Positions 1 to 64,000 of a stretch of 64,000 bases of DNA are shown here, in pieces (within the stretch, counting starts at the first letter, position 1; every line of letters begins with the position of its first letter). The stretch comes from an uncultured Nitrososphaerota archaeon (lineage in GTDB: Archaea; Thermoproteota; EX4484-205; JAAOZO01). The translations under genes and the position numbers were made by a program. The notes beneath the pieces are model-generated. The model did not search any database, was not told where the DNA came from, and saw only the letters and a list, made by a program, of their open reading frames with translations. The stretch covers positions 219,841-283,840 of the forward strand of contig CAYOYV010000001.1 in NCBI GenBank assembly GCA_964408285.1. The letters are read 5' to 3'.

Positions 1-206
1 GGTATGATTGAAAGCCTGACCTTGCCGTCAATCATTCTCAGGAGAGGGAGATATCCCCTTTCCCTCAGACTGTCATACAGTCTGAGGAAGCTTGTCTTTG
101 TGGCCTCGTTTCTCACCACGAAGCTAATTCCTTCTGGAGCTGGCAGGAATTCGATCACCTCAAATCCACTCTGCGTCACGAGATCGGCAAGGTCAGACCC
201 TAACAT
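1..206 (-). CDS. 5' part of a gene running off the window; probable N-terminus of a site-2 (M50) membrane metalloprotease
   Basis: Manual translation from ATG 206: MLGSDLADLVTQSGFEVIEF...SFLRLYDSLRERGYLPLLRMIDGKVRLSII. Resembles the soluble N-terminal region of archaeal M50 proteases; HExxH is outside the window. Confidence 0.4.
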   Translation of the reverse strand, partial: MLGSDLADLVTQSGFEVIEFLPAPEGISFVVRNEATKTSFLRLYDSLRERGYLPLLRMIDGKVRLSII

Positions 207-280
207 TACCCGTTCTGCCACCTCAATAGACTAATATCTCTATCCATATTCCAAAACCGCGGAGACTGAGTCACCGCGTA

Positions 281-766
281 TTGATAGACGTTCTTATAAG
301 GAAAGCCAGACCCGAAGACCTGATTCATGTTGTCGGAATAAACAGGAATGCACTTCCCGAGAATTACTCCCCTGAATTCTTCAGCTCGCTGTTGGAAGAA
401 CATGGGGAGTATTTCCTAGTCGCGGAGCGTGAAGGTCATCTGATCGGATACGTAATGTGTAGAATCGAGACTGGTTTCTCCTTCTCTCCAAGTCTCCAAT
501 CCCCACTTCATCCGAGGGGTCATATCGTAAGCCTTGCCGTAGATTCCGTTCACAGACGTAAAGGCATCGGAGAGGCTCTGATGCTCGCAACTTTGGCAGA
601 GATGAGAAAGCATGGCTTAAAGGAGTCCTATCTGGAAGTTCGAGTTGACAACACTGCGGCAATAGCGGCGTATGAGAAGCTTGGCTACAAGAAATCCAAG
701 AAGATTGATCTTTATTATGCAGATGGCACATCTGCATACGTTATGACGATTGACCTCCAGTCCTGA
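281..766 (+). CDS. rimI: N-terminal protein acetyltransferase (RimI/Ard1, GNAT)
   Basis: LPENY, GHIVSLAV..HRRKGIG, LEVRVDN, YYADG motifs. Confidence 0.92.
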   Translation: MIDVLIRKARPEDLIHVVGINRNALPENYSPEFFSSLLEEHGEYFLVAEREGHLIGYVMCRIETGFSFSPSLQSPLHPRGHIVSLAVDSVHRRKGIGEALMLATLAEMRKHGLKESYLEVRVDNTAAIAAYEKLGYKKSKKIDLYYADGTSAYVMTIDLQS

Positions 767-877
767 AGATGATTGATTGCTGGAGGCTGGCTTGGCTCAG
801 TTCGACCAACGCGCGTCCAATGATCTGAATCTGCTCATACAGACCGACGCAATGCAAGAATCGAGTAATAGCTCAAT

Positions 878-1132
878 CTACGCGCTTGGCAAGAGGTCGT
901 CTATGGGTATGTCAAGGAAGGAATTGTCCGGGAGCGTCCTTCTCAGAGTCAACGGCAATGCCCTCGACTCCAGCTCATGTGTGGCTATCATAAGTGGATC
1001 CCATTTCTCGGTTTCGTCCACTGAAACGAGTGGAGGAGCACCGAGATTGAGTTGCAGAGCTCTCAAGCCTATTATCCTTGCCCTTTCGAATTTCGTCAGC
1101 CTCTTCGGAAAAATCCCGGTGCCAGTATCCAA
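878..1132 (-). CDS. rpo6: DNA-directed RNA polymerase subunit Rpo6 (K)
   Basis: [20 protein letters not shown] and [10 protein letters not shown] signature. Confidence 0.95.
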
Positions 1133-1149
1133 GAGGACTCTTGCCTTCC

Positions 1150-2748
1150 CTAGTATCCGCTCTCTTGGTTTTCTTTTCCCGGTGGAGCCTTGAATTTGGC
1201 AACGGCGGTTATTCTATCGATCCTAAGAAGTGCGATGGCAGTGTCTACGGCTCCCGAGAGCGTAGACCTCTTGAGCGACAATGGTTCCAATATCCCGGCT
1301 GAAGTGGCATCAACCATGTCCTTCTCCAACTCCCCAGTTCCTATGTTCGGATTTCCTGAGTTGTGGATTGCCCTGAGCTTGGTCAATGTTTCGTCCGGAT
1401 CCTTTCCTGAATTCGAAGCCAAAGAAGCAGGAATGCTCTCCATTGACCTAAGAAAAGCCTCAATAGCAAGGGCTGGTTTTCCGGCCTGCTTGGAGGAGAG
1501 GCCCTTCAGCTGTCTGGCAATCTCCAGTTCGGTGGCCCCAGCTCCTGGCACGACTTTGCAGTCGGTGAATGCCATCCGGAGGGCGTTCAGAGCCTTTTTC
1601 GTCATCCTCTCAGCCTCCCCCACTATCTTATCGTTCGCGCCTCTGAAGATCAGATTGACTGCTTTCGTCTTCGCGCCTGTGTTCACGAAAACCCACTTCT
1701 CGTCTCCCACTCTCCTCTCTTCGACGAGCTTGGCGTTGCCGAGGACTGACTCGTCCAATTCATCAATGTTCGTTGTGATCTTGGCGCCAGTTGCCAGACT
1801 CAACTTGTCCATGTCCGACTTCTTTATTCTCCTCACCGCCTGTATGTTGTCCTTGGCCAAGAGGTACTGAACTAGGTCATCGATTCCCTTCTGACAGAGC
1901 ACTACATTGGCACCTGAACTCTTGATCTTTTCTACCATCTCCTTGAGGGATTCCTGTTCTTGGTCCATGAATCGGGTCAGCATAGAGGGATCCTTGAATT
2001 TCATCTTCCCGTCGTATTCCGTCTTCCTCAATTCTAGACTCTGATCTATCAAGGCTATCTTGGGATTCTTCAGTAGTTTCGGCATGGCTGGATGCACGAG
2101 TTCTTTATCGAGAGCGATTCCCTCAAGCAATTTCGTTTCGAACATCACTTCGCCTCCCTTCTTGTCCAGCTTTATCCTATCTAGATCGAGCTTTGTGCCC
2201 TCTCTTGCCTTCGTCGCCGCCTCCACAGCGATCTCTGCTAGCACCTCTCTTTCCTTTCTAGACAGTGAACCGGTGATCGCTGTCTTTGCTATCAGAAAGA
2301 GAGTCTTCCGGTCAGTTGGTTTGAAGGATTTTGCACTCTTTTCGAGAACCTCGATTGCCTTCCTCAGGGATTCACCATAGCTTTGCTCTACAATGGATGC
2401 ATGAATCCCCTGTCTCTGAAGAGCGATGCCTTGCTCGAGCAGCTCACTGGCCAGAATGACCATGCTTGTCACACCATCCCCGACTTCCTTGTTCATGGCC
2501 TTGGCTAGCTCCACGAGTATCTTCGCAACCGGATGTTCAATGTCCACCTCCTCCAAGACAGTGGCCCCACTGCTTGTGACCGTGACGTCTCCGAAGGTGT
2601 CCATTATCAGCTTGAACTTCCCATGTGGGCCAAGAACCGGTCTTAAGGCCCCGCCCAAGACCTGTGCTGCAACCAGAATGTGCTGTCTGACCTCATCTTC
2701 ACCTCTCTCTGAAGAGCCCTCTTTGAGAACAATAATGGGAGTGCTCAT
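1150..2748 (-). CDS. Thermosome (group II chaperonin) subunit, divergent ATPase motifs
   Basis: [38 protein letters not shown] motifs; catalytic Asp residues substituted (see findings). Confidence 0.93.
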
Positions 2749-2840
2749 TTCTGATTATCCTCACACGATTTTCATACTTCACTTTTGCCGGATATTAACC
2801 TTTTGTTCAAATCTTGGGGGGAAAGGCATAGACTACTAGG

Positions 2841-3056
2841 CTATTGACTCTCTCCCATGAGATAGCTGACCTGAGCTAGTCTGTCCATGACTTCAACGAA
2901 TTCACGCTCAATGTCGTGCTTTCTCTTCTCATATTCATCCGACGAGATTTCGGCATTGTTCTTCCTCTCTTGTAGAGCTTCGAATTCCTTCTCCAACCTC
3001 TTCTTCTCGGCGAGCAATCTATCCTTCTCCTGCTCGACTCCGGGGGGCCTCATCAT
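2841..3056 (-). CDS. Small coiled-coil hypothetical protein
   Basis: Likely start at ATG 3056; highly charged helical sequence with an ISSDEYEKRK segment. Confidence 0.6.
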   Translation of the reverse strand: MMRPPGVEQEKDRLLAEKKRLEKEFEALQERKNNAEISSDEYEKRKHDIEREFVEVMDRLAQVSYLMGESQ

Positions 3057-3120
3057 GAGCTTGATTTCAACGCGCGCGAAATAGAGATAAAAATGTTGGC
3101 TCTGGATTATCAGCATCACA

Positions 3121-3483
3121 TTGGAGAATCAATTGAGGATCAAGCTCCATTTTCAGCCCGGTCCAGAGATGACGGGTACAATAATGAGGCATCTTTCTCC
3201 AAGAACATTCACGAGGTTTGTGAATTCGCTGCCCTTGCAGGGAGCAACCAAGAGGGAGGGGCCCATGATACTGGGTCTAGTGAACATAGATGCCCCTTTC
3301 GACAAAACAAAGGAAGACTTCCAAGCAGGCGAACTCGCATATGATCCGAGAAGCAGGGCTTTGTGTGTCTTCGCTGAAAATGGAGGAATGCTGAAGATGG
3401 TCCCCTTGGGGAAGATTGATGACCCTAGCCTATTGCGCTACGTCAGGGACGGCGCTTGGCTGCTGGTCGGTCGAATTCAATGA
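3121..3483 (+). CDS. Cyclophilin-like fold protein (DUF369-like)
   Basis: SPRT..FVNSLPL, GELAYDP...ALCVF, PLGKI pattern. Confidence 0.6.
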   Translation: MENQLRIKLHFQPGPEMTGTIMRHLSPRTFTRFVNSLPLQGATKREGPMILGLVNIDAPFDKTKEDFQAGELAYDPRSRALCVFAENGGMLKMVPLGKIDDPSLLRYVRDGAWLLVGRIQ

Positions 3484-3777
3484 ATAGACGGGTTGACCGT
3501 TGAACGATGAGATTCTGGACAGAAGACCCTCCTTCTCAAATCTCCTAAGGGTTCTCTTTGCCTCTCCAGGACTCATCGAACCTAGCTCTACAACCGATTG
3601 GGGAGTGATCGCACCTAGGCCCCTTATTTTCCCGAAAAGCTCTGAGGGATTGGGTTCTATCGCAGAGAAAGAGATTCTCTGTCTGCGCTCCTCCGGTCTC
3701 TTTCTCTCCTTTCTTTCGTCCTCCCTCTTCTGAGCCCTTTCTATCTGGGCGAGGCTGGGCTTTTTTCCTCCTCCCAT
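3430..3777 (-). CDS. rps25e: 30S ribosomal protein eS25 (S25e)
   Basis: MGGGKKPSLAQIER N-terminus, AITP, winged helix A.R.LR.FE.EGL; ATG at 3777. Confidence 0.82.
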   Translation of the reverse strand: MGGGKKPSLAQIERAQKREDERKERKRPEERRQRISFSAIEPNPSELFGKIRGLGAITPQSVVELGSMSPGEAKRTLRRFEKEGLLSRISSFNGQPVYSLNSTDQQPSAVPDVAQ

Positions 3778-3825
3778 GTTCCGCCGGATGTTCACAATCG
3801 GATTTAAGTCTTTCCACCGCAAATC

Positions 3826-4473
3826 GTGCCAAACGAAAGAGATTTATCTGATTGGATTCAGCCTAAAGTCGAAACACGAGGACTTAGGAAATTGAGGCGG
3901 GACCCCCTGTCAGAAACTCGCATAACCGTAGGCGACATAATGAGCTCTCCAGTATATTCTCTTCCGAAGACCGAAACCGTGACGACGGCCGCAATGGAGA
4001 TGGAGCTACGCGGAATCGGAAGCATTTTGGTAGCAAATTCATCCGGAAAGACGGTGGGGATCATAACAGAGAGAGACATAATAACAAGAGTGATAGCAAA
4101 AGGAAAAGATCCCAGCAATTCGAAGTTGGAGGAAGTCATGTCCTCGCCGCTTGTCAAGATAGATCACGACAAGAACGTAATGAAGGCATTGGATGCAATG
4201 AGATTGCACAAGCTGAGGAGGCTAGGTGTTGTCAAGGACGAGAAGCTCGTTGGCATAGTGACGGAAAGGGACATAATCTCTGCTGTGCCTGCGATATTGG
4301 AGCAATACTACGAGAAGACCCATTCGATCATGCCCGCAGTAAACAACGTGGAGCGCTATGAAGGATACTGTGAGGAGTGTGGGCAATGGTCAGAGAGACT
4401 GCTTGACTATGAAGGCAGATTCATGTGTGACGAATGCGTGACGGATCTCGGAGGCCAGGTAGAAGGCACTTGA
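3826..4473 (+). CDS. CBS-pair protein with C-terminal Zn ribbon
   Basis: Two CBS repeats (VGIITERDI, VGIVTERDI) plus CEECG-x14-CDEC; start uncertain. Confidence 0.88.
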   Translation: MPNERDLSDWIQPKVETRGLRKLRRDPLSETRITVGDIMSSPVYSLPKTETVTTAAMEMELRGIGSILVANSSGKTVGIITERDIITRVIAKGKDPSNSKLEEVMSSPLVKIDHDKNVMKALDAMRLHKLRRLGVVKDEKLVGIVTERDIISAVPAILEQYYEKTHSIMPAVNNVERYEGYCEECGQWSERLLDYEGRFMCDECVTDLGGQVEGT

Positions 4474-4761
4474 GGAGAAGGGAGAAGTCCTCTCCTTTCC
4501 GAATCATCCTATCCGGAGAAAGAACCCACGCAAAGGTTGACCCAGGTCTTGGGATCCTTCTGAATATCGCCTCTGAGGCGACGCCCTGCGCGACGAAGAC
4601 TACCCGATCATTGGAAGGGAAAACCAAATCGATGCTCGAAAATATGAAGACGGTTAGCAGGGGGCGGCACGTTTGCCCGCTGCCCATGTTTGGAGCCCGG
4701 CAACTGGGGCCACAGATGGTTCTACGCCCAGTACACAATAGTAGAGGGCCTTGATCACTGG

Positions 4762-5220
4762 ATGACCCATAGATTCCTAGTAGACGAGATGCTTGGCGAC
4801 GTGATGAAATGGCTCAGGATACTTGGGTTTGAGGCCGTCTATAGGAAGGGTTACTCAGACAGGACTCTCGTTGAGAAGGCAAATAGGGGATTCGTGCTGG
4901 TTACATCAGATCGGGAGCTTTTCAGGATGTCTTCGTCACGTGGCCTGAACTGCATTCTTCTCCAAGAACATTCAGTCAAGGACAAATTGGTGCATATATT
5001 CAGGGATTTGGATCTGAAACCTTCACTTAGGACCACCAGGTGTGCAATCTGTGGCGGGAGGCTGGAGATTCGTAGAAAAAGTATTCCCAAGAGAACTGAT
5101 TCACGTAGAGTGTTCTGGACTTGCACGAAATGTGGAAAAATGTATTGGAGAGGTTCGCACTGGAGAAACATAGGCAAGATGATTGCCAATGTACGAAGCG
5201 ACCTCTCAGCAAAGCAATAA
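4762..5220 (+). CDS. Mut7-C RNase domain protein (PIN-like plus Zn ribbon)
   Basis: FLVDEMLG...KWLRILG, LVTSDREL, RCAICGG, CTKCGKMYWRGSHW; start reassigned to ATG 4762. Confidence 0.9.
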   Translation: MTHRFLVDEMLGDVMKWLRILGFEAVYRKGYSDRTLVEKANRGFVLVTSDRELFRMSSSRGLNCILLQEHSVKDKLVHIFRDLDLKPSLRTTRCAICGGRLEIRRKSIPKRTDSRRVFWTCTKCGKMYWRGSHWRNIGKMIANVRSDLSAKQ

Positions 5221-5246
5221 AAGCTGTTCGGGATCATCATCTTCGG

Positions 5247-5564
5247 ATGGACGTGATTCCTTCTGACCTGGTCTATTTCGCGGCTATCTGGATTGTGAGT
5301 ACGTTCGCACTGCATATCTCTGCGCGTTTGCTGGGAGCCAAGGGGGGATTGTTTTCGTCATTCGTGGCTTCCTTCTTGGGTGCTGCGATCTACTCTTTCT
5401 TCAGAGGATCTCTGGTCTTCCAGATAGCGGCAATGATCCTATGGTTTCTGGTCCTGCGGTTCTCATTTCAAGTGGGCTGGTTCCGGGCGGCGGTCATTTC
5501 GGTTGTTGCTTCGTTCTTCGTTGCTGTAGTTTCTTTGATCCTGGGAGTGCCACTCATGGTATGA
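5247..5564 (+). CDS. Small 4-TM membrane protein
   Basis: Hydrophobic ORF from ATG 5247, in operon context. Confidence 0.7.
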   Translation: MDVIPSDLVYFAAIWIVSTFALHISARLLGAKGGLFSSFVASFLGAAIYSFFRGSLVFQIAAMILWFLVLRFSFQVGWFRAAVISVVASFFVAVVSLILGVPLMV

Positions 5565-5571
5565 CGAATGA

Positions 5572-6390
5572 ATGGCCATGACCATTCGGATCATCGAGGC
5601 AGAAGCGAGTTCAGGACTGTCAAGCTCCAAGCTGTCGGAATACGTAGTGAATCCATATCTCGGCTGTGAACATGGCTGCAAGTATTGCTATGCTCAGAGG
5701 TATTTCCACTCACGGTCAATCCTTCAACAGGCCTGGGGGGAGGAGGTGATAGTGCGCAGAAATATCCATGACATGGTCCGCAGAGATACCAAAATCAAAA
5801 AGAAGGGGAGAGTCCTTCTCAGTTCCATGACAGACTGCTACCAGCCTTCAGAGGCAAAACATCAGCTCACTAGAAGGGTCCTCGAATGTCTCCTCGAAGA
5901 GGACTTCCCGCTTGCTGTGCTCACCAAATCGCCCTTGGTACTGAGGGATCTTGATCTATTGGCACGGTTCTCAGAAGCAGAGATCACCTTCAGCATAAGC
6001 AGCCTTGATCCGGATGTCTTTGGGGCATTTGAGCCGAAGGCACCAATGCCTGAGGCAAGACTCGGAGCACTTCGCAGAATACTGAACTCAGGTCTCAAGG
6101 GGGGGCTTTTCGTAGCGCCACACCTGCCGGCCAAGGATTCGTTCAATACACAATATGCTCCTATCTTCAAGGCTGCTGGGGACCTTGGACTCAGCACTAT
6201 TCTGATGGATACACTGAATCATGCAGGCCTTCTGAGAAAGGGAATAATGAGAACGTATGTCCGAGAATATCAGGCAGGCCTCGAGGCTTTCAGGCGAATG
6301 CTCGCGTCTCCATCTTTGTATAATGAGCAGCTCAAGAAGAAGGCAAAATCGCTTGGCCAATCATTTGGCATACGAGTTGTGTTTGTGTAG
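5572..6390 (+). CDS. Radical SAM protein (SplB/Rv2578c-like)
   Basis: NPYLGCEHGCKYCYA, SSMTDCYQP, LTKSPLVLRD. Confidence 0.9.
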   Translation: MAMTIRIIEAEASSGLSSSKLSEYVVNPYLGCEHGCKYCYAQRYFHSRSILQQAWGEEVIVRRNIHDMVRRDTKIKKKGRVLLSSMTDCYQPSEAKHQLTRRVLECLLEEDFPLAVLTKSPLVLRDLDLLARFSEAEITFSISSLDPDVFGAFEPKAPMPEARLGALRRILNSGLKGGLFVAPHLPAKDSFNTQYAPIFKAAGDLGLSTILMDTLNHAGLLRKGIMRTYVREYQAGLEAFRRMLASPSLYNEQLKKKAKSLGQSFGIRVVFV

Positions 6391-6452
6391 CGTCAGTCCG
6401 CCCATCTATCCTCATTAGTATCAGATTTTTGAGGTGAACTTCATCCGCCATT
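6389..6452 (-). ncRNA. Box C/D methylation-guide sRNA
   Basis: Minus strand: C (CGGATGA), 16-nt guide, D' (CTGA), C' (TAATGA), 15-nt guide, D (CTGA). TATA-like TTTTAT about 25 nt upstream. D guide GATGGGCGG complements the universal 16S CCGCCCGUC. Confidence 0.75.
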
Positions 6453-6636
6453 CGGGTGATTCGCCTCTCAAGATAAAAGCTTTGCATTGCGCGCGCGGAT
6501 GTGCAGAAATGCCATGGTGGGCCTGGCATCAACACCCCTTCTGGTTTTCTATGTAAAATATCATTGGCTTCACCTGATGACTGCCTTCGCGGCCTTTTCC
6601 GGACGCATACCCTTAAATAGGAAAAATGCGCGACGT

Positions 6637-9168
6637 ATGGCTCAAAAGGAAATGTCCTCGCCTGTCAGGCGCAGATTGTGTTTTGTGCTTATCTATCTTC
6701 TAGTGTTCCTGCTGGAACCAAGCACATTCCCAGTGGCAAAAGCGGATACTGAGTTCCAGTTAGTCACAAGAGCGGAATCTGCCGGCATAACTCAGACTAG
6801 TGATTCGTCGTCGGCGTCGCGTTCAGAGTTCGACTACGCGCCGACTCTTGTAGCGCAATTTTACCTCAACATTACTGCGCATACAAATGCTTCTGCGAAC
6901 CTCTGGTTCGGGCGCGTGGAGTTGCAGCAAAGTGTCGCAAGGACACTCTATTTGGCAAGAAATGGTTCCGGCTTGCTGCGCGCCTATCTAAATAACACCC
7001 TGATAACCTCTGCATCGTTCAACATAAGCAAAATGACCTGGTACAAGGTTGTGATCTCATATGCCACGAACAATGATACTTTGATGGTGACTATACAGAC
7101 CGAAGGGAGCGGAACGGTCCCTATCCAGGTCGTCAATCGGTTGCTCGATCCTCCTTTCAGGCGCGGGATTGCCTTCACGATAGGATGGTTGAGTCATGGC
7201 TTTTCCTCTCCAGGTTCTGTTCTTGTCAAGAATTTCAGACTCGATGTTTCACCAATGTTGAACATTTCCCTTCCTGTTTCAAATCCAGGTGATACTGTCA
7301 GCATCAAGGGGATTCAATTTGATCCGTATCAAAACATAAACGTGACGATCGCATCGCTCATCAATCAGGCAGTCTATTCAAATCCCTCCGTTCCAACGGA
7401 TGGTCAAGGCAAATTTGATATTTCCCTGCAATTGCCGCAGACCCTAAAGCCGGGTCTCTACCATGTGTTTGCCAAGCAACCCTACGGGCCCAGGGTGAAA
7501 TTCCACCTCGGCGTATGGGGGCTCGGAGTAGCTCAGGCAAACAGAACACTACCGATCAATTTCACAGGTAGTGGATTCAGAATTGGTTCCATCGTCAGGG
7601 TGACTATGAGGAGGACCTACCCTGCATATTTCTTCAGCGAGATATATACGGTGAGCGGAACCGAGGGGACTTTCGCTTCGACGAAGTTGACATTCCCGCC
7701 TAGTTTTCCATTGGGGGCCTATTCTGTCCTGCTTGAAGCATATGGCACTTTGGACTACTTCAACTACCCCTTCTCTGATGCCTATGAGATCAATATAGGA
7801 AAGGCTCCTCTTTTCGTCACAGTTGAGACGTCACAAGCCGTCTACCTAAGGACTCAGTTGGCGAGGATATACGCTAACGCTAGATACGCCAATGGAAGCA
7901 GAATTCCATCCGTATCGGCATTTACATTGAACGTGAAGCAAGGGGCGAACACGGTCATCGCTGGTCAGGTCATGACTTACGATCCAGGTCTCCAGAAATG
8001 GTCTTGGGGTTTCATTCTTGTCAAGGAGAATCCTATCGGTATCCACAATGCTGTCACCTACGCAGTCGACCCATATGGAAATACTGGATCTGGAACCGGG
8101 AATTTCGAAGTGAAGCCCGCTCAATTGAAAGTCGATCTATATGATAATAAGACGACCTATCAGAGAAGTGAAACGATTAGCATTAACGCAAACCTTGCGT
8201 ATCCGGATGGCAGTCCTGCGACAACAGGAACTTATCTTGTTGTCGGATCCATTGGCACCGTCACCCATTCTTCCGGCCTAATCTATGAGACCAAATCTGG
8301 GCTTTGGAAGAGTTCGATCATGATTCTCCCCGGAGATCCTGTTGGAACTTGGAAGGTAACCATGTCAGGATCAGATCCTCAAGGCAATCTACTCAACTAC
8401 TCGTTCGGTGTGACAATACTAGCAGCAAACCTGAACATCACAATAATCCCAGATGTGAATGCCACGTATCAGAGAACACAGAGTGTTTCGCTGCAGTTGG
8501 TCGCAAAATATCCTTCAGGTCAAGTCCTATCCGTGGGTACCTTGACGGCAAATGCGACAAGAGGTCAGGGGCTTCAGACCTACTCTTCTGTATTGCAATT
8601 CAACTCCCAATCTCAGCTGTGGAAGGGCGCATTGAAACTACCTGCCAATGCCCCAATTGACATGTACCTATTGGTTGTGAAGGCAGTTGATCAGTTCGGG
8701 AATGCCGGAAATCAAACCAGACGGATATCCGTGGTCGCAGCAACACTGAAACTGAACATTAGCACCCCGAAGAAAGAATTCCAAATCGGATTCGAATCAG
8801 TGAAGCTGTCGGGGGCTGTGTTCTATCCTGACGGGACGGCCCTGATGTCGGGCAATGTGAGTGCCAAGATTACTGTGGGCGCCAGCTCGAAAGCGATTAT
8901 TTTCACTCAGGAATCAGGAATCTGGACGGGCAGCCTCCAGACAGGATTCTTCGATCCCGGGGGAGATTATCTTTTCGTCATAACTGCATCTGACGTCTAC
9001 GATAACTCCGGGTCAGTATCTCTGTCCCTAACGGGAAGCCAACTCTATGTTGCTCTTTCACTAGTGGGCATAATATTGGCAATCGCAATCGCTGCCGCAC
9101 TGATATGGAGATACAGGCAGATGAGGACTGGAGCACCATCGCCGGTCGAGGCAGAATATTACCTCTAG
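6637..9168 (+). CDS. Large cell-surface glycoprotein: signal peptide, Ig-like repeats, C-terminal TM anchor
   Basis: TATA at 6613; RRR + hydrophobic stretch + VAKA signal; many NxS/T sequons; four ~100-aa repeats; TM then RYR. Confidence 0.8.
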   Translation: MAQKEMSSPVRRRLCFVLIYLLVFLLEPSTFPVAKADTEFQLVTRAESAGITQTSDSSSASRSEFDYAPTLVAQFYLNITAHTNASANLWFGRVELQQSVARTLYLARNGSGLLRAYLNNTLITSASFNISKMTWYKVVISYATNNDTLMVTIQTEGSGTVPIQVVNRLLDPPFRRGIAFTIGWLSHGFSSPGSVLVKNFRLDVSPMLNISLPVSNPGDTVSIKGIQFDPYQNINVTIASLINQAVYSNPSVPTDGQGKFDISLQLPQTLKPGLYHVFAKQPYGPRVKFHLGVWGLGVAQANRTLPINFTGSGFRIGSIVRVTMRRTYPAYFFSEIYTVSGTEGTFASTKLTFPPSFPLGAYSVLLEAYGTLDYFNYPFSDAYEINIGKAPLFVTVETSQAVYLRTQLARIYANARYANGSRIPSVSAFTLNVKQGANTVIAGQVMTYDPGLQKWSWGFILVKENPIGIHNAVTYAVDPYGNTGSGTGNFEVKPAQLKVDLYDNKTTYQRSETISINANLAYPDGSPATTGTYLVVGSIGTVTHSSGLIYETKSGLWKSSIMILPGDPVGTWKVTMSGSDPQGNLLNYSFGVTILAANLNITIIPDVNATYQRTQSVSLQLVAKYPSGQVLSVGTLTANATRGQGLQTYSSVLQFNSQSQLWKGALKLPANAPIDMYLLVVKAVDQFGNAGNQTRRISVVAATLKLNISTPKKEFQIGFESVKLSGAVFYPDGTALMSGNVSAKITVGASSKAIIFTQESGIWTGSLQTGFFDPGGDYLFVITASDVYDNSGSVSLSLTGSQLYVALSLVGIILAIAIAAALIWRYRQMRTGAPSPVEAEYYL
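7804..9033 (+). repeat. Four tandem ~100-105 aa Ig-like protein repeats
   Basis: Units start at 7804, 8119, 8425 and 8740; consensus A.L......Y.R......YP.G....W......P.G......D..GN.G. Confidence 0.75.
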
Positions 9169-9240
9169 ATTTCTAGCAGAGTAGTTCACTCGACGTACTA
9201 GAAAGACATAATTGGCAATGCCGCCTGAGAACATCGATTC

Positions 9241-9624
9241 ATGCCTCCAAGGAGAAAAAGGATCAAATCGACAAGGAGTACAACTATAATGTTCAAAGGA
9301 GGGAGGATGCCGGCAAGCGAAGATGAGATGTTGCAGAGGATCTTCTGGAGAAGTCAGGAATTGGCGTTGGAGGCAAAGATCTTCCTCAAATCAGTCATAA
9401 GGAGTGAGCCGATCGGAATTCCGGTGTCAGAATGGAGGAAATGGATTCAGAAAAGGCCGATCTCCCTCGGGCAGTTCTACAACATGATAAAGGGTCTGAC
9501 TGGATCTGGGCTAATAGAAAAGAGGGAAGGCGCATGGCATGTATCAACCGGATTTCTCAGGGAGCTGGAACAAATGGTCATGCTCTATTCAGCGATGACA
9601 GGCATCCAACACAGACTCAAGTGA
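9241..9624 (+). CDS. Winged-helix hypothetical protein
   Basis: SLGQFYNMIKGL..SGLIEKREG.W..S..F wHTH-like pattern. Confidence 0.6.
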   Translation: MPPRRKRIKSTRSTTIMFKGGRMPASEDEMLQRIFWRSQELALEAKIFLKSVIRSEPIGIPVSEWRKWIQKRPISLGQFYNMIKGLTGSGLIEKREGAWHVSTGFLRELEQMVMLYSAMTGIQHRLK

Positions 9625-9629
9625 TCTCA

Positions 9630-11009
9630 TCAGAAGTTCAGGAAATACAGGACAGCCTGTTGGATTACTACCGCAAGACCTGCCTTGATCCAACTTATCT
9701 CATGACTCTTCTTCAGTAGTATCAAGATGATGATGGACTGCCAGATCCGCGTCAAGATTGGCAATATTGTCCCCGAAGCTATTCTCACCTGCTCCGGGGT
9801 GTGTAGAAAATACATCTTGTTGAAGTAGATCATGAGGGACTGCGATTGGGCAAGAACCGCATCGGCCTTCCATTCGGCCATGGCTCTATCGTTCTGAGCT
9901 GCTGATGGCACTGAGGCGTTCATTCGTGTTAGAAAGAGACTATCCTTAGTCAAAGCCGATTCCACTATCCAATTCATATAGGTCTGGTTCTTCTGGGGCT
10001 CGGGAGGAAGACTGAAGTTGCATCTTAAGCCAACAGCCGTGGGCTCTATTGCCGTTATGTTCCCATTCGGCCAGCTCAAGCGGACCTGATCTTGAAGACT
10101 GCTCGAGGAAATTGAGAAATCTAGTCTAACGGGAATAGCAACGCCCTGCTTGACTTGAAGTCTTGTCCCATCCGGGAGAACGAGATAGGGCTTACCTGCT
10201 TCGAAGACATATCTGAATGTTGAGTTCAAGATTATCTCCTGTACTCCTTCCTGCAGATAGATAGAACTCCCATCGGCGAAGTAGGTAATATGTCTACCTT
10301 CTGTGACCGATACCCTTCCATCAGAACTGAAGAGGAATGAACTCCCGTTGACTTGCGGGATTAATAAGGAGAATCTCCAATTAACAGTCTTGCCAAGTCC
10401 TTCCGAGACCAGGGGCAGAGTTATGTTTGCGAGCATCTGTACTGAGGCAGGCTGAGTCAATTCGACGGATCCATCTTTCCATTCTATATATGTCACATTT
10501 TGGTACACACGGTAGGGGACTACAATATCCGGGATGAAAAATGAGAGTCCAAGCCACAGCAGGCCGGTGATGATAAGGACTACAGTTGCATAGACCGTAC
10601 CTGACATAATCGTTTTGACCTGGATTTCCCCAATCAGCAGTTTTGAGATCACGAGTAAGGCAATTATCGATACGGCCACTGTCAAGACAAAAGACGTGAG
10701 TGAGACCCCCCAGAAGTATCTCTCAAAATCCGTCTTGAAAGCTCCTACTGTGGTTGTGGGCAACCTCAAAGTGACATCTGAGGGCATGGCTATTTTCCCC
10801 ATTATTATGAACGGTTGTAGGAACGAGAAGATCGCGTATGCAATGAACATGACGGGGATGATCATATAGTCCGGGTCGTATGCGACATATGACATCGCCT
10901 TAAGCGGATTGACAACGGTGAGGTATATTCGACGCAACGTACGTACGGGATATAATATCTTGGACTCTTCTTCAAGTTCCTCTATCCCGGAGGGCGCCTC
11001 CCCTTCCAT
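9630..11009 (-). CDS. Yip1-like membrane protein with large extracytoplasmic insertion
   Basis: Yip1-type start (VVNPLKAMSYVA), three TMs, ~240-aa beta-rich loop, C-terminal W...LKKSHEISWIKA TM pair. Confidence 0.6.
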   Translation of the reverse strand: MEGEAPSGIEELEEESKILYPVRTLRRIYLTVVNPLKAMSYVAYDPDYMIIPVMFIAYAIFSFLQPFIIMGKIAMPSDVTLRLPTTTVGAFKTDFERYFWGVSLTSFVLTVAVSIIALLVISKLLIGEIQVKTIMSGTVYATVVLIITGLLWLGLSFFIPDIVVPYRVYQNVTYIEWKDGSVELTQPASVQMLANITLPLVSEGLGKTVNWRFSLLIPQVNGSSFLFSSDGRVSVTEGRHITYFADGSSIYLQEGVQEIILNSTFRYVFEAGKPYLVLPDGTRLQVKQGVAIPVRLDFSISSSSLQDQVRLSWPNGNITAIEPTAVGLRCNFSLPPEPQKNQTYMNWIVESALTKDSLFLTRMNASVPSAAQNDRAMAEWKADAVLAQSQSLMIYFNKMYFLHTPEQVRIASGTILPILTRIWQSIIILILLKKSHEISWIKAGLAVVIQQAVLYFLNF

Positions 11010-11016
11010 AGGGAGT

Positions 11017-11229
11017 TCACTTCTTGCGCCGTTTCCTGGGTTTTGTCAATTTCTCGACAAACAGGTCATGGCCAACTATCTTTATCCTAACTCTCTCGCC
11101 CTCAGTGAATGGGAAAGTCGAGTCATTTATGAGTTTGCTAGGGAGATACAGAAAGTATGTTATGTATTCCTTCTTCTTCGGCGTCCTTCTTCTCAGGACA
11201 TATAACTTACTCGTAGCTACCTGAACCAA
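11017..11229 (-). CDS. AbrB/MazE-like small DNA-binding protein
   Basis: LYLPSKL..DSTFPF.EGERVRIKI...LFVEK; TATA on the minus strand near 11257-11262. Confidence 0.65.
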   Translation of the reverse strand: MVQVATSKLYVLRRRTPKKKEYITYFLYLPSKLINDSTFPFTEGERVRIKIVGHDLFVEKLTKPRKRRKK

Positions 11230-11477
11230 GGTCGTCTTCGTCTGAGATTACCCATTTATAAAACTTGCCAGAAAGCCGTCTTGGCGGGCAGATGACTCCG
11301 ATCCGCAAAGATAACACTTTAATACGAGAATCTAAGTGGCGACCCGATGGTCGGTAGTTCGCCAAGCCGGATGGGCGGATTCCAACTGCCCCACATGCGA
11401 TTGATGGTTTTCTCAAGGTCCGTTACCATGGGAGAAGCTGCGCGGGCCCGGCACGATTAGAGGCGTCGGGGGTTCGG

Positions 11478-12248
11478 ATGTTGGGGCCCATTGATGTGCA
11501 TTGTCATCTCCTTGACACTTGTTTCGAGGAAGACAGGGACAACGTCATAAAGAGGGCTAGAGAATCGGGGATCTTGGCTGTGATTGAGGGGACCCAAAAT
11601 CTCTGGGAATGCAAAAAGGCGTTGGAGCTGGAATCATTGAACAGGGGATTCGTCTTCTTCACCGCAGGAGTTCATCCCGCCTACGCAGACAAGGCCGAGT
11701 TGGCAAGGGTCATCCAGTTCATAGGAACCAATGAAGCGAACATCGCAGGCATTGGAGAGGTAGGCCTTGACTTCCGCATTCGCAGAGACGACGAAGGACG
11801 CAGTCCTATGCTTGATGTATTCAAGGCCTTCATAGACATCTCAGCTCAACTGAGCTTGCCCTTGATCGTGCATTCGAGAAGCGCGGGGCGTGCTGCCATA
11901 GATGTTCTTTTGGCAATGAAGGCGAAGAAGGTCGTAATGCATGCGTTCGATGGCAGAGGCTCTTTCGCAAGGCAAGGTGTAGACGCAGGCTTTTGCTTCA
12001 GCATTCCTCCCTCTGTTGTGCGTTCTCAGCAGAAAAGAAAGCTTGTTCGTGGCTTGCCCTTGGACTCTCTTCTTCTGGAAACAGATTCACCCGTTCTGGG
12101 CCCAACAGGCAAGGAAAGGAACGAGCCAAGGAATGTCTGGATTGGGGCAGAAGAGATCGCCAAAATAAAGGGGATAAGCCTCGCCAAGGTCATAGAAGCT
12201 ACCACACGCAACGCAAATAGGATATTCAGCAGAATGGAGAGTCGGTGA
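11478..12248 (+). CDS. tatD: TatD family DNase
   Basis: DVHCH, GVHP, GIGEVGLD, HSR, LETDSP, RNEP. Confidence 0.95.
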   Translation: MLGPIDVHCHLLDTCFEEDRDNVIKRARESGILAVIEGTQNLWECKKALELESLNRGFVFFTAGVHPAYADKAELARVIQFIGTNEANIAGIGEVGLDFRIRRDDEGRSPMLDVFKAFIDISAQLSLPLIVHSRSAGRAAIDVLLAMKAKKVVMHAFDGRGSFARQGVDAGFCFSIPPSVVRSQQKRKLVRGLPLDSLLLETDSPVLGPTGKERNEPRNVWIGAEEIAKIKGISLAKVIEATTRNANRIFSRMESR

Positions 12249-12251
12249 CGG

Positions 12252-13226
12252 ATGCTAGGAACTCACTTCTCCGATCTCAATTCCAGGGTGATCACCAAGG
12301 GCCTCTGTAGGTATTGTGGAGCCTGTGCCCTAATATGTCCAGTTGACGTAATAGCCATTGGAGAAGCGGGAGCATCCCTTGCTGGTGGGTGTGTGTCATG
12401 CGGGCTTTGTCTGAGAGTATGCCCTGTCCTTAGAATGCTTCCAGAGGTTCCCATCCAAGAAGGATTTCTGGCAAGGCCAGTCTCGAAGGTGCCCGGATCA
12501 AAGACATGCGGGGTTGTGACAGAGGTTTGCTGTGCTCTGCTTGAGGAAGATAAGGTGGATGCTGTTCTAGTCAGCAGACTGCATCCCGGACTTCAAGAGA
12601 GGTCATATCTTGCAAGATCAACAAGGGAGATTCGGGAAGCCGCGGGCGCGAACTACTTCTCAAGAGGCCATCTCCATTTCATGAAGGAGGCCGTGAAGAA
12701 AGGTGAAATAGTCGCAGTAATAGGGACTGGTTGCTGTGTTGAAGGTGCAAGATTAATCAGTTCAATCTCCAACAGGCATTCGGCTCTGTTACCATACAAG
12801 CTTGGGTTATTCTGCAGTTCGCAATTGGACAGCGCAGTGATGCGGAAGGTTCTCCTGAAAAACGGCATTGATCCGCCCACTGTCAATTGCATAAACATAA
12901 GGGGCAGATCTATCTCAATTGGGAGTTCACTCGGCAGAGCAGACAACCTGACTCTGGCGGAGATATCGGCTGCAAAGAGACCCTCATGCTCCTATTGCTA
13001 CGACCTAGATAATTGGGCAGCGGACATATCTTTTGGAGAAATGGGCGCACCTGAGGGGTATGTCATCGTATTCGTCAGGACAAAATCAGGGAAAGAAATA
13101 GTCGAGCTATCAGAACAAAGGCTGGAATCTATCCCGATTCCCCCCGAAGTATTAGAAGAAGTCGGAAAGGTCAAGTCAAGCAAGCGTGCTAAAGCTAACA
13201 GCCTGAGACATAAGCATCTGGATTGA
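12252..13226 (+). CDS. FrhB/FdhB-family (F420 dehydrogenase beta) protein with N-terminal 2[4Fe-4S]
   Basis: CRYCGACALICP, CVSCGLCLRVCP, GTGC, GLFC, CSYCYD, ADISFG. Confidence 0.85.
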   Translation: MLGTHFSDLNSRVITKGLCRYCGACALICPVDVIAIGEAGASLAGGCVSCGLCLRVCPVLRMLPEVPIQEGFLARPVSKVPGSKTCGVVTEVCCALLEEDKVDAVLVSRLHPGLQERSYLARSTREIREAAGANYFSRGHLHFMKEAVKKGEIVAVIGTGCCVEGARLISSISNRHSALLPYKLGLFCSSQLDSAVMRKVLLKNGIDPPTVNCINIRGRSISIGSSLGRADNLTLAEISAAKRPSCSYCYDLDNWAADISFGEMGAPEGYVIVFVRTKSGKEIVELSEQRLESIPIPPEVLEEVGKVKSSKRAKANSLRHKHLD

Positions 13227-13811
13227 TGGCATGAACATCGTAGCACCCAGATATGTTATTGACAGGGAGACTAGTGCGCTCACAACAACCTGAGACCAAG
13301 TGTGGGCGCCAAGTCTGACTCTTGCCCACATCAACGCCGGTATGAGGAGAACGCCCGGAAGCATGTAGAGGCCATTCTGCATGGACATGATGGTGAGGGG
13401 AACAGTTAGGCCGGAGACATGTATACTAATCTTCCATCTCCAGGTTATGAGTAGATAGACGATTGTACCGAGAAACATCACAAATGAGAAAGATGCAAGC
13501 CACAGAAGCCCCAGATACCAGAAAAGGAGGGTGCCCAAGAGATATGAAACAAGGCCAAAGATGAAAAGCTTCGGTCGCAGTTCCCTCCTCGAAACGAATA
13601 TGTCAGACTTCTTCCTGACGAAAAGGATCAAGGCTCCAAGGTAGGGCAGTACTCCGCAAATCAGGCCCGCCGCGATGCCTATCAAAGGATTTGGGGCTCC
13701 CCACTTCGCCACAGCTTCCTGAGTGGCTATTGCCAAACCGAAGAGCCCATCTACAATTGGATTGGAGAGTAAGATCGATATGGCCTTTGCAATCTTCTCT
13801 CCCGTCTCCAT
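13176..13811 (-). CDS. PAP2-like membrane protein
   Basis: WKISIH and WARVRLGAHT..QV motifs, multiple TMs. Confidence 0.7.
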   Translation of the reverse strand: METGEKIAKAISILLSNPIVDGLFGLAIATQEAVAKWGAPNPLIGIAAGLICGVLPYLGALILFVRKKSDIFVSRRELRPKLFIFGLVSYLLGTLLFWYLGLLWLASFSFVMFLGTIVYLLITWRWKISIHVSGLTVPLTIMSMQNGLYMLPGVLLIPALMWARVRLGAHTWSQVVVSALVSLSITYLGATMFMPSIQMLMSQAVSFSTLA

Positions 13812-13862
13812 GCTCTGAATAGTCTAATGATATTTATGTTTATAAAAGTTATTGCGTGCTTT

Positions 13863-14360
13863 TTATCTTTTGTAACCGATCTTCCTGAGGAATTCATGTC
13901 TTCTTTCCCTGTCCTGCTCAGTCTCGATTCCGATTGGTCTCGCCCCGTCTATTACTCCCAGCACTCCTCTTCCGGTGTCGTCCTCAGCGATCAAGAGACT
14001 CACTGGATTTCCGGTTGCGCAGAAAACGGTCGCGACTTCTTCTGTCATCTTGACCTTGTTGAGGATGCTTATCGGGAAGGCTTCTCGCATGAGAATGACG
14101 AACACATGTCCTGCTCCTATCCTGAATGCGAGTTCAGCAGCTAAGTTGGCCAGAGATTCATCATTTCCATCATGTCTGACCAGACAAGGACCACTAGACT
14201 CGCAGAAGCCGAGTCCGAACTTGATGACAGTAGACGAAGTAGCCAGAGCTTCGTAGAGGTCCTCAACAGTTTTTATGAAGTGGGCCTGGCCAATTATCAT
14301 TTGCGCCCCCTCGGGAGGCTTGGCTTCTATCCTTTGCAGCTTCACTTCAGACATCGCCAT
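13863..14360 (-). CDS. Adenosine-specific kinase family (DUF355)
   Basis: GQAHFIKTVEDLYE, FCESSG, GAGHVF, CATGNP, GVIDG, IGYKR. Confidence 0.9.
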   Translation of the reverse strand: MAMSEVKLQRIEAKPPEGAQMIIGQAHFIKTVEDLYEALATSSTVIKFGLGFCESSGPCLVRHDGNDESLANLAAELAFRIGAGHVFVILMREAFPISILNKVKMTEEVATVFCATGNPVSLLIAEDDTGRGVLGVIDGARPIGIETEQDRERRHEFLRKIGYKR

Positions 14361-14407
14361 TGATCTGTCGAGGATCTAATATAAGATTTGGGAGGCCGAA
14401 ATCCCTT

Positions 14408-15625
14408 TCAGGGGATCCTCCACTTTATGATTGGTTGGGCTGATTCAATCATGCTGATTTGCTTGATGGTCCTGTCCCTCAATTCCTGTGGACTCAATGG
14501 ATGCCTAACCAACTCGCCGCCCTTGATTAGATCCTTCAGGAGTGGCTCATATCCGTCGGGAGCCGGGGATCGGTCCGGTTGCACGAGATCCTCTGATCTC
14601 TCCCAGCCTCTGTAGACCTGCTTCTTTCCGGAGACATCTCCTCTTTTCGCCCTAGCTATTCTTCGCCCCTCTCGGGTTATGATCTCTACTATCTTGCCAC
14701 TGAAATCCACTGAGGGAGCGTCGCTGAGGTTTGTGCCAATCCCGTAACCATCCACCACATCGTTGAGCCATCTTATCGATTCCTCATCAAGCCCCCCAGA
14801 AACGATGATCTTGATCTCCTTGTGTCCTCTCATGTTCAGTTCCCATCTGACCTCTTCAACTATCTTTCTGAGATTGCCTCTTCTAGAACCCGGAGTGTCG
14901 ATCCTTACCCCGTGAAGCTTCTCCCCAAGGGTATCTGCGGCCATAAGTGCTTCAATCTTTTCATCAAAAAGCGTATCAATTAGGGCTATCCTTGGGATTC
15001 TTCTGTCCATAACATGATCAAACGCTTTCCATGCTTCCCTCTGGTCACCCAAGATCAATACCAAGGAATGCGGCATTGTCCCGACGGGTCTTTCACCAAG
15101 GAAGCGAGCTCCCAGAACATTCGACACGGCGTTCGCTCCTCCCACGAAAGAAGCCCATTCCACGGAAGGTGCAATCGAGGGGTGTACCCTCCTTGAGCCG
15201 AAACTCAGGATGGTCCTGTCGCCAGCGGCGAGGCGCAGCCTAGCAGCTCTTGTCGATATCCCTGACATCGAGCAGATGAAACCCAAGATGGGATTCTCCA
15301 GTTCAGCGAATTCGGTGTATTTCCCCTCCACTTGGATCACTGGCTCAGATACAGCACTATCTTTGCTAGCGAGGAAAACGGTTCCTTCCTCCATTGCTCT
15401 CACATCGAGATTTCTGCCTTCTAGCAGCTTGGCCACTTCATATGTTCCAGTCACCACTCCCCAGTTGCCGTCAGGTATAGACCTAGCGAAAAACTCCATT
15501 ACAACCCCTGAATCCGCGTTCAAGGCCTCCAGTATTTCTCTAGTGTATGTGAAATAGACATCAGTTGTCAGTCCTTGCTTTACTTCCTTGTCAGTGGCGA
15601 CCAAGAATCTGTTCGGATCAATCAT
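14408..15625 (-). CDS. pncB: Nicotinate phosphoribosyltransferase
   Basis: TDVYF, FGSRRVHP, GTMPHS, VRIDTPGSRRG, SGGLD; likely ATG 15625. Confidence 0.92.
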   Translation of the reverse strand: MIDPNRFLVATDKEVKQGLTTDVYFTYTREILEALNADSGVVMEFFARSIPDGNWGVVTGTYEVAKLLEGRNLDVRAMEEGTVFLASKDSAVSEPVIQVEGKYTEFAELENPILGFICSMSGISTRAARLRLAAGDRTILSFGSRRVHPSIAPSVEWASFVGGANAVSNVLGARFLGERPVGTMPHSLVLILGDQREAWKAFDHVMDRRIPRIALIDTLFDEKIEALMAADTLGEKLHGVRIDTPGSRRGNLRKIVEEVRWELNMRGHKEIKIIVSGGLDEESIRWLNDVVDGYGIGTNLSDAPSVDFSGKIVEIITREGRRIARAKRGDVSGKKQVYRGWERSEDLVQPDRSPAPDGYEPLLKDLIKGGELVRHPLSPQELRDRTIKQISMIESAQPIIKWRIP

Positions 15626-15805
15626 GTCAGATCCATCGGGATTCAAGTTCTGCTCATTCACTTCGGGATCTCTGACGGGAGAACAGAATAAAGACTTTTT
15701 GCAGGCACGCAAGGCCCCATCACATCAGCGGGCGGACGACACAGATGTCTTCTTGGCAAAGGATTTATCAATTTTGTTTGAGTGCACATTGAAGATGCCC
15801 GTGAG

Positions 15806-17758
15806 ATGGAGAATGATGCGCCCATTGAAGTGAGGAGCATACAAGGGAGATTTTTCCTAGGAGTGAATTACTGGCCAGCCTCAAGTGGCCCCTTTATGTG
15901 GGAAGAGTGGGAGTTGCAGAAGATAGAAGAGGATTTCCTGAGAATGAAGTCAATCGGCCTGAATTCAGCCAGGATATTCCTGTTCCTTCCACACTTCATG
16001 CGCACAGCTGACCGCGTGGATGAGGTCTGCCTCGAAAGACTGGATGAATTGGTGAAGACAGCCAAGCGGAATTCAATCTTCTTGTTTCCATCAATATTCG
16101 TTGGCCATATGTCTGGAGAGAACTGGGATTTCCCTTGGAGCAAAGGGCAAGATTTCTACACAGATCCGGAAATGGTTTCAGCCGAAAAGCTGCTGTTAGG
16201 GACTCTGGCCGAAAGGTACAGGGAAGAGCAGCAAATAGTTGGATGGATCCTCTCGAACGAACTGCCGTTATTTGCTGGCGATCCAGATCCCTCAATCGCA
16301 AGGTCGTGGACCGAATCGATGATCAGGGTGATGAGGGAAGGAGGAGATACCCATCCGATTGGAACGGGCGATGGTCTGTTCTCTCAGGGTTTCAGGGTCG
16401 AGTGGCTTGTGGATCTAGTGGACTGGGCCGGTCCCCACTTATATGCCCCATCCGGCCAAATCATGGATCCCATCAAATGGTCATATGCGCATGAGGCAAG
16501 GATTGCACATTCGAAGCTTGGCAAGCCTGTACTGATGGAGGAATTCGGGAGTTCAAAGACTCTCGTCTCAGAGGAAAACGAAGCAGCTTACTATAGAAAT
16601 GTCATATATAGCTCTCTGATAGCTGGCTCCAAAGGATTCCTGGCTTGGTGTTTTTCCGATTTCAAGTGCAAGGCCAAAAGGCCATACCTTCATCACTCTC
16701 TGGAACTGAAATTCGGCGTGTTTAGGGAGGATGGTTCTCCCCGGCCATCTGCCTGCGAGCTGAGAAGGCTGTCACGGATAGACACAAGGGTAGCTCTTAG
16801 GAGGTTCTCAGTGCCAGAAGGGGATACAGGGATCTTGATCCCTTCTCATCAGTACATCGACCATCCTTTCGTTCACTGGAGGGTGGACAGAAATAAGTAC
16901 AATTCGCTGTTGTTGGATGCCTTCACCATGGCTAGGTTGGCAGGCTTAGCTACTGAGATGATCCGGGAGATCAATGGATTCAGCGAAGTGACTGAGGAAA
17001 ATGCGATTGAGAGACTTCCGAATCTAGTTGGGAATCGTCTCTTGTTGGTGCCATGCCCGAAGATGCTGCTATCCGTGACCTGGGACAGACTTCTGGAGCA
17101 TGCTCGCGCTGGGGGCGCCATTTATTTCTCCTATGCGAATGACAACTGGATCCCAGTGATTAGAGAACTCGCTGGTGTCGACCATCAGCTGAAGTATGGT
17201 GAGGGCACCATACCCAAAGGGGGCAGAATCTCTATGACCTTCGTTCGGGATTTCCCGCCATTTAGAAAGGGAGAGAAATTCGTTGTCCCCATTGCCGGAC
17301 AAGGTACATCGATGCCACTCTGCCCCGTGAAGGCGAAGGAAGGACAAGCCTTAGCCGTCGACGAGGAGGGTAATCCCATGTTCGTCATGAATCGCATTGG
17401 ATCAGGGGTGGCATTCTTCCTGAGCTTCCCGTTTGAATGCTATCTTGTGAGCTTGGCTCAGAGCTATTGTCTCTACGAGTACGAAAGGCTCTACGCGGCC
17501 ATGGCAGTACATGCCGGCCTGAGAAGCACTTTTCGATCAAGCAACAGGTTGATTGAGATTGGTACCCTACAATGCAAGGAGGAAGATGAGATCCTGCTGG
17601 TGGCGCTCAATCACTCATGGCAGCTCCAGAATGCGAGGATAATAGCTCCGGAAAAGGTCAGATCGTTTGTGGACGTCGAGACTGAGAAAGTGCATAAGGG
17701 CCCAGCCCCGGGATTATCCCTCGGACCGAAAGAGGCAAAGATTTTCTCCTTGACGTGA
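15806..17758 (+). CDS. Cytoplasmic glycoside hydrolase, clan GH-A (GH5 mannanase-like) with C-terminal domains
   Basis: GVNYWP, GHMSGENW, ILSNE (acid/base), HLY, LMEEFG (nucleophile), AWC; no signal peptide. Confidence 0.85.
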   Translation: MENDAPIEVRSIQGRFFLGVNYWPASSGPFMWEEWELQKIEEDFLRMKSIGLNSARIFLFLPHFMRTADRVDEVCLERLDELVKTAKRNSIFLFPSIFVGHMSGENWDFPWSKGQDFYTDPEMVSAEKLLLGTLAERYREEQQIVGWILSNELPLFAGDPDPSIARSWTESMIRVMREGGDTHPIGTGDGLFSQGFRVEWLVDLVDWAGPHLYAPSGQIMDPIKWSYAHEARIAHSKLGKPVLMEEFGSSKTLVSEENEAAYYRNVIYSSLIAGSKGFLAWCFSDFKCKAKRPYLHHSLELKFGVFREDGSPRPSACELRRLSRIDTRVALRRFSVPEGDTGILIPSHQYIDHPFVHWRVDRNKYNSLLLDAFTMARLAGLATEMIREINGFSEVTEENAIERLPNLVGNRLLLVPCPKMLLSVTWDRLLEHARAGGAIYFSYANDNWIPVIRELAGVDHQLKYGEGTIPKGGRISMTFVRDFPPFRKGEKFVVPIAGQGTSMPLCPVKAKEGQALAVDEEGNPMFVMNRIGSGVAFFLSFPFECYLVSLAQSYCLYEYERLYAAMAVHAGLRSTFRSSNRLIEIGTLQCKEEDEILLVALNHSWQLQNARIIAPEKVRSFVDVETEKVHKGPAPGLSLGPKEAKIFSLT

Positions 17759-17865
17759 CAAGAGCGTGTTTTCTCCGCAGTGGTACAGACGCCAACTGAC
17801 GGTTGAGTATGCACTGCGAAGCAATGTTGTCTTTAAATAAGACAGCAAGGAGCCATTCGAGCGCG

Positions 17866-18609
17866 ATGCTTCCGAGGGATGTTGCTGATCATCTCAGAAA
17901 GAGATTCCAGCGGGATTTGGAAGGTAACGTTAGGATCATCGTATTCGTGAAGGATCGGGATTGCAGGTACTGCGGCGAAACTGCCCAGATAGGGCGGGAC
18001 GTCGCTGAGCTAGATCCACGCATTTCGACCGAAGTATATGACGCAGGTCAATCCAGCGAAATGAGGTCGAAATTCGGAATTGAGCTGGTACCAGCGACGA
18101 TCATATTGGGTGACAGGGACTACAGGATAAGGCATTATGGGATTCCCTCTGGAGGTGAATTCTCCACCTACGTAGAGGATATAATAAGCGTCTCAAGAAG
18201 GAGGCCAAAGCTAGATAGCAGGAGCTTGGAAATGCTGAGGTCAGTGGATCAGAAGGTTCACATCCAGGTCTTTGTGACCCCAACTTGCCCCCATTGTCCG
18301 AGGATGGTCTTCATGGCACATCAGTTCGCGATTGCGAATGAGAACATCAATGCCGACATGATTGAGGCTACAGAATTCCCAGAACTCGCAAGGAAATACA
18401 GAGTCTTGGGTGTGCCCAAAACAATCGTAAATGGAACGGTAACTGTGGTTGGGCAATTGCCAGAAGATGCCTTCGTCGAGTTCATTCTCTACTCCATTGG
18501 CAAGATCCAGAATTTGTCGCCAACCTTGGAAGGGGCCCTCAAGGCTTCAGACATGGGTTCTTCAATTCGAGACCGCTATAGGGACGATCCACTACAGACT
18601 GGAGCTTAG
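17866..18609 (+). CDS. Protein disulfide oxidoreductase (two thioredoxin folds)
   Basis: CRYC and CPHC motifs, GIPSGGEF, GVPKT. Confidence 0.9.
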   Translation: MLPRDVADHLRKRFQRDLEGNVRIIVFVKDRDCRYCGETAQIGRDVAELDPRISTEVYDAGQSSEMRSKFGIELVPATIILGDRDYRIRHYGIPSGGEFSTYVEDIISVSRRRPKLDSRSLEMLRSVDQKVHIQVFVTPTCPHCPRMVFMAHQFAIANENINADMIEATEFPELARKYRVLGVPKTIVNGTVTVVGQLPEDAFVEFILYSIGKIQNLSPTLEGALKASDMGSSIRDRYRDDPLQTGA

Positions 18610-18679
18610 GGCTTTCTTGCTTGCACACAATTGAAGACGAAAAAGAGATAATAAGGTCTTTCGTTTTTTTGCTTGGAAT

Positions 18680-20197
18680 ATGACAACTCTGTCCGCGAAA
18701 GTCATGCCAATACCCACTGACACCTTGACAGTCATCATACATTCAAGCATGGCAAAGAACTTGGGTATAGGAAGAGGCGAGCGTGTTAAGATACAAGGGA
18801 CCAAATCAGCCTCGATCGCTTTGGCAAATATCTCCTCAACGCTTGTGGCGATGGATCAGATCGCAATCGACAGCACCTTGGCTCAGGAGATCGGAGTGAC
18901 AGAAGGGCAGAACGTAACGGTCTCATATTCTCAACCTCCCATTTCGTCCCAGTCCATCCGAACTCTATTGGCCGGGAAATCATTGGATAAGGAGATGTAC
19001 TATGCGATAATTGAGGATCTTGTCTCCAGACGATTGACCGATGTCGAGCTGACCAGCTTTGTGATCGCCCAGTTGTTCAGGAAACTTCCAATGGAGGAAA
19101 TCGAATATCTAGCAAGGGCAATGGCCGATGCAGGCGACAAGATCGACTTTGAGAGAACAGTCTATGACAAGCACTCCATAGGAGGGGTGCCCGGAAACAA
19201 AGTCTCTCTGATAGTTGTGCCCATAATTGCAGCAGCAGGTCTACTAATACCGAAGACATCGAGTCGATCAGTAACGAGCCCCAGCGGGACGGCGGACACC
19301 ATGGAGGTTCTTGCCCCAGTTGAGCTGGAGCCGGCAGAATTTAAGAAGGCTGCAATGAGGGCCGGTGGTGCACTGGTCTGGGGAGGTAAGCTTGGCATAT
19401 CACCAGCAGATGATGTCCTGATAGGAAAGGTCGAGCATCCTCTTTCCATAGATCCTATCAGTCAGTTGCTCGCAAGCGTCATGTCGAAGAAATTGGCGGT
19501 AGGTGTTAACTATCTTGTGGTAGACCTCCCAGTAGGTAGAGGCACCAAATTGCCATCCGAGGAGGCAGCCTTGGAATTGGCGAATGACTTCATGGAGATA
19601 GGTAGAAGGCTCGGCATCGTGGTCACGTGCGGGATGACATATGGATCTCAGCCAGTCGGACATTCTGTGGGGCCTGCCCTCGAGGCAAGGGAGGCTCTTG
19701 ATGCTCTATCTGGAGGCGGTCCAGTTAGTCTGAGGGAGAAATCCACCGCCCTAGCGGGTCTTCTACTGGAATCCTCTGGCCAAGCACCTAGAGGAGGAGG
19801 AAAAGATCTTGCGACGAAAGTATTGGAGAGCGGCAAGGCTCTTCAGAAAATGAGGGAGATAATCGAAGCGCAGGGAGGGAATCCTAGCATCAGACCAGAG
19901 GACATACCCATAGGAACCCAAGTTGCCCCGATATCTTCTCCGGCCGATGGATATATCGTGGAGGTGAATAATTCCTCAATAAACGCCATAGCAAAAGCAG
20001 CAGGCGCACCAGTTGACAAGGGCGCCGGAGTTCTTCTTCATGCAAAGGTTGGTTACAATATCAAGAAGGGGTCATTAATAATGGAGATCTACGCCGAGCA
20101 TTCAAGCAAGCTCGCAGACGCCATCAGTCTTTCTCAGAAGCTCAAGCCAATCACGGTCGAAGGCATGCTTCTGAGGCGTATGCCAGAGGTAGCTTGA
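18680..20197 (+). CDS. deoA: AMP phosphorylase
   Basis: N-terminal double-psi barrel, DKHSIGGVPGNK, PKTSSRSVTSPSGTAD, GPALEA. Confidence 0.93.
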   Translation: MTTLSAKVMPIPTDTLTVIIHSSMAKNLGIGRGERVKIQGTKSASIALANISSTLVAMDQIAIDSTLAQEIGVTEGQNVTVSYSQPPISSQSIRTLLAGKSLDKEMYYAIIEDLVSRRLTDVELTSFVIAQLFRKLPMEEIEYLARAMADAGDKIDFERTVYDKHSIGGVPGNKVSLIVVPIIAAAGLLIPKTSSRSVTSPSGTADTMEVLAPVELEPAEFKKAAMRAGGALVWGGKLGISPADDVLIGKVEHPLSIDPISQLLASVMSKKLAVGVNYLVVDLPVGRGTKLPSEEAALELANDFMEIGRRLGIVVTCGMTYGSQPVGHSVGPALEAREALDALSGGGPVSLREKSTALAGLLLESSGQAPRGGGKDLATKVLESGKALQKMREIIEAQGGNPSIRPEDIPIGTQVAPISSPADGYIVEVNNSSINAIAKAAGAPVDKGAGVLLHAKVGYNIKKGSLIMEIYAEHSSKLADAISLSQKLKPITVEGMLLRRMPEVA

Positions 20198-20200
20198 CCT

Positions 20201-21097
20201 TTGAAGCCTGCGTTGGAATGTGCCGATTGCTCGACAAGAGTGTTCGTAAGGGTTCTGGAGAATACAGACGTTGACGAGAAGTTACGGATGAAGGCTCTCG
20301 CAAGAGCAATGCAGGCTTTGGCAACTCGGATGGAAGAAGGCGTTGCACCAGTCCAATTTGCAAATGAGATGTTTTCGACAATTCGCAATGTCACCGGAGT
20401 TGATGACCCGTTTAGGAATCTGAAGCAGATGAGTAACAAGGCGGCTCTTTCAATACTCCCGAAGACATTGGGTCTGATGAAGAAAAGAAAAGGAATAAGC
20501 GCCCTCAGGTCGGCTTGCTTGATCTCTATTTCTGGAAACGTAATAGATGTATCCACGGGAAATCACTCGTTCTCACTGCGCAGCCTCTGGGATGAAATTA
20601 GGCGGACTCTGGAAAGGGGTTTGGATGTTGACGACACACATGCCTTCACGACCGATGTGAAAAGAGGGGTCAGTGTTTTCCTGGTAGGGGATAATGCAGG
20701 TGAGATAGTCCTCGACATACCTCTAATAAGACTCCTTAGGAATAGGGGAATCAGAGTGAACTACATAGTTAGAGGAGGCCCAATTGCCAATGATGCGACG
20801 CTTGAAGACGCATACCAAGTAGGACTTGACAAGGAGGTTGACTACCTGGGCTCGACAGGTCAAAGGGCGTTTGGAATTAGGATCCGAGAACTGCGGCAAG
20901 ACAACAGGTCGGCATTCAATGCATCGGATGTCATACTGGCGAAGGGACAGAGCAATTACGAATCACTGAATTGGACGCCCACGCACAAGCCCGTGTTCTT
21001 TCTCTTCAGAGTCAAATGCAAACCGATCGCAGATACGCTTGGGCTGGCCGTTGGTTCGAATGTGTTCCTGAAAAAAGGAACGATACGTCGCAGCTAG
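20201..21097 (+). CDS. DUF89/ARMT1-like damage-control phosphatase
   Basis: C..C, GNVID, DNAGE, NDAT, KGQSNYE, KC. Confidence 0.9.
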   Translation: MKPALECADCSTRVFVRVLENTDVDEKLRMKALARAMQALATRMEEGVAPVQFANEMFSTIRNVTGVDDPFRNLKQMSNKAALSILPKTLGLMKKRKGISALRSACLISISGNVIDVSTGNHSFSLRSLWDEIRRTLERGLDVDDTHAFTTDVKRGVSVFLVGDNAGEIVLDIPLIRLLRNRGIRVNYIVRGGPIANDATLEDAYQVGLDKEVDYLGSTGQRAFGIRIRELRQDNRSAFNASDVILAKGQSNYESLNWTPTHKPVFFLFRVKCKPIADTLGLAVGSNVFLKKGTIRRS

Positions 21098-21098
21098 A

Positions 21099-22238
21099 TC
21101 AGGACTCGTGAATCAATCTCTGATAGATTTCGGCGAATCTTTTCGCAGTTGCAGATATATCTATTGTATTCAATGCCCATGACGAAGCCTTCTTCGTCAT
21201 ATCTGATAGATCAGTGCTTAAGGCGTACTCAATTTTCTTCAGTAGATCGCCTTTCTTGCCATAGTCGAACACTAATCCGTTGAACCCATCCTTGACCCAA
21301 TCCCTGAGTCCTCCCCTGTTAGACGCAACAACGACTCTCTCCAGCGCCATTCCTTCTGCAAGTGAGAGTCCGAATGTATCGCCCCTTGAAGGCAAGACTA
21401 CAACATCCGCCTGAGAAATCAATGAGGCCTTATGATTCTCTTTCACGTATCCCAATACCATCACTCTTCGAGCCCATTTAGACCTTGATGCCTCCTTCCT
21501 GAGGGCTTTGAGCTCGGGTCCCAAGCCTGCGTATATTAGGTACACATTAGACCTGCTCACGAGACCCTTAAATGAATCGAGCAGAAGGTAGACCCCCTTA
21601 TCAACGGTAAGCCTTCCCAAGTAAAGGATTATCTTAGCATGATCAGGGATCTTCAACCGGCTTCTGAAGTCGATTCTTCCCTTTTCACTGACAAGCTGAG
21701 AGAGCCTGACCCCCGGAGGCACGATCTCGACAGGGGTTTTCAATCCCGATCTCACCAGGAATTCCCTTTCGGATTCGGTCGGTGCGGTCACCAATTGGCA
21801 TCTATTGTAGACTCCTACCCCGAATCTGTTGAACAAGTCAGATACGAAGTAGATATAGGGCGTGCTCCCCATTGCCCGAGCCATGTTCGTGAAATTTGAG
21901 TGGAAAGTACCTAGGACGGGTATGCTCATTTCCTTGCTAGCGAGGATCCCTCCGACTCCCGCCATGAATGGAGTGTGAATATGGACCAACTGAATCTCGT
22001 CTTCCCTAGCAAGTCTTGCATATTGGCGAATCCAGAAGTATGACACCCAGTAGTTGCTGTAGAAGGGAAACGGAAGGGATCTAATCCTTCTTACGTTGTT
22101 CTCCTTCCTGCCCGGAGTCGAAGTATAGACAAGTCCCCGGAAGCCTAGGCTGTCAAGCTGAGGTACGAAGTCCTGTATGAAAGTTGCCACTCCGTCGACG
22201 CACGGGCGATATGATTCGCTGAAATGTCCGACTTTCAT
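21099..22238 (-). CDS. Glycosyltransferase family 4
   Basis: SESYRP.VDGV, HIHTP, GRL..DKG, DTFGLSLAEGM. Confidence 0.9.
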   Translation of the reverse strand: MKVGHFSESYRPCVDGVATFIQDFVPQLDSLGFRGLVYTSTPGRKENNVRRIRSLPFPFYSNYWVSYFWIRQYARLAREDEIQLVHIHTPFMAGVGGILASKEMSIPVLGTFHSNFTNMARAMGSTPYIYFVSDLFNRFGVGVYNRCQLVTAPTESEREFLVRSGLKTPVEIVPPGVRLSQLVSEKGRIDFRSRLKIPDHAKIILYLGRLTVDKGVYLLLDSFKGLVSRSNVYLIYAGLGPELKALRKEASRSKWARRVMVLGYVKENHKASLISQADVVVLPSRGDTFGLSLAEGMALERVVVASNRGGLRDWVKDGFNGLVFDYGKKGDLLKKIEYALSTDLSDMTKKASSWALNTIDISATAKRFAEIYQRLIHES

Positions 22239-22538
22239 GCCTGGCTCCTCCTTGGTCCTTTGCATGACCACTCCGCAAGTCGAACGAAGGCAGGCGGGCA
22301 AATTAATGTTTTTCAGCTCAAAGCATGGGCAGGAATGGTTGTCTCAGGGGACGAAGCGAACCGATCCCTTGCGTGTCATCACCAGACGCCGAGTTAATCC
22401 ACACCGTCCTGGGGGGTCAAATGAATGCTAGATGAAGCCGACTTTCATCTGGAGAAAAATAGTGCCAAGGTCCTAGACCAATGGGAAAATAAGCTTAATT
22501 ATCCATCCCCTCCTGCATTCTTCGGTAGGAGAATCGCC

Positions 22539-22898
22539 ATGGAGCGTTTCATGTCCCCTGAGGAAAAGGTCATATTCGAAGACAAGGCGAACTACATAGG
22601 TGGCCATAGCAATTGGCATGGCCGCGCGAGGGGCTCATTGGTCTTGACCAACAAGAGAATCTATTTCGAAGGTGTATTAGGCGGCATGCGCGAGAAAAGG
22701 CCAGAGCTTTTCTTCGAAGTGACACTGAATAAGATAATCGAAGTCAAAGTGGGGCAGCTGTCGGCCCTCAGCAAGCCGGTTCTTTCAATTGTCTATAAGA
22801 CATACGAAGGAAAGCTAGAGCAACCCAGCTTCCAAGTGGAGACTCCTGATTCCTGGAGGTCAGCTCTTTCGAATGTCAAGGTCGGCGGGATCTTCTAG
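22539..22898 (+). CDS. Stand-alone PH/GRAM-like domain protein
   Basis: E..IFED.ANY, GSLVLTNKRIYF, L.KI.EV, terminal W helix; likely ATG 22539. Confidence 0.65.
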   Translation: MERFMSPEEKVIFEDKANYIGGHSNWHGRARGSLVLTNKRIYFEGVLGGMREKRPELFFEVTLNKIIEVKVGQLSALSKPVLSIVYKTYEGKLEQPSFQVETPDSWRSALSNVKVGGIF

Positions 22899-22901
22899 GT
22901 A

Positions 22902-23129
22902 CTAGATTGCCCATATGAGGGTGGAGGTCTTGTCGACACCAGGAATCTTCCTGGTCTGGGTCACTACCTTGTCCAAATCAGCCATGGTTTCACATGCCAC
23001 CTTAAAGACGACATCGTATGATCCATACGTTATTGCTATCTCCGCGACTCCTGGCATTTTCTTGATCTGATCGGCCACCTCATGCTCTCTACCCACTTCG
23101 GTCACCAACAGTACGTAGGCGACAACCAT
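22902..23129 (-). CDS. Stand-alone Lrp/AsnC ligand-binding (RAM) domain
   Basis: AYVLL....G.E..V, TYGSYDVV, IPGV..TSTLI. Confidence 0.88.
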   Translation of the reverse strand: MVVAYVLLVTEVGREHEVADQIKKMPGVAEIAITYGSYDVVFKVACETMADLDKVVTQTRKIPGVDKTSTLIWAI

Positions 23130-23285
23130 GGTTCGGTGGGCTGGGGAATTGCATTTAAACTATTGTCGGAGGAGCGCTCCATGGCAGAACCCGGTCCCTT
23201 GAGATCACGGAGCAATTATTATCACTCCCCAGGACTTGATATGACGAGGTTAAGCTTAAATAAGCGAGGAGCTTCGGGGGAAGAA

Positions 23286-23495
23286 ATGATTGCCGCTCTG
23301 TCCAATCAGACAGATTTGACTTCGAATATCTTCTGGATAATGTACATCATGGCGCTGGTGATAAGCGTTGCAGGAGTGTTGATATTCAGCAAGTTGAGAC
23401 ACGACAGAGCTGTAGAGAGATTCAGGCGCAATGTGGCTATGGCTAGAAGGGACGCTTCATCCGTTTGGCCTTCACGAGAGTACGAGGAAGAGTGA
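23286..23495 (+). CDS. Small single-TM protein
   Basis: ATG 23286 downstream of TTAAATA; one TM then a basic/acidic tail. Confidence 0.55.
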   Translation: MIAALSNQTDLTSNIFWIMYIMALVISVAGVLIFSKLRHDRAVERFRRNVAMARRDASSVWPSREYEEE

Positions 23496-23608
23496 AGATC
23501 TTCTCCATCACTCGATCATGGTTTGGCGATCACGATACGGTCTTGCAGGAATTCAGGCCCGAAGCTTCGAACGCCTAGCTGTAGCACCATGGGAGGATCC
23601 ATTGGACA

Positions 23609-24268
23609 ATGGTTGATATCCTCGATTTCTCAAATCCGCAATCGGTTCTTCTTAGGGAGACAATTCACAGGCTAGGGGGATCGCCCATCTCAAGCATCGT
23701 AGCCGACAGGTTGGGATCATTCGCCGAAATCCAATCGATGGGATTCAGCGACTGGTTCCCTGAATTATGTTTCTGCATATTGGTAGCGAATTCACCGGCG
23801 AGAAAGATTCTGAGGGCAATCGAGTCAATAGAACCAGAATGCCTCCTCAGATCGTCCGAGGAGGACTTGAGAAGGAGATTGAAGATGTCAGGTGTTAGAT
23901 TCCACAACAGGGCTTCATTCATAGTTGAGGCAAGGAAGTTCACAGACCTAAAGGATAGAGTTCTTCGCTATAGAAAATCCACGGATGCCAGGGAATGGTT
24001 GGCGGGCAACATAAGAGGTCTTGGATACAAGGAAGCAAGTCATTTTCTACGGAATGTTGGCTTTCTAGACCTGGCAATTCTGGACAGGCACGTTGTCCAT
24101 GTTCTAATATCTACGATCTCTGTTCCTGGCGCAGGGATGCCAAAATCAAGGAACCAATATCTTGAGATGGAGGAGCTCTATCTGAGATTCTCGGGATTCG
24201 TGGGTCTCAGGCCCGGCGAATTGGATCTCTACCTATGGTATCTGAGCACCGGCGATATAGTGAAATGA
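23609..24268 (+). CDS. ogg: 8-oxoguanine DNA glycosylase/AP lyase (Ogg2)
   Basis: ELCFCIL, GLGYKEASHFLRNVG, ILDRH, DLYLW, C-terminal Lys. Confidence 0.93.
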   Translation: MVDILDFSNPQSVLLRETIHRLGGSPISSIVADRLGSFAEIQSMGFSDWFPELCFCILVANSPARKILRAIESIEPECLLRSSEEDLRRRLKMSGVRFHNRASFIVEARKFTDLKDRVLRYRKSTDAREWLAGNIRGLGYKEASHFLRNVGFLDLAILDRHVVHVLISTISVPGAGMPKSRNQYLEMEELYLRFSGFVGLRPGELDLYLWYLSTGDIVK

Positions 24269-24269
24269 C

Positions 24270-24752
24270 TCAGCTGCCCACTGCAGTCAGAATGACTTCC
24301 CTTTCCCTCGGTCCATTCATCTCGATGAAGAACACTCCTTGCCAACTTCCGACGAGAAGTGTTCCTTCCTCTATAGGCAGTGTTACGCTATTGCCTAGAA
24401 TCGCTGAACTCAGATAGGCCGAGAGAACCTGCGTGTCTCCTTTGTACTCCTGCAGAAGACCGGCCATTCTGTCTCCTTTCGTGTATTCACTGAATATATT
24501 GCCTATGGTCTGAGTAACACCTTCTCTCCTATTCGAAAGTACAAGCGCGCTAGTGGTATGTCTATTGTAGCATGATATCAGCCCATTCCTAATGCCTGAC
24601 GCCTTCAGGAATTCCCTTACATGATCCGAGACATCTATCACCTCTTTCTGCTTTTCGGTGTTTATCAGCAGCCTTTTCCTGAACACCCTGAGGCCGGGAG
24701 CTGAAGTAATCGTGAAATCGTATGATCCCTTTGTCTCACCCTCGCTTCCCAT
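24270..24752 (-). CDS. YjbQ/UPF0047 family protein
   Basis: HTTSAL, GSWQGVFFIEMNGPRER. Confidence 0.85.
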   Translation of the reverse strand: MGSEGETKGSYDFTITSAPGLRVFRKRLLINTEKQKEVIDVSDHVREFLKASGIRNGLISCYNRHTTSALVLSNRREGVTQTIGNIFSEYTKGDRMAGLLQEYKGDTQVLSAYLSSAILGNSVTLPIEEGTLLVGSWQGVFFIEMNGPREREVILTAVGS

Positions 24753-24846
24753 TGTCCATCCTCAATGGTTGAAAGGCAACAAAGCATTTAAAAGGTTTGG
24801 GAATCGACGACCTTGGAAGCCATTCGGTTTTGGCGGTGAATCTCCG

Positions 24847-27800
24847 ATGAGAGCATTCTATGAAGGCGCTTGCCCTAACTGCAGCGGAACAATCTCCGCA
24901 GAGAGATTGGTCAAGGGGTATGCATGCGAGAGATGTCTGCCGAGCTTGCCATCAGGCTTGGAGGACCCTCGAAATTATGCGATGCCTCTGAGCCATGAGT
25001 ATGAGGCGATTCTGGTTGTCAAGAAAAAGCTAAGCGAGTTCCGGAATCGAGTCAGGTCGCTTACATCCCACGATCCTACTCCCATTCAAGAATGGGCAGC
25101 CTGCATGATATTTCGAAATCAGAGCATTGCTATCTCAATGCCGGATGGCATGGGTAAGACCACACTGGCTGCGTCGGTGTGCGCCATCGAAATTGGCACT
25201 GGAAAGAAATGCCTCTACATCACACATTCCGCTTCCGAGGCTGATAGGGTAGAGGGAATTATCAAGACATTGGTGGCCCATTCGATTGCTGCGGATCTGA
25301 GAGCGCGAGAGCCAGAGATGCCCGTCAAATTAGTCGTTGCTTGTTCAGAAGAAGTGATTTCCGCAGGACCGGATTCAAGTAGACTTGAGGCCGGACTGGT
25401 GATCTTCGACAACATAGCGCAAGACGAAACTAGGCGAATTGGCGCATTGCTGCAACTTGATACGACTACATCGCTCTTCCTCTCGGAGGTGCCTGGGAAG
25501 TGGAATCGGATGTCGAAGATGTTTCCGAATGTCGACCATGTTCTCTCAAGGAAGATCCAAGGCCTTTCTGCCTATAACGTCTATGAGATAGAAAGCCCTA
25601 AGCTATCCTCAGCCCAACTGGCCAATCTCTGTTCAACGATAAGCGGTCAAAGGATTGCGATTGTCGATGGGACGCCAGCGTCCTCATTGTCACTGCCATC
25701 GAATTCAGCGGCCTACGAATCAGGGCTCGCTCTGGAATGTGATGCCAAATCAGGAGTCAGACAACAAAGCCGTCTTGGGGCTCTTAGGGGAATTGATATC
25801 CTCATCTTCAACGATCTGCCGGAGACACGCATTGAACTGAAAGAGGATTCGCTGACGCAGGAAAATCTCGCTTCCTTGGAAAGTATCCTACGATGGCTTA
25901 ACGGAATCGAGGGAGAGATATTATCATCCTTTCTCAAGAAGCCCAACAAGAGAAAGACCCTCAAATGGCTTACTGAGGAGCTAAAATCCGCCAGCGGAGG
26001 GAAACGCAAGTGGGCTAGTGGCGTGTGTCATTTTGAACTCGTCACGGATGGAATAGGGATCAGAAGCATTGATGTGGCAAGCTATGCCAAATGGTTGTCG
26101 CTTTCGGTGCAGGTGAGAGAAAGTATGGTGAAATGGCCAACGGTTCTCCTGATATCCGAGAGGGACAAACTCAGGGCTCTAGAGGCCATCTTGAGAGAGA
26201 TCCACGATCCTCACATCACTAGCGGAGCATTGGAGTCTTTGGCTGAGCACGCGAGGCAAGGGGTCATCGGCAGTTCTCTTAACCCTCATGTCGAGGTCGA
26301 TCTGTTGATCGTGGAATCACCCACAAAGGCTAGGACTGTAGCACAGATCTTCGGTAGAATAGGAGCAAGCAAGAAAGGAGAATTGCCAACCTATTGGACG
26401 CAAATCGGTCGTATATTACTGCGGTGCGTGGCAACTGGCGGTCATATCTATGACCTGGTCCTAGAAGGTGGATTCCATGGCGTGAGAACGGATGGGAATC
26501 GATTCGCTCCTGCCTATGGCTTCATTGAGAAATGCCCCAAATGCGGGAAACAAGTCGTGTCAGTTATGGTCTGCGGTCGTTGCGGATCCCAAGAGCTTAG
26601 GAGCAAGGAAGGTCTCATGAGGGGGATCCGGAGCCTCTCGGCCTCTGCCAAGTCCGTTTTTGTGGCGACCGATCCTGACGCCGAGGGTGAGAAGATAGCC
26701 ATAGATATCTCTGCTTATGTTTCTCCGTTCGCAAACGACGTAAAGCGAGTCACATTCCATGAATTAACGAAAAGGGCCATCGTGGAATCCCTGCAGTCCC
26801 CAAGGGAGATCTCCATGCCACTCGTCGAAGCTCAAATGGTAAGACGGATAGAGGACAGGTGGATTGGGTTTGAATTAAGCAAGAGACTCTGGGAGAATTT
26901 CTCAAGCAGACATCTCTCCGCTGGTAGGGCGCAGACCCCGGTGCTCGGATGGGTAGTAGACAGGGTAAGGGAAAGCAAGGAAAAAAAGATCTACCTCATC
27001 GCACAGTTAGATTCAGGAATTGCAGCATGGGTCGATGTAACCGGGAGAGACGATATCAAAGAATTGAAGAAGATGATGCGGTCAGCCGTGGCGGAGATTG
27101 AGGTAATTCGGGAAGAAACTAGGGAGATCAAGCCCTTTCCACCGTACACGACAGACTCTCTCTTAAGGGACTCTTTCTCTTTCCTGCATATAAACCCCAA
27201 TTATGCTATGAGACTCGCTCAGGATTTGTTCGAAATGGGCCTCATTACCTATCACAGGACGGACTCAACAAGGACTTCTTCCTATGGCATAGAGGTTGCC
27301 AAAACCTACCTAGACCAGAAATTCCCAGGGCAGTTCAGGCCGAGAACATGGCAGAAAGAAGGAGCACATGAAGCGATAAGGGCGACTAGATCATTGGATC
27401 TTGGCTCATTGTTGAATAAGTTCCGTTCTGGGGAATTGAAACTGAGCAAGCAATTTACAGGGTATCATCAGAGGCTGTATGAGATGATCTTCAGGAGATT
27501 CATTTCTTCACAGATGAGAGCCGCTACCGTAGTCTATCAGCATTTCAGGATTACGCTTAATGATTTTGTTATAGAAAAAGAGCGGAGGGTAGAGGTCAAG
27601 GAGCCTGGTTTCACGATGATGGTTCCACTCAAAATCGAACAGAGAATCAATCCAGGACATGAACCAGTCAAGTCAGTATCCAAGAGAACGATGCCGAAGG
27701 TTTGGCTTTTCACGGTGGGCGATATTGTTACAGCAATGAAACAGAAAGAAATAGGAAGGCCAAGTACATACGCGAAGATAATAGACACAATACTCACGCG

Positions 27801-28017
27801 CAGATATGCTTTTGAAGTAAATGGGAGGATAATATCCACCAAGCTGGGCAACGACGTGAGCGATTACTTGAGATCGAGATATGGCAAGTATATTTCCGAG
27901 GAAGCAACCCGCAAACTTGAGAGAACCATGAAGAGAATTGAGGACGGTCAAGAGGAATGTCAGGAGGTTCTGTCGGAGCTATACAGGGAGGTAATCTCCT
28001 TGCCCCCAGCCAAGTAG
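24847..28017 (+). CDS. rgy: Reverse gyrase homolog: intact topoisomerase IA domain, degenerate helicase domain
   Basis: N-terminal CPNC..I..ERL..G..C..C Zn finger; IVESPTKA, TDPDAEGE, RRIEDRWIGF, SAGR, GLITYHRTDS, EGAHE, GRPSTY; ATG 24847 (1056 aa). Confidence 0.9.
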   Translation: MRAFYEGACPNCSGTISAERLVKGYACERCLPSLPSGLEDPRNYAMPLSHEYEAILVVKKKLSEFRNRVRSLTSHDPTPIQEWAACMIFRNQSIAISMPDGMGKTTLAASVCAIEIGTGKKCLYITHSASEADRVEGIIKTLVAHSIAADLRAREPEMPVKLVVACSEEVISAGPDSSRLEAGLVIFDNIAQDETRRIGALLQLDTTTSLFLSEVPGKWNRMSKMFPNVDHVLSRKIQGLSAYNVYEIESPKLSSAQLANLCSTISGQRIAIVDGTPASSLSLPSNSAAYESGLALECDAKSGVRQQSRLGALRGIDILIFNDLPETRIELKEDSLTQENLASLESILRWLNGIEGEILSSFLKKPNKRKTLKWLTEELKSASGGKRKWASGVCHFELVTDGIGIRSIDVASYAKWLSLSVQVRESMVKWPTVLLISERDKLRALEAILREIHDPHITSGALESLAEHARQGVIGSSLNPHVEVDLLIVESPTKARTVAQIFGRIGASKKGELPTYWTQIGRILLRCVATGGHIYDLVLEGGFHGVRTDGNRFAPAYGFIEKCPKCGKQVVSVMVCGRCGSQELRSKEGLMRGIRSLSASAKSVFVATDPDAEGEKIAIDISAYVSPFANDVKRVTFHELTKRAIVESLQSPREISMPLVEAQMVRRIEDRWIGFELSKRLWENFSSRHLSAGRAQTPVLGWVVDRVRESKEKKIYLIAQLDSGIAAWVDVTGRDDIKELKKMMRSAVAEIEVIREETREIKPFPPYTTDSLLRDSFSFLHINPNYAMRLAQDLFEMGLITYHRTDSTRTSSYGIEVAKTYLDQKFPGQFRPRTWQKEGAHEAIRATRSLDLGSLLNKFRSGELKLSKQFTGYHQRLYEMIFRRFISSQMRAATVVYQHFRITLNDFVIEKERRVEVKEPGFTMMVPLKIEQRINPGHEPVKSVSKRTMPKVWLFTVGDIVTAMKQKEIGRPSTYAKIIDTILTRRYAFEVNGRIISTKLGNDVSDYLRSRYGKYISEEATRKLERTMKRIEDGQEECQEVLSELYREVISLPPAK

Positions 28018-28028
28018 GAGCCAGCCTA

Positions 28029-28319
28029 TCATAACGCCATCCCGAATGCCTTCAGGAAGGATCTCGCCTTGTCATATTGCTCTAGGAATTCCAGACCTTT
28101 TTCCGTCAGCGTATAGAATCTCCGATCATCGTCACTTTCCTCCTGTATTAGTCCCTGCTGCAGTAGCTGGCTGAGCCTTGTTTCCAATCTATCCGTTGGG
28201 AGATTTGCTTTCTGCATGATTCGGGTCTTCCCTACGCGTTCTTCTTCTCTCACTGCCTCCAAGATGTCGGCCAATATTGACACACTCGAACGATATCTCT
28301 TCGAGGTCCTAAGGGTCAT
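28029..28319 (-). CDS. Winged-helix transcription regulator (archaeal type)
   Basis: RS...I.ADIL, KTRIMQKANL, YTLTEKG.EFL. Confidence 0.85.
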   Translation of the reverse strand: MTLRTSKRYRSSVSILADILEAVREEERVGKTRIMQKANLPTDRLETRLSQLLQQGLIQEESDDDRRFYTLTEKGLEFLEQYDKARSFLKAFGMAL

Positions 28320-28933
28320 TTTCGGCCTACCCTTCCTAGCATGAAGAGAAGGAGGAAATACCCGATTAGCCTAAACGACGTCTCGACCACAAGAAGTTGG
28401 GGAGCGGCTGAGCTGAGGAGATTCGAGAGATGCGATGCCGTCAGGAACACGAATGATCCTGCAACCAGCAATTGGCTCGTTTCCCGGTCTTTCGAATAGC
28501 GGTATAGCACTATCAATATCATTGACAGCAGAATCAACACATTGAGGAGATTGAAGGACAGAGTGATGGCCGTGAAGAGCAATTGAGCTGTGATGTCAGA
28601 AGGCTCCTCGCCTTGGCCAAGAATCGTGGATGCTTGACGCCATAGGAGAAGAGAGTAAGCGAGAGCTGAAGCTGAAGCCAGCAAGGCGTCCCCAAGCAGG
28701 CTGTAAGGCCTGACCGGAATCACTTTGGCGGCTCCCAAGACTGAGGTCAGTATGAGCGAATTTCTGGTGAGGCTGGACGCCCCCAGAATTGAAAATGAGA
28801 GTGAGAATGTCAACAGGGCCGGCTCGGTCGTGTGTTTGTAGGCCCTATAGGCTCGATATGCCACATAGAACGCAATAAATCCTGAGACTGTCTCAAGGAT
28901 AACGTCAAAGAGTAGACTCTGAGAAGGTGTCAT
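28316..28933 (-). CDS. Multi-pass (6-7 TM) membrane protein, putative sensor
   Basis: Hydrophobic helices with repeated Y....E..LL...SF; ATGA overlap with the wHTH gene. Confidence 0.7.
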   Translation of the reverse strand: MTPSQSLLFDVILETVSGFIAFYVAYRAYRAYKHTTEPALLTFSLSFSILGASSLTRNSLILTSVLGAAKVIPVRPYSLLGDALLASASALAYSLLLWRQASTILGQGEEPSDITAQLLFTAITLSFNLLNVLILLSMILIVLYRYSKDRETSQLLVAGSFVFLTASHLSNLLSSAAPQLLVVETSFRLIGYFLLLFMLGRVGRK

Positions 28934-29055
28934 CTAAGACAAGAGCCCACAGCATGAGAAGAAATATATTTCGCAGAACGTCATCTGACATTCAGTGAAC
29001 ACTGCAAATCAGAAGCGGGCAAGTTCATATATAGGCTATGGCTTCAAGACAATGG

Positions 29056-29136
29056 GCCAGGGTGGCCGATTGGAAGGCGGCGGGCTGCAGCGAAGCGGCG
29101 ACCCACTTCACGGGGGTTCGAATCCCTCCCCTGGCT
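29056..29136 (+). tRNA. tRNA-Cys(GCA) with 10-nt intron at 37/38 (29091-29100); CCA not encoded
   Basis: Acceptor GCCAGGG/CCCTGGC, discriminator U, D arm GCCG..AGGC, anticodon CT-GCA-G, T arm GGGGG-TTCGAAT-CCCTC; TATA about 25 nt upstream. Confidence 0.92.
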
Positions 29137-29139
29137 TCA

Positions 29140-29165
29140 CCCTCAGATCTCTTTATCTCTGAGGG
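29140..29165 (+). other. 8-bp inverted repeat immediately 3' of tRNA-Cys
   Basis: CCCTCAGA-10 nt-TCTGAGGG; possible terminator or processing hairpin. Confidence 0.45.
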
Positions 29166-29214
29166 GTCTGGCACAAGACTTATTAGTAATCCGTTATACA
29201 ACCCTCTTATAAAA

Positions 29215-29553
29215 ATGGTCATTAAGTGCGAGAAATTCGTGAAGGATGCCCTGCCCGCTACAAGGTCAATGCTTGCGAGAAAGATGTTGTATGAGAAAGG
29301 AATGACTCAGATGCAAGTCGCAAGCGTGTTGGGCGTATCGCAGGCTTCCATAAGCCAGTACCTGAGTGCAAAAAGGGGCAACGCATTCCTCAAGCAGCTA
29401 TCATCTGATCCTCTGATAAAAGCATCGATCGAGGAATTATTGACCAACTTGCTTGATAGCAAGCGTTCGACAGACCAGAAACAGGAAGCGTTCTGCGAAT
29501 TCTGTGAAGTAGTCAATAAGAGACTGCGGAAGGGCTCAAGAAAAAGGAGCTGA
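29215..29553 (+). CDS. HTH transcription regulator (COG2522-like)
   Basis: CE..VK..LPA.R, GMTQ.QVA..LGVSQASISQYL..KRG, C..C; true start ATG 29215. Confidence 0.85.
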   Translation: MVIKCEKFVKDALPATRSMLARKMLYEKGMTQMQVASVLGVSQASISQYLSAKRGNAFLKQLSSDPLIKASIEELLTNLLDSKRSTDQKQEAFCEFCEVVNKRLRKGSRKRS

Positions 29554-29635
29554 ATGGCACAGCATTCGACTGGAATCGAAATCCAATCAAGAGATCGCGC
29601 AAGCCATTAAAACACTCGTGAAACGTATACGGTTC

Positions 29636-31060
29636 ATGGACAAGTTCCTGGTGATGGACGTTGGAACGACAACGATCAAGGTCGGCGTATTCTTGGAAGA
29701 TTCAACTCTGCTTCGGCAAGTCAGCGACCAGAACACACCAATTTCGGGGAGTCCGGGAGAATCGACAGTGGACTTCAACGAATCATGGTCTTCAGTCCTG
29801 AGACTCTGCAAGCTCGTACTGAGCGGATCTTCCCCTGATGAAATCAAAGCCGTCTCCTACACGGGAAACAGAGTTGCAGTCTCCTTTCTCGGGAGGAACG
29901 ATCAGATACTCTGTCCGGCGATGACGTGGATGGACTCCCGGACATCGTCATCATTCGAAGAAAGGATTGAGGAGTTTGACAAAAGGATCTTACTCCAGAA
30001 GATACTGTGGCTCAGAGACAATAACAAGGATCTGTTCAATCAAACGAAGAAAGTGCTTAGCCTCGATGCCTTTCTAAGCAAGAGACTTACTGGAAGGGAA
30101 TTGATCGGGACTCACACCGCAGTCTATGCACTGTACGATTGGCGAAGGCGGATTTGGGACAAGAGATTGGGTGAGCTCCAAGTTCCAGATTCCATCCTGC
30201 CCGAAGTCGCCGAGCCCGGTGAGACGATAGGTCCCATCTCAGCCGATGTGGCCTCGGAACTGAACCTGCATGATCGCACTCCTGTTATAATGGGCGTAGG
30301 AGACAATCAGGCATCAACCTTGGCCGTTGGGGCTTTGGCCAGAGGAGATACCAAGATAGGGCTTAGCACTGGGGCGTATGTTGACGTAGTACTCGACGAG
30401 CTGCCGTATGATTTCTATAACAGGGGAACTAGGACCTTCTGCCACCCCTACTTCGATGGAAAGGTTCTGTTCGAGGGCGTAGTGCCAGGAACAGGGATGG
30501 CATATAGGTGGTTCGGTGAGAACTTCGTCCCGTCTTTCAATCAAGCCAGTGCAAAAGGCGAAGATCCGTTCATCGAGGCCGAGAGGATGGCCCGGAATTC
30601 ACCTAGGGGGAGTGAAGGAGTCCTCATGATGCCATTGTTCATGTTCAAGAGAGGCATCTTCTGGGGTCTGTCCTACAGCAACAATCCCTCCCATTTCCTT
30701 AGGTCCATCATAGAGGGAACAGGATTCGGCTTGAAGATGTTCTTTGATATGGCACTTGCCCTTGGGGCAAATCCAGAATTAATCAGGATGGATGGAAGTG
30801 GGGCCAAATCAGATCTATGGAGGGAAGTGGTTTGCGACATATTGGAGAAGCCAGCGCTTGCCATGCGAAACCCGGATGCTTCAGCTCTGATCGGAACGGC
30901 GATGATGATGCGCAATTCCCTCGGACTGTCAACTGACCTGAAGAATGTTAGAAGAGATTGGCTTGCGCGTCATGAACCAAAAATGGATGGGTTCTATCAT
31001 GAGCCATACGAACGCTTTCTATCGAGATTCCTCGCAGAGGTCGCAGAGTCGAATATATAG
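29636..31060 (+). CDS. FGGY-family carbohydrate kinase (xylulokinase-like)
   Basis: DVGTTTIK, WMDSR, GDNQA, RSIIEG, GSGAKSDLW. Confidence 0.85.
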   Translation: MDKFLVMDVGTTTIKVGVFLEDSTLLRQVSDQNTPISGSPGESTVDFNESWSSVLRLCKLVLSGSSPDEIKAVSYTGNRVAVSFLGRNDQILCPAMTWMDSRTSSSFEERIEEFDKRILLQKILWLRDNNKDLFNQTKKVLSLDAFLSKRLTGRELIGTHTAVYALYDWRRRIWDKRLGELQVPDSILPEVAEPGETIGPISADVASELNLHDRTPVIMGVGDNQASTLAVGALARGDTKIGLSTGAYVDVVLDELPYDFYNRGTRTFCHPYFDGKVLFEGVVPGTGMAYRWFGENFVPSFNQASAKGEDPFIEAERMARNSPRGSEGVLMMPLFMFKRGIFWGLSYSNNPSHFLRSIIEGTGFGLKMFFDMALALGANPELIRMDGSGAKSDLWREVVCDILEKPALAMRNPDASALIGTAMMMRNSLGLSTDLKNVRRDWLARHEPKMDGFYHEPYERFLSRFLAEVAESNI

Positions 31061-31193
31061 TTCATGTTGCTGAACCTCTCGCCGATCAGGTGTTCTTTAG
31101 ATCTCTCCTGTGAGTGGGCAGTCAAGCCAATGCATTCTTTCACAGTCCGGAAATCCTTAAAGGGGCATCTTTCCTCGACTGACCCTGAGATCC

Positions 31194-31880
31194 TTGAAAC
31201 GTGGCGTTGAGCTGTTCCTTGTGATAGGCCTGGCGGTAGTGTTCAGCCTCTTTATATATCTGCGCTTCGATGATTTCTCTAGGTTTTTTCTTGAGGAGGA
31301 TCCAGCCTATAGGGGCCTGGCAATTTTCTTCCTATGCCTCATAAGTACTTCATCCGTAATCTTCCCGATACCATATACTGCAGCCATCCTTAGCCTTTCC
31401 GCAAAAATCCCTGGGATAAATCTACTGGAGATAGCTCTCTGGGGAGGTCTGGGATCTGGACTTGGCGAGGTCTCTGGCTGGTTGCTCGGTTCTTACTTCA
31501 GACGAAGGATACGGGATTCCAGGTATAGCGAAAGGCTGGTCGTCCTGTCCAAGATAGCCAACAGCAGGAAGAGCAGATGGCTTGTACCATTTCTGGTTTT
31601 TGTTTTTGCTTTCACATTCCTTCCAGACGATGTCATCTTCATAATACTTGGGGCGGCGAACTATGGGTTGCTTGGGGCCCTAATTCCCAGCATTCTAGGA
31701 AAGGTACTCATGTTATACACAGTGGCGTTCTTCGGGTCCACTATCGGGCAAGCGACCTCAGCACTGCCTGACTGGGCCTCTGTCGTAATCTCTGTTGCCT
31801 TGTTCGCCCTATTCCTCGCAATTCTTGAGCTCGTTGATTGGAATGCCTTGTTTGATCGCTATGCTAAGACCCTAGAATGA
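31194..31880 (+). CDS. DedA/VTT-family membrane protein
   Basis: FPIPY, GSGLGE...W.LG, FAFT.LPDD, GK. Confidence 0.8.
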   Translation: MKRGVELFLVIGLAVVFSLFIYLRFDDFSRFFLEEDPAYRGLAIFFLCLISTSSVIFPIPYTAAILSLSAKIPGINLLEIALWGGLGSGLGEVSGWLLGSYFRRRIRDSRYSERLVVLSKIANSRKSRWLVPFLVFVFAFTFLPDDVIFIILGAANYGLLGALIPSILGKVLMLYTVAFFGSTIGQATSALPDWASVVISVALFALFLAILELVDWNALFDRYAKTLE

Positions 31881-31983
31881 GTACTGCAAGAGAGCAGAGC
31901 ACGAGCGAGACATGTTGTGACTGGGACTCCCGAACTTCGCCGGAGTCAGATTTTTAACCCCTTGGCCAACGACTAGAAGGAGT

Positions 31984-32862
31984 TTGAAGTTCTGTATCTT
32001 GACCCATAGACCTTGGAGCCATTTCGTAGAGACCGTCCGCGCGTCAATCCAACATATGGGACATACTGTAAAGACAATAAGCTTCATGGATTTGTGCATC
32101 AGCATAAATGGGGGGGTAGATATCCTCAGCGAAAAGGAGAAAATAGCCGGCAGATTCGATGTATGTCTCGCAAGACCCTTCTTCAGACCAACTCTCATGA
32201 ATTTCCTTTTTTCGATCGAAGTTCTGAGATCTCTTGAGGACAATGGCCTTCCTGTCGTCAACAGCTCGTCGGCATTTCTCATAGGAGCGAACAAGTTGAC
32301 TCAATACGCACTTCTTAGCTCAAGAGGATTGCCGGTTCCGGGAACAGTTAGTTCACTGAATCCCCATGCTCTCTCCGCTTACCTCGAAACGGGGAACAAG
32401 GCCATCGCAAAGCGGATATGTGGCTCAAGAGGACAGGGAGTCATCCAAGTGGGAAACAGAAGGCAACTGATGAACCAAAAGAAGGCCGTAATGATGATTC
32501 AGGATTATGTCAGGGGTAGTAACTTCGATGTCAGAGGATTCTTCGTTGGCCATAGGTCCATTTCTTGGATGAAAAGAGTCTCCAATGAGATAGTGACGAA
32601 CATCAGCAGAGGCGGATCCGCAGAGGAATATTGTCCTGATGAAAAAGCAGTGAGCCTAGCATCGGCAGCTACTAGGGCCACCCAAGCTGCGATCGCCGGC
32701 GTTGACATTGCGTTTGACCCAAATGGCGATCCCTTCATACTCGAAGTCAATAGTCAACCTGATTTCATTGGGCTGGAAAAGGTCTCAAGGAGCGACATCA
32801 GTTCTTCGATAGTGGATCTTATGGTGAGGATTGGATCGGGTGAGCTGGATTGGATAAGGTAG
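31984..32862 (+). CDS. RimK-family ATP-grasp ligase (CofF/MptN-like)
   Basis: NK..Q, GLPVPGT, GSRGQGV, IQDYV, DVR, TNISRGG, GVD, LEVNSQPDF. Confidence 0.85.
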   Translation: MKFCILTHRPWSHFVETVRASIQHMGHTVKTISFMDLCISINGGVDILSEKEKIAGRFDVCLARPFFRPTLMNFLFSIEVLRSLEDNGLPVVNSSSAFLIGANKLTQYALLSSRGLPVPGTVSSLNPHALSAYLETGNKAIAKRICGSRGQGVIQVGNRRQLMNQKKAVMMIQDYVRGSNFDVRGFFVGHRSISWMKRVSNEIVTNISRGGSAEEYCPDEKAVSLASAATRATQAAIAGVDIAFDPNGDPFILEVNSQPDFIGLEKVSRSDISSSIVDLMVRIGSGELDWIR

Positions 32863-33485
32863 CAGTCGGCCTATTTGCCCATGAGGAGATCTCCCCAGAT
32901 GGGCCCTTTATCGAAGAATTACCCCTATCCGGAAAGAAGTCCATGGCTTGGCTTCTGGATAGAATAAGTGGGATAGCCGACTGCGTCATTGTCGTATCTC
33001 GATCTCATGGAAGACTTGAATCCATGGAAAGGATTATGGCAGACGATGGCAGGTTTGAGTACAAGCTCTTGATTGAGGACTCGAAAGCCATTACCAGCAT
33101 GTCAATTGCGGCACTGTCGGGTTTAGCAGACGAGGATTCAATGCTGGTAATGCCCACCTTCTCCCCCCTCATACCTGTCGATGTCCTAAGTCTAGTGGTG
33201 GAGTTGCTGGATGGCAGACATGCAGTCTTCGTCAGAGACAGAACGGGCGGTCTGTATAAGTATCTCTTCTCCGTTAGAGTCGAAGAGGGCAGGAATGCGT
33301 TTGGCCATCTGAGAGCAAAAGAGGAAGACCTGTATGAAATCCCTCAGCAACTTAGGAGGACAATGACGATATCTTGGACCGCTCTTTCGACAATGGACCC
33401 TCTTCACCTGACCTTCTTCAGAATCCGTTCTAGGCTAGATCTGCCTCTCGGAGAAAAAATGCTATCGAGGGTGGGAGGCAGTTGA
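32850..33485 (+). CDS. Degenerate MobA-like nucleotidyltransferase-fold protein
   Basis: MobA layout (L.GK, LVM...P.I, DP..LTFF.I....DL) but LAGG, DK and CD motifs are absent. Confidence 0.55.
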   Translation: MDKVAVGLFAHEEISPDGPFIEELPLSGKKSMAWLLDRISGIADCVIVVSRSHGRLESMERIMADDGRFEYKLLIEDSKAITSMSIAALSGLADEDSMLVMPTFSPLIPVDVLSLVVELLDGRHAVFVRDRTGGLYKYLFSVRVEEGRNAFGHLRAKEEDLYEIPQQLRRTMTISWTALSTMDPLHLTFFRIRSRLDLPLGEKMLSRVGGS

Positions 33486-34246
33486 AAACGAAGCAGGGAT
33501 CGATAATAATACTGGGAGTGGGATATCCCAAGATGGTCGCAGAAGGGACGAACCTTCCAGATCTGGTCCGTGATATAGCATCAAAGTCAGGATTTGGCCT
33601 GAAGAACGGTGACATTGTCATATTGAGCCACACGGCCGTAGCCAAGTCGTTGGGTCTGAAGACCAGATTGGCAAAGCTTAGACCCTCTGCGTTCGCGATG
33701 AGCCTAGCCGAAAGGACAGGTCAGGAGCCGGGATTGATCGAACTTGTCTTGAGGGAATCAAAGGAGTTGGTGAGGGTGGAAGACCACCACATAATATGCA
33801 GAAGCAAGGCAGGCATAATCTCGGCTCATGCTGGAATTGACGTTTCGAACGTCGATGGGGGCAGATCTGCTGTCTCCGTTCCGGAGGATCCTGACGAGGT
33901 AGCCCGAAGGTTCAGAGCTTGCTTCAAGAAGCTAGGACTCGACGTGGCTGTCATCATAACCGACACGTTAGGGAGGCCATTTAGGATGGGAGAGGTCAAC
34001 TTCGCGATAGGGTCCGCTGGCATTGCCCCGCTTCTAGATCTTAGAGGGAAAAAGGATTTGGTTGGAAGGACGCTCAGAGTGAAGAGGATAGCAATAGCGG
34101 ACGAATTGGCAGCAGCTTCAGAGCTGGTCACAGGGAGTTCGAGCGAGGGTGTGGTAGGTGCGATAATCAGAGGCTATCACTTCAAGCATTCTAGGAAAGG
34201 TGCAAGATCACTGCAGAGGCCCCCCTCGCGGGATCTCTTTGCCTAG
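33482..34246 (+). CDS. cofE: Coenzyme F420-0:L-glutamate ligase
   Basis: AGIDVSN, PEDPD, ITDTLGRPFR.G, ADELAAA, DLF. Confidence 0.9.
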   Translation: MKTKQGSIIILGVGYPKMVAEGTNLPDLVRDIASKSGFGLKNGDIVILSHTAVAKSLGLKTRLAKLRPSAFAMSLAERTGQEPGLIELVLRESKELVRVEDHHIICRSKAGIISAHAGIDVSNVDGGRSAVSVPEDPDEVARRFRACFKKLGLDVAVIITDTLGRPFRMGEVNFAIGSAGIAPLLDLRGKKDLVGRTLRVKRIAIADELAAASELVTGSSSEGVVGAIIRGYHFKHSRKGARSLQRPPSRDLFA

Positions 34247-34333
34247 TTCCTCTGACTTAGGCGCGCCTTGGTTCGTCTCTTCATGACTCGGAGCAATCTG
34301 CATCTGGGTGACGATGCTCTTGGATTGCTTGTC

Positions 34334-34636
34334 CTATCCGTGAAAGGAATACCTGCTTGAAAGCATGTGCCTGAGATCTGGTCTCTTCTCGAAATACGAT
34401 TCCACATAGGGGCATGCAGGATAGATCTTCAGACCTTTCTGCCTACAATATTCTATCAGTGCTTCGACCAGTCTTGCAGCTATTCCTTTTCCTCTGTGCG
34501 TGCTCGGCGTGTAAGTGTGTATTGCCTCGACTTCTCCATCTCTCTTTCTGAAGCTAAGCACTGCCCTATCGCCGTCTAGCGTTATTGACAGAGTACTCTC
34601 TGCTTCAGATTCCTCCAGGGAAACCCGATACTCCAT
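34334..34636 (-). CDS. Small GNAT acetyltransferase (YjdJ-like)
   Basis: HTYTP..HRGKGIA, PACPYV; ATG 34636. Confidence 0.85.
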   Translation of the reverse strand: MEYRVSLEESEAESTLSITLDGDRAVLSFRKRDGEVEAIHTYTPSTHRGKGIAARLVEALIEYCRQKGLKIYPACPYVESYFEKRPDLRHMLSSRYSFHG

Positions 34637-34740
34637 GGATTCGACCCAATGTAGTGCTGCAATAAATGCCTTGCCATCCGGCGATCGACTTACCATGGCT
34701 GTCTTGACTATCCTGACACGGGAATGTCCAGTCGATGCGA

Positions 34741-35403
34741 TCATACGGCCGAATGCCAAGAATAGCCAATCTGATCGAATTCCCCCATCTCGATCTGATC
34801 CACGGCTCTTCCGAATTTGTCCATTCCAACAGCCAAGCAATCGTTGGAGACGAATTCGACATCGGGGATTAGCGTCACTACCAAAGGGAATCCGATCACA
34901 TTCTCGCCTATGCCCCTGAAAGCCTTTTTCATGGCAGCTCGGCCAAAACGATTCACTTTCTCGGCATGAACCAAGCAAACGGACCGAAGAGCACCTTTTC
35001 TTCTCCATTTCTTGCATTCGGCAAATATTGCCCTATGGTACCGTATGCCGATGACATCGAATTGAGCCCTGCCGAGATGAGTGGTCACCAGGACGCGTCT
35101 CTTCGCATCGAAGTCCCTGATCTGCAATACTGAACAGACGAAGTCCTCAAACTCGGCGGGCCTCAAGTGCTGAGTTGCCCTTGACGCAGAGGCGCCTAAT
35201 CTGACAGCAAACTGGGAAAGCAAGGCCCTGGCTCCCCTTCTGAGTGTGAATCCCTTTTGATGTCTCTGTGCAAGCCCATGGGAGGCGATCGTGGTCAAGA
35301 CCGGTGTCAGGACTGAACCCTCAGCACTCTCAACAGAGAACCAATCCCTATTAGTTCTCAGAGCCTCGAGCAGGACCTCCAGAATCCTTGGATCACTATT
35401 CAT
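34741..35403 (-). CDS. Mrr-like PD-(D/E)XK endonuclease
   Basis: EFEDFV, QFDVIG, AECKKW. Confidence 0.75.
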   Translation of the reverse strand: MNSDPRILEVLLEALRTNRDWFSVESAEGSVLTPVLTTIASHGLAQRHQKGFTLRRGARALLSQFAVRLGASASRATQHLRPAEFEDFVCSVLQIRDFDAKRRVLVTTHLGRAQFDVIGIRYHRAIFAECKKWRRKGALRSVCLVHAEKVNRFGRAAMKKAFRGIGENVIGFPLVVTLIPDVEFVSNDCLAVGMDKFGRAVDQIEMGEFDQIGYSWHSAV

Positions 35404-35457
35404 TCAGAATAGAATATGACAATGCTTTAAAATGGTTGTCTGCCATGGCTAGGTGCC

Positions 35458-35976
35458 TTGGTACTCAGGCAAGGGGCAATGGGATGTCTCGTTCTCCTAG
35501 TCGTGCTTCTGGTGTGGTTGACGCCCACTGCTCTTGCGGAGGAGGAGGTCAAACTCACGATAGTCGCTGAAGGCCTGCCACAAGACGTTAACGCGAAAGT
35601 ATACATCAATCAGACCGCGATCCCTTTTCCCCTTAATGGCTCGTCTAGAGAGATGCCGATTGTACTGAGTTTCAGGAAAGGGACGAGGGTTGAGATCGAC
35701 ACAGAGGATCGCGTTCAGGGGTCATGGGGCACCATCTACGTCAGGAAGGGAGTGTTCATCCAGGGAACATCCAATGCCGCAAATAAGATAACACTGGACT
35801 CGGATATCACAGTTGTAGGGAGATATGAATGGTCCCATTTCCTTCTGCAGCCAATGCTTTGGCCTTTCTACGCAATCACGATGGCGATAGTACTTCTTCT
35901 GCTGGTGAGAAGAAGGTATGGCGGACAAGGCAAGGCCACAGAGAACGAGTCCGAAACTCCTTCTGAACGCCAATAG
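35458..35976 (+). CDS. Small exported protein with C-terminal TM anchor
   Basis: Signal peptide ending ALA, beta-rich core, TM + RRR; start may be ATG 35479. Confidence 0.7.
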   Translation: MVLRQGAMGCLVLLVVLLVWLTPTALAEEEVKLTIVAEGLPQDVNAKVYINQTAIPFPLNGSSREMPIVLSFRKGTRVEIDTEDRVQGSWGTIYVRKGVFIQGTSNAANKITLDSDITVVGRYEWSHFLLQPMLWPFYAITMAIVLLLLVRRRYGGQGKATENESETPSERQ

Positions 35977-36157
35977 TGGGATTCGGTTCAAGTGCCTCCA
36001 GTGTCGACTTCACAGAGACGTTCCTCTTCAGACGGGGTCCGCTAATCAGTAGATGCGACAGATTCAGCATGCACTCATAGATAGTTGAAACAATAAGGAG
36101 ATCTGGGCCATCACGAGCTTCCATTCTTGATATAGCCTTGGGACAAAATCGTAAGTC

Positions 36158-36165
36158 TTATATAA
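36158..36165 (+). promoter_or_regulatory. Archaeal TATA box for the Lys-rich peptide gene
   Basis: TTATATAA preceded by an A-rich BRE-like sequence, 32 nt before the ATG. Confidence 0.7.
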
Positions 36166-36197
36166 AGAAGGAGGGCTTTTTGTATTTGGAATAGTAC

Positions 36198-36365
36198 ATG
36201 GAAGAACCTAAACCTACTGAAACTACGGCTCCACCAACCACTTCTCCGACAGTCGCTCCAACGCCTCCTGCGCCGGAACCTCAGAAGAAAGCGCCAATCA
36301 AGAAGAAACCGGTGAAGAAGAAGATGCCAAAGAAGAAGACAAAGAAGAAGGCAAAGAAGAAGTAG
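36198..36365 (+). CDS. 55-aa Pro/Thr- and Lys-rich histone H1-like peptide (not in ORF track)
   Basis: MEEPKPTETTAPPTTSPTVAPTPPAPEPQKKAPIKKKPVKKKMPKKKTKKKAKKK; own TATA and T7 terminator. Confidence 0.8.
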   Translation: MEEPKPTETTAPPTTSPTVAPTPPAPEPQKKAPIKKKPVKKKMPKKKTKKKAKKK

Positions 36366-36397
36366 GTTCCGCTTTGCTGGGAAGGTGGAGCGATCTA

Positions 36398-36404
36398 TTT
36401 TTTT
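36398..36404 (+). terminator. Oligo-T archaeal terminator
   Basis: T7 tract 32 nt after the stop codon. Confidence 0.6.
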
Positions 36405-36429
36405 GCTTGAGTTCTATTCCTCTGATAGC

Positions 36430-37078
36430 ATGGAGTCTATCTGGCCATCGGTGACAGACCTTTCGAAATCATCGGAGGAGTGCGTACGCCTTCTATCTTC
36501 GTGCTACGAAAAGGTCCTGTCTGCGGATTATGATGGTTCGAGAGCCTTGGCGAAGTAGCTCACGGTCCTAGAGAGTCAGATTGACAATAATGTACACGAG
36601 CTTAGGGACCGAGCAGTCAAGAGCAACATTTTTTCCACAATAGGGCAGAAGATAGTCGGCACGATTCGTCTTCTGGAAGAAAGCCTGGACAAGACGATGG
36701 ACGCCGCCCGCATAATGACCCTAAGGAAGCTTGAACCGGGCGAGCTGAAGAACATGAGGGGGGAAGGTCAAGACCCGGGACTCGATAGGATATTCCATCA
36801 CTTGGTCCATATGAGCATTAAGGTGAATTTAGCGCTGGAACTAGTTCAGAGGGACATAGCAGAGGCAAACAAGAAGTCTGACAAGATAGAAGAGAGAGGA
36901 GGAGATAGACAAGATAAAGCTGAGGCTTCTTGAGAAGCTGAGCATGAGTGAAGACAGAATCAAGATATTGAGCCTTATGCAACTGAAAGAGCTAATCCTT
37001 GCCTTGGATTCGATAGCGGACACATTCGAGGATATCTCAGACGAGGTGCAGAGCATTTTTAGTCTGACTAGACTTTAG
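36430..37078 (+). pseudogene. DUF47 (PhoU-like phosphate transport regulator), disrupted
   Basis: ATG 36430; in-frame TAG 36556-58; frameshift in an AG repeat near 36895. Restored C-terminus EEEIDKIKLRLL...LKELILALDSIADTFED fits DUF47; lies upstream of PiT. Confidence 0.75.
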
Positions 37079-37080
37079 CG

Positions 37081-37995
37081 GTGCCGAAATTGGAGCTTTG
37101 GTCGTTGCTTCTGTACATCCTTCTCTCAACCTCGACCGGTCCTGCGGAGGGATGGCCCCTCGTGACACGGCTTGGCTCGTCAGAATGGCTCTCAAGAAGG
37201 AATGCTGCCGGCTTGATTGCTATCTCTATGGCTCTTGGAATCGCTGTGGGAGGGCACTCGTCAATCTCCCCGGGCTTGTTCTGCTGGTCAGGGCGCTGGG
37301 GGATGGTTACAGGGCATGTCTCTGCTGCGGATATGCTTCTGGTCCTCTTCGGAGGATTCGCACCTGTCTCAATCTCCCAGACAATTCTCGCAGCAAGGAT
37401 TGGAACTGGGCTAGGCGGCGGACTCGCCATATTCGGTTCAGTGGTTCAACTGCTTCATTGGTTGGTCTCACCTGCAATTGTGTATGTATTGACACTGCTG
37501 TTCTATCTCGTGTTTGCCGATCTTGCGGGAATGGCCAAGCCGATCGGGACCTTGGAAAAGGTGATGACGATAGCGATGCACTCCTCACTAGTCACAGCCT
37601 CTTTCTGGAGAGGAGCCAATTTCCGTGGAGTATTGGCCTCTCTACTCATGCCAAGAGTTGGTGCTTTCACAGCCTTGGCTGTAACTGCAATTCTCGTAGG
37701 GCTTTCCACGATCGCCTCGATCAGATCACATAGCCTTGGGTTTCGATTTGCTTTTCCGCCTGATCCGTTTCCCCTTGCCTCCATCATACTTGCGGTGACC
37801 TCTGCCGTGTCCTTTGGGCTCTTTTTCGGAATCGTCTCTTCCTATTCCCAGCTAATCTACTCCTCTCAGCTGTATTTCGAGAGCAGGATGCTCGGCGCGC
37901 GAAGCCAGACCGCAAGGAAGTTCATATTGAGTTTTGGTCCCGCAGTCGCCTCTCTTGTGGCCTCCTTCGTCATCGTTGTTTTTCTGGGGAGTTGA
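37081..37995 (+). CDS. Degenerate PiT-family phosphate transporter
   Basis: PVSISQTI..RIG.GL and WLVSP retained; both GAND signatures altered (GPAE, GANF). Confidence 0.6.
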   Translation: MPKLELWSLLLYILLSTSTGPAEGWPLVTRLGSSEWLSRRNAAGLIAISMALGIAVGGHSSISPGLFCWSGRWGMVTGHVSAADMLLVLFGGFAPVSISQTILAARIGTGLGGGLAIFGSVVQLLHWLVSPAIVYVLTLLFYLVFADLAGMAKPIGTLEKVMTIAMHSSLVTASFWRGANFRGVLASLLMPRVGAFTALAVTAILVGLSTIASIRSHSLGFRFAFPPDPFPLASIILAVTSAVSFGLFFGIVSSYSQLIYSSQLYFESRMLGARSQTARKFILSFGPAVASLVASFVIVVFLGS

Positions 37996-38638
37996 TCCAT
38001 TCGACTATTGGCAGAAGTTCTCTCAAGTCATCAATGAAGTAGTGAGCTACCTTCCCTAGCTCTGCCGCGTCCACTGCCTTGGGTCTGAATGCCACTCTAT
38101 GTCCGCACATCTGCAGGATTCCGGCATCGAATCTTGTGTCTGCGACTCCCATCGTCTCGAGATCCGAGACACCGGCCCTTCTGAGGATTTCCTCAAGAAC
38201 CAGCCCCTTGCGATATGGATCCACCCTTGGCACTCCCCTTCCAGTTGATCTCCCTTTTGTATCGAATTCGATCCCATTTGCGACATGGAAATCGATGCCA
38301 AGCCTGGCCGAGACGGCGTCAGCCAATATATCAAGGCCGCTACTTATTATTGCCGTCTTTATGCTTCTCCTCTTCAGCCCGTCAATCATCTGTTCCGCCC
38401 CGGGATTTAGTTCGTAGTCATCGAGTATGAAATCGAAGACACTTCTGCTTATGCCCTTTGGCCAAGCTCCAATGTCGTGATCCATGAATTCTACATAATC
38501 TATCTCGCGTTTCTCATATCTCGCCAGACCTACATCGCCTCTATGCTCCGTGCCAAAGAATTCATGAGCCTTTCTCCAGCTACTTTTGTCTGAAAGCAAT
38601 GTGCCATCGAGGTCGAAAACCATCATTCTGATCCCCAA
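37970..38638 (-). CDS. HAD phosphatase (phosphoserine phosphatase-like)
   Basis: FDLDGTL...SSW, ISSG, K, AD..FD. Confidence 0.88.
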   Translation of the reverse strand: MGIRMMVFDLDGTLLSDKSSWRKAHEFFGTEHRGDVGLARYEKREIDYVEFMDHDIGAWPKGISRSVFDFILDDYELNPGAEQMIDGLKRRSIKTAIISSGLDILADAVSARLGIDFHVANGIEFDTKGRSTGRGVPRVDPYRKGLVLEEILRRAGVSDLETMGVADTRFDAGILQMCGHRVAFRPKAVDAAELGKVAHYFIDDLRELLPIVEWINSPEKQR

Positions 38639-38700
38639 GCTCTTTCGTCGCGAAATTGCGGAGTTGATTTATAAAGCAGCCGGTCCTTCTGATTCGCGAG

Positions 38701-39444
38701 ATGAGGATTAGGCAGGTCGTCTTCGCCTCAATATGTGGAGCCCTCTACGCCACAGTTGGGATGTTGACATATCTCGGCATATTCGCTCCCGTGTTCGGAG
38801 TAGTCAGGTTTTGGCCGGCAGTTATCGTGCCCGGCTTCTTCACATTATCCTTTGGTCCTCAAGTCGGGGCACTTGGGGCAGCTCTTGGCATATTCATATC
38901 AGATCTTCTGATACATGGAGACGCTCTTCTGTCGATAACGATTGGAGTTCCATCAAATCTCCTTGGCTTCTATCTGATGGGCGTAATTGGACGAAAGAAG
39001 GGAATGAGATCCAGCCTACTGAGGCTCCTTACAGCCCTTGGAGCCTTGGCAAGTTTCGCCTTGATCGACTACTTCTACTTCAGCCTCGTTGCGGGAAGTC
39101 CAACAGTGTATGACATTGCAGCAGCCTTGGCACTTGGCCTATTGGTATCGATACCGTTTCTGTGGGGCTACTTCAAGGGGGACGAGGCTCTTCTCAGGTA
39201 TGCTCTGGCCTCGAATGTAGGTCTGCTTCTTGGAAGCATTTACATTGGCACAGGGATCTGGCTCTATAGCCAAGTCCTGTCACTTCCTCCCGGCGTCATG
39301 GGTGGACAATCGAAGCTTCCGATTGCCGCTGCTGTCTTTCTGGCGCTTTGGACTTATTCAACCGAGATACCCTTTCTCTTAATAGTGGTGCCGCCATTGA
39401 TCAGGGCTATGCCAAAATCGTTGGTTCCTGGGGAGGTCACATGA
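38701..39444 (+). CDS. ECF transporter S-component (QueT-like), likely pantothenate uptake
   Basis: A.ICGALYA, VRFWPAVIVP, FGP.VGALGAALGIFISD; ATGA overlap with the PanK gene. Confidence 0.75.
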   Translation: MRIRQVVFASICGALYATVGMLTYLGIFAPVFGVVRFWPAVIVPGFFTLSFGPQVGALGAALGIFISDLLIHGDALLSITIGVPSNLLGFYLMGVIGRKKGMRSSLLRLLTALGALASFALIDYFYFSLVAGSPTVYDIAAALALGLLVSIPFLWGYFKGDEALLRYALASNVGLLLGSIYIGTGIWLYSQVLSLPPGVMGGQSKLPIAAAVFLALWTYSTEIPFLLIVVPPLIRAMPKSLVPGEVT

Positions 39445-40283
39445 GAATGATTGTTGGGGTGGACATAGGTGGCTCAATAACCAAGGCTGTCCTAATGAAA
39501 AGGTCGGACATTATCTCGATGACTATGTCCAAGACGCTCGAAGACCCTTTGACTTCATTGTCAGGAGTCTTGGGGAAAGTTGTCTCTCAGGCCTCGCTGC
39601 AGCTTAGCGATATTGACTGTATCGCTGTCTCTGGGGGGAAGAGTCGTCTGCTTCCGAACGCTCTATTTGGACTGTCAATAGTGAAGGTGAACGAGATAGA
39701 AAGCATAGGTACTGGGGGTTTGACCCTATCGAAGAGGAATCATGCACTCGTAGCGAGTCTGGGTACTGGCACTGCAATAGTATGGGCAAGGGATAGTGGC
39801 AGGAGCGTTGTTCACGTCGGAGGTACCGGAGTCGGTGGAGGAACGATAATGGGTTTGGGACGACAGCTTATCGGGATAGGTGATGTCAGCTTGCTGGCAC
39901 AGCTGGCTAGAACAGGCTCGCCCAAGGCAGTCAACTTGACGGTAGACGACATCGTTGGGAGCGGGGTTGGGATTCTTAATCCAAGCGTCACAGCATCGAA
40001 TTTCGGGCGAATTGATGGATCGACAAGACGGGAGGATTTGGCCGCGGGCCTATTCAGCATGGCTGGAGAGGTCATAGGTGTAGTCCTGCATCTCGCGTCC
40101 GATAGCGTGAAGGAGAATGACATTGTTCTTGTCGGCACTTTGAGCACCATCCAGGAAATCGCGAGCGTTGTGAAGCGTACGCTAGGCTACTTTGGGAAGG
40201 ATGCTGAGATTCCTGCGATGTCGGAGTATTGCGTTGCCGTTGGATCTGCGGTGAGATTAGCTTCGCAGAGAGGAGAAACATGA
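39441..40283 (+). CDS. coaW: Type II pantothenate kinase (Fumble/CoaW-like)
   Basis: GVDIGGSITK, SGG, NE, SLGTGT, HVGGTGVGGGT..GL, TASNFG. Confidence 0.82.
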   Translation: MRMIVGVDIGGSITKAVLMKRSDIISMTMSKTLEDPLTSLSGVLGKVVSQASLQLSDIDCIAVSGGKSRLLPNALFGLSIVKVNEIESIGTGGLTLSKRNHALVASLGTGTAIVWARDSGRSVVHVGGTGVGGGTIMGLGRQLIGIGDVSLLAQLARTGSPKAVNLTVDDIVGSGVGILNPSVTASNFGRIDGSTRREDLAAGLFSMAGEVIGVVLHLASDSVKENDIVLVGTLSTIQEIASVVKRTLGYFGKDAEIPAMSEYCVAVGSAVRLASQRGET

Positions 40284-40840
40284 GTGTACTGACCGGCTCA
40301 GAGGTTGTCGGAAGGAGAATAGTCAAAGGACTGCGAGATCCTGAATCCCAAGTACAGCCAGCCGGGGTCGATCTTAGCTTGGATGACGTAGAAAGATTTC
40401 GCGATCGTTTCTCGCTGCACAAGAAAAGCCTCAACCAAGCATCCACATCAAGGATCGAATCATCACGAGGATTGTATCGGCTGAACAAGGGAGCGTATAA
40501 GATCACCTTTGCGGAGACAATCGAGATACCTCCACAAGCGGTCGGGCTTGTCTTCCCTCGTTCTTCACTCCTTAGGTCTGGCTTGACAGTGCACACCGCG
40601 CTCTGGGACCCTGGATACAGGGGCAAAGGTTCCGTGCTTCTGATGATATCAAACCCTTACGGGGCAGTGATAGAGAAAGGAGCAAGGATTGCTCAGCTTA
40701 TGATATTCTCACTCTCGAATGTACCAGAGAAGACATATCATGGCAGGTATCAGAATGAAGGATTGCACTCACAGACTGCCGCCAAGAATGCCGACCGTCG
40801 CCACTTCGATTATCATCGCTGTGGCCAAAAGAAGCACTGA
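40280..40840 (+). CDS. Trimeric dUTPase / dCTP deaminase family
   Basis: QVQPAGVDL, PRSSLLRSG, WDPGYRG, RIAQL, Y.GRYQ. Confidence 0.88.
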   Translation: MSVLTGSEVVGRRIVKGLRDPESQVQPAGVDLSLDDVERFRDRFSLHKKSLNQASTSRIESSRGLYRLNKGAYKITFAETIEIPPQAVGLVFPRSSLLRSGLTVHTALWDPGYRGKGSVLLMISNPYGAVIEKGARIAQLMIFSLSNVPEKTYHGRYQNEGLHSQTAAKNADRRHFDYHRCGQKKH

Positions 40841-41290
40841 TACACCAAGGGTGGCGATGAAATATCCAATCTCTTGCCGTAGGTCTTTCCTTGTCAACAA
40901 CCTCTGACACAAGGCGAGGTTCTCTGCCATTGCCAGCGAATATGCACCGAACTCCATGAGAGCATGCGGCATAAGCATCGTGAAGATGAGGGCGATTCGG
41001 GGGTCTATGCCTGCAATCGAGGACACTGAGCCAATCGCCGCTCCTGTAACGTAGGAGGACAATATGGCTTCGCCTAGCCCGAGAAGAGGAACCATCATGA
41101 GTAGTACGGCGATGCCATTATTGTAGAGTATATATAATGGGCCATACTGATTGACCTTCTCAACTAGATCTTTAACCTGTTCGACCAACTCAGTGCTTGG
41201 TGGAGTGAACGTACCGATCACCATTGATCCCACGAGAACAAGCAGAGATATTCCTATCAACGGCAATCTCTCTCTGCTGAAGATGGACAT
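40769..41290 (-). CDS. SpoIIM-like (DUF95) membrane protein
   Basis: IL.NN, PHALMEF, A.IIE motifs. Confidence 0.8.
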   Translation of the reverse strand: MSIFSRERLPLIGISLLVLVGSMVIGTFTPPSTELVEQVKDLVEKVNQYGPLYILYNNGIAVLLMMVPLLGLGEAILSSYVTGAAIGSVSSIAGIDPRIALIFTMLMPHALMEFGAYSLAMAENLALCQRLLTRKDLRQEIGYFIATLGVSVLLLATAMIIEVATVGILGGSL

Positions 41291-41319
41291 TATTGTTCTC
41301 AGGACCGATCCGAAACCTG

Positions 41320-42681
41320 TCAGGATTTGGTCACTTCCAAGGCCTTCTTCGCAAGTTGCTCGGGATAGCTGTCTTGTTCAAATTTCTCGATTGTCCAGTT
41401 CGCTTTGATCTTGCCCATAAGTTGGTGACTGTCCTTCGAGACCTGATTGAGCATGTTCTGGATCCTTCTCTTGGACTTGGAGGTCTTGGGAATTCTCTTA
41501 CGGGCAGACTTTAGGAGATCAAGTGAACACAATCCGAGTTCAACCAGGCTGTCTCCCTTCCTGAGATAGGGGCGCATTTCCTTCTTGAGCTTTGGAGGGA
41601 GCCCTCTTTCCAACTTCTTGATCGACCTCCTTAAGTCATGCAGATAACGGACCATCCTGTTGATGAGATCCGCATCCATCGGATTTCTCATGATCTCTCG
41701 GACATATTCGGATAGGGCGGGAGATTCGTCGATGTCGAGGAAGCTCGCCCTCGAATGATCGGCGAAGGCCAGGAAGGCCTTTCTAAGCTCCCTCGGAAGG
41801 ATCTGCTGCACGGCTCTCTTCCAAGACTCAATAGGATCGTATCTTGGAGGATTGCTGGCGTAGTCTGCGAATGTCAGAAGTGCGAACTTGGAAGCCTCGG
41901 CTTCATTCATGGGATTCGAAACATATCCTGAGAGATGCTGCAGAAGCTCGGAGTCTCTTCCCTTGAGTGGGCCCAGAAATAGCCTGTCTCTATTGTAGTC
42001 GTTCACTGGATAGTTGTCCCATAGAAATGGTTTTCTTCTTATTCCGGATCCATAGGAATCCGCATCTTGGCAAGTGATGGTTGAAGAGCAGACTGTTCTT
42101 CCAGTCCACATGACATGAATCTCACTAGAGAGTCCCTGACCTAGGAGCCTATGATAGTCCTGTGGCTCAACACCCCAATATGGAGTTGGACATAGGATCA
42201 ACCTCACTTCGCCATATTCCTTCTTGAGTCGTTCCAGGAGCTTATTGGCCACATGAACATGGGCCTCAGCAAGCGATGGGAATTTGGACTTGTCCTGATC
42301 ATGGGCCAATTCTGGCGGAATATCGTCAAGGAATAGACCGAAAGTCCTCACGCCAAGCTCTGCAACCTGCGCGGCTTTCTTCCACAATCGCTCGAAGTCT
42401 TCATCAGAGGAGTATCTCATCGACAACCCGGGACTCAGTGCAAAACAGAAATCAACATCCCTCCTAATTGCCCTTGTCGTCAAGTTCCTGAGTCTTGCGA
42501 ACTCAGGCTGCGGATAAGGCTCAGCCCACCTCTCTCTGTGGAAAGGATCGTCTTTGGGAGCATAGATGTAGATGTTGAAGCCATGATTCCCCAGAAAATC
42601 GATCATGTCAAGCCTTGCTATATGAGTCCAAGGTGTGCCATAGAAGCCCTCAACAACTCCGACTGGCAAGACCGAATCCAA
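41320..42681 (-). CDS. GH84 beta-N-acetylglucosaminidase (O-GlcNAcase/hyaluronidase-like)
   Basis: GVVEGFYGTPW, YIYAPKDDP.HR..W, LFLDDI, CPT.Y, WTG, WDNYPVND, NPMN; likely TTG start 42681. Confidence 0.92.
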   Translation of the reverse strand: MDSVLPVGVVEGFYGTPWTHIARLDMIDFLGNHGFNIYIYAPKDDPFHRERWAEPYPQPEFARLRNLTTRAIRRDVDFCFALSPGLSMRYSSDEDFERLWKKAAQVAELGVRTFGLFLDDIPPELAHDQDKSKFPSLAEAHVHVANKLLERLKKEYGEVRLILCPTPYWGVEPQDYHRLLGQGLSSEIHVMWTGRTVCSSTITCQDADSYGSGIRRKPFLWDNYPVNDYNRDRLFLGPLKGRDSELLQHLSGYVSNPMNEAEASKFALLTFADYASNPPRYDPIESWKRAVQQILPRELRKAFLAFADHSRASFLDIDESPALSEYVREIMRNPMDADLINRMVRYLHDLRRSIKKLERGLPPKLKKEMRPYLRKGDSLVELGLCSLDLLKSARKRIPKTSKSKRRIQNMLNQVSKDSHQLMGKIKANWTIEKFEQDSYPEQLAKKALEVTKS

Positions 42682-42750
42682 CAGATTTCTTGCAACCCGT
42701 TCGATATCTAAGTTATAAATATTCCATGCTTGGAAGGTCTCTGTCCAATC

Positions 42751-43248
42751 ATGATTCTGGGGATAATGGGGGACTCGCATGATAGCTTGCCCCATATAAG
42801 GAGGGCAATCGATGTCTTTGATTCTGAGAATGTTGACTACGTACTTCACACAGGCGACATCATAAGCCCCTTTGCCATGAAGGAATTGGGCGGACTCGGC
42901 CAGAAACTTGTCCTCACGTTTGGCAACAATGATGGCGAAAGACTTGCACTGAGGGATGTGATGAGTTCGGTTGGCGCAAGACTGATATGGCCCAAAGTCC
43001 TCTTTGATATCGAAGGCAAGAGAATAGGCTTGCTGCACGGAGAGGATGAGGATTTGGTCAAGGCCATCGCAAAGAGTGCAGAAACAAGGCTTGTGGCGTA
43101 TGGCCACTCACATACTGCATCGATTACGATGAAGGGACCGACGCCTATAGTGAATCCCGGAGAGACTTGTGGTTACGTGTGCGGTAGAGCAACTGTGGCC
43201 GTGGTCGACGTCACAAGGAAAAGGGGAAGGATAGTTGAATTGGATTGA
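42751..43248 (+). CDS. YfcE/MJ0936-family metallophosphoesterase
   Basis: DSHD, HTGD, GNND, HG, GHSH, NPGE. Confidence 0.92.
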   Translation: MILGIMGDSHDSLPHIRRAIDVFDSENVDYVLHTGDIISPFAMKELGGLGQKLVLTFGNNDGERLALRDVMSSVGARLIWPKVLFDIEGKRIGLLHGEDEDLVKAIAKSAETRLVAYGHSHTASITMKGPTPIVNPGETCGYVCGRATVAVVDVTRKRGRIVELD

Positions 43249-43727
43249 AGGAGATTCCCCGGGAGAAAGGAACATACGCTCTGGTCGTTCGATTGCGTCA
43301 GCCTCTCGTCATGAGGCTCAATGAGCGCGAAGTCGTTTTCGCACGAGGGCTCTATGTCTACGCTGGATCTGCATTTGGTCCTGGAGGGCTAAGAGCAAGG
43401 ATTTCCAGGCATCTCAGCAGACAGAAACGCCGTCACTGGCACATTGACGAACTGACATCCGCGCTACAATGCAAGATAATGGCACTGATCTTTTGCATCT
43501 CGGCTGAAAAACTCGAGCGAGCTATCTGTGGATTGCTCTCAAAGGATCCACGATTCGCTAGTATCACCGGATTCGGATCGTCAGATGACCCGAGGAATCC
43601 GTCTCATCTCTTTCTCTTCGAGTCAGATTTCTCACGCTGCGTTTCGTCATGCGGTGCGAAATACATCCGGATCCTCGAGCCTGTGCTTCTGGGTCAGGGG
43701 ATCTGGATTAGGAATCTTGCTGGCTGA
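43245..43727 (+). CDS. GIY-YIG nuclease (DUF123)
   Basis: GTYAL, YVYAGSA.GPGGL..R..RH, HWHID, GFGSSD, SHLF. Confidence 0.88.
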   Translation: MKEIPREKGTYALVVRLRQPLVMRLNEREVVFARGLYVYAGSAFGPGGLRARISRHLSRQKRRHWHIDELTSALQCKIMALIFCISAEKLERAICGLLSKDPRFASITGFGSSDDPRNPSHLFLFESDFSRCVSSCGAKYIRILEPVLLGQGIWIRNLAG

Positions 43728-43733
43728 AGCGGA

Positions 43734-44759
43734 CTATTTTGGTTCGCGGTCATACATATAGTTGAACATGTCAACTAGCCTGCAGCTGTATCCCCATTCG
43801 TTGTCATACCAAGAGAAGGTCTTAACAAGTCTGTCCTGGACAACCATTGTGCTGAGACCGTCTATTATCGAAGAAGCTGGATTTCCCACAACGTCAGCAG
43901 ACACTATGGGATCTTCGACATATTCCAATATTCCCTTCATCTCGTTATTGGCAGCTTGTCTGAAGGCAGAGTTCACTTCCTCCTTGGTCGTTGGCTTCTC
44001 CACTTGGACTACCAAATCGGTTATGGATCCATCTGCGACGGGCACTCTCATGGCCACTCCATCGAGCTTTCCATCCAGTTCAGGAATGACCAGCCCGATC
44101 GCCTTTGCCGCTCCGGTTGTGGTAGGTATTATCGATAGAGCTGCTGCCCTAGCCCTCCTGAGGTCCTTGTGTGGCAGATCCTGCACTTTCTGATCATTCG
44201 TGTAGGCGTGAATTGTAGTCATGAATCCGTTCACGATTCCGAACTTGTCCAGCAGGACCTTTGCCATTGGTGCGAGGCTGTTGGTCGTACATGAGGCCAT
44301 AGAGATCATTTTCTGTTTTGGAGGATCATATTTATCCAAGTTCACTCCAGCAACAAAAGTAGGCACCTCCTTCTCGGAGGGCGCCGATATTACCACTCTT
44401 TGGGCACCGGCTGATAAGTGCTTCGATGCATCCTGAGGCTTAGTGAAAAGGCCAGTGGATTCCAGGACGAATTGGACGCCAAGATCCTTCCATGGAAGCA
44501 GGGCAGGGTCCTTCACCACTAGGACCTTCACCTCTCTACCTTGCACCATTATGCTGGAATCTGTGGCTTTCACTTCGAATGGAAGGGTCCTATGGATCGA
44601 ATCATATTTCAGGAGATGAGCAAGGGTCTTCGAATCCGTTATGTCGTTGACTGCGACAACATCGAATCTCTTCATGAATGTAGGATTCTGAATCGCGGCC
44701 CTATAGAATATCCTTCCTATTCTCCCGAAACCATTTATCGCCAGTCTTATTCTTTCCAT
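43734..44759 (-). CDS. gap: Glyceraldehyde-3-phosphate dehydrogenase, class I (bacterial/eukaryotic type)
   Basis: INGFGRIGR, ESTG.F, ASCTTN, HAYTNDQ, TGAAKA, WYDNEWGYS. Confidence 0.96.
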   Translation of the reverse strand: MERIRLAINGFGRIGRIFYRAAIQNPTFMKRFDVVAVNDITDSKTLAHLLKYDSIHRTLPFEVKATDSSIMVQGREVKVLVVKDPALLPWKDLGVQFVLESTGLFTKPQDASKHLSAGAQRVVISAPSEKEVPTFVAGVNLDKYDPPKQKMISMASCTTNSLAPMAKVLLDKFGIVNGFMTTIHAYTNDQKVQDLPHKDLRRARAAALSIIPTTTGAAKAIGLVIPELDGKLDGVAMRVPVADGSITDLVVQVEKPTTKEEVNSAFRQAANNEMKGILEYVEDPIVSADVVGNPASSIIDGLSTMVVQDRLVKTFSWYDNEWGYSCRLVDMFNYMYDREPK

Positions 44760-44855
44760 ACATAGCCATAGTCCGACGACGAAGATAAGTCTTTCAAGAA
44801 AGCACGACCTAATGCTTATAACTCATGAGTGCGATAAATATTGAGATCGAATTTG

Positions 44856-46070
44856 ATGTCAATAAGAACCATCGATTCGATTGATGCCAAAGGTAAAACC
44901 ATCATCGTAAGGGTAGATGTCAACAGCCCGCTAGATCCAAAGACCAATCTAATCATTGACGACAGCCGGATAAGACTACACTCTGAGACTCTGAACGAGC
45001 TCGCGGACAAGCAAGCGAGAGTGGTCGTCATTGCCCATCAGGGAAGAAAGGGTGACGCCGACTTCACGGATCTGCGGCAACACTCGGAATTGATCAAGAG
45101 ATATACAAACCACAATGTTCAATTCACTCAGAACGTAATAGGTCAGGAGGCAATAGAATCTATTAAAGGGCTTAGAGCTGGTGACATCCTATTTCTAAAC
45201 AACGTAAGATTACTAGATGAAGAAACCAGGGATCTTCCCCCGGAGCAGCATGCGAAAGGCAGTTTGGTCTCATCTCTATCTCCTCTTGCTAACTACTTCG
45301 TGAACGATGCATTCGCTGCTGCCCATCGATCCCATGCCTCGATTGTGGGATTCACGAGGGTGCTTCCTTCAGTAGCAGGCAGGGTGATGGAGAGGGAGCT
45401 TAGAGCTCTGCAGAAAGTTTACGAGAGCCCCGAAAAGCCATGTATATATGTTCTTGGCGGTGCAAAGCCGAAGGAGACTTTTAACGTAATAGAACACGTG
45501 CTAGACAAGCAGAAGGCCGATGACGTCCTCATTGGCGGGATGATCAGCACTGTCTTCTATAAGGCTTCTGGAGAGGACATTGGGGAATTGAACTCGAAAG
45601 AACTCATCGACAAGGGATTTGCATCAATGGTGGAGAAGGCAAGGCGTATCTGGGAGAAATATCATGACAAGATCGTGCTTCCCCTGGACGTCGCAGTCGA
45701 TCTTGAAGAGCGAAGGGTAGAAATCAGCAGAAGACAATTCCCGCCGTCTGCACCCATCAGGGACATCGGAACCGATAGCGTGACATTGTTCTCAAGGATA
45801 GCGCGCTATTCTAGAACCTTAGTGATGAATGGGCCCTTGGGATTGTTCGAGAACGAGGCATTCTCATTGGGCACCGTGGAATTCCTTAGGTCACTGAAGG
45901 GATCAAGCGCCTATTCTGTCTTGGGAGGGGGGCATTCCGTGGCAGCATTAGAGAAATATGGGCTGACTTCATTCGTGAGCTATGTGAGCTCTGCAGGGGG
46001 AGCAATGATCACCTATCTTTCAGGTGAGAAATTGCCAGGCGTGGAGGCATTAAGAAGTTCTGTGACATAG
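44856..46070 (+). CDS. pgk: Phosphoglycerate kinase (archaeal type)
   Basis: RVDVNSP, AHQGR, NDAFAAAHRSH, LGGAK, GGGH, SSAGGA. Confidence 0.96.
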   Translation: MSIRTIDSIDAKGKTIIVRVDVNSPLDPKTNLIIDDSRIRLHSETLNELADKQARVVVIAHQGRKGDADFTDLRQHSELIKRYTNHNVQFTQNVIGQEAIESIKGLRAGDILFLNNVRLLDEETRDLPPEQHAKGSLVSSLSPLANYFVNDAFAAAHRSHASIVGFTRVLPSVAGRVMERELRALQKVYESPEKPCIYVLGGAKPKETFNVIEHVLDKQKADDVLIGGMISTVFYKASGEDIGELNSKELIDKGFASMVEKARRIWEKYHDKIVLPLDVAVDLEERRVEISRRQFPPSAPIRDIGTDSVTLFSRIARYSRTLVMNGPLGLFENEAFSLGTVEFLRSLKGSSAYSVLGGGHSVAALEKYGLTSFVSYVSSAGGAMITYLSGEKLPGVEALRSSVT

Positions 46071-46161
46071 GTCTTTCAATCTAGCGGTGTGACATTGATG
46101 TAGAGAATAAGGTGGATGCGCTAAAGCTCTATATCTGACCTCTGCCTAGTCGAGTTCCGGA

Positions 46162-47133
46162 TTGGAATTCATTGTCTCGATACATGGAGACGAAGAAACG
46201 ACAATAGGTGCAGCCGTCGATGCTTCTGGTTCCATATTGGCATCAAGCAAGACAGGGGCATCGGATCCTCTTACGATGGGTTTCCAAGCGTCGTCAAGGA
46301 TGATCTATTCAGTCATCTCGGAGTTGTGCCTTGCCGTTGGATCTCCGCCCTTCAGCTACAGATGGGCTTCAGTCTCAACAACGGGTCTAGAGCGACACGA
46401 CGACAGGGAATTGCTCTACAGACACCTTCGCGGCACATTCGGCCTCGTAACCAAGTTGAGCTTGCATACGGATCTGGAGGCGACATTCTCATCGGCGTTT
46501 CCAAAAGATGAGGGCATACTGCTGGTTGCAGACATGAGATCATTCGCATGCTCTGTCGTGAAGGGTCAAGTGATGAGGGCTGGAGGATACGGACCGCTCT
46601 TAGATGAGGAGGGAAGTGATTACTGGATAGGTAGAGAGGCACTTAGGGCTATTGTTCACTCGTACGACGGACGTTCTCCGCCAAGCCAGCTCTCGGTGTC
46701 TATATTGAATTGGCTTTCCAAGGACAACCCAACAGAGATCGCGGAGTGGGCAATGAAGGCAAAGATCCGAGACATCGCTTCTATTTCGCCCCTTGTATCT
46801 GGAGCCGCAAAATCTGCGGATCCGATTGCCGTTGATATTATGAAACGGGCTGGCCATGAGCTCGCTAAGATGGTGTGGGCTGTCTGGAGGAAGTCTGGCT
46901 TGCGAACCCCTGTAGAGGTGAGAGTATCCGGTGAGAGCTTCAGGTCGAGTGATATCCTCCCCAAGGAACTTGCTGAGGAACTGAGGAACATGGGCCTAGA
47001 AACGGCTCTAAGGACTGTGAATGCGAATCCTTTGCATGGAGATACTATACTTGCACTGCAATCAGCAGGCATAGTCCTCACGAAGGGCATCGTCTCAAAA
47101 GCCGAAACTGAATTGTATTCGCTTTATAAGTGA
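46162..47133 (+). CDS. BadF/NagK-type GlcNAc/MurNAc kinase homolog with degenerate ATP-binding motifs
   Basis: RAGGYG.LL.EEGS.YWIGREAL....DGR, IASISP.V, A..EL retained; DGGGTKT and GTGS lost. Confidence 0.75.
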   Translation: MEFIVSIHGDEETTIGAAVDASGSILASSKTGASDPLTMGFQASSRMIYSVISELCLAVGSPPFSYRWASVSTTGLERHDDRELLYRHLRGTFGLVTKLSLHTDLEATFSSAFPKDEGILLVADMRSFACSVVKGQVMRAGGYGPLLDEEGSDYWIGREALRAIVHSYDGRSPPSQLSVSILNWLSKDNPTEIAEWAMKAKIRDIASISPLVSGAAKSADPIAVDIMKRAGHELAKMVWAVWRKSGLRTPVEVRVSGESFRSSDILPKELAEELRNMGLETALRTVNANPLHGDTILALQSAGIVLTKGIVSKAETELYSLYK

Positions 47134-47151
47134 GCGATTAGTGCTATCCTG

Positions 47152-48072
47152 TTGATGAGCGACACATTCGATGAACTACTGCCTCTTCTGACCGAAGCCA
47201 GAAATCCAAAGACCATGAACATAGACAGGGCTGATATCCTCGAGATGCTGACGATGATCAATGAGGAAGATAGGAAGATCGCAAGCGCCGTAGAGAAGGA
47301 AATCCCCACGATTGCAGAGGCAGTCGGATTCACGATTTCTTCATTCAAATCCGGAGGGCGGTTAATATATGTCGGAGCAGGAACCAGTGGCAGATTGGGT
47401 GTTCTCGATGCTGCCGAGTGTCCACCCACATTTGGTTCGGATCCCAGGATGGTTGTAGGCGTCATAGCTGGAGGACCAGAGGCTCTTGTCCGACCAGTTG
47501 AGGGTGCAGAGGATTCGTCTGATGACGGGGCAAAGAGAATTGACCAACTTCTAGTTGGAGCTAGGGACACCGTGGTAGGCATAACTGCCTCTGGAAGAAC
47601 GCCCTTCGTAATCGGCGCTTTGATTAGAGCCAGACAGCTTGGTGCAAGAACTGTCGGATTGAGCACGAATGAGAATCCAAAGATAAGGGATTATGTGGAT
47701 GTGATGATAACCCCCATAGTCGGTCCCGAGGTAATAACAGGATCAACGAGGATGAAATCAGCAACAGCGCAGAAGCTTATCCTCAATATGATATCGACTG
47801 CGTCTATGATAGGAATAGGAAAAGTGTACCAGAATCTGATGGTTGATCTAAAGCCATGGAGCAAGAAGCTAGAGGAAAGGTCAAAAAAGATAATCATGGA
47901 GCTCACAAAGGTGGAATACAATAGGGCAAACGAAGCTTTCGAAAGCTCGGGAAGAGACCTGAAGGTTGCCATAATAGTGATAGAAACAGGCGTGACTCCG
48001 GAGAAGGCCAAGGATGCACTGAGTTCGAGCGAGGGGCATGTTTATAGAGCAGTGAGTCTTCTGAGGGGCTAG
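47152..48072 (+). CDS. murQ: N-acetylmuramic acid 6-phosphate etherase
   Basis: TEARNP, GAGTSGRLGVLDAAECPPTF, VEGAED, ASGRTP, GPEVITGSTRMK, NLMVD. Confidence 0.93.
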   Translation: MMSDTFDELLPLLTEARNPKTMNIDRADILEMLTMINEEDRKIASAVEKEIPTIAEAVGFTISSFKSGGRLIYVGAGTSGRLGVLDAAECPPTFGSDPRMVVGVIAGGPEALVRPVEGAEDSSDDGAKRIDQLLVGARDTVVGITASGRTPFVIGALIRARQLGARTVGLSTNENPKIRDYVDVMITPIVGPEVITGSTRMKSATAQKLILNMISTASMIGIGKVYQNLMVDLKPWSKKLEERSKKIIMELTKVEYNRANEAFESSGRDLKVAIIVIETGVTPEKAKDALSSSEGHVYRAVSLLRG

Positions 48073-49271
48073 GAACTCAGGGCCCTGGCAGTGAAGAAAC
48101 TATTCATTGCTGCCGAAAGGGACCACAATATCACGGAACGCACAGCCAATCTTTGCTTACTCCCCATGCTGGCTATGAATAGCTTGAATTCGTTCTGAGC
48201 TTCAACAGCAGAGACTTTGTCAGCCGTGCAGAATGCCTTCGATGACTTGGAAACGAGGTCGGCTGCCTCTGAAATATATACCCCGTCTCTTTTCCTTGAT
48301 TCAAGGTCAAGACTCGAGAGTTTCTCACAAGCACTGGCGATTCTCTGATCGTTGATCAGAACTCCAATCACCATGAGCCTTGCGAGGGCTTCTCGATTGT
48401 CTGTTTCGAAGTAGATGCCTGAAGTTTCGCGTCTCAAACATTCGGACAGAATTGCTGATATCCTTGGGAGGACCTCTGCGCTTGGATGGGTGATAGTTAG
48501 GGACTTGAGGAAGGTGCTCATCGTCAGACCACATTCCTTCATTCTTCCGAGTGTTTCCGAGAACTTGCCATTGGCGACGATTCGCTGAGATATTTGGGCA
48601 AGAGATACTCCCAAAGCCTCCCATGTTTCTGGCGAGTCCCTCTCGAGTATCCTTGGAGGGCCATGCTGAAGGATGATGCATGCGGCCTCCCTATCTCCAG
48701 TAGACAGACACTCCCTGCATCCGCCCCCCACACATTCAACTGCCGGCTGACCTGATTCGGGGCATATTCGGCTCCTTCACGGATTTGCCGCGCCCCATGT
48801 CAGGTTGGCAAGTGGGGACAGAGCCTCGGTAGGGGGGCCAGGACCTGACAGCAACATTCTCCCGTCCGATACGAATAGACACGAGACCTTCCCTCTAGAA
48901 GCCTTGAAGGCACCTATCTGGGAGAGAGACTCAACGCGATCGAATATCCCAGATAGCCCAAAGAGCTTAGCGCCAAGATCCGTGTCCAGAAATTCGATAG
49001 GCTTCATCCCTGATTGCACTGCCGGATGCACCACGACGTGATCTGTCCCCAAGATGCTAGCTCGCGTTTCCGTTTGATGATTTCTGAACCTCGTTGCCGC
49101 CTCCTGCGCCAAGGCCTTCCTATGCCCCCCCTCTACCCACTCGATGATGGGACAATCACTTGGGTTGCTGAGACCCATTGCGCTCCTTCTAGCCAATGAC
49201 CTGCACGTGGGAATGAAACAGGAACTGCAATTCAAGCTGGGAAATCTGGAATAGAGTTCATGCAAGCTCAT
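48069..49271 (-). pseudogene. Fe-S cluster domain protein interrupted by an in-frame TGA (48777-48779)
   Basis: N-terminal P.LNC..C..PTC...A...C.  ORFs 48777-49271 and 48069-48731 share a frame and join as WGAANP*RSRICPESGQPAVECVGGGCREC. Confidence 0.65.
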
Positions 49272-50383
49272 TGACCAACACCTCCCTTGGATACAATCGC
49301 CAGTGCGTCCACCAATGCCCTCACTTGGTCCTTTGTATTCTGGATGAAAGGGGCGAACCTGATGCATGGCTCTGTCTGGAACGGGACCGACAGATGCTTG
49401 TCTTTGACCCCCAGGCTATTGACAGACACAATCAATCCAGTGGCGTTGTCAAGCATCAACGAGATTTCTTTTGGATTGAACCGAGTCGATGTCATTGAGA
49501 ATATGGCGATTCTCTTGAGCGGCTCAGTTGGACCGATGAGTTTCAGACCTTCGGCTTTCTGAATTCCCTCCAGGACCGTTCTGCAGAACTCAAGATCTCT
49601 AGCCCTGTTGTTCTCGTGACCGATGTTCCCCAAGTACCTCAATGCCTCAAGCATGCACAGGATTTGCTCAGAGGGAATGTCGGACTGAGACATGGCCTTC
49701 CAACAGGAAGAGAGAACAGAATCCCCTTTCAAGATATCCCTAATACGTCTGGACAGATATGCTATTACCAGTCCATCGAAGGACAGAATTGGTCTGCTTC
49801 TGACTATCGTGATATCAGCGTCTATTGCTGCCAGACTCGGCCACCTTCTAGGTAAGATATAGGATGCATCCATTATCACAATACCCCCCGTCTCATGAAC
49901 TACTCTTGTTGCCTCATTCGCCTCCATGATTGCGCCGGTCACAGGCGATCCTAGACTGAACACGAATATGCTTCTTCTTGATTTCGCAACTTCCCTTAAC
50001 TCGTTGAGATCGAAGTCGAAATCCCCGGTCAGGGAGATGGCTCTTCGGTCATGCAGCCTTGGGGATAATGACATCATGAATGGGAGGACGAGTTTCTCGC
50101 TTTCATACACGGGACAAAGGAAAGCTAGGGATTTTGAGGAGACCATGCACATGGACAACCAATGGCCTATCTCCCAGACGCTTCTGAATGCATAGGTCTC
50201 CGTATCCAATACAAAGCCCAGTCTCCTGCCTATGTCCTTTAGTGCAAATTGAATTTCATCCCTCTGCACTTGCACTTCGGGATCTACTGCCATGATAGAA
50301 TTCGCTTTCTTTCTCACAGGATCTGGGATCTGCGGGAAATCCGAACTGTCAATCGATATCTTGTATGGTCCACTTGGTTGCAT
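49268..50383 (-). CDS. SufS/cysteine desulfurase-fold protein lacking the PLP lysine and catalytic Cys
   Basis: Class V aminotransferase layout (S.VTG, DA, EALRYL..IG, IR......NT..QV..L..AL); SGHK reads RSRP and GHHCA reads NSLGV. Confidence 0.7.
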   Translation of the reverse strand: MQPSGPYKISIDSSDFPQIPDPVRKKANSIMAVDPEVQVQRDEIQFALKDIGRRLGFVLDTETYAFRSVWEIGHWLSMCMVSSKSLAFLCPVYESEKLVLPFMMSLSPRLHDRRAISLTGDFDFDLNELREVAKSRRSIFVFSLGSPVTGAIMEANEATRVVHETGGIVIMDASYILPRRWPSLAAIDADITIVRSRPILSFDGLVIAYLSRRIRDILKGDSVLSSCWKAMSQSDIPSEQILCMLEALRYLGNIGHENNRARDLEFCRTVLEGIQKAEGLKLIGPTEPLKRIAIFSMTSTRFNPKEISLMLDNATGLIVSVNSLGVKDKHLSVPFQTEPCIRFAPFIQNTKDQVRALVDALAIVSKGGVGQ

Positions 50384-50813
50384 AACAGTCAGTCGAGCCG
50401 TCAGGCGGAATAAAAGATTAAGCGACGGGGCTTGAAGCCGCTATGCAGAATGCTGCAGCCATCCGAAAGATGCAATGATGATTGTCCAGACATAGAATGA
50501 GGTTTGTCCTTGTAGGCGGATACCAGCGGAATGCTAGACTCAATCAAGTATATGTCTGATTGGCCAGGGAATGGATCGGCTTCCAGCCCAATCGCCTATC
50601 TGTCATCGGTGAATTGGTTCAGGACTCAGGTGCGCCTCGATAGACAGAAGATCCTCATGGGTCATTGGTGTCACAGGGACATGGGCTGTTCAGACGGTGG
50701 AGACGGAAGCGTCATGCTTATAAGGAAGTCGAGGCCAAGATCAAAATCCGGGTCTCAGACTAGGAGATTGCTGAAGTCGGGATTCGGTCAGCGGGGGTCG
50801 AGTCTTCGCCCAG

Positions 50814-51755
50814 TTGGAGCAACATCAAGCTAACCAACCAACTCCTCTGATCAGGGTCAGGGATGCCGGATTTCCATTCGCGAACTTAGATATCTATCTC
50901 AAATTCGAAGGCGCAAATCCTACTGGGACTCAGAAAGATCGCATAGCATCCCTTCACGTTCAAAATGCAGTCCGACAGGGCTTCAGGGAGATCACTGTCG
51001 GCACTTGCGGCAATTATGGGGCGGCGATCGCGTATTGGTCTAGAATCTATGGCCTCAGATCAAAGATCTTCGTGCCGGTCGGTTTTCACGCCGTCAGGCT
51101 CTTTCAACTAGGTCAAGACGGCTTTGAAGTGATTCGGGGCGAAGGCTTCGTTGAGGATCTGGTTGACCAAAGCAGGCTAATGGCACAGGACGATGGCTAC
51201 TATGATGCCAACCCCGGTTCGAAGAACAGATTTCTGGACGAACAAGGTTATTCGGAGATATCGAGAGAGATAGTAGCTCAGCTGGGTGCCGGACCAGCTT
51301 CTGTCCTGATACCCGTGGGCAACGGAACTACATTACACGGAATGTACGTGGGTTTCAGCGATCTTAGGAAAAGAGGGATCATCGATTCAATCCCTCGAAT
51401 CGTGGCAATAGCTCCCAAGGAATCCAATCCAATTGTTGACTCGATCCTGTCCAGACACCCCTACAGGGATCTTGAACCTACTCTAGTGGAAGTCACTGCA
51501 ACGAATGAGCCGTTGGCAGGTTACAGATCAATCGACGGCAATGATGCAGTATCAGAGATAACGGAGTCATCAGGGTTTGCCATATCTGTGACCGATGAGG
51601 AGATGCTTTCTGCCTGCCAATGCTATTGCAGCTCCTTGCAGATAGACATCCTCCCTGCGTCTGCGTCTGTACTCGCTGCTTTGCGGTATTTCCCGAGGGA
51701 AATGATCCATGAAGGTCCGATCGTATGTCTGATAACAGGCAGGCGGAACCTCTAG
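50814..51755 (+). CDS. Threonine synthase-like PLP enzyme (fold type II)
   Basis: TPL, KFEGANPTGTQKDR, GTCGNYG, PVGNGT, PASA, ITG. Confidence 0.85.
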   Translation: MEQHQANQPTPLIRVRDAGFPFANLDIYLKFEGANPTGTQKDRIASLHVQNAVRQGFREITVGTCGNYGAAIAYWSRIYGLRSKIFVPVGFHAVRLFQLGQDGFEVIRGEGFVEDLVDQSRLMAQDDGYYDANPGSKNRFLDEQGYSEISREIVAQLGAGPASVLIPVGNGTTLHGMYVGFSDLRKRGIIDSIPRIVAIAPKESNPIVDSILSRHPYRDLEPTLVEVTATNEPLAGYRSIDGNDAVSEITESSGFAISVTDEEMLSACQCYCSSLQIDILPASASVLAALRYFPREMIHEGPIVCLITGRRNL

Positions 51756-51864
51756 TATCTATGTAAGCTCAAGAAACTGGTATCGTGCTTGTTCTCCAGA
51801 TAGGACAGAGGTTAAGCTTTTAAACGACCCGAAAATCGGTTGAGAACGAAAGGGAGGACACGAA

Positions 51865-51978
51865 ATGTCCAAGAAGGAAGAGAAGGAAGAAGAGGAATGG
51901 GAGGAAGGTTCTGAGGAGGAATGGGAGGAAGAAGAGTGGGATGAGGAGGAGGAATGGGACGAGGACGAGGAGTGGTAG
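51865..51978 (+). CDS. 37-aa Glu/Asp-rich peptide with spaced Trp (not in ORF track)
   Basis: MSKKEEKEEEEWEEGSEEEWEEEEWDEEEEWDEDEEW; TATA TTTTAAAC 51818-25, GGAGG 51853-57, T-rich tracts downstream. Confidence 0.8.
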   Translation: MSKKEEKEEEEWEEGSEEEWEEEEWDEEEEWDEDEEW

Positions 51979-52123
51979 CCTCCCAAACTTTTCTTGTAAT
52001 CCCTTTTGCATTGGAATTCTATGAGTGACACTTGGATCATCGCATCACGAACAAGCTCCGCGTAGACTCCAACTTGATTCGCCACTCTGGATGGGAACCC
52101 AGAGCGCGCTCGATACCCGTGTT

Positions 52124-54058
52124 TCAGCGTTTCTTGACATCGATTGCAATGGATTTGTAGTTCGGGGTGAAAGTCGCAGAAGTATAGTCGAGCGGCACCA
52201 ATCTATTGACAAGAAGCTTCTGGGAGTGTATGAACATTTTGACAACTCCTCTTTGAACGAGCCGATCAGTCTTGATCTTGGCATCTAAGCTTCCGCATAT
52301 GCTGGATATTGTTGCGAAATCGCCATCGAAGATGCCTTTTTCCTTTGCATCCTGAGGATTCATGTAGCAGAATTCAGCGTAGTCTTCTCTCCCATGTCTC
52401 AAGGAGGGTGCGAGGGAGGTCAATTCGTCATGAAGGAAGTGCAATGGCGATCTTACTGTGACCAGAACGTAGGGACGGGCGCTTGTCCTAGCATATTCCA
52501 CTCCTTCATAATGAACGGGCATGTATTTCATGAAAGGTGGTTCCTTCAGAGCCCAAGAGTCCCTCCCCTGATTTATTTCATCCAGCCTAACAGACTCATA
52601 GGCCGGAACAAGATTTACTATTTCCTCTAGGATTTCGTTTTCTGACTCATACGGAAAGCACGGGCCAATCGAGAAATAGTTGGCAAGTTCCTTGAATATT
52701 AACCATACAGGTTTCGCTTCTCCAATCGGTCCTGTCACCTTCTGAACTCTACGTATTCTTCTCTCCCCGTTGGTTATTGTGCCGTTCTGCTCAATCAGCA
52801 TAGGAATCGGCAATACCACATTCGCGAATCTCATCGTGAGATTCTTGTGATGATGAAGCATCACCACAAACATTTTCTCAATGTTCTTGTGAAGCCGATT
52901 CAAGTCGGGAAGCGAAACTGATATGTTCGTGTCACACGCGAACAAGGCTCTCACGGGAGTGATGTATAGCGACTGAATCATGTTAAGGCCCAGCTCCCCA
53001 CTCAGCTCTGCTCCCCAGGCCCTCTCAAGGGTGTCCCTTAGTATAATGGATGGCATGAAACCGCTGGGCTGACCACCCATGTCTCCCACGCCCTGGACAT
53101 TTATCTCGCCCCTGTTTGATAGAATCTTCCCTCCCTTCACGATTACAAGATTCAGCAGAGAATACACATTCAGGAGTCCGTTCTTGCTCTGAGTCATACC
53201 CATTCCGTGCATCAGTCCGAACGAACTAGATGAGCAGACCATGTCTTCAAGAAGCCCGAACTGCCTTGGATCTATCCCACAGATGGGACAAATCGTCTGG
53301 CAGGTGTAATTCGAGACTGTGGACAGCAATTGCTCATATCCGGTGATGCGCTTGGCGTCGTTCCCGATGCTTCCTCGACGTAGGACGCTGTTCGTTAGGG
53401 CATTGATCAGGGCCAGCTCCGTGTCAGGCTGAATCTGAATGGAAAAATCAGATACCATGGAAGTCTCATTTGGAGCTGAGACAATGCTGGCCATTTTGGC
53501 GCCATGCCTCTTTGCCTTCAGGATCTTGTTGAAAAGCACCGGATGATTGGATGCTGGATTTGAGCCGACAATCAGTATGAGGTCCCTAGTGTATATGTCA
53601 TCGAACATGCTGGGCGATCCATCCATGCCGAATACGTCTTGGAAGGCCCTTACGGTATTGGCATGGCAAAGCCTGCTGCAGCAACCATCAATATTGTTAG
53701 TATGGAGGGCTATCCTTCCGAACTTCTGCATAACATAGGAATTTTCATTTGTGGTCTTCCCAGACGGTATGAAGAGGACCTCTCTGCCATCTAGGTCTTT
53801 CACATGATCATATATGAAACGATAAGCTTCGGCCCAAGCAACTCCCTTGAATTCTTCATCCTTGTCCTCTCTGATGAGGGGATTCAACAACCTGTTACCA
53901 TACATGACTTCCGAGATCGTCAGACCTTTCGCACATGGAGATCCTTCGCTTACTGGATCGCTATGATCAGGGATGGTTCTGACCACTCTCTCGTTCTCAA
54001 CGACATACTTGAGTCTGCATCCGACACCGCAATAAATGCAAGTGGATGCTACGTCCAT
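52124..54058 (-). CDS. fdhA: Formate dehydrogenase alpha subunit (Mo/W-bisPGD, Cys ligand)
   Basis: CIYCGVGC..CAKG, NNID.CSRLCH, RGEINVQG.GDMG, GTITNGERR, TPNYK; ATG 54058. Confidence 0.88.
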   Translation of the reverse strand: MDVASTCIYCGVGCRLKYVVENERVVRTIPDHSDPVSEGSPCAKGLTISEVMYGNRLLNPLIREDKDEEFKGVAWAEAYRFIYDHVKDLDGREVLFIPSGKTTNENSYVMQKFGRIALHTNNIDGCCSRLCHANTVRAFQDVFGMDGSPSMFDDIYTRDLILIVGSNPASNHPVLFNKILKAKRHGAKMASIVSAPNETSMVSDFSIQIQPDTELALINALTNSVLRRGSIGNDAKRITGYEQLLSTVSNYTCQTICPICGIDPRQFGLLEDMVCSSSSFGLMHGMGMTQSKNGLLNVYSLLNLVIVKGGKILSNRGEINVQGVGDMGGQPSGFMPSIILRDTLERAWGAELSGELGLNMIQSLYITPVRALFACDTNISVSLPDLNRLHKNIEKMFVVMLHHHKNLTMRFANVVLPIPMLIEQNGTITNGERRIRRVQKVTGPIGEAKPVWLIFKELANYFSIGPCFPYESENEILEEIVNLVPAYESVRLDEINQGRDSWALKEPPFMKYMPVHYEGVEYARTSARPYVLVTVRSPLHFLHDELTSLAPSLRHGREDYAEFCYMNPQDAKEKGIFDGDFATISSICGSLDAKIKTDRLVQRGVVKMFIHSQKLLVNRLVPLDYTSATFTPNYKSIAIDVKKR

Positions 54059-54216
54059 GACGGGAAAATAACGTGGTGACGGTATAAATGCTCTCTCGCT
54101 GAATTGCCATGACTCAACAGAGTCGAGTTTCGGTGAAAATGATTCATAACTTCGGGGCAATCTTTTTAAGGGTTAATGGAGCGCTGAGGCATATCTCGCT
54201 TCGGGGACATGATGAA

Positions 54217-54726
54217 ATGTCGAGTAAAGAAGCAGCTGTTGTAACAACCACCATAGATAAGCGAATGCAGATATTGAGCGATGAGATGAAACGTCACAAC
54301 TACACGAAGGATTCTCTGCTTGAGATTCTTCACAAGGCGCACGAGCTATATGGTTATTTTGACAAGGACCTTCTTCTTCAGATCTCGAAATCATTGAGAC
54401 TTCCCCCGAGCCATGTGTACGGGGTAGCAACATTCTATAATCTCTTCAAATTGGTGCAGCCGGGTGATCACGTTGTGACTTTCTGCATGGGGACCGCCTG
54501 CTATGTCAGAGGAGTCGAGCAGATACTGGGAAGCGTTGAGAAGGGATACAATATCAAGCGCGGCGAAACTAGCTCAGACAGGAGACTGTCTGTATTCGTG
54601 ACGCGATGTATTGGATGTTGCGCAATGGCTCCAAATGTCATTGTGGATGAGGAAGTTATCGGCAAGGCCACTACAGAACAAGTTGTTGAGCGTATTAGGC
54701 AAACCTTGGAGGAGAAGAAAGAATGA
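54217..54726 (+). CDS. hoxE: Bidirectional hydrogenase subunit HoxE (NuoE-like)
   Basis: VYGVATFY, CMGTACYVRG, RCIGCC.MAP. Confidence 0.88.
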   Translation: MSSKEAAVVTTTIDKRMQILSDEMKRHNYTKDSLLEILHKAHELYGYFDKDLLLQISKSLRLPPSHVYGVATFYNLFKLVQPGDHVVTFCMGTACYVRGVEQILGSVEKGYNIKRGETSSDRRLSVFVTRCIGCCAMAPNVIVDEEVIGKATTEQVVERIRQTLEEKKE

Positions 54727-56378
54727 AACCGGACGAGCTTAGGGCAATGTCAGAAAGAGAATCGCAGGCGAGAGGCTCTTTTGAATATAGAATAAACGTC
54801 TGCTGTTCCAGCGGGTGTGCTCATTTTGGATCTCTGAAAGTTCTCAGTTCGTTTGAGAAAGCAGTCAAGCAACTTGGACTGGAGGGAAGATGCAAGGTCG
54901 CCAGAACCGGTTGCGTAGGGACATGCTACGTAGCACCAGTAGTGTTGATCGATCCCGGAGGCTACATGTATCAAGGAGCTACGCCGGAGATGACAACGGA
55001 GATCGTCAGAGAACACATTTTGAACAAAGCCCCCATTAAGGACAAGCTCTATTCCAATGAGTCTTTTTTTAAGAAGCAAGTCAGGATCGTGATGAGGAAT
55101 GCGGGAAAGATCGATCCTTACAGGATCGAAGATTACATGTGTTTCCGAGGGTACTTCGCCTTACTCAAGGCTCTGACTGAGATGAAGCCCGAAGATGTCA
55201 TACAGGAACTGACCTCCAGCGGCATCAGAGGCCGCGGCGGTGCTGGTTTCCAAGCGGGAACGAAATGGGGATTCGTCGCAAAGGCCGAAGGAAAGCCGAA
55301 GTATATGGTTGCAAACCTAGATGAAGGAGATCCGGGAGTCTTCGCTAATCGCACCCTTGGGGAGGCTGATCCTCATGCGATACTAGAGGGCATGGCAATC
55401 GCGGGATATGCAATTGGAGCAGAGCAGGGATATATATATGTCCGCAGAGAATACCCGGTTGCCGTAGAGACACTCCGAAGGGCAATAGATCAAGCGAGAT
55501 CAGTGGGATTGCTGGGACAGAGCATATTCGAGACTTCGTTCAGTTTCGATATTGAATTGAGACTTGGAGCCGGGGCTTTCATAGCCGGCGAGGAAACAGC
55601 CATTCTAGCGTCCATAGAGGGGCGGAGGGCTATGCCGCGTCCGAGACCTCCCTATCCGGCCAATTCGGGTCTGTGGGAGAAGCCGACGCTTATCAATAAT
55701 GTAGAGACACTGGCTAATGTGCCTTTGATAATACTCAATGGCGGTGAATGGTTCTCGAAAATAGGACTTCCGAGATGCACTGGCACCAAATGCTTCTCTC
55801 TGACTGGAAAGGTGAGGAATCCTGGTCTGATCGAGGTCCCAATGGGGATAACACTTCGCGAGGTGGTATTTGACATAGGAGGAGGGCCATTCGAGGGAAG
55901 AAAGCTGAAGGCGGTTCAGGTGGGTGGTCCTTCTGGAGGCTGTCTTCCAGATAGCTTGCTCGACCTCAGCATAGACTACGAATCCCTGACCAAGGCGGGG
56001 GCGATTATGGGATCGGGTGGAATAGTCGTGCTCGATGACACTTCATGCATGGTTGATACAGCGAAATTCTTCACGGATTTCTGCGTGGACGAGTCCTGCG
56101 GAAAATGCACGCCATGCAGGGTCGGTCTCTACAAGGCATATCAGATATTGGACAGGATTACAAAGGGTGAAGGGAGGCCTGACGATCTTGACCTACTGGA
56201 AGACATGGGCAACTTCATAAAGGAGGCCAGCCTGTGCGGGCTCGGACAAACGGGTCCCAACCCGATCTTGACCACACTCCGCTATTTCAGGGATGAACAC
56301 ATGTCACACATAGTTGACAAGAGGTGCCCTGCTGGCAAGTGCACCATCAAATCCGACAAGGAGGTCGTCGTCTCTTGA
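54723..56378 (+). CDS. hoxF: Diaphorase flavoprotein HoxF (NuoF-like)
   Basis: N-terminal thioredoxin-like 2Fe-2S, RGRGGAGF, DEGDPG, GEETA, ESCGKCTPCR, SLCGLG. Confidence 0.92.
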   Translation: MKPDELRAMSERESQARGSFEYRINVCCSSGCAHFGSLKVLSSFEKAVKQLGLEGRCKVARTGCVGTCYVAPVVLIDPGGYMYQGATPEMTTEIVREHILNKAPIKDKLYSNESFFKKQVRIVMRNAGKIDPYRIEDYMCFRGYFALLKALTEMKPEDVIQELTSSGIRGRGGAGFQAGTKWGFVAKAEGKPKYMVANLDEGDPGVFANRTLGEADPHAILEGMAIAGYAIGAEQGYIYVRREYPVAVETLRRAIDQARSVGLLGQSIFETSFSFDIELRLGAGAFIAGEETAILASIEGRRAMPRPRPPYPANSGLWEKPTLINNVETLANVPLIILNGGEWFSKIGLPRCTGTKCFSLTGKVRNPGLIEVPMGITLREVVFDIGGGPFEGRKLKAVQVGGPSGGCLPDSLLDLSIDYESLTKAGAIMGSGGIVVLDDTSCMVDTAKFFTDFCVDESCGKCTPCRVGLYKAYQILDRITKGEGRPDDLDLLEDMGNFIKEASLCGLGQTGPNPILTTLRYFRDEHMSHIVDKRCPAGKCTIKSDKEVVVS

Positions 56379-57082
56379 GCTCAAACACCGTGAAGCTGGT
56401 GATAGATGGAAAGGAGATATTCGCCGGTCCCGAAGACACGCTTTTCGAGGCCGCGAGGAAAAACGGCATAGAGATTCCCGCTCTATGCTCAGTACTTGAT
56501 GGGCTTTCAGGATACGGAGGCTGCAGGCTCTGCCTTGTTGAGACGAAAGGATCGGGTCGATTGCTGCCATCATGCACTACTCCTGTTAGCGAAGGTTTGG
56601 AGATAGTTACGAGCTCCGACAGATTGACAAGGTACAGAAGATGGGTAGTGGAATTGCTGCTTGCAGAAAGGACTCACATATGCTCTGTTTGCATGGCAAA
56701 CGGGAGTTGCGAGCTTCAGGATGTGGCAACTAAGCTTGGGGTCGATCATCTCAGAGTAGCCAGGTTTTGGAGTGGACTCGAGGTCGATCTGACACATGAA
56801 CGGTTCGCATATGATCCCAACAGGTGTGTCCTATGCACAAGGTGTGTCAGGGTATGCGACGAGATAGAAGGAGTGCACACACTTGACCTCATGAAGAGAG
56901 GTAAGGACGAAAAGGTCATATTCGATATGGATGAAAAGTGGGGATCAGCTCCATCATGTACTTCCTGCGGTAAGTGCAGTGCAGTCTGCCCAGTCGGGGC
57001 TATCTACGTGAAGGGCAAACCCCTGTCGGAAGTCAAGAAAAAGGATCTGGTATCCTTCATAAGACAGAGGAGGCAGAGGTGA
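56375..57082 (+). CDS. hoxU: Diaphorase Fe-S subunit HoxU
   Basis: IPALC, CRLCLVE, HICSVC.ANG.CELQ, CVLCTRCVRVC, CTSCGKC..VCP; TTGA overlap. Confidence 0.92.
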   Translation: MSSNTVKLVIDGKEIFAGPEDTLFEAARKNGIEIPALCSVLDGLSGYGGCRLCLVETKGSGRLLPSCTTPVSEGLEIVTSSDRLTRYRRWVVELLLAERTHICSVCMANGSCELQDVATKLGVDHLRVARFWSGLEVDLTHERFAYDPNRCVLCTRCVRVCDEIEGVHTLDLMKRGKDEKVIFDMDEKWGSAPSCTSCGKCSAVCPVGAIYVKGKPLSEVKKKDLVSFIRQRRQR

Positions 57083-57089
57083 GAGGAAG

Positions 57090-57623
57090 ATGGGCAAGCT
57101 CAGGTTTGCGACGATTTGGCTAAGCGGTTGTTCCGGATGTCACATGTCTTTCCTTGATCAAGATGAGCGATTGATCGAACTGGCAGATAGACTCGAATTC
57201 GTATATAGCCCGATTATGGATACCAAAGAATTCCCAGAAAATGTGGACGTTACCCTGATAGAAGGGGCCGTGAACAACGAGGAGCAATTGAGTCTCTTAA
57301 GGCTCGCAAGGAGCAGATCAAAGTTGATCGTCTCATTAGGAGATTGTGCTGTCACCGGCAATGTCACAGCTCTCAGAAACGCCTTGAACGAAAGCAGTGA
57401 ATCCGTCCTGAAAAAGGCATACTTGGATAACGTAACAGCTCAACCCCAGGTCCCAGACGAAGTACCTCACTTGCTTGCGTCTGCTCCTCCCTTGCATGAG
57501 ATAGTGAAGGTTGACTTCTTCATCCCAGGTTGCCCTCCTCGTGCCGATCTGACTAATTACGTGTTGAGTGAACTCATATCAGGAAGGACGCCAGTGACTC
57601 AGGGTAGGTTCAAGTATGGTTGA
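57090..57623 (+). CDS. hoxY: [NiFe]-hydrogenase small subunit HoxY
   Basis: WLSGCSGCHMSFLD, GDCAVTGNV, PGCPP; short HoxY length. Confidence 0.92.
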   Translation: MGKLRFATIWLSGCSGCHMSFLDQDERLIELADRLEFVYSPIMDTKEFPENVDVTLIEGAVNNEEQLSLLRLARSRSKLIVSLGDCAVTGNVTALRNALNESSESVLKKAYLDNVTAQPQVPDEVPHLLASAPPLHEIVKVDFFIPGCPPRADLTNYVLSELISGRTPVTQGRFKYG

Positions 57624-57632
57624 AGGAGGTCT

Positions 57633-59066
57633 GTGAAGATGAGAGATAGAATAGCAATCAGTCCCGTAACAAGAATCGAGGGCCACGCCAACGTAACGAT
57701 CCACCTCAATTCAGATGGCACGGTCAGAGAAGCTAGGTTCAATGTGACTGACTTCAGAGGATTTGAGAGATTCTGCGAAGGAAGACCATATTACGAGATG
57801 CCTGCATTGACCTCAAGGGTCTGTGGAATCTGCCCCGTCAGCCACTTGCTGGCCTCAACGAAGGCCTGCGATGAGCTAGTCGCCGTGACCCCATCGGAGA
57901 CTGCAATAAGACTTCGACGTCTGATGCACATGGGTCAGATTATACAATCTCATGCCCTGAGTTTCTTCCATTTGTCGTCTCCTGATATTCTCCTTGGCAT
58001 GGAATCAGATCCATCCAAGCGCAATATTCTCGGTCTGTTGGAAAAAAGACCAGAGTTGGCCAAGCAGGGCATTAGACTAAGAAAATTCGGACAGACGATT
58101 ATAGAAAATCTCTCTGGAAAAAGAATACATTCCAGCGATTGGATTCTGCCAGGGGGAGTGAGAAGCCCTCTCTCTTCAGAAAAAGCCCGAGCCTTGTTGC
58201 TTGATGCGCCGGAAGCATTGCGGATTACACAAGGAGCCCTCTTGCTGTTCAAGCAGGAGCTCGAAAGAATGGGCGAGGAAGTAAGGAATTTCGGTGAATT
58301 TCCGACCTTGTTCCTTGGGCTTGTCAATGAAGAGGGAGGCCTAGAGCACTACGACGGGAAGCTGCGGATCATCGATTCAGCAGGAAAGACGGTAGCGGAT
58401 CGACTTGATCCCAAGAAGTATTACGAGTACATAGGCGAGGCCGTTGAACCTTGGTCCTATATGAAATTCCCGTACTACAAGCCCCTAGGGTACCCAGAAG
58501 GCGCATACCGCGTCGGTCCTCTGGCGAGGCTGAACATAGCGTCGAGATGCGGCACGCCGCTCGCAGATGAAGAGCTTAAGCAGTTCAAGCGTCTAGGCAA
58601 GAACGGAATTGTCCTGAATACGTTCCATTATCACTTGGCAAGACTGATCGAGATTCTCTTTTGCATTGAGCAAGCGAGGAAATTGCTAGAAGATGGTAAG
58701 ACAATAGGGACAGACGTTCAAGCCAGCGCTGGCCTGAACAGGAGAGAGGGCGTTGGTTCACTTGAAGCACCGAGAGGAACACTTTTCCATCACTACAAGG
58801 TAGACGACCAGGGCAGAATAACCTGGGTGAATCTCATTATCGCAACGGGTCATAACAACATTGCCTTCAACACGGCAATAACTCAAGTCGCAAGGAAATA
58901 TGTCAAGGGAAAGGATCTAAGGGAGGGGATGCTAAACAGGGTGGAGGCAGTGGTGCGTGCCTTTGATCCCTGCCTCAGTTGTTCCACACATGCCTTGGGA
59001 GAAATGCCACTGAAAATCCAGCTGTACGACAATGAAGGCATGCTTCTGAAAGAGATCATGCGCTGA
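57633..59066 (+). CDS. hoxH: [NiFe]-hydrogenase large subunit HoxH (group 3d)
   Basis: RIEGH, SRVCGICPVSH, EAPRGTL.HHY, FDPCLSCSTH plus cleavable tail. Confidence 0.93.
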   Translation: MKMRDRIAISPVTRIEGHANVTIHLNSDGTVREARFNVTDFRGFERFCEGRPYYEMPALTSRVCGICPVSHLLASTKACDELVAVTPSETAIRLRRLMHMGQIIQSHALSFFHLSSPDILLGMESDPSKRNILGLLEKRPELAKQGIRLRKFGQTIIENLSGKRIHSSDWILPGGVRSPLSSEKARALLLDAPEALRITQGALLLFKQELERMGEEVRNFGEFPTLFLGLVNEEGGLEHYDGKLRIIDSAGKTVADRLDPKKYYEYIGEAVEPWSYMKFPYYKPLGYPEGAYRVGPLARLNIASRCGTPLADEELKQFKRLGKNGIVLNTFHYHLARLIEILFCIEQARKLLEDGKTIGTDVQASAGLNRREGVGSLEAPRGTLFHHYKVDDQGRITWVNLIIATGHNNIAFNTAITQVARKYVKGKDLREGMLNRVEAVVRAFDPCLSCSTHALGEMPLKIQLYDNEGMLLKEIMR

Positions 59067-59515
59067 TGAAAGCTCTCGTTATCTGTCTTGGGAATCCCAT
59101 CAGGAGCGATGATGCGCTGGGGTGGGGGATTGCAGACAAGATCTCCGATGACGTTCCAAGCGAAGAAGTGGAGGTGATCAAGGTGCATCAGATAGTCCCA
59201 GAGCTTGCTGAAGAGGCCGCGCATGCGGACTTGCTAGTTCTGGTCGACTCAAGTATGTCAGGCACCGAGGTGACCGAACTGCAACCTGGGAGATCCGATC
59301 TCACTAGGTCAACTCACTCCTTTGCGCCTCAGGATCTCCTGAACATGATTCTTGAAACCTATGGGAGATGCCCGAAGGCATTTCTCGTTGGTGTAGGAGG
59401 AAGTAACTTCAGTGTCGGATCGATGCTTTCTCCATATGCAAAGAAGGAAGAGGAAAAGGCGGTCAGATTAGTACTCGATCTATTGGGGAAAGAGGGTCAT
59501 CTTCCAGTCGAATAG
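59066..59515 (+). CDS. hoxW: Hydrogenase maturation protease
   Basis: GNPIRSDDALG, HQI.PELAE, VD, TH. Confidence 0.88.
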   Translation: MKALVICLGNPIRSDDALGWGIADKISDDVPSEEVEVIKVHQIVPELAEEAAHADLLVLVDSSMSGTEVTELQPGRSDLTRSTHSFAPQDLLNMILETYGRCPKAFLVGVGGSNFSVGSMLSPYAKKEEEKAVRLVLDLLGKEGHLPVE

Positions 59516-59564
59516 GCTATTGCCGCTTATCTAAGGAACACCTGAACAACTGTGATCGAGGGAT

Positions 59565-60074
59565 CTATCGGCTGGCCTGTCCGGTCATTAGTTCCATCAA
59601 CGCCATCTTAACAGCCTCTTTGCCTGAATCTCTTGCCGCTTGTTCAAGTGTCGTGTACTTCAGTGCTTTCTTTGGGCAGTATTCAACGCATTGAGGGCCC
59701 CCAAGGTCATTGCAGAAGTCACAGGCAAAAACTATCCTATTTTCGAGATGCAGTCTCATCGCCCCGAACTCGCAGGTCTCTATACACCATCCGCACCCGT
59801 CACACTTGTCCTTATCTATCACGATGGAACCATCTGAAAGGACCTTCACCGCTTTTTTCGGGCAAGCCCTCTCACAAGTGGGCTTCTCGCATTTCCGGCA
59901 TGCTAGCGCTATATTCAGAAAAGGTTCAATTCTCAATACCCTTATTCTAGATTTCTTTGGATTTATTACCTTCTCCTTGGTAACAGAGCAGACATACTCG
60001 CATATTCCGCACCCGTTGCATTTCTCAATGTCGCAAACAATTATCTTGTGCAGTCTTTGGGTCTTCGCTTCCAA
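59565..60074 (-). CDS. 4x[4Fe-4S] electron-transfer subunit of AOR
   Basis: CNGCGICEYVC, CRKCE.P.C...CP, CDGCGWC...C, CDFC...CVEYCP. Confidence 0.88.
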   Translation of the reverse strand: MEAKTQRLHKIIVCDIEKCNGCGICEYVCSVTKEKVINPKKSRIRVLRIEPFLNIALACRKCEKPTCERACPKKAVKVLSDGSIVIDKDKCDGCGWCIETCEFGAMRLHLENRIVFACDFCNDLGGPQCVEYCPKKALKYTTLEQAARDSGKEAVKMALMELMTGQASR

Positions 60075-60080
60075 ACTCTA

Positions 60081-61958
60081 TCACCCTTGCGTCTGACGAT
60101 CCTGAGTGACCTCAAGCCTCTGGGAAATCTCTTCCCCGTCTTTCTGTAGTCCCAGTTCCCGAAGCTTCTTCATGGTCGGAATCCCCTCCTTCGTCCAGCC
60201 TCTAGCGTCATAATATCCGTCGAGCGCCTCATCGTATTCCGCTTTTGTGATCTTGGCCCCCTTGACTGGGTCGTCAGTCATTTCTTCTTCGAACGCTCTG
60301 GGAGGAGGGTAGTCATCTTTCCTAGAGGCACCGTGGCGGACATTGAAGCACTTGGCCAGATTGTGAATTCTTTCTCCTGCCAACAGAAGGAGATTGCCCG
60401 TCATGTCGATCCCCGTCGCCAATGTATACAGTCTTGCGAGTTCGTCCATCGACTTGAACACTCCCCTAGAGAATTTGCATATTATGAGGGAGTCGATTAT
60501 CGCATATTGATTCTCTCCATCGTACACAATTTTCCCTCTACTGTAGTCGAGCTTGAATCTGTCGACTTCTCCTTTCACATCAACCTGATACGATCCTGAA
60601 CGCAGGTAATCCGCTCCTCTTATCGAGGTCGCGAAGCCAAGGGTAGAAGTCTTGAGGGACCTCATCGAGTAGGCTCCCCACTCCATCCCCTTACAATGAA
60701 CCGCGAATCTGTCTGAACCCTTGCCCAGAAGAAGGGAAGCCCTTTTCACGCCCTCCGCAAGCAGGCTGCCGAGCTTGCCCTCTCTCAGCGAAAGCCTCCT
60801 GAGGGCCTCCATCATTGCCTCCGCATTCCCGAATCTGAGGTCAATCCCTTCTGTCTCATCGGAATCCAGTATCCCTTTCTCATAGCATTCCATCGCCCAT
60901 GCGATTGTCACTCCTGCCGAAATCGTGTCCACGCCAAGCGTGTCACTGAGCTCAACCGCCTTTGTAATAGCATCGAGATTGCTGACACCACAGCAGGGGC
61001 CAAGCATATCTAGGGATTCATAATCTACACTCGCCACAGTTCCCTTGTAGGGCCCGTCCTTCACCTCGTTGACGTGATCGCACGCAATTGAGCAGTTGTT
61101 GCAGGCCATGACCTTCCGAACATGGGTCCTCAGCATTGTCTCGCCCGAAACTTCTTCAGCATTCTCGAAAGTCCCCTTCTGGAAATTGTAAGAGGGCAGA
61201 CAACCCAGCTTATTGTGGACAAGCACGTTGGCAGGTGTACCGTAAGTTCTGTACTTCTCGGTCTTTGGGCCTTGGAGTCTCTCATTCAACTCCATCGAGA
61301 ATTTCATCAGACCTTCGAGGTCAGCCACCTCGACATCCTTGGTGCCTCTCACAGCGACGGCCTTCAGTCTCTTTGAGCCCATCACAGCTCCCATGCCCGT
61401 TCTTCCAACCTGCCTGTTCCTATCATTGGTTATGTTCGCCATCCTGACTAATCTTTCTCCTGCTGGGCCGATGCACGCGACCCTTATCGTGTCGTCTCCC
61501 AATTCCTCTCTTATTGCCTCTTCAGTCTGCCATGTTGTTTTCCCCCAGAGACCATTCCCATTCCTCAGTTCTGCATTGTCATCGTCTATGAACAGATACA
61601 CAGGCCTGTCTGATCTCCCGGTGAAGATTATGCCATCCCATCTTGCACTCTTGAGCTCAGAGGCAAAGCCGCCCGACGAAATGCCAAATCCAAAGAATCC
61701 CGTAAGTGGAGAACGAGCAAACACAGCATATTTGTTTCCGACCGGTGCTATCGTCCCGGCAAGGGGTCCAGTCCACCAAGCCAAGATGTTCTGAGGCGAA
61801 AACGGGTCAGTGCCTGCAGGCACATTATCGAACAGAGTTCTTGCTCCGAATCCATAGCCTCCGATATAACCAGAGGCCATCGCTTCATCCAATCTCTCGG
61901 GAGCTATCTTTCCGGATGTCAGATCCACCCGCATATACCTGCCTGCGTAACCCTTCAT
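60081..61958 (-). CDS. aor: Tungsten aldehyde:ferredoxin oxidoreductase
   Basis: GYAGR..RVDL, SPLTG, IGPAGE, GR.GMGAVMGSKRLKA, C..C.I.C, DYE, GVDTIS, Y..RGW..EGIP. Confidence 0.94.
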   Translation of the reverse strand: MKGYAGRYMRVDLTSGKIAPERLDEAMASGYIGGYGFGARTLFDNVPAGTDPFSPQNILAWWTGPLAGTIAPVGNKYAVFARSPLTGFFGFGISSGGFASELKSARWDGIIFTGRSDRPVYLFIDDDNAELRNGNGLWGKTTWQTEEAIREELGDDTIRVACIGPAGERLVRMANITNDRNRQVGRTGMGAVMGSKRLKAVAVRGTKDVEVADLEGLMKFSMELNERLQGPKTEKYRTYGTPANVLVHNKLGCLPSYNFQKGTFENAEEVSGETMLRTHVRKVMACNNCSIACDHVNEVKDGPYKGTVASVDYESLDMLGPCCGVSNLDAITKAVELSDTLGVDTISAGVTIAWAMECYEKGILDSDETEGIDLRFGNAEAMMEALRRLSLREGKLGSLLAEGVKRASLLLGKGSDRFAVHCKGMEWGAYSMRSLKTSTLGFATSIRGADYLRSGSYQVDVKGEVDRFKLDYSRGKIVYDGENQYAIIDSLIICKFSRGVFKSMDELARLYTLATGIDMTGNLLLLAGERIHNLAKCFNVRHGASRKDDYPPPRAFEEEMTDDPVKGAKITKAEYDEALDGYYDARGWTKEGIPTMKKLRELGLQKDGEEISQRLEVTQDRQTQG

Positions 61959-61961
61959 CAG

Positions 61962-62264
61962 TCAGCCACCGCCAGCCAACGGAACTGCGAAGACCACCTT
62001 GTCTCCTGATCCTATCCGAACATCCTTGTGGCGGGTCGGAGGCAAGATCGTTCCGTTCAATATGACCATTGTCTGATCGCTATTGAGTTGGCCGGTCTCC
62101 TCAATGGTAACCCTCTTCCTGAAATTAGAACCAAACAATGCAGAAAGCCTGTCAAGTAGCTGTTCAAGTGAAACACTTCCGTCAATCGGTATTGAGATCC
62201 TCCTCAATCCGGACAATTCCCTGAATGGACCAATGAATTCGACCGTGACGGCACTTTCCTGCAT
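61962..62264 (-). CDS. moaD: MoaD/ThiS (SAMP-like) ubiquitin-fold protein
   Basis: V.F.GPFRE..G, ILNG, GD.V...P..GG C-terminus. Confidence 0.88.
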   Translation of the reverse strand: MQESAVTVEFIGPFRELSGLRRISIPIDGSVSLEQLLDRLSALFGSNFRKRVTIEETGQLNSDQTMVILNGTILPPTRHKDVRIGSGDKVVFAVPLAGGG

Positions 62265-62393
62265 TGCCCTAGGATTCGCGAAGAAAAGTGGCTTAAAACC
62301 TTATTGGGTCATAACCCCACTTTACAGAGAGACCAGACTTCAGATTCCTCCCTATGATTCTCAGGGATTCCTAACGCATATAAGGGGCTAATA

Positions 62394-63245
62394 ATGAATC
62401 ATGCGTGCGATTTGGCAGGCACTGGACTACGAACCGCAACTGAGGAGAACGAAGGCTCTATTGTCATCCGTCAGCGTTTTTACGTTGATGAGGTGGCCCT
62501 CACGATAGACAAGAAGCGATGCATCCTCTGTGATATTTGCACAAAGATATGTCCGAAAGAAGCAATAACTTTGCTCAGATCAGGGAATTGCGTCCACCTG
62601 AGCGTGGATCCTCAGAAATGCGTCCTGTGTGGCGCCTGTGAGCCGCTGTGTCCCACGAAGGCAGTGAGAGTTAGCGTGAACGGGGTGAATGACAACATCC
62701 TTCTCAGGGCATGTGGGCTCCCTCAAGGTTTTCCGAAAGTCAAGGTCGACAAGAGCAAATGCCCGATTGATTGCTTCAAGTGTGCAAACGCCTGTCCAGT
62801 AGGCGCCGTAAACATTGACCCAAGGCATGAACTAGCAATAGATGAGGACAATTGTCTGCGATGCCCTTGGTGTATTGACGCGTGCGACAAACAAGCAATA
62901 ACAGTCAATCCAATCTTCCTTGGCACGATTTCTATAGACACATTGAGATGCAGTGAGAATTGTGATCTATGCGTGAGATCCTGTCCCACAAAGGCAATCT
63001 CAATGATGAACAATGAAGCCAGGATCAATGCGCGTTACTGCAACTTCTGTGGGGCGTGCTTGATCGCGTGCAAGGACAACGCGATCTCCATGAGAAGGTA
63101 TCATGTCTTGGTCAGTGAGGGATTCTCAACAATATGGTCTTCTGCGCTGAGGAAGATAACCGACGAAAGACTAGCCACGAGGCAGTTCGACCAACGGACC
63201 AAAAAAAGGATAGTCTCTATAATAAAGGATTCGGGGTTGATCTGA
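62394..63245 (+). CDS. Polyferredoxin (six [4Fe-4S] motifs)
   Basis: Six CxxCxxCxxxC(P)-type motifs. Confidence 0.88.
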   Translation: MNHACDLAGTGLRTATEENEGSIVIRQRFYVDEVALTIDKKRCILCDICTKICPKEAITLLRSGNCVHLSVDPQKCVLCGACEPLCPTKAVRVSVNGVNDNILLRACGLPQGFPKVKVDKSKCPIDCFKCANACPVGAVNIDPRHELAIDEDNCLRCPWCIDACDKQAITVNPIFLGTISIDTLRCSENCDLCVRSCPTKAISMMNNEARINARYCNFCGACLIACKDNAISMRRYHVLVSEGFSTIWSSALRKITDERLATRQFDQRTKKRIVSIIKDSGLI

Positions 63246-63246
63246 T

Positions 63247-64000
63247 TTGACTCAGATTTCTGGGGGTGAAGTGCCGAGAATAGGCGTCTTCGTGTGTCAT
63301 TGTGGTAAGAACATAGCAGGAGTTGTGGATTCCGAAGCCGTGTCGAAATATGCCGGCCTACTCCCGGATGTCGCGCATTCCGTGGCTGATATATATACAT
63401 GCTCTGAAGCTGGTCAGGCAGAGCTCAAAAAGGCCATTAAAGAATACAATCTGAACAGGATAGTCGTCGCGGCATGTTCTCCAAAGATGCACGAGGTGAC
63501 ATTCAGGGCTTGTGTTTCGGATGCAGGACTGAATCCATATCTCATGGAGATGGCGAACATAAGGGAACACGATTCTTGGGTTCATATGCGAGAGCCGGAC
63601 AAGGCGACCGAGAAAGCCAAGGATCTAGTAAGGATGGCCGTGGCGAAAGCTCGTCTTCTCGAGCCCCTTGAACCGATTCTTGTCCCAGTCACGAAGAGGG
63701 CATTGGTGATTGGAGGCGGAATTGCTGGCATGAGGACCGCTTTGAACGTAGCAGAGGCTGGCTATGAGGTCGTTCTTGTGGAGAAATCGCCTTCACTTGG
63801 GGGGAAGACTCTGCTACTGGACAAAACATACCCAAAGATCGATTGCACGTGGTGTCAACTGCAGAACACGATCAACAATGTCCTCCTCAACAAGAACATA
63901 AGGCTTCTTACTCTCACTGAGGTAGTTGACATAAAGGGCTTTGTGGGGAACTTCAAGGTAACTGTCAAGAGGAGTCCTTCGTATGTCTCCGCGGATTGCA
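63247..64000 (+). CDS. hdrA: Heterodisulfide reductase subunit A-like flavoprotein, 5' part (not in ORF track)
   Basis: Manual translation from TTG 63247: RIGVFVCHCGKNIAG, AACSP, MANIREH.SWVH, IGGGIAG, DKTYPKIDCTWC. Confidence 0.92.
   Translation, partial: MTQISGGEVPRIGVFVCHCGKNIAGVVDSEAVSKYAGLLPDVAHSVADIYTCSEAGQAELKKAIKEYNLNRIVVAACSPKMHEVTFRACVSDAGLNPYLMEMANIREHDSWVHMREPDKATEKAKDLVRMAVAKARLLEPLEPILVPVTKRALVIGGGIAGMRTALNVAEAGYEVVLVEKSPSLGGKTLLLDKTYPKIDCTWCQLQNTINNVLLNKNIRLLTLTEVVDIKGFVGNFKVTVKRSPSYVSADC

Follow-up and report, generated by a model that had tools for sequence, protein, structure and literature searches.

Canonical reverse gyrases, such as those of A. fulgidus (1GKU/1GL9) and T. 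maritima (4DDT/7FSF), carry in order an N-terminal zinc finger (Zn1), a helicase-like module, a TOPRIM domain with a second zinc finger (Zn2) and a topoisomerase IA core with its tyrosine. Departures from this single polypeptide are seen in split or 'reverse gyrase-like' genes, namely those of N. equitans, M. kandleri and a Thermus thermophilus plasmid; in N. equitans and M. kandleri, the split enzymes have a working helicase half encoded by a different gene. These two species are listed, and the plasmid gene is named, in the relevant passages of a review (PMC4117796), which also describe relaxation by reverse gyrase as requiring no ATP energy and report that the A. fulgidus enzyme gains nucleotide-free relaxation upon deletion of its latch; as latch deletion brings no gain of relaxation in T. 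maritima according to the same passages, the latch argument is not general. Reverse gyrase's presence, alone among genes, is treated as a signal of life at very high temperature, also in arguments about ancestral organisms, in the pertinent part of PMC6878951, and the sections of PMC10640624 and PMC7554672 on Thaumarchaeota discuss loss or gain of rgy and not degenerate forms. In CC-licensed PMC papers and bioRxiv, we found no account of a naturally occurring reverse gyrase whose helicase motifs are degenerate.

Within a 64,000-nucleotide stretch of DNA from an uncultured Nitrososphaerota archaeon (the window), we analysed a gene that descends from a canonical reverse gyrase, in which the ATP-driven motor half has decayed and the DNA-cutting half is intact. 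The order of its parts is that of the canonical enzymes; compared with these, it lacks motifs Ia, III and VI, the second Asp of motif II and approximately 40 aa that separate motif II from the second domain, the latch is shorter, the helicase part cannot be seen by sequence past residue 193, and the protein is the sole type IA enzyme found in its genome. The proposed job, ATP-independent type IA strand passage, is shared with stand-alone topoisomerase IA/III (S. solfataricus 6K8N; TIGR01057), and there is a fold match to 6k8n (E 1.6e-33), but this protein bears a reverse gyrase zinc finger and an N-terminal module of approximately 485 aa. The latch region, of 105-122 aa in canonical enzymes, is reduced to 83 aa here and to 17 aa, approximately a deletion, in the sister genus, which is similar to engineered latch deletions (A. 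fulgidus; the T. maritima 'minimal latch' 8OFB); those variants are laboratory constructs with intact ATPase motifs, whereas this natural lineage has lost the ATPase motifs too. The features are given below by position in the window; the Q motif and the other SF2 motifs carry their usual names, and their columns come from alignments.

24787-24793, + strand: TATA-box-like TTTAAAA, read from the letters, 54 nt upstream of the ATG
24835-24839, + strand: candidate ribosome-binding site GGTGA, likewise read from the letters
24847-28017, + strand: whole gene, reverse-gyrase-derived type IA topoisomerase (TIGR01054); intact 1056-aa ORF with ATG start
24871-24936, + strand: N-terminal zinc finger Zn1, CPNC/CERC, residues 9-30; C9, C12, C27 and C30 in invariant columns
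25075-25089, + strand: Q-motif region PTPIQ; Gln81 retained, invariant across 22 and 21 aligned sequences
25138-25161, + strand: motif I (Walker A) MPDGMGKT, residues 98-105; GxGKT intact, Thr preceding the first Gly replaced by Asp
25219-25230, + strand: motif Ia remnant ITHS, canonically (I/V)VPT; P to H and T to S, with the downstream L and Q also gone
25405-25419, + strand: motif II (Walker B) remnant FDNIA, residues 187-191, canonically DDVD; Asp188 kept, second Asp replaced by Asn189
25480-25491, + strand: LSEV, residues 212-215, possible positional counterpart of motif III (SAT), at the end of a predicted strand (208-213)
25786-25803, + strand: motif V RGIDIL, residues 314-319, canonically RG(I/L)DLP; R314, G315 and D317 kept, Pro lost
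25822-26070, + strand: insert that bears the latch in the second RecA-like domain, shortened to 83 aa; segment lengths taken from the alignment
26089-26112, + strand: motif VI remnant KWLSLSVQ, residues 415-422, canonically QASGRTSR; both Arg absent, alignment anchored by flanking D409 and Y413
26308-26322, + strand: TOPRIM start IVESP, residues 488-492, with Glu490; V489, E490, S491 and P492 invariant
26533-26583, + strand: second zinc finger Zn2, CPKC/CGRC, residues 563-579, within TOPRIM; motif read in the sequence
26668-26691, + strand: TOPRIM acidic cluster TDPDAEGE, residues 608-615; T608, D609, D611, E613, G614 and E615 invariant
27238-27267, + strand: active-site segment GLITYHRTDS, residues 798-807, with catalytic Tyr802; T801-S807 invariant

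The open frame extends 5' to a GTG at 24658, and homology to other reverse gyrases starts only at the ATG at 24847. A scan for sigma-70 promoters and terminators, with a model inapplicable to archaea, gave fewer sites than shuffled sequences. An assembly artefact was ruled out by matching contigs that span the gene in four other sediment-metagenome runs, where 36 of the 38 pieces were at least 99% alike and the differences comprised 6 substitutions, all from one run, with no insertions or deletions. The gene is contained in 12 runs, with no RNA run listed among these 12. A pseudogene was likewise excluded, as no break in the frame occurs in this genome, in the two genomes of the sister genus or in that genus's five full-length metagenome copies, and dN/dS is well below 1. 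The gene of this genome itself has a single metagenome copy, which is truncated by the end of its contig.

The full protein scored 699.6 bits on TIGR01054, the NCBIfam rgy equivalog (cut-off 471.7), with positions 148-582 of the profile unmatched, and the topoisomerase half alone gave 634.5 bits, so automatic annotation would name this gene a reverse gyrase. The initial annotation had warned against such a label. Scores on the stand-alone topoisomerase I/III families fell far below their cut-offs (TIGR01057, 136.5 bits against 458; TIGR01056, 56.2 against 515.75).

To compare the domains, a column was counted as conserved when at least 90% conserved across 17 canonical reverse gyrases of full length, drawn from related genomes, with two contig-truncated sequences (G005 and G006) excluded from this count and from the tree. 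The protein retained 7 of 8 such columns in the zinc finger and 103 of 113 in the topoisomerase part, compared with 19 of 58 in the helicase part. Zn1 was recognised as Pfam zf_Rg (PF17915; 41.7 bits, cut-off 25.5), PF01751 and PF01131 both scored above their cut-offs, and the PDB reverse gyrases 1gku/4ddt matched residues 485-1052 at E ~1e-126. Judged by these residues, both zinc fingers and TOPRIM remain intact along with the topoisomerase IA core and its Tyr, as had been claimed at the outset, and every string quoted in the initial annotation, including GLITYHRTDS, was found.

The initial annotation had also described the SF2 motifs as eroded. Alignment with the 17 canonical enzymes placed its quoted strings in the APTGxGKT, DDVD, RGxDLP and QASGRTSRL columns, and hhalign matched FDNIAQD to canonical DDVDS. 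The description held for motifs II and VI, and for motif V in part; it did not hold, as to function, for motif I, where G101, G103 and K104 occupy invariant columns and T105 is kept too. Its reading of SEV as motif III was borne out in that the string is present at a plausible position, but no alignment paired SEV with SAT, and nothing in the protein could be aligned with motif III. Val replaces the usual aromatic residue upstream of the Q motif in this protein. Motifs Ia, III and VI are lost together with motif II's second acidic residue and a portion of the latch; these residues are predicted to serve ATP hydrolysis and coupling to DNA.

Realignment did not recover the missing motifs. Against canonical helicase domains, hhalign returned a probability of 99.8% with coverage of residues 1-193 only, and a phmmer search of 1.84 billion representative proteins returned 79 matches, of which the 77 left after the protein's own entry and the sister genus were set aside all end by residue 149. 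No Pfam helicase family scored above its cut-off in the protein (PF00270 (DEAD) reached 14.2 bits, cut-off 26, and matched residues 78-130 only), Helicase_C (PF00271) gave no match, and a word-index protein search with residues 1-480 returned only the protein's own entry. A protein atlas queried with residues 40-480 returned clusters of helicases and reverse gyrases at 0.93-0.90, a lead only that adds nothing beyond the alignments.

Structure models, which were built on an alignment of mostly canonical reverse gyrases and in which the second RecA-like domain is of low confidence, predicted a reverse gyrase layout for the full-length protein (pLDDT 78; TM 0.58-0.66 to 7fsf, 4ddt, 8ofb and 1gku, with 8ofb giving the highest target-normalised TM, 0.66). 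A model of residues 1-485 had a pLDDT of 63.9, with block means mostly of 63-89 in the first domain, which is confident, and of 28-76 in the second, from residue 240. Foldseek with this N-terminal model found reverse gyrases best (E 3e-15), then reverse gyrase helicase domains and then DEAD-box helicases.

A search of genome contigs with the single protein found no relative; repeating it with an alignment (A2) recovered two sister-genus loci and canonical enzymes. The two sister-genus genomes encode orthologues of 976-978 aa, equally degenerate and missing the latch, and five metagenome contigs also carry sister-genus orthologues, comprising versions like each genome's gene and a third lineage on two contigs. 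In a quick IQ-TREE analysis (midpoint root, SH-aLRT support only), the topoisomerase domain nested within the reverse gyrase tree and grouped with reverse gyrases, the four degenerate sequences forming one clade (SH-aLRT 100). Despite 27% identity over the region, Q81, P99, G101, G103, K104, T105 and D188 are common to both degenerate genera, and all sister-genus variants (two genome copies and five metagenome contigs) retain PHGQGKT and IDDA[DG]. The sister genus thus keeps both motif II Asp (IDDAD or IDDAG), compared with DN in this genome. For motif V, R314, G315 and D317 are all kept in this genome only; in the sister genus, R is lost from both species, and G and D remain in one of them.

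Between the two sister-genus species, dN/dS was 0.18 in the helicase-like part and 0.043, the lowest value found, in the topoisomerase part, compared with 0.078-0.133 and 0.067-0.119, respectively, in four canonical pairs; the helicase/topoisomerase ratio was therefore approximately 4-fold in the degenerate pair and 0.66-1.45-fold in the canonical pairs. One of six pairs (L029/L031) was dropped from this domain comparison, synonymous sites being saturated in two of three regions, the topoisomerase part included. Purifying selection acts on Zn1, Zn2 and the N-terminal module; in the helicase-like part this selection persists but is relaxed relative to the tightly constrained topoisomerase part, as shown by the per-domain comparison proposed in the initial annotation. 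The degenerate state is old and selected rather than ongoing decay.

This gene was the sole PF01131 match in each of the three degenerate-clade genomes (G000, G002 and G004). Among 38 relatives, a clear stand-alone topoisomerase IA gene of 556-838 aa was found in 34, fragments only in 1 and none in 3; a relative with a canonical rgy fragment (G006) likewise had no stand-alone topoisomerase IA found. An HMM from 8 of the relatives with a stand-alone gene and tblastn over the whole assembly gave only this gene as significant, with one other frame at E 0.031. The topA that the initial annotation had proposed to look for did not appear, and no second rgy, which had also been proposed as a check, was found in the three degenerate-clade genomes. 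Neither gyrase nor topoisomerase IB was found in the genome, and topoisomerase VI A is present. The degenerate-clade genomes are incomplete bins (93.7, 91 and 57% complete), and the missing topA therefore means 'not found' and not 'absent'. As no stand-alone topoisomerase IA was found in this genome or the two sister-genus genomes, this gene, the only type IA topoisomerase found, probably took over the housekeeping type IA role; this would explain concretely why it was retained and not lost. A search of the genome's 11,224 six-frame ORFs for a separate helicase half of reverse-gyrase type found none, and no helicase gene is adjacent. The genome has other SF2 helicases, one being a 967-aa frame of contig 2 that matches the P-loop region of the profile.

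The observed motif loss, selection pattern, gene complement and clade structure would be brought together by a reading that we consider reasonably probable, namely that a reverse gyrase gave rise to a relaxase free of ATP hydrolysis, which took over the housekeeping type IA role and kept its N-terminal module as a clamp. The enzyme would perform Mg2+-dependent type IA strand passage, relaxing negatively supercoiled DNA without ATP hydrolysis; it would make no positive supercoils, and would probably unlink single-strand-containing intermediates. The N-terminal module (Zn1 and two RecA-like folds) would be a structural, DNA-binding clamp that may still bind nucleotide. We infer that positive supercoiling became dispensable at lower temperature, and takeover of the type IA role would then account for retention of the gene. 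Supercoiling-independent DNA protection is also known for reverse gyrase, and the purifying selection on Zn1, Zn2 and the N-terminal module, together with the incompleteness of the bins, could fit a gene kept chiefly for ATP-independent protection or strand annealing of a chaperone-like kind, with the missing topA as a bin gap. There is little chance of this, however, as the catalytic Tyr, the TOPRIM acids and 103 of 113 conserved topoisomerase columns are kept at the lowest dN/dS, which argues for catalysis, and the stand-alone gene is missing in 3 of 3 clade genomes compared with 3 of 38 others (and fragments only in 1 of 38). The most improbable of the alternatives that we weighed is a partner helicase encoded elsewhere, as for topoisomerase III with a RecQ-like or Hel-type helicase, the two together unlinking or even overwinding DNA: split reverse gyrases exist, and the other SF2 helicases of the genome might supply a partner, but the six-frame ORFs hold no reverse-gyrase-type helicase half and no helicase gene lies adjacent.

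The initial annotation had proposed that the helicase domain is dead and kept as a scaffold. The loss of the motor motifs agrees with this, but the domain is not simply dead: as both degenerate genera have the Q motif, GxGKT and first motif II Asp, the protein may still bind nucleotide without hydrolysing it, and the retained Q81, GxGKT and Asp188 may allow some nucleotide-dependent behaviour. We regard it as rather unlikely that ATP or ADP, bound and not hydrolysed, is an allosteric switch opening or repressing the topoisomerase gate. The Q motif, P-loop and Mg-binding Asp residues conserved between the two genera are exactly those that bind phosphate and Mg2+ in T. maritima, and reverse gyrase relaxes DNA with nucleotides besides ATP (both in the relevant passages of PMC4117796), but the Thr preceding the first P-loop Gly is replaced by Asp or His, the aromatic residue upstream of the Q motif by Val here, the H2-side motifs that close the cleft on the nucleotide are missing, and the P-loop might be retained for structural roles. 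A working ATP-driven reverse gyrase with a motor diverged past recognition would suit the predicted overall architecture, the P-loop, Q motif and RGxD of this genome's protein and the score above the rgy equivalog cut-off; we nevertheless give it very little chance, because the residues lost from motifs Ia, II, III and VI (both Arg in the last) lie in columns invariant in the 17 canonical enzymes, approximately 40 aa are gone after motif II, the latch is shortened or deleted, constraint on the helicase part is relaxed 4-fold relative to the topoisomerase part, and helicase motifs are well conserved over 376 sequences in the relevant part of Catchpole and Forterre (PMC6878951). Returning to the relaxase that took over the type IA role, it is possible, and we suggest tentatively, that in this natural lineage a reverse gyrase went back to being a simple type IA topoisomerase and took the place of the cell's topoisomerase III/TopA, with a fossil helicase module that binds nucleotide without burning it and acts as a gate.

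If this reversion and replacement took place, rgy genes can outlive hyperthermophily by changing job, and rgy presence would cease to be a safe thermometer, whether for genomes or for reconstructed ancestors; takeover of the role of a stand-alone type IA topoisomerase is the suggested route of gene retention. A gene scoring as rgy on a curated profile can lack the positive-supercoiling motor, in genomes of moderately thermophilic composition, and presence/absence calls should therefore check the helicase motifs. This gene should not be taken as a sign of life at extreme heat, and its product probably only relaxes DNA. The lineage also offers a natural experiment on what the topoisomerase half does after evolutionary loss of motor and latch, and on which parts of the helicase module serve needs besides ATP hydrolysis.

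Growth temperature was estimated from proteome composition with a crude proxy (ORFs of at least 150 aa and a regression on composition), which gave approximately 53-60 °C in the degenerate clade and 68-80 °C in relatives with canonical enzymes, in line with the adaptation to lower temperature suggested initially. The IVYWREL fraction was 0.414-0.421 in the three degenerate-clade genomes (0.421, or approximately 59.5 °C, in this genome), compared with 0.430-0.438 in the canonical sister genus; a further genus had 0.443, and the bootstrap ranges did not overlap. This composition suggests a moderate thermophile, not a mesophile. The proxy was identical for a relative with rgy (G012) and a relative without rgy (G008). 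No 16S rRNA was found in the assembly; aragorn found 12 tRNAs without introns and 19 with introns allowed, and mean tRNA G+C over the 19 was 0.62.

The gene under study and the domains of its product (the query) are as follows.

24847-28017, + strand: uninterrupted open reading frame of 1056 codons, ATG start
Residues 3-33: reverse gyrase zinc finger (Pfam)
Residues 486-640: TOPRIM (Pfam)
Residues 655-1042: topoisomerase IA core (Pfam)
54 nt upstream of the ATG: TTTAAAA element, read from the sequence only
7 nt upstream of the ATG: GGTGA, read in the same way

The open frame extends at furthest to a GTG at 24658, and similarity to reverse gyrases begins at the ATG, 8 residues ahead of the zinc-finger CPNC, in an alignment of 22 sequences with full-length reverse gyrases drawn from related genomes. 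The NCBIfam reverse gyrase equivalog matched with 699.6 bits (cut-off 471.7), leaving profile positions 148-582 without a match, and no helicase family passed its Pfam cut-off in the query (DEAD, 14.2 bits versus 26, residues 78-130 only). The solved reverse gyrases 1gku, 4ddt and 7fse matched residues 485-1052 (E ~1e-126), with weak matches to the N-terminal part around the P-loop, and the query fell below the family requirement of stand-alone topoisomerase profiles. Judged by its sequence, the query is a reverse gyrase by descent and architecture, although it lacks the full set of motor motifs, which are among the defining functional features of that enzyme.

The degenerate strings quoted in the initial annotation as eroded SF2 motifs were found to be real and to occupy the expected columns of the alignment (motif names follow SF2 nomenclature).

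Helicase motif columns of the 22-sequence alignment, query versus canonical enzymes
Motif I: MPDGMGKT versus APTGxGKT
Motif Ia: ITHS versus (I/V)VPT
Motif II: FDNIA versus (I/V)DDVD
Motif V: RGIDIL versus RG(I/L)DLP
Motif VI: KWLSLSVQ versus QASGRTSR, anchored by a conserved upstream Asp and Tyr

Motif I differs in its string as described, but is not eroded, as G-x-G-K-T is retained; Gln81 of the Q motif and Asp188 are also kept. The assignment of SEV to motif III is a guess from position alone, as these residues close a predicted strand. For the Thermotoga maritima enzyme, PMC4117796 confirms what the P-loop Gly, Lys and Thr do, and likewise the role of the leading Asp in DDVD. Across columns with at least 90% agreement among 17 full-length canonical sequences (two contig-truncated sequences omitted), the query retained 7/8 in the zinc finger, 19/58 in the helicase region and 103/113 in the topoisomerase region. 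Realignment did not restore the motifs: hhalign of degenerate against canonical helicase profiles gave 99.8% probability over residues 1-193 only, from zinc finger to motif II, and among 79 phmmer hits of residues 1-480 to 1.84 billion representative proteins, matches running beyond residue 149 were the query's own entry and one other, from the sister genus. In otherwise canonical reverse gyrases from the sister genus that has canonical enzymes, motif II reads IDDIG in two species (loci L023 and L041) and IDDID in a third (L024), so the last Asp of DDVD is not universal even among motor-competent forms. Catchpole and Forterre (PMC6878951) report good conservation of the helicase and topoisomerase motifs in a set of 376 reverse gyrases, both crenarchaeal paralogues included, and a full-text search of openly licensed literature found no description of a natural helicase-degenerate reverse gyrase.

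The degenerate form is an old, selected state, and is neither decay nor artefact. Orthologues of 978 aa (976 aa once trimmed for alignments) are encoded by G002 and G004, both from one sister genus within the family. Their identity to the query is 53-54% over the topoisomerase part and 28-29% over the N-terminal part, with IPHGQGKT at motif I, IDDAD or IDDAG at motif II, and motifs Ia, III and VI lost here too. The latch-bearing insert measures 83 residues in the query and 17 in the sister genus, versus 105-122 in canonical enzymes. A metagenome scan recovered a near-identical query copy (1 aa different, cut by a contig end), two contigs like each sister-genus genome's gene, and two from a third lineage of that genus, with reading frames intact in all full-length copies. 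The query gene is covered by contigs from four other sediment-metagenome runs, with 36/38 pieces at least 99% alike and six substitutions, all from one run, and no indels. In a maximum-likelihood tree of the topoisomerase domain (a quick search of 24 rows, with midpoint root only) the four degenerate sequences formed one group (SH-aLRT 100), nested within the canonical enzymes from related genomes. The two sister-genus species, compared with each other, gave dN/dS values (Nei-Gojobori) of 0.18 for the helicase-like part and 0.043 for the topoisomerase part, which argues that the N-terminal module is still useful yet much less constrained, and agrees with the contrast between eroded motor and pristine topoisomerase drawn initially. 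The ratio of the two values was 4.2, compared with 0.66-1.45 in four canonical pairs (helicase part 0.078-0.133, topoisomerase part 0.067-0.119; in a fifth, the topoisomerase part was saturated), and none of the canonical pairs measured had a topoisomerase part as tightly constrained as that of the degenerate pair.

Neither of the genes for which the initial annotation proposed a search, a second rgy and a stand-alone topoisomerase IA, was found in the query's own genome (G000; 1.82 Mb, 46 contigs, 93.7% complete); nor was a separate reverse gyrase helicase half found among its 11,224 six-frame ORFs with a canonical helicase-domain profile. An HMM built from eight stand-alone topoisomerase IA proteins, and tblastn with each, gave the query as the only significant match in the assembly (next-best frame, E 0.031), and PF01131 matched only the reverse gyrase-derived gene in G000, G002 and G004. 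Stand-alone topoisomerase IA was thus not found in 3/3 degenerate-clade genomes, which are related rather than independent and come from incomplete bins (91% for G002, 57% for G004), a result that falls short of proving absence. Outside this clade a clear stand-alone gene was present in 34 of 38 genomes (41 searched; frames of 556-838 aa), and both genomes searched from the sister genus g2 (G001 and G003) carry a canonical rgy together with a stand-alone topoisomerase IA of 701-702 aa. Among the others, G005 has topoisomerase IA fragments only and G006 a truncated rgy only, and searches of G026 and G036 (99%, complete or nearly so) with PF01131 and with the query protein found no type IA topoisomerase domain of any kind. 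Gyrase and topoisomerase IB were not found in G000; topoisomerase VI A is present, and the match of PF04406 (topoisomerase VI A / Spo11 N-terminal domain) to two separate frames of 383 and 389 aa suggests two subunit A paralogues.

G000, contig C14, 19011-19205, + strand: PF04406 match, 64 bits
G000, contig C3, 115915-116115, - strand: PF04406 match, 36.6 bits

Residues 1-485 were modelled with AlphaFold2 from a 22-row alignment (mean pLDDT 63.9); the model was confident in the first RecA-like domain and weak in the second, and Foldseek placed reverse gyrase structures best (E 3e-15 to 1e-12), reverse gyrase helicase domains next and DEAD-box helicases after them. The full-length model (pLDDT 78, pTM 0.69) aligned to reverse gyrases with TM 0.58-0.66 across 1084-1172 columns, the best target-normalised match being 8ofb, a minimal-latch T. 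maritima variant; such models lean to the canonical architecture because their input alignments held mostly canonical sequences.

A working ATPase motor is unlikely because both Arg of motif VI, motif III and motif Ia are lost, as is, in the query, the acidic residue at the second position of motif II. According to PMC4117796, positive supercoiling requires ATP hydrolysis while relaxation is powered by DNA torsional energy, and deletion of the latch gives Archaeoglobus fulgidus reverse gyrase nucleotide-free relaxation, a gain that the T. maritima enzyme does not show. As the motor motifs are lost, the TOPRIM and catalytic Tyr machinery is complete, and evolution has shortened the latch (query) or removed it (sister genus) in line with the A. 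fulgidus precedent, we infer that the query probably relaxes or unlinks DNA as a type IA enzyme independent of ATP hydrolysis, in the same mode, on this reading, as stand-alone topoisomerase I/III. It would have taken over from the stand-alone topoisomerase IA that its relatives carry, and this replacement would explain why the gene was retained during the decay of its motor. What remains for the N-terminal module would be the role of a clamp, formed by zinc finger and RecA folds, on both DNA and the topoisomerase half. Both degenerate genera retain the Q motif, the P-loop and the Mg-binding Asp although overall identity in this region is 27%, and therefore a module that binds nucleotide without hydrolysing it stays a live alternative.

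The adaptation to lower temperature suggested initially is in keeping with composition, as the IVYWREL fraction (ORFs of at least 150 aa, seven genomes) was lower in the degenerate clade than in relatives with canonical rgy, with no overlap between bootstrap ranges of the two groups.

IVYWREL fraction and state of rgy
G000: 0.421, degenerate (whole genome, 1354 ORFs)
G002: 0.414, degenerate
G004: 0.414, degenerate
G003: 0.430, canonical
G001: 0.438, canonical
G012: 0.443, canonical
G008: 0.4435, none found

By the regression Topt = 937F - 335, where F is this fraction, growth optima are estimated at ~53-60 °C for the degenerate clade, whereas the four remaining genomes come out at 68-81 °C. 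A point against the proxy is that it does not separate G008 from G012, although rgy was found in only one of them. These are two species of one genus (loci L082-L101; G008 94% complete), in which rgy was found in 7 of 17 genomes searched (the G018 copy truncated) and not in 10. No 16S rRNA was found in the G000 assembly, and the metagenome runs with the query gene carry the labels sediment or freshwater sediment, which say nothing on temperature. Mean tRNA G+C in G000 is 0.62 (19 tRNAs) and that of the genome 49%; aragorn called 12 tRNAs without intron search and 19 with it, several with odd anticodons, and many G000 tRNAs are probably intron-bearing, split or absent from the bin.

The query gene is solitary among divergently and convergently oriented neighbours, with no helicase or topoisomerase partner adjoining it.

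23609-24268, + strand: Ogg-type 8-oxoguanine glycosylase, just upstream, same strand as the query
24270-24752, - strand: UPF0047 protein
28029-28319, - strand: small HTH_45 winged-helix protein, just downstream

At the sister-genus loci a small ORF of no known family lies past a different intervening gene (L004, 4357-4881, - strand; L005, 3-584, + strand).

Follow-up and report, generated by a model that had tools for sequence, protein, structure and literature searches.

A probably functional tRNA-Cys gene with a 10-nt BHL intron in an uncultured sediment archaeon

Introduction

Relaxed bulge-helix-loop (BHL) introns at position 37/38 are a described form of tRNA intron in crenarchaeal and thaumarchaeal pre-tRNAs (PMC5829648). 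The closest experimental system is the BHL mini-helix of the Cenarchaeum symbiosum pre-tRNA-Tyr, which is cut by the (alpha-beta)2 EndA of Aeropyrum pernix; residues K44 and R46 of that enzyme lie in a Crenarchaea-specific loop, and K44 is needed for the loop-site cut of a BHL substrate (PMC3241643). Interrupted tRNA-Cys genes are also on record, since both spliced and unspliced forms of tRNA-Cys(GCA) from A. pernix and Sulfolobus tokodaii have been found as cDNA (PMC4307357).

Regarding length, the shortest introns given for C. merolae are 11 bp (PMC3728597). A motif-free census in a 2026 preprint takes in inserts of at least 10 nt only, so that a 9-nt intron would escape it. The accessible parts of the literature searched (PMC4033280, PMC5829648, PMC4090602, PMC7714728, PMC3978253, PMC8450103, PMC3218864, PMC4307357 and a 2026 Asgard preprint) contain neither a lower limit for archaeal introns nor an archaeal intron of 10 nt or less. 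Nor do the accessible parts of the literature examined contain an experiment in which the 5' site is cut in a hairpin loop of just 6 nt seated immediately on the central helix.

Here, we describe a tRNA-Cys gene that carries a BHL intron of 10 nt at the canonical position. We argue that it is a genuine and probably functional gene, and that it represents the short extreme of a known kind of intron. Its host is an uncultured sediment archaeon with a genome assembly of 1.82 Mb in 46 contigs that is 93.7% complete, and the window is the whole stretch of DNA analysed, 64,000 nucleotides long, to which all positions refer unless a contig is named.

The gene and its surroundings

The tRNA-Cys(GCA) gene occupies 29056-29136 on the forward strand, as do all of its features, and covers tRNA positions 1-73. 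It was identified by Rfam RF00005, by ARAGORN and as a cloverleaf read without the intron. The RF00005 match to the forward strand scores 42.2 bits, with a gathering score of 29, at an E-value of 1.4e-05 over model positions 1-71, and spans the gene from end to end. Default ARAGORN finds a tRNA at the same place, misfolds its anticodon arm and leaves its isotype unnamed, and the isotype is still unnamed when introns are allowed. Removal of 29091-29100 in silico yields a tRNA-Cys(GCA) with a normal cloverleaf and an ARAGORN score of 113.5, in which the anticodon loop has 7 nt, a GCA anticodon, U33 and a purine at position 37.

Direct reading of the sequence and a parse of the arm agree on the layout. 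The 5' exon (29056-29090, positions 1-37) ends in C32-U33-G34-C35-A36-G37, and its anticodon GCA, at 29087-29089, is also the one named by ARAGORN after removal of the intron. The intron itself, CGAAGCGGCG, is 10 nt long and lies at 29091-29100, in the canonical 37/38 position, as ARAGORN again bears out. The 3' exon, which ARAGORN likewise recovers once the intron is removed, follows at 29101-29136 (positions 38-73). The anticodon arm as a whole thus reads GCGGG-CUGCAG-[CGAAGCGGCG]-A-CCCAC. Elsewhere in the molecule, the acceptor stem is GCCAGGG/CCCTGGC and the D and T arms are normal. The discriminator is U73, a T at 29136 that is followed by TCA, the CCA end not being encoded. U73 is an identity element for cysteine, and it is common to all 15 other tRNA-Cys genes that were parsed. 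A sequence-only reading of this DNA had proposed a tRNA-Cys here in which an intron of 10 nt separates G37 from A38, and its coordinates, sequence and position are all correct on the evidence of RF00005, ARAGORN and our own reading.

Upstream of the gene, sequence reading picks out an A/T-rich box, CATATATA, at 29026-29033 on the forward strand, which is a candidate archaeal TATA box. Its centre lies approximately 26 nt before tRNA position 1, and this placement fits the distance expected between an archaeal TATA box and the start. A sigma-70 promoter scan has no bearing on this box, because archaeal promoters are outside its reach. Downstream, three bases past the tRNA, an 8-bp perfect inverted repeat at 29140-29165, CCCTCAGA ... 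TCTGAGGG, encloses a 10-nt T-rich loop. This repeat may serve to end transcription, or else to direct 3' processing of the tRNA; it is not among the results of the terminator scan. The mechanically generated list of open reading frames also holds one of 171 aa on the forward strand (29038-29553), which begins upstream of the tRNA and spans the entire tRNA gene, and the upstream part of which is probably non-coding.

The same sequence in other assemblies

The source is a metagenome-assembled genome, and such an origin would allow the 10-nt length, or the unusual A at position 42 discussed below, to be an error of assembly or consensus. DNA of the locus is present in eleven DNA runs, and we compared the contigs of four of them, none flagged as a possible source (X3, X4, X5 and X8, which are coded as four studies and are possibly one campaign). 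Single contigs from X4, X5 and X8, together with two overlapping contigs from X3, span the tRNA, and these independent assemblies show no difference, neither substitution nor indel, inside 29056-29136. Their sole differences lie in the flanks, a T>C at 28984 and an A>G at 29139.

The word depth in these other runs is low, at approximately 3-8, which leaves the error explanation some room. An apparent insertion behind 29073 in X8 comes from a 151-nt contig that belongs to another organism's tRNA and matches 29056-29090 alone, and the remaining short pieces at the locus are tRNA-Cys genes of other organisms. Nevertheless, the tRNA is identical in the contigs of four further runs, so a fault in one assembly explains neither the length of the intron nor A42, and both are real features of this population. 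No longer intron turned up in the contigs compared, and we regard an assembly or consensus error as extremely improbable.

Intron motif and folding

The intron forms a central helix with the anticodon loop. All four possible pairs form between C32-U33-G34-C35 and intron bases G8-G7-C6-G5, one of them being G-U. A 3-nt bulge that adjoins the anticodon stem, C9-G10^A38, contains the 3' splice site in its canonical setting. The 5' splice site is within a hairpin loop of 6 nt, A36-G37^C-G-A-A, on top of the central helix; a 5' bulge is lacking, and no bases are spare for an outer helix on the 5' side. Each of these elements had been predicted from the letters alone (the pairing of CUGC at 32-35 with intron GCGG, the CG^A bulge and a 6-nt 5' loop without an outer helix), and the parse recovers all of them with 4/4 pairs.

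Measured against the strict hBHBh' motif, with its two 3-nt bulges, 4-bp helix and two outer helices, the intron falls short: of these elements it has one bulge, at the 3' site, and the 4-bp helix. The elements of the relaxed BHL motif (a 3-nt bulge, a 4-bp helix, a splice site in a loop and the 37/38 position) are all there, with weak thermodynamic support. Sliding both cut sites by one base (A36^G37 ... C9^G10) gives an identical mature sequence. We also considered other intron placements that would give a perfect anticodon stem, and none is present in the sequence. The same geometry, with a 4/4 helix, recurs in three further introns of the genome: the 9-nt intron of tRNA-Ser(UGA), the 13-nt intron of tRNA-Arg(UCG) and the 16-nt intron of tRNA-Ala(GGC).

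Computed folding does not favour this structure. For the 27-nt arm (29080-29106) at 37 C, the BHL fold comes to -6.8 kcal/mol and another structure is the MFE, with -9.2 kcal/mol. At 60 C the BHL fold is again less stable than the MFE, and at 75 C a positive energy is computed for it. The fold z-scores of the tRNA-Cys are unremarkable (-0.81 and -0.48). In contrast, the MFE fold of the 9-nt tRNA-Ser(UGA) intron is BHL-like. Since MFE folding does not produce the BHL form for the tRNA-Cys, we count folding for nothing in favour of the intron.

Splicing enzymes and a proposed pathway

An intron of this design, it had been suggested, may need an EndA of relaxed specificity, and the genome does encode the broad-specificity type, with two paralogs, one of which has lysines where A. 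pernix has K44 and R46. The two EndA open reading frames (194 aa on contig C4 and 217 aa on contig C8) each carry both EndA Pfam domains. The 194-aa protein matches EndA of S. tokodaii (2cv8, E 2.3e-45) and of A. pernix (3p1z_B, E 3.3e-43), keeps the DHAPF histidine and has K-P-K aligned to K44-P-R46 of A. pernix; judged by these residues, it looks like the catalytic subunit. The best structural match by sequence for the 217-aa protein is M. jannaschii EndA (1a79, E 3.4e-21). A threonine of the 217-aa protein aligns to the histidine of the M. jannaschii KEHS stretch, which we take to be the catalytic histidine, and this difference suggests a structural role for the protein, as a beta subunit. 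With two paralogs, one of which has the loop lysine, the genome has the enzyme type reported for BHL introns, and we infer that the two assemble as an (alpha-beta)2 enzyme. RtcB is also encoded (PF01139 at 560.7 bits, C15:34836-36143, minus strand). On contig C15, the RtcB gene and that of the interrupted tRNA-Ser(UGA) are approximately 2 kb apart, a proximity that is probably coincidence.

In our view, this is probably the working tRNA-Cys(GCA) gene of the genome, its 10-nt BHL intron being cut by an (alpha-beta)2 EndA and its exons joined by RtcB. Under this proposal, an 81-nt core precursor would be transcribed, with an anticodon arm that holds the 10-nt intron between G37 and A38. In the cell, the anticodon stem would serve as the outer helix, followed by the 3-nt bulge C-G^A38, the 4-bp helix and the 6-nt loop. 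A heterotetrameric (alpha-beta)2 EndA, with the Crenarchaea-specific loop lysine in its catalytic subunit, would then cut both sites. RtcB would ligate the two tRNA-Cys exons, and the mature tRNA would be expected to function despite its one mismatched pair.

The anticodon-stem mismatch

That pair is C28-A42, formed by the C at 29081 (sequence reading, ARAGORN cloverleaf) and the A at 29105, both on the forward strand. The mismatch, which had been noticed in the letters alone, is present here and is the same in the contigs of the four other runs. It is the sole non-standard stem pair, the acceptor, D and T stems being intact. Comparison with relatives shows that the departure is at position 42, where a G is found in all compared tRNA-Cys genes: 15 of the 15 others that were parsed and 7 of 7 intron-less relatives. 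The other tRNAs of the genome that the parser resolved with a canonical arm all have five of five anticodon-stem pairs. The neighbours of the mismatch are G27-C43 and G26-U44 above it and three G-C pairs below it, and because of these flanking pairs, C28-A42 is most likely simply tolerated.

Alternatively, the mismatch might be repaired after transcription, by conversion of C28 to U or of A42 to inosine, so that the anticodon stem becomes fully paired. Archaeal tRNAs are known to undergo C-to-U editing, at position 8 in Methanopyrus kandleri, and this precedent counts for the idea; within the present genome, its sole support is the mismatch itself. Against it, the cytidine/dCMP-deaminase domain PF00383 has no match in the 93.7%-complete genome, whereas the same search finds it in 12 of 14 control genomes. 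The search thus gave no candidate for the cytidine-deaminase protein of CDAT8-type editing, and the two THUMP-domain open reading frames of the genome have no deaminase with which to be fused. We know of no archaeal tRNA editing at position 28 or 42, and a lone mismatch between G-C pairs needs no repair. The C-to-U editing of C28 that had been suggested earlier thus finds no support, and repair of either base appears very unlikely.

Copy number and the possibility of decay

A search of the 93.7%-complete genome for a second tRNA-Cys gene, the existence of which would have weakened the case for this one, yielded no candidate. The search covered RF00005 (18 matches), ARAGORN with introns (20 genes) and a scan for T arms and acceptors. 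A relaxed scan for GCA loops returned 99 raw matches across the genome, and the gene at 29056-29136 is the only one that is tRNA-like. A second gene could be missing from an assembly of 46 contigs and 93.7% completeness in which approximately two dozen tRNA genes are recognised.

The scarcity of recognisable tRNAs is itself a feature of this genome, which gives 18 RF00005 matches and approximately two dozen recognisable tRNA frames despite its 93.7% completeness. In several of these frames, an insert interrupts the D arm, the T arm or the 26/27 position (e.g., C8:5809-5910, C15:26285-26377 and C14:30017-30140), and it is probable that multiple or non-canonical introns conceal many tRNA genes of the host.

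These observations bear on a different account of the locus, in which the gene is a decaying or non-functional tRNA-Cys copy, unspliced or unused, with the working gene in the unassembled part of the genome. The incomplete assembly and clearly incomplete tRNA set speak for it, as does C28-A42, which is unique among the compared tRNA-Cys genes and the parsed anticodon stems of the genome itself, and so does the fact that the BHL fold is not the MFE. However, no rival gene has come to light in the searches of the assembled genome, and apart from C28-A42 the molecule is intact in its stems, its discriminator U73, its anticodon, its T-loop and its 4/4 central helix. The tRNA is also identical in the contigs of four other runs while its flanks vary, a pattern that fits constraint, with sampling that is shallow, and the A/T-rich box lies at the expected promoter distance. 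Decay is therefore unlikely in our judgement, and we retain the reading of a working gene.

How short are the introns of this lineage?

The 10-nt intron of tRNA-Cys(GCA) at 29091-29100 (+) is not the shortest in its own genome. The parse shows that tRNA-Ser(UGA) on contig C15 (C15:38281-38376, minus strand) has an intron of 9 nt, and it gives 13 nt for tRNA-Arg(UCG), 14 nt each for tRNA-Arg(CCG), tRNA-Phe(GAA) and tRNA-Ala(CGC), and 16 nt for tRNA-Ala(GGC). Reading by hand adds tRNA-Arg(UCU), with a canonical intron of 12 nt plus a D-loop intron, and several further tRNAs of the genome have non-canonical or multiple introns. The tRNA-Cys intron is accordingly the short end of a lineage habit, several introns of the genome sharing its loop-type design. 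The 9-nt intron of tRNA-Ser(UGA), CCTTGAGAA, lies at 37/38 and has a 4/4 helix and a 5-nt loop. The first 7 bases of this intron repeat, exactly and in tandem, the exon bases C31-G37 (CCTTGAG) that precede them, which hints at an origin by local duplication of the anticodon loop.

A sister genus, represented by genome G002, has an intron-less tRNA-Cys with 78% identity and a tRNA-Ser(UGA) with a 10-nt intron. Other canonical introns parsed from genomes G001-G004 measure 13-49 nt. Another tRNA of G002 (L296, G002:C9:27138-27220) is 82 nt long and has 18 nt between its anticodon-stem strands; read by hand, it most resembles a tRNA-Thr(CGU) in which 11 extra nucleotides, at approximately 31/32, immediately precede the anticodon loop and form a short non-canonical intron.

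Two pattern scans extended this comparison to the phylum, each detecting only tRNAs with the typed anticodon-arm sequence in a sample of the phylum. The tRNA-Cys scan of 401 genomes gave 11 matches in 10 genomes. An intron of 10 nt was found in the host genome alone, introns of 11 nt in six genomes (G086, G195, G348, G336, G080 and G330), and introns of 12 nt and 13 nt in one genome each (G243 and G327, respectively). The match in G143 sits inside a 30-nt intron and is not a short intron, and one further match is no tRNA. In three of these tRNA-Cys genes (L284, L285 and L286, from G243, G195 and G327), a second insert lies within the T arm, besides the anticodon-loop intron of 11-13 nt. The tRNA-Ser(UGA) scan was noisy, with 90 matches, of which 30 loci plus 9 regions were examined and the rest judged by eye. 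Verified introns measure 9 nt in the host, 10 nt in G002, 11 nt in G009 (of the same order as the host), 12 nt in four genomes and 13 nt in three. The other short-gap matches whose regions were examined are all coding DNA.

Metagenome contigs supply further examples, to be taken as a sample of introns of 10-12 nt and not as a count. Among the matches listed, from at least 118 loci, one tRNA-Cys (L199) has an unrelated 10-nt intron with a 4/4 helix, three more tRNA-Cys genes have introns of 11 nt and one has an intron of 12 nt. A loose pattern applied to genome contigs gave at least 120 loci, almost all of them chance matches in bacteria, and the only tRNA-Cys genes with an intron among the matches listed are L049 (14 nt) and L110 (12 nt).

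Within the limits of these scans, introns of 10 nt or less are rare, are concentrated in the host's family and are not unique to the tRNA-Cys gene. The sequence-only reading had named the commonness of such introns as grounds for doubt; in the genomes scanned they are rare. Its suggestion that the intron lies at or below the known minimum is borne out in part. The intron is at the low end, other short tRNA-Cys introns of the phylum measuring 11-13 nt, but it is no unique record, given the 9 nt of tRNA-Ser(UGA), the 10 nt of G002 and the 10 nt of L199. The sequence-only reading also placed the archaeal lower limit near 11 nt, a value that the accessible parts of the literature searched do not give and with which the present scans happen to agree.

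Implications

We tentatively raise a broader idea, which we hold with rather less than even confidence: that the host's sediment family shrank its canonical introns to 9-10 nt, under the 11-nt floor of the other scanned genomes, with the 5' cut falling inside a hairpin loop of 5-6 nt seated straight on the central helix. If introns of 9-10 nt are truly spliced, an (alpha-beta)2 EndA would need no more on the 5' side than the 4-bp helix and a handful of loop nucleotides. This would set a new practical lower limit, and any census that starts at 10 nt or above would barely catch such introns or would miss them. A BHL intron of 9-10 nt would also be a natural minimal substrate for a heterotetrameric EndA, useful for probing the smallest 5' loop that can be cut. 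Its mechanistic value is modest, and the picture of archaeal tRNA splicing is unchanged by a 10-nt intron in tRNA-Cys.

The practical value lies in annotation. This tRNA-Cys is misread by default ARAGORN and goes unnamed by ARAGORN with introns, and cut-offs of 10 nt or more lose the 9-nt serine intron. Through such misreading, combined with length cut-offs, the only tRNA-Cys of genomes of this type can go unannotated.

Comparison with known systems

The arrangement found here is most like that of the C. symbiosum pre-tRNA-Tyr BHL, in which a 3-nt bulge by the anticodon stem holds the 3' site and is followed by a 4-bp helix and by a terminal loop with the 5' site. The enzymology is alike as well: the C. 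symbiosum/A. pernix system depends on the Crenarchaea-specific loop lysine of EndA, which the catalytic subunit of the host also has. In contrast to that system, where cleavage was observed, cleavage of the host tRNA-Cys is predicted. The host loop has only 6 nt, 4 of them from the intron, which keeps the whole intron to 10 nt.

The interrupted tRNA-Cys genes of A. pernix and S. tokodaii show that such genes occur elsewhere in the Thermoproteota. Those organisms are cultured hyperthermophiles, whereas the host belongs to a sediment lineage. Within the host's own family, the mini-introns of tRNA-Ser(UGA), 9 nt in the host and 10 nt in G002, share the position and the loop-type motif of the tRNA-Cys intron. 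They interrupt a different tRNA, and the 9-nt intron carries an exon repeat, while the tRNA-Cys intron has none.

Close counterparts in other Thermoproteota genomes and in a metagenome contig are the tRNA-Cys introns of 11-13 nt (G080, G336, G348, G330, G086, G195, G243 and G327) and the 10-nt intron of L199, which interrupt the same tRNA, at 37/38, with the same BHL layout. As in the host gene, L199 and four tRNA-Cys genes of the G080 type have a 4/4 helix and a purine-rich 3' bulge. The intron sequences of L199 and of these Thermoproteota are nonetheless unrelated to that of the host except in the stretch that pairs with CUGC, and all of their genes have G42, where the host has A42. Since the nearest relative with a tRNA-Cys, G002 of the same family, is intron-less, the host intron is probably either a separate gain or a lineage-specific survivor, one that shares with its counterparts a position and a design.
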